Position numbers and translations under genes: made by a program
Assembly (NCBI GenBank): GCA_964573245.1
Contig: CAZNJA010000042.1
Span: 1 to 11,699, forward strand
From: an uncultured bacterium
Lineage (GTDB): Bacteria; CAIJMQ01
Reading direction: 5' to 3'
DNA: 11,699 nucleotides
Notes under the pieces: model-generated
What the model was told of the DNA's origin: nothing
The model's input: the letters and a program-made list of their open reading frames with translations, nothing else
Database searches by the model: none
Part shown: piece after piece, positions 1 through 11,699 of the stretch
Layout: each line of letters opens with the position of its first letter
Position numbering within the stretch: position 1 is the first letter of the stretch

Positions 1-407
1 AAGAAATTGCCAATTCTCAAAGTTCTCATAACTTTTTTCGCCGCAAGAATCCTTATTTCAGGGTCAGGATTGGTTAAACCACCGTTACGGAATATAGAAT
101 TTGAGTGGAGATTACAGGTTACCATCATTAGTGGAAGACCCACACTGTCTATCTTTCCCTTGAGCACTTTCAAAGTTTGGGATGTTTCACTCTGGGGGTC
201 CAAATCATCCTCTGGGTTTTTCGGGTCCCATGAAACAAGGTCATCATCATGAGCAGATGTATAATCTATAAGTTTCTCTTTTTTAGCCCAGCAAAGGATA
301 TCGCCTACTTCCAGGGAACTAAGTGTATCCATAACCGAACCTCCGAACGGGTCTCCGACCGGATTGCCAACACACCAAAACGGCATAGAAGCTTTTCTGT
401 TAACCAT
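1..407 (-). CDS. xylA: Xylose isomerase-like protein (class I, Streptomyces/Thermus type), N-terminal 135 codons; runs off the left edge
   Basis: Hand translation from ATG at 407-405, open to the edge: MVNRKASMPFWCVGNPVGDPFGGSVMDTLSSLEVGDILCWAKKEKLIDYTSAHDDDLVSWDPKNPEDDLDPQSETSQTLKVLKGKIDSVGLPLMMVTCNLHSNSIFRNGGLTNPDPEIRILAAKKVMRTLRIGNF. It matches class I XI motifs W-x-VG...DPFG, HDDDL (catalytic His/Asp) and MVTxNL...F+xGGxT. SD AAAGGAGGT lies at 415-423. Not in the ORF track because there is no stop in the window. Confidence 0.85.
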   Translation of the reverse strand, partial: MVNRKASMPFWCVGNPVGDPFGGSVMDTLSSLEVGDILCWAKKEKLIDYTSAHDDDLVSWDPKNPEDDLDPQSETSQTLKVLKGKIDSVGLPLMMVTCNLHSNSIFRNGGLTNPDPEIRILAAKKVMRTLRIGNF

Positions 408-476
408 TTTAAAAACCTCCTTTGTTTATTGAGTTATTTATTTTTAAATATCCCTCGCTTGTTTTCGGGAAGGGGT

Positions 477-504
477 ATGATATCATAAAATATCTTGTTG
501 TAAA
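477..504 (-). promoter_or_regulatory. Putative sigma70 promoter for the xylA-like gene
   Basis: Minus strand: -35 TTTACA (504-499), 16-nt spacer, extended -10 TGaTATCAT (hexamer 482-477). The -10 lies inside the perfect 12-bp palindrome TATGATATCATA (476-487). Confidence 0.45.
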
Positions 505-526
505 AGGTAGTATTAGTTGTATTAAT

Positions 527-1558
527 CTATTTATAATCTCTAACTGTTTTCAAGAATGTTTTTATGTTTTCCGATGAAACAGCCGGAGGCATACCTCCGC
601 CGCAAGAGAATATAACTCTTGATTTATCTTCCAAAGAATCCAAAAGTTTGAGAGTCGTATTTCTCACATCGTCTGCACTCCCGCTTGCCAATACATCACG
701 CGGCGGAATATTTCCAAGCATAACAACCTTATTTTGTGTGGATTTTTTTAAATCATTTATAGATGTATCAAAACCCATATTGAATAAATTAATTCCTATT
801 TCCGGCAAAAAGGGAAGCGATACTCCGCATTGCGCGTCATTATGCAAAAATTTTACGGACACATCGGCATCGTATAACTGTTTGAAATACGGTAAAGCAA
901 AAGCCCTGAATTCCTTTTCGCCGATAAAACCTATGATGTCATCCAATAAGAATATACCGTCGATGGAAGGAAACGTTTTCATTTGCAACTGCAACCAATT
1001 TTTCAAAAAAGTAGTAATTTTATTCAACAACAGATGGATTTTATCCGGTTCCAACATCATAGCCGTTAAAAATTCCGTTGCGCCCATCAGATAACTGGAA
1101 ATATTCAACGGGCCTCGCGCCACTGCAAACCTGATTTTATGCCCGGATTCCTCAATTTTCGGCTGCATAATTTTTAAACGGTTAAGCGCTAAAGGCAAAA
1201 GGCCGTCCGTTTTTGGATCTGGGATGACGAGTTCATCTATTTCCGCCGCAGAGCGAATTGTTTTATGAGCATGCGGGAATTCATTTTCCGGAAAAACACA
1301 TCTTACTCCAAATGAGGACGGTTCCGTGCACATACCGAATTCCGACCAAAAGCCAGGTAAAAATATAACATCTTTAAATTCATTAACTGCTTTTAAATTT
1401 GCATTTAACCATACCTCATCACTCGTAAAATAATCCAATATTGGCTTCCCATACCAGTTAGGCAGCCATGGGCAATCCACTATAAAACCAGTAGGAAGAG
1501 GATTTAAAATCTTTCCTTTAATAATATCTAATAAATCCTGCCATTGTTTATCTGTCAT
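527..1558 (-). CDS. Uroporphyrinogen decarboxylase (URO-D)/MtaA-CmuA superfamily protein, function uncertain
   Basis: 343 aa with family motifs E-x-x-x-FG, RGPLNISSYLMG, LLDD...G, F..F.LPY.K.L, GNIPP and GGGMPP...ENI. SD AAGGAGGT at 1565-1572. It lacks the HemE signature WxMRQAGR, so it is not called hemE. Confidence 0.8.
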   Translation of the reverse strand: MTDKQWQDLLDIIKGKILNPLPTGFIVDCPWLPNWYGKPILDYFTSDEVWLNANLKAVNEFKDVIFLPGFWSEFGMCTEPSSFGVRCVFPENEFPHAHKTIRSAAEIDELVIPDPKTDGLLPLALNRLKIMQPKIEESGHKIRFAVARGPLNISSYLMGATEFLTAMMLEPDKIHLLLNKITTFLKNWLQLQMKTFPSIDGIFLLDDIIGFIGEKEFRAFALPYFKQLYDADVSVKFLHNDAQCGVSLPFLPEIGINLFNMGFDTSINDLKKSTQNKVVMLGNIPPRDVLASGSADDVRNTTLKLLDSLEDKSRVIFSCGGGMPPAVSSENIKTFLKTVRDYK

Positions 1559-1580
1559 AATAATACCTCCTTATGTGAAA

Positions 1581-2486
1581 TTAAGCCCTCGGATGTGTTT
1601 TATCGTATATTTTTTTAAGTCTCGTAGTTGTCAAATGCGTATAAATTTGTGTAGTTGATAAAGAAGCATGCCCAAGTAGTTCTTGCACCGCCCTAAGGTC
1701 TGCACCCCGTTCCAAAAGGTGGGTCGCGAAACTGTGACGGAAACTATGAACGGAAACATTCTTTTTTATTGCCGCTTCTTTTATATAATCATGGACAATT
1801 TTTTTTACACTTTCCGTAGAAAGTCTCCCGCCCCAATTGTTCAAAAATAATGCTTCTTTATTTACACTCAAATCATTTCTGACCGAAACGAAGAAAGAAT
1901 TTCTTTTATTGAAATATTTGCTTAGCGCTTCAAGCGCTTTATCTCCGACCGGAACTATTCTTTCCTTTCTCCCCTTTCCCTTTACTTTTACAGTTCCGCC
2001 CACGAAATCTATACTGTCAATATTCATTCCGACAAGTTCGGAAACGCGGACTCCGGTCGAATACAGCGTTTCCAACATAGCTTTATCTCTTATACTTAAG
2101 TGGTCATTTCCCGGTAAAGAAAGAATTGTTTCGATTTCCTGAACGCTCATTGGTTCAGGCAAAGTTCCTTTTTTTTTAGGACTGAAAATAAGAGAACAAG
2201 GATTGGAACTTATAAATTCGTTTCTAATAGCAAATTTAAAAAATGACCGAAGAGCGGCAATTTTCCTTCCCATAGAGCTTGAACTATAACCATCACTATG
2301 AAGAGTCGTTAAAAAATCTCTTATATGCGAAGTCTGGATTTGTTGTAATTTTACCGTCGGATAATACTCACTCAAAAATTTATTGAACTGTTCAAGGTCG
2401 GTTCTATAACTTATCAAAGTGTTCTGCGGCAAATTCCGCTCAATTTTCAAAAACTTTATAAATTGCTCTATTTTTTCTTTCTCCAT
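1581..2486 (-). CDS. xerC: Tyrosine recombinase XerC (XerC/XerD family)
   Basis: 301 aa. N-terminal domain (ERNL..NT..SYRTDL) and all catalytic residues present: TGVRVSEL (R), GKGRKER (K), HSFRHSFATH (HxxR), LLGH, TQIYTH (Y). C-terminus YDKTHPRA. Directly downstream of topA, the common topA-xerC synteny. Confidence 0.9.
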   Translation of the reverse strand: MEKEKIEQFIKFLKIERNLPQNTLISYRTDLEQFNKFLSEYYPTVKLQQIQTSHIRDFLTTLHSDGYSSSSMGRKIAALRSFFKFAIRNEFISSNPCSLIFSPKKKGTLPEPMSVQEIETILSLPGNDHLSIRDKAMLETLYSTGVRVSELVGMNIDSIDFVGGTVKVKGKGRKERIVPVGDKALEALSKYFNKRNSFFVSVRNDLSVNKEALFLNNWGGRLSTESVKKIVHDYIKEAAIKKNVSVHSFRHSFATHLLERGADLRAVQELLGHASLSTTQIYTHLTTTRLKKIYDKTHPRA

Positions 2487-2515
2487 TATTTTTAAATTAT
2501 GAAAGCATATAAAAC

Positions 2516-4558
2516 TTATTTGTTTTCTGTTGTATGTTCTCCGGCATCTATTGCCTTAGCTGTATCCTCTGTTTTTTGTTCCGGTAAATATGAAGCGATC
2601 CACCTGCATTGGGGATAATTACTACATCCGTAAAAAACCCTGCCCCTTTTATTCTTCATTTCCACTACTTCGCCGCCGCAATTTTGGTTCGGGCATTTTA
2701 TTCCGACTTTTTTCAGCATCCGTTTTGTATATCGGCATTTGGGGAAATTAGAACACGCTAAAAACTGCCCGAACCTGCCTTCTTTTATTATTAAATTCCC
2801 ACCGCATTCGGGACATTTTTCATCGGTAATTATTTCTCTTTCTTTCTTGATATCTTTCATATCCACCGAAGCTTTTTTCAAAAGTGGCTCGAAAGATATA
2901 TAGAAATCTTTTACCATATCCGACCATTTTCTCTTGCCTTCTTCTACTTCATCGAGATTTTGCTCCATTTCCGAAGTGAATTTCTCATAAAAAATAGTCG
3001 GGAAATTTTCAATAAGCAGTTCAACTACAACCGTGCCGAGTTCCGAAGGATGAAGTTCGCCTTTTATGCCTCTTATATAATCCCTGTCTTTAATCGTGTT
3101 CATTATCGGAGCATAAGTTGAGGGACGGCCTATCCCCTCTTCTTCCAGTTTTCTTATAAGCGTTCCTTCACTGTAGCGGGGAGGCGGCTGCGTAAATTTT
3201 TGTTCAAGTACGACTTCCAGTAAATTCACTTTTTCCTGCTCTTTCAAAACAGGCAAAACATTCGTTTCTTTGCTGCCGTTTTCTTCTTCGTCCTTTTTGA
3301 AAAGAACTGTATAACCATCGAATTTAGTCTTTCTGCTTTCTGTTACGAAAACATAATCTCCGCCTTCCAATTTTAGGATAGTGACTTCCGTTATTTTCGG
3401 AGCCATTTGCGAAGCCAAAAATCGGTTATATATCAATGTGTATAACCTTAATTGATAAGGGTCCAGATATTCTTTTATTTTATCGGGAGAAAACTCCACA
3501 TTTGTCGGGCGTATAGCTTCATGCGCTTCCTGCGCGCCTTTCTTTGCTTTATATTTAGGAGGAGCGGACGGCAGATATTTCTTGCCAAATTTTTTAAGAA
3601 TAAATTCTCTGGCTTTTTCTTGAGCGCTCTTGCTAAGGTTGAAAGAATCCGTTCTCATGTAAGTAATAAGCCCTGTAATTTCATCGCCGATATTAACGCC
3701 TTCGTATAGTTGCTGGGCTACTCTCATTGTCCTTTGGGCAGAGAACCTGAAAACACGATGCGCTTGCTGTTGCAGCGAACTCGTTATAAAAGGCGCCGGA
3801 GATTTTCTTTTTTCCTCTTTGGATATAATGCTTTTGACAATGAAATTTTGTTTTTCGGCATCAGTTTTTATGTTAGGTGCTTCATCTTTGGAGAATTTTG
3901 TGATTTTTTCTCCTTTGAATTCTTTGAGTTGAGAAGAAAATTCTTCGCCACCCTGATTGGAAAATTTGCCGAAAATTAAATAATACTCTTCAGAAACAAA
4001 AGCATTTATTTCTTTTTCCCTATCCACGACGATTTTCAAAGCAACCGTCTGCACTCTTCCCGCAGAAAGACCTTTCCTTACCTTTTTCCATAGCAAAGGC
4101 GAAATTTTATAACCGACAAGTCGGTCTAAAACTCTCCTTGCTTTTCCTGAATCTACTTTATTTTCGTCTATCGAAGTAATATGTTCCAGCGAATCTTTTA
4201 TCGCGGAAGACGTAATTTCGTGGAACAGGATTCTTGAAATACTCTTATTAACAGGTTTTATTTCTTCGGCTAAATGAGCGCATATTGTCTCGCCTTCCCT
4301 ATCGGCATCAGCCGCAAGTAAAACTTGAGAAGATTTTTTGGCTTCGCTTTTTAATTCTTTTAGTATTTTCTTTTTGCCCTTAATAACAGTGTAGGTGGGC
4401 TCAAATCCGTGTTCAACATCAATCCCCAATTTTCTGTCCGGCAAATTTTTTATATGCCCCATGCTCGCGCTGACCCTATATCCTTTCCCTAGAAAGGATT
4501 GAATGGTTCGCGCTTTAGCTGGAGACTCTACTATTACAAGTGCATTTTTTTTAGGCAT
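2516..4558 (-). CDS. topA: DNA topoisomerase I (type IA)
   Basis: 680 aa. TOPRIM motifs LVIVESPAKA and DADREGE, SAGRVQ, active site ITYMRTDS, AQEAHEAIRPT, GIGRPSTYA. Two C-terminal zinc ribbons (CPECGG...CSNFPKC; CPNQNCGG...CSNYPQC). SD GAAAGGA upstream. Confidence 0.98.
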   Translation of the reverse strand: MPKKNALVIVESPAKARTIQSFLGKGYRVSASMGHIKNLPDRKLGIDVEHGFEPTYTVIKGKKKILKELKSEAKKSSQVLLAADADREGETICAHLAEEIKPVNKSISRILFHEITSSAIKDSLEHITSIDENKVDSGKARRVLDRLVGYKISPLLWKKVRKGLSAGRVQTVALKIVVDREKEINAFVSEEYYLIFGKFSNQGGEEFSSQLKEFKGEKITKFSKDEAPNIKTDAEKQNFIVKSIISKEEKRKSPAPFITSSLQQQAHRVFRFSAQRTMRVAQQLYEGVNIGDEITGLITYMRTDSFNLSKSAQEKAREFILKKFGKKYLPSAPPKYKAKKGAQEAHEAIRPTNVEFSPDKIKEYLDPYQLRLYTLIYNRFLASQMAPKITEVTILKLEGGDYVFVTESRKTKFDGYTVLFKKDEEENGSKETNVLPVLKEQEKVNLLEVVLEQKFTQPPPRYSEGTLIRKLEEEGIGRPSTYAPIMNTIKDRDYIRGIKGELHPSELGTVVVELLIENFPTIFYEKFTSEMEQNLDEVEEGKRKWSDMVKDFYISFEPLLKKASVDMKDIKKEREIITDEKCPECGGNLIIKEGRFGQFLACSNFPKCRYTKRMLKKVGIKCPNQNCGGEVVEMKNKRGRVFYGCSNYPQCRWIASYLPEQKTEDTAKAIDAGEHTTENK

Positions 4559-4583
4559 AAATTTCCTTTCAAAGCAACTTTTA

Positions 4584-5312
4584 TCAACCGATATTAAGAT
4601 TAGTCATCTTCACCGCTTTTTCCAAATCTATTTTCCCTTCATATAAAGCTTTGCCTATTATAACCCCCTCGATTCCCGTCACGGCAGAAAGACGCTTTAT
4701 GTCCTCTAAAGAAGAAACACCGCCCGCTACTATAATAGGAATAGGACTTGCTTTGCAAATTTTGGTGAAGAATTCTACGTTCACACTTCCAAGCGTTCCG
4801 TCTTTTTGAATGTCGGTAATTATTAAAGAAGAAATTTCGGCTTTGGAAAGCTTCTCTAAAAAATCGAATATATTTTCAGAAGAACCTTCTTCCCATCCTT
4901 TTACATAGACTTTTTCGTTTTTGACATCCGCTGAAACAATAATCCTGTCCTGAAAAGAAGAGACTGTTTCTTTTAAAAAATTCTCGCCAAGAAGTGCGCT
5001 TGTCCCTAATATAACCCATCTTGCCCCAGAGTCAAAAACCTTCTGAATTGCATCTAAATTTCTTATACCACCGCCCAACTCAACGGGAATCTTGAGTCCT
5101 TTGGTAATTTTTTTTACAACATCCAAATTTTGACACTGTCCGGTTTTTGCTCCGTCAAGGTCAACAATATGAATTCGTTTTGCGCCTTTTTCCTGCCAAT
5201 TTGTAGCCACCTTAACCGGGTCATCGGAATAAATTTTACTCGAATTAAAATCTCCCCTGGTAAGCCGTACCACTTTACCGTTCATCAAATCAACAGCAGG
5301 AATTATTAACAT
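4584..5312 (-). CDS. hisA: ProFAR isomerase (histidine biosynthesis)
   Basis: 242 aa; IIPAVDL..GKVVRL..GD, HIVDLDGA, GGGIR, TDIQKDGTL, AGGVSSLEDI, GVIIGKALYEG. Confidence 0.97.
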   Translation of the reverse strand: MLIIPAVDLMNGKVVRLTRGDFNSSKIYSDDPVKVATNWQEKGAKRIHIVDLDGAKTGQCQNLDVVKKITKGLKIPVELGGGIRNLDAIQKVFDSGARWVILGTSALLGENFLKETVSSFQDRIIVSADVKNEKVYVKGWEEGSSENIFDFLEKLSKAEISSLIITDIQKDGTLGSVNVEFFTKICKASPIPIIVAGGVSSLEDIKRLSAVTGIEGVIIGKALYEGKIDLEKAVKMTNLNIG

Positions 5313-5317
5313 AACAA

Positions 5318-5348
5318 AAGAATTAAGAAATAAGAATTAAGTATTAAG
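5318..5348. repeat. Heptamer tandem array (AAGWAWT)n at the 3' end of the four-helix-bundle gene
   Basis: aagaatt aagaaat aagaatt aagtatt aag (5318-5348), decaying into aagttt aacactt. It overlaps the gene's last codons and TAA stop. Confidence 0.85.
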
Positions 5349-5690
5349 TTTAACACTTAACCCATAAATCATCTTACCTACTTCCTCCGAATTAACAGTT
5401 AATTTTTCAAATTTTTCATTTTCAATATATGACAAATCTCTACTTAAAATTAGATAGTATTTTAATTCTTCTAAAGAACCTTCTGCTATATTAAGAAAAT
5501 GCCGATAATCTTTGTTAGACCTTCTTTTAAATCCTTCAACTATATTCGCAGCTACAGATATTGAGGCTCTTCTCATCTGTGAAATCAAACCAAATTTTTC
5601 TCCTGAAGGAAACTTATTTGTTACCTTATATATTTCTATAACCAATCTATGCGCTTTCTTCCAAACTTCTAAACCTTGAAATGTTTTCAA
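5337..5690 (-). CDS. Four-helix-bundle protein (23S rRNA intervening-sequence protein / Avd-like family)
   Basis: 117 aa with the family pattern F..LEVWKKAH.L...IY..T..FP..EKFGL.SQMRRAS.SV.ANIVEG..R....Y..FL.IA.GSL.E..Y.L.LS.DL.YI. TTG start with AGGA 9 nt upstream. Confidence 0.93.
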   Translation of the reverse strand: MKTFQGLEVWKKAHRLVIEIYKVTNKFPSGEKFGLISQMRRASISVAANIVEGFKRRSNKDYRHFLNIAEGSLEELKYYLILSRDLSYIENEKFEKLTVNSEEVGKMIYGLSVKLNT

Positions 5691-5725
5691 ATTGCTTAAT
5701 CCTGAATACTTACTACTTAATTCTA
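5691..5725. repeat. Heptamer tandem array (consensus AATWCTT) at the 5' end of the four-helix-bundle gene, inverted relative to 5318-5348
   Basis: attgctt aatcctg aatactt actactt aattcta. Its reverse complement, tagaatt aagtagt aagtatt caggatt aagcaat, has the same unit as the downstream array. Confidence 0.8.
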
Positions 5726-6319
5726 GAGAGTTCCTTTTGTGGAAGGGATTCCTTTGATTCTTTTATCTATTATAGTAGCTTCGTCCAACGTCCTGCCCAA
5801 CGCTTTGAAAATAGATTCCGCAATATGATGAAAATCTTCGCCTTTCAAAACAGACACATGAAGATTAAGCCCGCCTTTCTGGGCAAAACTTTGCAAGAAA
5901 TGTTTTAAATTTGGCAAATCGTATTTATCCTTTTCCAAAGGAACCGGAATTTTTATTTCGGAATCAAGATGGAACGAAGCTCTTCCGCTTATATCAATAA
6001 CAACTCTCGCCAACGCCTCATCCATAGGGACAAACGCGGACGCAAATCGTCTTATTCCTTTTTTATCCTTAAGCGCTTTTGTTAAAGCTTCGCCAAGACA
6101 CAAACCTATATCCTCGTTTGTGTGATGTATATCCACACCAATATCTCCTTTTGCTTTGAGTGTTAAATCAAAAAGCCCATGCTTTGAAAAAAGAGTAAGC
6201 ATATGGTCAAGAAAAGGAATGCTTGTTGAAATTTTAGATTTTCCTTCTCCGTCAATATTTAAAACAATCTCTATTTTTGTTTCACTTGTTTTTCTATTTA
6301 TCTTCGCTATTCTTTTCAT
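5723..6319 (-). CDS. hisB: Imidazoleglycerol-phosphate dehydratase (monofunctional)
   Basis: 198 aa; R.T.ET.I, FLDHML, GD..VDIHHTNED.G, PMDEALA, HHIAESIFKALGR, IPSTKGTL. SD AAGGAGGA at 6323-6330. Confidence 0.97.
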   Translation of the reverse strand: MKRIAKINRKTSETKIEIVLNIDGEGKSKISTSIPFLDHMLTLFSKHGLFDLTLKAKGDIGVDIHHTNEDIGLCLGEALTKALKDKKGIRRFASAFVPMDEALARVVIDISGRASFHLDSEIKIPVPLEKDKYDLPNLKHFLQSFAQKGGLNLHVSVLKGEDFHHIAESIFKALGRTLDEATIIDKRIKGIPSTKGTL

Positions 6320-6340
6320 CCGTCCTCCTTATTGCTTTAG

Positions 6341-6416
6341 TCGGGGTGAGTGGATTTGAACCACCGACCTCTACGTCCCGAACGTAGCGCTCTAAACCAA
6401 GCTGAGCCACACCCCG
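6341..6416 (-). tRNA. tRNA-Pro(CGG), CCA not encoded
   Basis: Minus strand folds as CGGGGTG-TG-GCTC-AGCTTGGTTTA-GAGC-G-CTACG-TTCGGGA-CGTAG-AGGTC-GGTGG-TTCAAAT-CCACT-CACCCCG-A. Anticodon CGG at 6380-6378. C1-G72 and A73 are typical of tRNA-Pro. Followed by CTA rather than CCA. Confidence 0.97.
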
Positions 6417-6420
6417 GATA

Positions 6421-6452
6421 AGGTTATCTAGTTACCAGAATATCAGGTTCTC
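6421..6452. repeat. Degenerate octamer tandem array just upstream of tRNA-Pro
   Basis: aggttatc tagttacc agaatatc aggttctc: four units with period 8. Confidence 0.55.
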
Positions 6453-6551
6453 AGAAGAAAAGACATTACACAACAATTGAATATTCTGTTTAGCAATAAC
6501 CTTGTATACACTATTACATTGCATCTCTAAAATCTATGCAATAATTATTTA

Positions 6552-6580
6552 ATTATAGAAGTTTATTATTTTCTTCTCAA
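6552..6580 (-). promoter_or_regulatory. Sigma70 promoter driving the tRNA-Pro-hisB run
   Basis: Minus strand: -35 TTGAGA (6580-6575), 17-nt spacer, perfect -10 TATAAT (6557-6552). Confidence 0.7.
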
Positions 6581-6594
6581 CTATACACAAAAGG

Positions 6595-6624
6595 TTGACT
6601 GATGTTTGGAAAATTTGATATAAG
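6595..6624 (+). promoter_or_regulatory. Putative sigma70 promoter for cutA, divergent from the tRNA promoter
   Basis: -35 TTGACT (6595-6600), 18-nt spacer, extended -10 TGaTATAAG (hexamer 6619-6624); the ATG follows 9 nt later. Confidence 0.5.
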
Positions 6625-6633
6625 AATTTTCAA

Positions 6634-6999
6634 ATGGATAATTCTTCTTTTATAATTATTTTTATCACAGTCCCCACGGAAAAAGAAGCGCAAAAAATCT
6701 CGGATAAATTACTTAAAGAAAAATTAGTCGCGTGTGTAAATATCGTTAAAGAAATAAATTCTTTATTCTGGTGGAAAGAAAAAATAGAATCTGCAAATGA
6801 AATTCTTCTTACGGCAAAAACGGAATTAAAATTTTTCAATGACATTGTTAGGGTTACAAAACAGCTTCACAGCTACGATGTTCCGGAAATAATTGCTCTA
6901 CCTATAATTGGCGCAAATAAAGATTATTTAGACTGGATAAATGAAAGCGTTGAAAAAACTAATATTTCAGAAAAAAATTTAGAAAAAAACATTGAATAA
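6634..6999 (+). CDS. cutA: Divalent-cation tolerance protein CutA
   Basis: 121 aa; IFITVP...EA..I...LLKEKLVACVNI, SLFWWKEKIE...E, KT, LHSYDVPEIIALPI..AN..YLDWI. Confidence 0.95.
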   Translation: MDNSSFIIIFITVPTEKEAQKISDKLLKEKLVACVNIVKEINSLFWWKEKIESANEILLTAKTELKFFNDIVRVTKQLHSYDVPEIIALPIIGANKDYLDWINESVEKTNISEKNLEKNIE

Positions 7000-7020
7000 T
7001 TTTTTTAAATAGTTCATAAT
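6969..7020 (+). promoter_or_regulatory. Sigma70 promoter with upstream A-tracts (UP-element-like) for the small basic ORF
   Basis: -35 TTGAAT (6992-6997), 17-nt spacer, -10 CATAAT (7015-7020). Two A-tracts (agaaaaaaattt agaaaaaaac, 6969-6990) lie immediately upstream, inside the cutA 3' end. Confidence 0.6.
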
Positions 7021-7046
7021 ACTGCGAGAGGAGGTGAGATAACATA

Positions 7047-7142
7047 ATGGCAAAGAAAAAAGCCAAAAAGAAAGTAGCAAAAAAGAGAAAAACCACAAAG
7101 AAAAAAACCGCAAAGAAGAAAAAGAAAGGTTCCCGTAGATAG
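7047..7142 (+). CDS. 31-aa Lys-rich basic microprotein (histone H1 tail/protamine-like)
   Basis: Hand translation: MAKKKAKKKVAKKRKTTKKKTAKKKKKGSRR*. Very strong SD AGGAGGTGA (7029-7037) 9 nt before the ATG, upstream promoter, hairpins after the stop. Not in the ORF track, presumably because it is too short. Confidence 0.8.
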   Translation: MAKKKAKKKVAKKRKTTKKKTAKKKKKGSRR

Positions 7143-7171
7143 ATAGGTGAATAATATCAATGTTATTCCAA

Positions 7172-7236
7172 ATTGGGGCTGGACCTAACTTGAATCCTCG
7201 TATACTTTACATAACGAATTAGGGCCAGCCCTCAAT
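7172..7236 (+). other. Long imperfect stem-loop between the microprotein and MATE genes
   Basis: ATTGGGGCTGGACCTAA (7172-7188) pairs with TTAGGGCCAGCCCTCAAT (7219-7236) with one mismatch and one bulge. A possible inner helix is TCGTAT/ATAACGA. A small hairpin GAATAATA-TCAA-TGTTATTC (7149-7168) precedes it. There is no U-tract. Confidence 0.7.
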
Positions 7237-7275
7237 ATTCAATCTCTTCAAAAACCGCACGTAAGAATATACAAG

Positions 7276-8652
7276 ATGATTAAAAAAAAATTTAAACAGG
7301 ATAAAGAACTCACCAAAGGTCCTATTCTGCCAAAAGTGCTCTCTTTAACAGGCCCGCTTATGGTAATAGCCATTCTTAATTCCACTCTCCATTTAATCGA
7401 TATGTTCTGGGTTGGAAAACTCGGCAAAGATTCCATCGCAGCAGTGGCAATTGGCGGAACTATTATGATGGTTGTCTTTGCGACGCTTATAGGTTTAACC
7501 AGAGGCACGGTGGCACTTGTTTCTCGATATGTCGGAGCAAAAGACACAAAAAACGCTGACGCTGCAGCAAGCCAATCCATCGTGCTTGGATTAATCATAG
7601 CGCTGGCAGCAATATTAGTCGGTCTCTTATTTACAGATAAACTATTATTAATATTAGGAGCAAGTCCAGAGGTTCTAAAAATTGGAAGTTCATATTTAAA
7701 AATCCTTCTTGTGGGCGGAATAACAATGGTTCTGCTTTTTTTCGGGAATTCCATTCTTCAAGCAGAAGGAGACACAGTAACACCTATGAAATTCATGTTT
7801 CTATCAAACATTGTAAATATCATATTAGACCCTATCTTTATATTCGGGCTGGGCATAATTCCAAGAATGGAAACATCAGGCGCGGCGTTGGCAACAGTAT
7901 TGTCTCAAGCAATACCTGCTTTGTTAGTGCTTTTTTTACTTTCCACAAGAAGTTCCAAGGTGCATATACATATTTCGCAATTCAAAATTAAATTAACGTT
8001 CCTTAAAGAAATGGTTAAGATAGGACTACCTGCTTCACTTCAAATGTTTTTCAGAAGCATAATGGGCGTGGTTTTGATGGGCATTATCGCAAGTTTTGGG
8101 ACAGCGGCTATTGCTGCTTACGGGATTGGGATGCGTCTACAAATGGTTGTACTTATGCCTGCTTTTGCTTTCGGTGGAGCTGCCTCAACTTTAGTAGGAC
8201 AAAATCTAGGAGCAAGAAAATCCAAGAGAGCCCAAAAAAGCGCATGGACAGCCACAACTTCTGATATGATTATAATGGCTTTTGTAGCAATTCTATTTTT
8301 TATTTTTGCTCCACAAATCATCAAGCTCTTTACCAATGACGAGAACATAATTCTGTTCGGCACTCAATTTTTAAGAGTAACAGCGCCTTTCTATTTATTT
8401 ATTCCTTTGGGTGTAGTACTCGGACAATCGTTAGCCGGCGCAGGAGACACAATTGTTCCAATGATTATTACACTTCTCTCACTGTGGGGATTTCAGATAC
8501 CAATGGCAATTCTGCTTTCTAAACACACATCTTTAGCCGTCAGCGGAATCTGGTGGGCTAATGCGCTTGCAAGTGCAGTGCATGGAATTCTTGTAATGAT
8601 ATGGTTTGAAATGGGGAGATGGAAGAAAAAAACAATATCTTCCGTAATATAG
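7276..8652 (+). CDS. MATE family efflux transporter
   Basis: 458 aa, about 12 hydrophobic segments in two repeats; LTKGPI, D..WVGKLG...IAAV, GDT.TPM, NIILDPIFIFG, GAALATVLSQ, LVGQNLGA, GAGDT, GIWWA. Confidence 0.95.
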   Translation: MIKKKFKQDKELTKGPILPKVLSLTGPLMVIAILNSTLHLIDMFWVGKLGKDSIAAVAIGGTIMMVVFATLIGLTRGTVALVSRYVGAKDTKNADAAASQSIVLGLIIALAAILVGLLFTDKLLLILGASPEVLKIGSSYLKILLVGGITMVLLFFGNSILQAEGDTVTPMKFMFLSNIVNIILDPIFIFGLGIIPRMETSGAALATVLSQAIPALLVLFLLSTRSSKVHIHISQFKIKLTFLKEMVKIGLPASLQMFFRSIMGVVLMGIIASFGTAAIAAYGIGMRLQMVVLMPAFAFGGAASTLVGQNLGARKSKRAQKSAWTATTSDMIIMAFVAILFFIFAPQIIKLFTNDENIILFGTQFLRVTAPFYLFIPLGVVLGQSLAGAGDTIVPMIITLLSLWGFQIPMAILLSKHTSLAVSGIWWANALASAVHGILVMIWFEMGRWKKKTISSVI

Positions 8653-8674
8653 TCGGAATAAAAGTCGAAGAAAG

Positions 8675-8713
8675 AATTTCCAATATCCAATTTCTAATTT
8701 CCAATAAATATCT
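8675..8713. repeat. Orphan heptamer tandem array (AATWTCY)n between the MATE and nitroreductase genes
   Basis: aatttcc aatatcc aatttct aatttcc (8675-8702), then aata aatatct. Confidence 0.8.
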
Positions 8714-8778
8714 AATTCATAAGTCTCAAAATGATAGAATATCCTAAGATTTTTTATATAAACCAAAGGAGGTAAATT

Positions 8779-9291
8779 ATGAACATATACGAAGCGATAA
8801 AAATAAGAAGAAGCGTCCGGGCTTATCAAAAAAAAGTCGTGCCCGAAGAAGCTTTAAACCGCATTTTGGAAGCTGCAAGATTAGCGCCATCCGCAAAAAA
8901 CAGACAGGAATTCAAACTTATAGTTGTAAAAGACGAACAAACCCGCAAAAAATTAGTCGAAGTGGCTAACAACCAACAGTTTGTCGGTGAAGCGCCTGTA
9001 GTAATCGCCGCAGTCGGGCTTACACCAGGCTATAACATGCGCTGTGATGTTCCTACCGACCCTGTTGATGTGGCAATAGCAATAGACCATATAACCTTAG
9101 CCGCAGTAGAAGAAGGTCTGGGAACATGCTGGATTGGTTCGTTTTTTCAGGATAAAGCGCGCGAACTTTTGGAAATTCCATCTTCTTATAAAGTCATCGA
9201 ACTCCTCACACTGGGATATCCTACGGATTCACCAAAACCGAAATCAAGAAAATCGCTTAATGAAATAGTCTGCTACGAAAAGTTTTGTTAG
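8779..9291 (+). CDS. Nitroreductase family flavoprotein
   Basis: 170 aa; AIKIRRSVRAY, ILEAARLAPSAKNRQ, D..IA..HI.LAAVEEGLGTCWIG, LGYP...P..R. SD AAGGAGGT at 8766-8773. Possible extended -10 TGaTAGAAT at 8732-8740. Confidence 0.95.
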   Translation: MNIYEAIKIRRSVRAYQKKVVPEEALNRILEAARLAPSAKNRQEFKLIVVKDEQTRKKLVEVANNQQFVGEAPVVIAAVGLTPGYNMRCDVPTDPVDVAIAIDHITLAAVEEGLGTCWIGSFFQDKARELLEIPSSYKVIELLTLGYPTDSPKPKSRKSLNEIVCYEKFC

Positions 9292-9299
9292 AAACAATA

Positions 9300-10988
9300 C
9301 TATTTCCTTGTAGCTTTTTTTATTTCTTTTTGTTTGAGGGTTGAATAATAGGAATGTGCGAATCTGTGTGCCTCGTCGCGGACACGCGCAAGAAAACGGA
9401 ATGATGCTATTCGAGAATTGAGAATTATTGTTTTGGATGAATAAGATAAGTGGATTTTGTTCTCACCTCTTGACCTCGTTAGAAATTTACCTGCCCGCCA
9501 AAATTTGGCAGGCGGGTTTCTAACGGGTTTGGCAATTCCTATAATAGGAATATTCTCTATACCTAAGTCACCAAACACTTGTTTTGCTATGCTCACCTGC
9601 CCCTTTCCACCGTCAACAAGAACCAAATCAGGCAACTTATTTTCCGCAAGCATTCGCTTATATCTTCTTTCCAGAACTTCTTTCATCATCGTATAATCAT
9701 CTAAAGTATCGATGCTTTTAATTTTGAATTTTCGCCAATCATTTTTTGCGGCAAGTCCTTTATCAAAGACAACCACGCTTCCGACCGCGCTTTTACCCCT
9801 TATGTTGGAAATGTCGATTCCTTCCACTCTAAACGGAGAGGAAGGCAAATTCAATCTTTTTTCTAAATCAATGAACAGGTCCACCTGTTTAGGATTCAGC
9901 TCCACTTGCTCCGTTAATCTATATTTTGCGTTATCATTTGCCATCTTTAATAATTTTTTCTTGTCGCCTTTTTTAGGAACGGAAATTTTCACGGCTTTAC
10001 CTTTGGTTTTTTTCAGCCATTTTTCCAAAAGGTCTTTTTCTTTCAAAGTAACCGGCACAAATATTTCGTTGGGAATAAGAGAGCTCAATGAATAATACTG
10101 TTCTATAAAAGATAGTAGCGCTTCTTCCGCATTGGAATTCCTTTCCGCTATTAGATTGAATTTTTCCTGCGCCGACAACTTCCCGTTTCTCACTTTCAAT
10201 AAAGCAACCAACGCTTTATTCCTCTCTTGTGCAAAGCCGATGAAATCCTGACTTTCGCCTTTCAATTTAGATATTACTCGAGGATAGGATATCTTGTGGA
10301 TGGCTTGCATTTGGTCTCTTAATTTAGTGGCTTTTTCATACTCAAAGGATTCACTTGCTAAATCCATTTTCTTTTTAAGAGAAGAGAGTAGGTTCCGCGT
10401 TTCTCCTTCAAGAAACATTGAAACATTTTCTATTATTTCCATGTAATCTTTTTTCAAAACTTCTCCGCTGCAGGGACCAACGCATCTTGCAATATGATAA
10501 TTAAGACACGGCTTGCCGTCTATTTTTGTTTTTTTGCAGGTTTTGAAAAGAAAAATTCTCTGCAACAGCAGAAGAGTTCTTCTCAAGGATTTTGTGTCAG
10601 TATAGGGACCAAAATATTTTGCCGTCTTATCATTTAAGTCACGTGTTATATAGATGCTTGGAAATTCATCGGGTAAAGATATTTTTACATAGGGATAACT
10701 TTTATCATCCCTTAACATTATGTTGTATCTGGGCTTATGCTGTTTGATTAAACTACATTCCAATATCAGGGCCTCCACTGCATTAGGAGTGATGATGTAA
10801 TCTATCGAATTTGTCTTTTTAGCCAACATGGCTTCCTTGCCGAAAACCCCGCACTGTTGGAAATGAGACTTTACTCTTTTTTTAATATTTTCGGCTTTGC
10901 CTATATAAAGATAATTCTTATCCTTATCTTTAAAGATATACACTCCGCTAGAGGTAGGAAGTGTTTTTATCTTCTTCTTAATTTCCAC
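9300..10988 (-). CDS. uvrC: Excinuclease ABC subunit C, lacking the C-terminal HhH domain and carrying an in-frame palindromic insertion
   Basis: 562 aa, GTG start. GIY-YIG (GVYIF..YIGKA..IKKRV), PRYNI.LRDDKSYPY, four-Cys cluster, UVR motif (EYEKA..LRD), RNase H-like domain (EGIDISN, DDY, DLVLVDGGKGQ, RDEAHRFA). Confidence 0.96.
   Translation of the reverse strand: MEIKKKIKTLPTSSGVYIFKDKDKNYLYIGKAENIKKRVKSHFQQCGVFGKEAMLAKKTNSIDYIITPNAVEALILECSLIKQHKPRYNIMLRDDKSYPYVKISLPDEFPSIYITRDLNDKTAKYFGPYTDTKSLRRTLLLLQRIFLFKTCKKTKIDGKPCLNYHIARCVGPCSGEVLKKDYMEIIENVSMFLEGETRNLLSSLKKKMDLASESFEYEKATKLRDQMQAIHKISYPRVISKLKGESQDFIGFAQERNKALVALLKVRNGKLSAQEKFNLIAERNSNAEEALLSFIEQYYSLSSLIPNEIFVPVTLKEKDLLEKWLKKTKGKAVKISVPKKGDKKKLLKMANDNAKYRLTEQVELNPKQVDLFIDLEKRLNLPSSPFRVEGIDISNIRGKSAVGSVVVFDKGLAAKNDWRKFKIKSIDTLDDYTMMKEVLERRYKRMLAENKLPDLVLVDGGKGQVSIAKQVFGDLGIENIPIIGIAKPVRNPPAKFWRAGKFLTRSRGENKIHLSYSSKTIILNSRIASFRFLARVRDEAHRFAHSYYSTLKQKEIKKATRK
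9471..9527. repeat. Nested palindromic element inside the uvrC coding sequence
   Basis: Outer arms CGTTAGAAA (9477-9485) and TTTCTAACG (9517-9525) are perfect complements. Inner 27-nt palindrome CCTGCCCGCCAAA-A-TTTGGCAGGCGGG (9490-9516) has 11 of 13 Watson-Crick pairs. Confidence 0.85.
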
Positions 10989-11699
10989 AACAGCGACTCC
11001 TTCAAAGACCTAATCTCAGGAACCTTCAGGAAATAACAAGCCATAAAGTAACCGGCTGAACTTACTATTGTTATTGATAAAACTGCAACTATTTTTCTTA
11101 ACGTGTTCAAAGCCATAGAATAATAGTAACTAGCTCCGAACAAAAGAAAAACACTCATAAAACAGGAAGCAATTATTATTTTCAAAATATACGGATAAAT
11201 AGTAGAAATGTTTATCTGGCCCAGATGTTTTCTTAAATAATGTATCAGCAAAATAAAATTAAGGATAGAAGCTAAAGATGTAGCTAAGGCCAATCCCCCT
11301 CCCTGCATTGATTTGATAAGGACCCAGTTAAGGACTATATTTACTGCAACCGTTACGAGCCCAATATTTAAAGGAGTGTGCATATCTTTCAGGGCATGAA
11401 ATGTAGAAGCTAATACTCTTGCCCCCGCAAAAGAAGCCAGTCCTACTGTATAAAAAATAAGAGCAAAATATGTAGAATTGGTTGCAGCAAATGTAAACTG
11501 ACCTCTTTGGAACAACATATTTATTACCGGCTTGCCAAAGACAATAAGAGCAAAAGAAGAAGGAATAATAACAAGCCCTATTAACTTTAAGGAATAAAGA
11601 AGAGTACTTTTTACCTTCTCTCTTTCTTCGTCAACAGCATGAGAAGCCAAAGTTGGGAAAACCGCTTGAGCTATTGATATCCCAAAAAGAGCAAGTGGA
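10967..11699 (-). CDS. murJ: Lipid II flippase MurJ (MviN), C-terminal part; 5' end outside the window
   Basis: The frame stays open to the right edge (PLALFGISIAQAVFPTLASHA...), so the TTG at 11650 is internal. Motifs LFQRGQF, F.ALKD..TP, NIVLN, GGLALATSLAS. Its stop overlaps the uvrC start by 22 nt. Confidence 0.93.
   Translation of the reverse strand, partial: PLALFGISIAQAVFPTLASHAVDEEREKVKSTLLYSLKLIGLVIIPSSFALIVFGKPVINMLFQRGQFTFAATNSTYFALIFYTVGLASFAGARVLASTFHALKDMHTPLNIGLVTVAVNIVLNWVLIKSMQGGGLALATSLASILNFILLIHYLRKHLGQINISTIYPYILKIIIASCFMSVFLLFGASYYYSMALNTLRKIVAVLSITIVSSAGYFMACYFLKVPEIRSLKESLLWKLRRR

Follow-up and report, generated by a model that had tools for sequence, protein, structure and literature searches.

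Two probable nested, very small palindromic repeats in a uvrC gene, and a dispersed 27-nt hairpin family in metagenome-assembled genomes

The closest precedents for the DNA described here are intragenic REPs and the small dispersed repeats (SDR) of cyanobacteria. SDR, which Elhai et al. reportedly described in 2008 within cyanobacteria, from heterocyst-forming members, are said to be hairpin-forming sequences of 21 to 27 nt that nest in one another and in other repeats and are thought to be mobile, with an unknown mechanism. REP families, for their part, are usually species or genus specific. REPs and REPINs are palindromic repeats of 20 to 40 bp that occur in many copies, mostly intergenic (Di Nocera et al. 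2013, PMC3733652; Bertels & Rainey 2011, PMC3116915), and the second paper cites SDR as an unexplained class of short repeats (PMC3116915). The first paper (PMC3733652) further states that a GTAG (or CGTC) tetranucleotide is conserved at one end of REPs, that some REPs lie in frame inside genes, often those for replication and repair, that some families occur within small palindromes, and that Rickettsia palindromic elements (RPE) end in CGTC. A further source describes RPE as elements of ~150 bp that lie in frame in unrelated genes, to whose products they add peptide segments (PMC10969869). Among organelles, the yeast mitochondrial GC clusters are described as short GC-rich palindromes that spread in AT-rich genomes; they carry no transposase, and how they move is not understood. 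One of them, GC42, has duplicated AG target nucleotides on its flanks (PMC4478555). The hairpin elements of sponge mitochondria are a related organellar case (PMC2800124).

In the window, by which we mean the whole 11.7-kb stretch of DNA that was analyzed, the uvrC product has, by Pfam, the GIY-YIG, UVR, and both UvrC RNase H domains and lacks the C-terminal helix-hairpin-helix domain, and it carries extra residues directly after its GIAK motif (K487) (Table 1). The initial annotation, made from the window sequence, had put these at about 19 to 20; the extra residues are there, and comparison with empty alleles of homologues sets the figure at exactly 20 residues, or 60 nt. The DNA of the insert is the two-layer hairpin that had been proposed, with outer arms CGTTAGAAA and TTTCTAACG around CCTGCCCGCCAAAATTTGGCAGGCGGG. 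The outer 9-nt arms (9477-9485 and 9517-9525) pair exactly and are the sole exact copies in the window, and no other copy of the inner or outer element was found in its 11.7 kb. When positions 9455-9545 were folded as DNA, the native sequence gave -18.4 kcal/mol versus -8.17 +/- 2.15 for shuffles (z = -4.76), and none of 200 shuffles folded as well. A two-step deletion had also been proposed, and its first step holds: removal of the inner 27 nt keeps the frame and leaves PVRNKFLTRSR, identical to the homologue P0006, which in the protein alignment lacks the inner 27-mer. In the second step the outer unit is 33 nt (11 aa) and not 30 nt, because the insert amounts to 60 nt relative to the empty alleles, and the empty form in homologues reads GIAK-GENKIHL instead of GIAK-RGENKIHL. 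The 3' half of the outer element comprises a loop remnant, an arm, and a 9-nt stretch, AGGTCAAGA, past the exact arm. We consider it likely that the 60-nt insert represents two nested insertions of very small palindromic repeats into a loop at the surface of the RNase H-like endonuclease domain of UvrC.

Table 1. Coordinates of uvrC and of the parts of its insert in the window
Feature	Positions	Strand	Basis and content
uvrC	9300-10988	minus	562 aa; ORF translation, Pfam, homologues, PDB 2NRR/2NRT alignment
Whole in-frame insert, 60 nt	9468-9527	minus	Codons P488-R507 = PVRNPPAKFWRAGKFLTRSR; missing from empty alleles GIAK-GENK
Outer element, 5' half (gene sense) CCCGTTAGAAA	9517-9527	minus	Codes PVR and supplies bases 1 and 2 of codon N491
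Outer element, 3' half (gene sense) TAAATTTCTAACGAGGTCAAGA	9468-9489	minus	Supplies base 3 of codon G500, then codes KFLTRSR
Inner 27-nt hairpin element	9490-9516		Plus strand reads CCTGCCCGCC-AAAATTT-GGCAGGCGGG; on the minus strand, the final base of codon N491, eight codons for PPAKFWRA, and two bases of codon G500

The inner element almost certainly belongs to a dispersed family. With a degenerate fixed-gap pattern we matched 102 sites at 99 loci in 40 genome assemblies from about ten phylum-level groups of uncultured bacteria, including Bacteroidota, Chloroflexota, Omnitrophota, and Cloacimonadota, against a chance expectation below one (0.002 to 0.96 for a GC content of 40 to 70%), and the expected recurrence of the inner palindrome was thus borne out. 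All 99 loci come from metagenome-assembled genomes, no isolate genome having matched, and copies are most numerous in the assemblies JANMME01, JADJFA01, JBGPRV01, and CAZPGJ01. The flanks of the sites speak against their derivation from a single contaminating sequence, for which identical extended flanks would be expected throughout. The palindrome is imperfect, with one T.G and one C.A opposition per strand, and the same two stem imperfections are kept at 94 of the 102 sites; the family is near-identical in sequence across phyla, and the 27-mer of the window recurs unchanged at one site, in frame in an RseC-like (RseC/MucC) gene (locus L040). Three Chloroflexi/Dehalococcoidia assemblies (JBAUEM01, JBEKTM01, and CAISEW01) have one orthologous copy in common, and the reading frame of one of these copies has a Pfam terminase domain. 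Of the 99 loci, 97 are single-site; L044 and L074 have two copies 64 to 65 nt apart, in a tandem of host palindrome plus core (the 27-mer), and L045 has two copies 2.4 kb apart. A CRISPR repeat was rejected as an identity for the family, since nearly all loci are single-site and Rfam CRISPR models score far below threshold. Phage and plasmid collections gave no significant match (lowest E value, 0.02), and the literature searched by sequence string (core, Dehalococcoidia host palindrome, and encoded peptides) yielded unrelated primers only. Of the keyword searches, one on palindromic or hairpin repeats that lie in frame in metagenome-assembled genomes brought up nothing relevant, and a broader one gave unrelated papers only. 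Under a strict threshold, heptamer tandem repeats stand beside core copies at 3 of 102 sites, compared with 12 of 3,000 controls.

Each family copy adds exactly 27 nt, in either orientation. This is seen in two palindromes that host it: among 83 matches to a Dehalococcoidia host palindrome, the center is 9 nt long in 12 and 36 nt (9 + 27) in 14, and many different small palindromes fill the same center, while among 34 matches to a Saprospiraceae-type host palindrome the center measures 2, 29, 56, or 83 nt in 13, 15, 2, and 1 cases, respectively (32, 50, and 60 nt in the remaining three). In the latter host the 27-mer nests in copies of itself, up to three deep, and CTT^GGCG surrounds the landing site both in that host and in the core. 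Complementary flanks (at least 8 of 12 positions) occur at 32 of 102 sites versus 184 of 2,997 controls. Insertion into the loop of an older palindrome, as had been proposed for uvrC, is therefore consistent with the family at large, for which landing at a center is usual. There is no sign of target duplication: direct repeats of 2 nt flank 7 of the 102 sites versus 6.6% of controls, and those of 3 and 4 nt flank none.

These properties set the 27-mer beside, and apart from, the systems introduced above. Like REPs and REPINs, it is short and imperfectly palindromic, occurs in many dispersed copies, and lies mostly outside genes; unlike REPs, it crosses many phyla nearly unchanged and is a fixed unit that nests repeatedly in its own copies, and neither it nor the outer element of the window has GTAG or CGTC, GTAG occurring only in the Saprospiraceae-type host palindrome. 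It resembles SDR, as these are reportedly described, in behavior only (27 nt, nesting up to three deep), and its hosts differ, with no cyanobacterial title among the 99 loci. Unlike the GC clusters, it has bacterial rather than organellar hosts, and its flanking direct repeats of 2 to 4 nt are no commoner than in controls. Unlike MITEs, which have the terminal inverted repeats of a parent insertion sequence, target-site duplications, and lengths of 70 to 300 bp, it is a 27-nt unit by whose length host centers step.

Gene insertion is the exception for core copies, which are rarer in open frames of at least 150 codons (35 of 82 sites) than random positions are (81%). All six frames of the 27-mer are free of stop codons. 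In-frame copies were found in 13 or more genes with Pfam support, which are of 11 kinds: those for Lnt, PheT, TilS (two loci), HypF, Mfd (with two family copies, in L063), Psd, and SpoU, together with an ABC ATPase, a terminase, a secretion-tail domain, and a 23S-IVP gene. In adding peptide segments to unrelated genes as in-frame palindromic repeats, the elements are like RPE; unlike RPE, which are about 100 to 150 bp long, are confined to Rickettsia, and encode a conserved family-specific peptide, they are 27 and 33 nt long and occur in Omnitrophota-like and other bacteria.

As to movement, the hairpin could be cut out and rejoined as single-stranded DNA by a trans-acting enzyme, either HUH-type or another structure-specific nuclease/ligase, that would act at transiently single-stranded DNA where hairpins extrude; such action would explain the preference for the loops of other hairpins. 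Among the 121 ORFs nearest to core copies (those within 700 nt of the 102 copies, picked from 402 ORFs within 3 kb), we found no Y1/HUH, DDE, or TnpB transposase and one XerC/D-like integrase. The initial annotation's link to REPs and RAYT (HUH) transposases found no support among these ORFs, none of which has a Y1 transposase domain, and the 27-mer lacks the GTAG or CGTC tag. The lack of a transposase next to the 102 copies is expected if the family spreads without any transposase, through template switching between hairpins during repair or replication (gene conversion among palindromes). Such spread is also favored by the many copies at the centers of related palindromes sharing CTT^GGCG around the site and by the many different small palindromes at one Dehalococcoidia host center. 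However, the 27-mer also sits in unrelated flanks without shared homology (the AT-rich hairpin of the window, RseC, Lnt, PheT, and terminase), local templated repair leaves its near-identity across phyla unexplained, and the unit is always exactly 27 nt, so that we regard transposase-free spread as unlikely. A bolder reading, which we hold to be somewhat less likely than not, is that the 27-mer would be an undescribed, horizontally spreading "nano-element" that enters the loops of other hairpins, its own copies included, with no target duplication, that is cut and joined as single-stranded DNA by a trans-acting enzyme, that has reached about ten phylum-level groups, and that generates, with lineage-specific partners such as the 33-nt element, loops of 9 and 11 residues in essential proteins. 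The single-strand cut-and-join mechanism specifically is, in our view, also less likely than not.

The outer element is likely a dispersed element as well, as a comparison of the 14 closest UvrC homologues suggests; these were compared as proteins, with the palindromy and boundaries of the inserts in P0004, P0006, P0009, and P0011 inferred from peptides. At the one site that is filled in the window, they display empty, single-layer, and two different double-layer forms. P0005, P0007, P0008, and more distant homologues are empty; P0006, reading GIAK-PVRNKFLTRSR-GENK, is the single-layer allele predicted beforehand; and the double-layer forms are those of P0001 and of P0004 (PVR-PVKRHVSNGFK-NGFLTKSR), in which a different insert of 11 aa occupies the same center as the inner insert of the window. 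P0006 (filled) and P0007 (empty) share 86% identity (493/570) and fall with P0011 (filled) in one clade with support of 100/99; inside the clade of seven, the branching of the UvrC tree does not tell repeated gain from repeated precise loss. The peptide PVRN is common to P0004, P0006, and P0011 at the window site and to P0009 at another, where SRPVRNKFLNG lies at residues 301 to 311 within an 11-aa insert; recurrence of the outer palindrome, also foreseen, was thus observed at the peptide level. All internal indel blocks of at least 4 aa in the alignment are 9 or 11 aa or sums of these (9, 9, 11, 9, 11, 9, 9, 11, 20, and 22), the 11-aa class including P0008, P0009, and the inner insert of P0004, and inserts of 9 aa that resemble the core are found elsewhere in UvrC, in P0011 (PPAEYCRAG) and P0007 (CPPKLQWR). 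The P0011 protein stops at PVRNGF inside the outer element, and its record is labeled partial, which suggests a contig end; if so, the stop fits the tendency of assemblies to break at repeats.

An origin of the outer palindrome within uvrC itself, by a template-switch or snap-back replication error, with the inner 27-mer alone being dispersed, would account for two observations: all occurrences but one are at a single orthologous site, and no second DNA copy was found in the window or, in a search for the motif exactly or with one mismatch per arm, in the 1.08 Mb of the 99 loci, which is a weak test given that these are mostly from other phyla. We nevertheless consider a local origin improbable. 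PVRNKFL recurs in P0009 at another UvrC site, one of two proteins as similar as P0006 and P0007 has the element and the other lacks it, the 11-aa size class recurs, and the end of P0011, if a contig end, is a break typical of repeats. Further, the palindrome did not arise by inverted copying of the gene sequence beside it, because the empty alleles have neither arm, and a snap-back origin from such sequence was rejected on that ground. An attC-like hairpin was likewise considered and rejected. attC sites run RYYYAAC ... GTTRRRY, and GTTAGAA ... TTCTAAC here is the opposite arrangement.

In the proposed course of events, a 33-nt AT-rich, lineage-specific hairpin element would first have entered between the K487 and G508 codons (window numbering) and then been inherited, lost, or regained among close relatives, and the 27-nt GC-rich hairpin element would later have entered the center of the 33-nt hairpin in the window lineage only. 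We infer this order, outer first and inner second, from protein alleles. As 27 and 33 are multiples of three, and as the 27-mer is free of stops in six frames and the outer element has none in the frame read here, the uvrC frame stays open and gains 9 + 11 residues. The 27-mer may be capable of precise excision as well, and this would account for the occurrence of empty and filled alleles in UvrC proteins that are 86% identical.

By prediction, the added residues make up a disordered loop that lies clear of the conserved catalytic residues. Placement of the insert on a structure model, as had been called for, put it in a coil between strands 482 to 486 and 511 to 514 of the AlphaFold2 model, with a pLDDT below 50 for residues 491 to 507 and above 90 for the flanks, and in the alignment to the solved Thermotoga maritima UvrC (PDB 2NRR/2NRT) the insert falls between GLAK and EIHL. 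That the 20 residues are instead an adaptive, lineage-specific loop of UvrC, or that the DNA specifies a regulatory hairpin at the RNA level, with palindromy incidental, is very improbable, even though the frame is intact, the insert lies in a tolerated loop, intragenic REPs are often in replication and repair genes (PMC3733652), and Mfd in L063 also has two copies: very close relatives do without the insert, the model gives it no confident structure, and the same 27-mer is found mostly between genes and in unrelated genes. At the RNA level, Rfam gave only sub-threshold, microRNA-like hairpin matches, so that a known structured RNA was rejected for want of a match at gathering score, and the terminator scan called no site. 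An artefact of assembly or sequencing, through chimerism or hairpin-induced misassembly, is scarcely credible, short as the contig of the window is and although every family match is from a metagenome assembly, since orthologous UvrC inserts are present in independent assemblies from different sources, three Chloroflexi/Dehalococcoidia assemblies have one orthologous copy, family copies also lie in contigs of several hundred kilobases from different assemblers, and reading frames stay open.

Few mobile DNA units on record would be smaller than the 27-mer, provided that it moves as a unit. The 27-mer behaves in an unusually clean way, with exact 27-nt steps, three-deep nesting, and near-identity across phyla, and it bears on the question of what moves very short palindromic repeats. 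For annotation, many of the peptides labeled as hypothetical proteins, and odd loops, in metagenome-assembled genomes may be read-through elements. For the proteins themselves, such elements offer a route by which essential ones (UvrC, Mfd, PheT, TilS, Lnt, and HypF) would gain surface loops in steps of 9 and 11 residues.

The DNA beneath the extra residues of the window's UvrC is the two-layer hairpin described in the initial annotation. Between GIAK (K487) and GENKIHL the protein reads PVRNPPAKFWRAGKFLTRSR, and the coding DNA consists of exact outer arms enclosing a 27-nt inner element; folded as single-stranded DNA, positions 9455 to 9545 reach -18.4 kcal/mol, versus -8.17 ± 2.15 in shuffled versions (z = -4.76), and none of the 200 shuffles folded equally well. 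The outer arms have no further exact copies within the window. The insert, put at about 19 to 20 residues, is indeed present and measures exactly 60 nt, or 20 codons (9468 to 9527). The outer unit is 33 nt and not 30 nt, and the inner palindrome departs from perfect symmetry at one T.G and one C.A opposition per strand. The C-terminal helix-hairpin-helix domain is absent from this UvrC (P0001) and its nearest relatives (P0004 to P0008 and P0010; 547 to 562 aa) and is kept in the slightly more distant P0009 and P0012 to P0016 (about 600 aa).

Features of the window's uvrC gene and inserts found in UvrC homologues
Feature	Location or carrier	Detail
uvrC	9300-10988, minus strand	562 aa; Pfam: GIY-YIG, UVR motif, both UvrC RNase H-like domains
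Outer arms	9477-9485 and 9517-9525	CGTTAGAAA / TTTCTAACG; exact, 9 nt each
Inner element	9490-9516	CCTGCCCGCC-AAAATTT-GGCAGGCGGG; enclosed by outer arms
Empty allele	P0005, P0007, P0008, P0009, P0010, P0012-P0016 and all more distant aligned sequences	nothing between GIAK and GENK
Single-layer allele	P0006	GIAK-PVRNKFLTRSR-GENK
Truncated allele	P0011	ends in PVRNGF; record labelled "partial"
Double layer, different inner insert	P0004	PVR-PVKRHVSNGFK-NGFLTKSR
Double-layer allele	P0001 (window)	PVRN-PPAKFWRAG-KFLTRSR
Inserts after GIAK		11, 11 + 9, 11 + 11 residues
Insert after TRDL	P0006; P0010; P0008	PTTNKQAGK (9); SAKNRQAGL (9); HTKNLPTRPPL (11)
Insert after GYA	P0007	SACPPKLQW (9)
Insert after EQYYS	P0009	SRPVRNKFLNG (11)
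Insert after LSSL	P0011	PPAEYCRAG (9)
Insert after TREI	P0016	PSHLRKRGG (9)

Close UvrC homologues were obtained from a protein collection search, the few named ones being Candidatus Ratteibacteria or Omnitrophica, and their alignment yielded both the empty and the single-layer alleles that had been anticipated, with P0006 matching the predicted single-layer peptide exactly. P0011 stops inside the outer element, and should this stop coincide with the end of its contig, it would be consistent with an assembly broken at repeated sequence. In a maximum-likelihood tree built without the insert columns, four filled and three empty UvrC proteins group in a single seven-member clade (support 99/96), within which the filled P0006 and P0011 and the empty P0007 are closely joined (support 100/99; end branches 0.035 to 0.072); P0006 and P0007 share 86% identity (493/570). 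The GIAK site requires two or more events, whether gains or precise losses, a choice beyond the resolution of the tree.

When the 14 closest homologues are aligned, all internal indel blocks spanning 4 residues or more have a length of 9 or 11 residues or of a sum of these. The P0009 insert, which lies elsewhere in UvrC, also contains the outer-element peptide PVRNKFL; the 33-nt element is therefore not limited to one locus and, as judged from its peptide, recurs beyond the GIAK site. The inserts PPAEYCRAG (P0011) and CPPKLQWR (P0007) resemble the 27-mer frames PPAKPWRA and CPPRLGRR. As read from its sequence, the outer element has only one stop-free frame per orientation, and the window's uvrC reads it in that frame, which is what the survival of translatable insertions alone would predict.

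A sequence scan identified the inner 27-mer as one member of a dispersed family that spans multiple phyla, and the expectation that this palindrome would recur elsewhere was borne out. The degenerate pattern CCYGCCYGCCAANNNTTGGCRGGCRGG, scanned against a species-representative genome collection (596 Gb), matched at least 102 sites in 99 loci, from 100 stretches among the matches listed, where 0.002 to 0.96 chance matches are expected (GC 40 to 70%). Among the matches listed, 40 assemblies contributed loci (up to 13 from one of them), every assembly being a metagenome-assembled genome, with titles naming Saprospiraceae, Lewinellaceae, Chitinophagales, Cyclobacteriaceae, Chloroflexi, Dehalococcoidia, Omnitrophota, Cloacimonadota, KSB1, WOR-3, Elusimicrobia, Falkowbacteria, Methylomirabilis, and one Pseudomonadota; the commonest form, CCTGCCCGCCAAGGCTTGGCAGGCGGG, occupies 65 of the 102 sites, the two stem imperfections are kept at 94, and only 1 is a perfect palindrome. 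The window's 27-mer differs from the commonest form in only three loop bases, and its exact sequence lies in an Omnitrophota assembly (locus L040), where an RseC/MucC-family gene carries it in frame around codon 26; the window contig is absent from the scanned collection, and this sole same-loop site has other flanks. Phage and plasmid collections gave no significant match to the element (lowest E-value, 0.02), no Rfam family matched, and no terminator-like site was called.

The 27-mer is a fixed 27-nt unit without target duplication: of the 102 sites, 7 are flanked by an exact 2-nt direct repeat and none by one of 3 or 4 nt (controls, 6.6%, 2.2%, and 0.6% for 2, 3, and 4 nt). A Dehalococcoidia host palindrome, GTCATTGCGAG...GCAATC, has 83 matches in the loci, its centre being 9 nt in 12 matches, 36 nt (9 + 27, with unambiguous boundaries) in 14, and occupied by other small palindromes of 15 to 20 nt in 38 more. 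The centre of a Saprospiraceae-type host palindrome (34 matches) measures 2 nt (13 matches), 29 nt (15), 56 nt (2), or 83 nt (1), steps of exactly 27 showing that the 27-mer nests up to three deep; the remaining three centres are 32, 50, and 60 nt. Nesting includes copies of the 27-mer itself, at CCTGCCCGCC^AAGG, and both orientations occur at the same Saprospiraceae-type host site. Mutually complementary flanks (at least 8 of 12) were found at 32/102 sites versus 184/2997 control positions. Because the 27-mer is so frequently placed at palindrome centres, its arrangement within a hairpin in the window is usual for the family, in agreement with the earlier proposal that the inner element targeted the loop of another hairpin.

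Several loci show further local structure. L059 holds the three-deep nest with the 83-nt centre (about 1030 to 1130), and near 10001 in L013 a 27-mer is split by another palindrome (65-nt centre). The host palindrome and core are tandemly duplicated with a 64- to 65-nt period in L044 (3688 to 3778) and L074 (10001 to 10092), a likeness to a CRISPR array that is superficial, as there are only two units. Heptamer-like tandem repeats beside the core passed a strict threshold at 3/102 sites versus 12/3000 controls (flanks of L008, L055, and L093) and were seen by eye in the flanks of L004, L075, L077, and L082. In five Chloroflexi/Dehalococcoidia loci (L020, L029, L034, L062, and L065) the core has a CCCCTCTTAAG-N-TAAGAGGGG palindrome on one side and, on the other, GGAGTTATG, a sequence resembling a ribosome-binding site together with a start codon.

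Elsewhere in the window, a 23S-rRNA-intervening-sequence-protein gene that also matches a bAvd-like model (5337 to 5690) lies between hisF and hisB, flanked by 30-nt inverted repeats (5319 to 5348 and 5695 to 5724; 83% complementary), and 5319 to 5724 looks like a small inserted cassette. Between cutA and a MATE gene, a 15-nt A-rich unit (family D2) is repeated four times in tandem, starting at an ATG (7047 to 7117), and the array may represent a lysine-rich short ORF. Within 1581 to 4558, an XerC/D-type tyrosine recombinase gene adjoins topA.

The data show an exact 27-nt unit without target duplication, present in both orientations and frequently at hairpin centres, together with retention of its stem imperfections, close relatives that have the site empty or filled, and near identity across phyla. 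We propose that the 27-mer hairpin may be excised and then re-joined as single-stranded DNA, at places where hairpins extrude, by a putative enzyme acting in trans. Among the 121 ORFs nearest core copies, none carried a Y1/HUH, DDE, or TnpB domain, and one was an XerC/D-like integrase. Spread without a transposase, by template switching between hairpins, is a live alternative, although the unrelated flanks of the core copies and the cross-phylum identity of the 27-mer argue against it.

Elhai et al. (2008) reportedly described cyanobacterial small dispersed repeats of 21 to 27 nt that form hairpins and are nested. According to Di Nocera et al. (2013; PMC3733652), some REP families are inserted in small palindromes, and a GTAG or CGTC tag marks REPs and Rickettsia elements, whereas the 27-mer has neither. 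Rickettsia palindromic elements likewise insert in frame but are about 150 bp long (PMC10969869), compared with 27 and 33 nt here. Yeast mitochondrial GC clusters are also GC-rich hairpins in an AT-rich genome, but they carry AG target duplications (PMC4478555). Literature searches with the core, host-palindrome, and encoded-peptide strings returned unrelated primers only, and a keyword search returned nothing relevant.

Structure modelling placed the insert within the UvrC fold. In an AlphaFold2 model from a 39-sequence alignment (mean pLDDT, 80.9), residues 491 to 507 are coil with pLDDT below 50, between strands 482 to 486 and 511 to 514, and the flanks exceed 90. The insert lies between the conserved D459 and H541 in sequence and between GLAK and EIHL of the solved Thermotoga maritima UvrC C-terminal half (2NRR/2NRT alignment). 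The low-pLDDT coil and the place of the insert in the T. maritima alignment suggest that the RNase H-like endonuclease domain tolerates it as a loop at its surface.

Neither the common nor the window form of the 27-mer contains a stop codon in any of six frames. Long open frames hold fewer core copies than chance (35/82 sites versus 81% of random positions), and 27 sites are positioned well within open frames of at least 150 codons, many of these frames being real genes by Pfam, with the element within or between domains. In-frame hosts are Lnt, PheT, TilS (two loci, different positions), HypF, Mfd, phosphatidylserine decarboxylase, a SpoU methylase, an ABC ATPase, a terminase (a terminase-type site being filled at the same site in three assemblies), a secretion-tail domain, and a 23S-rRNA-intervening-sequence protein. 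One open frame for Mfd, the transcription-repair coupling factor, holds two 27-mers (L063, 8566 and 10001). Together with the window's uvrC, Mfd fits the remark in PMC3733652 that REPs occur within genes, often ones for replication and repair.
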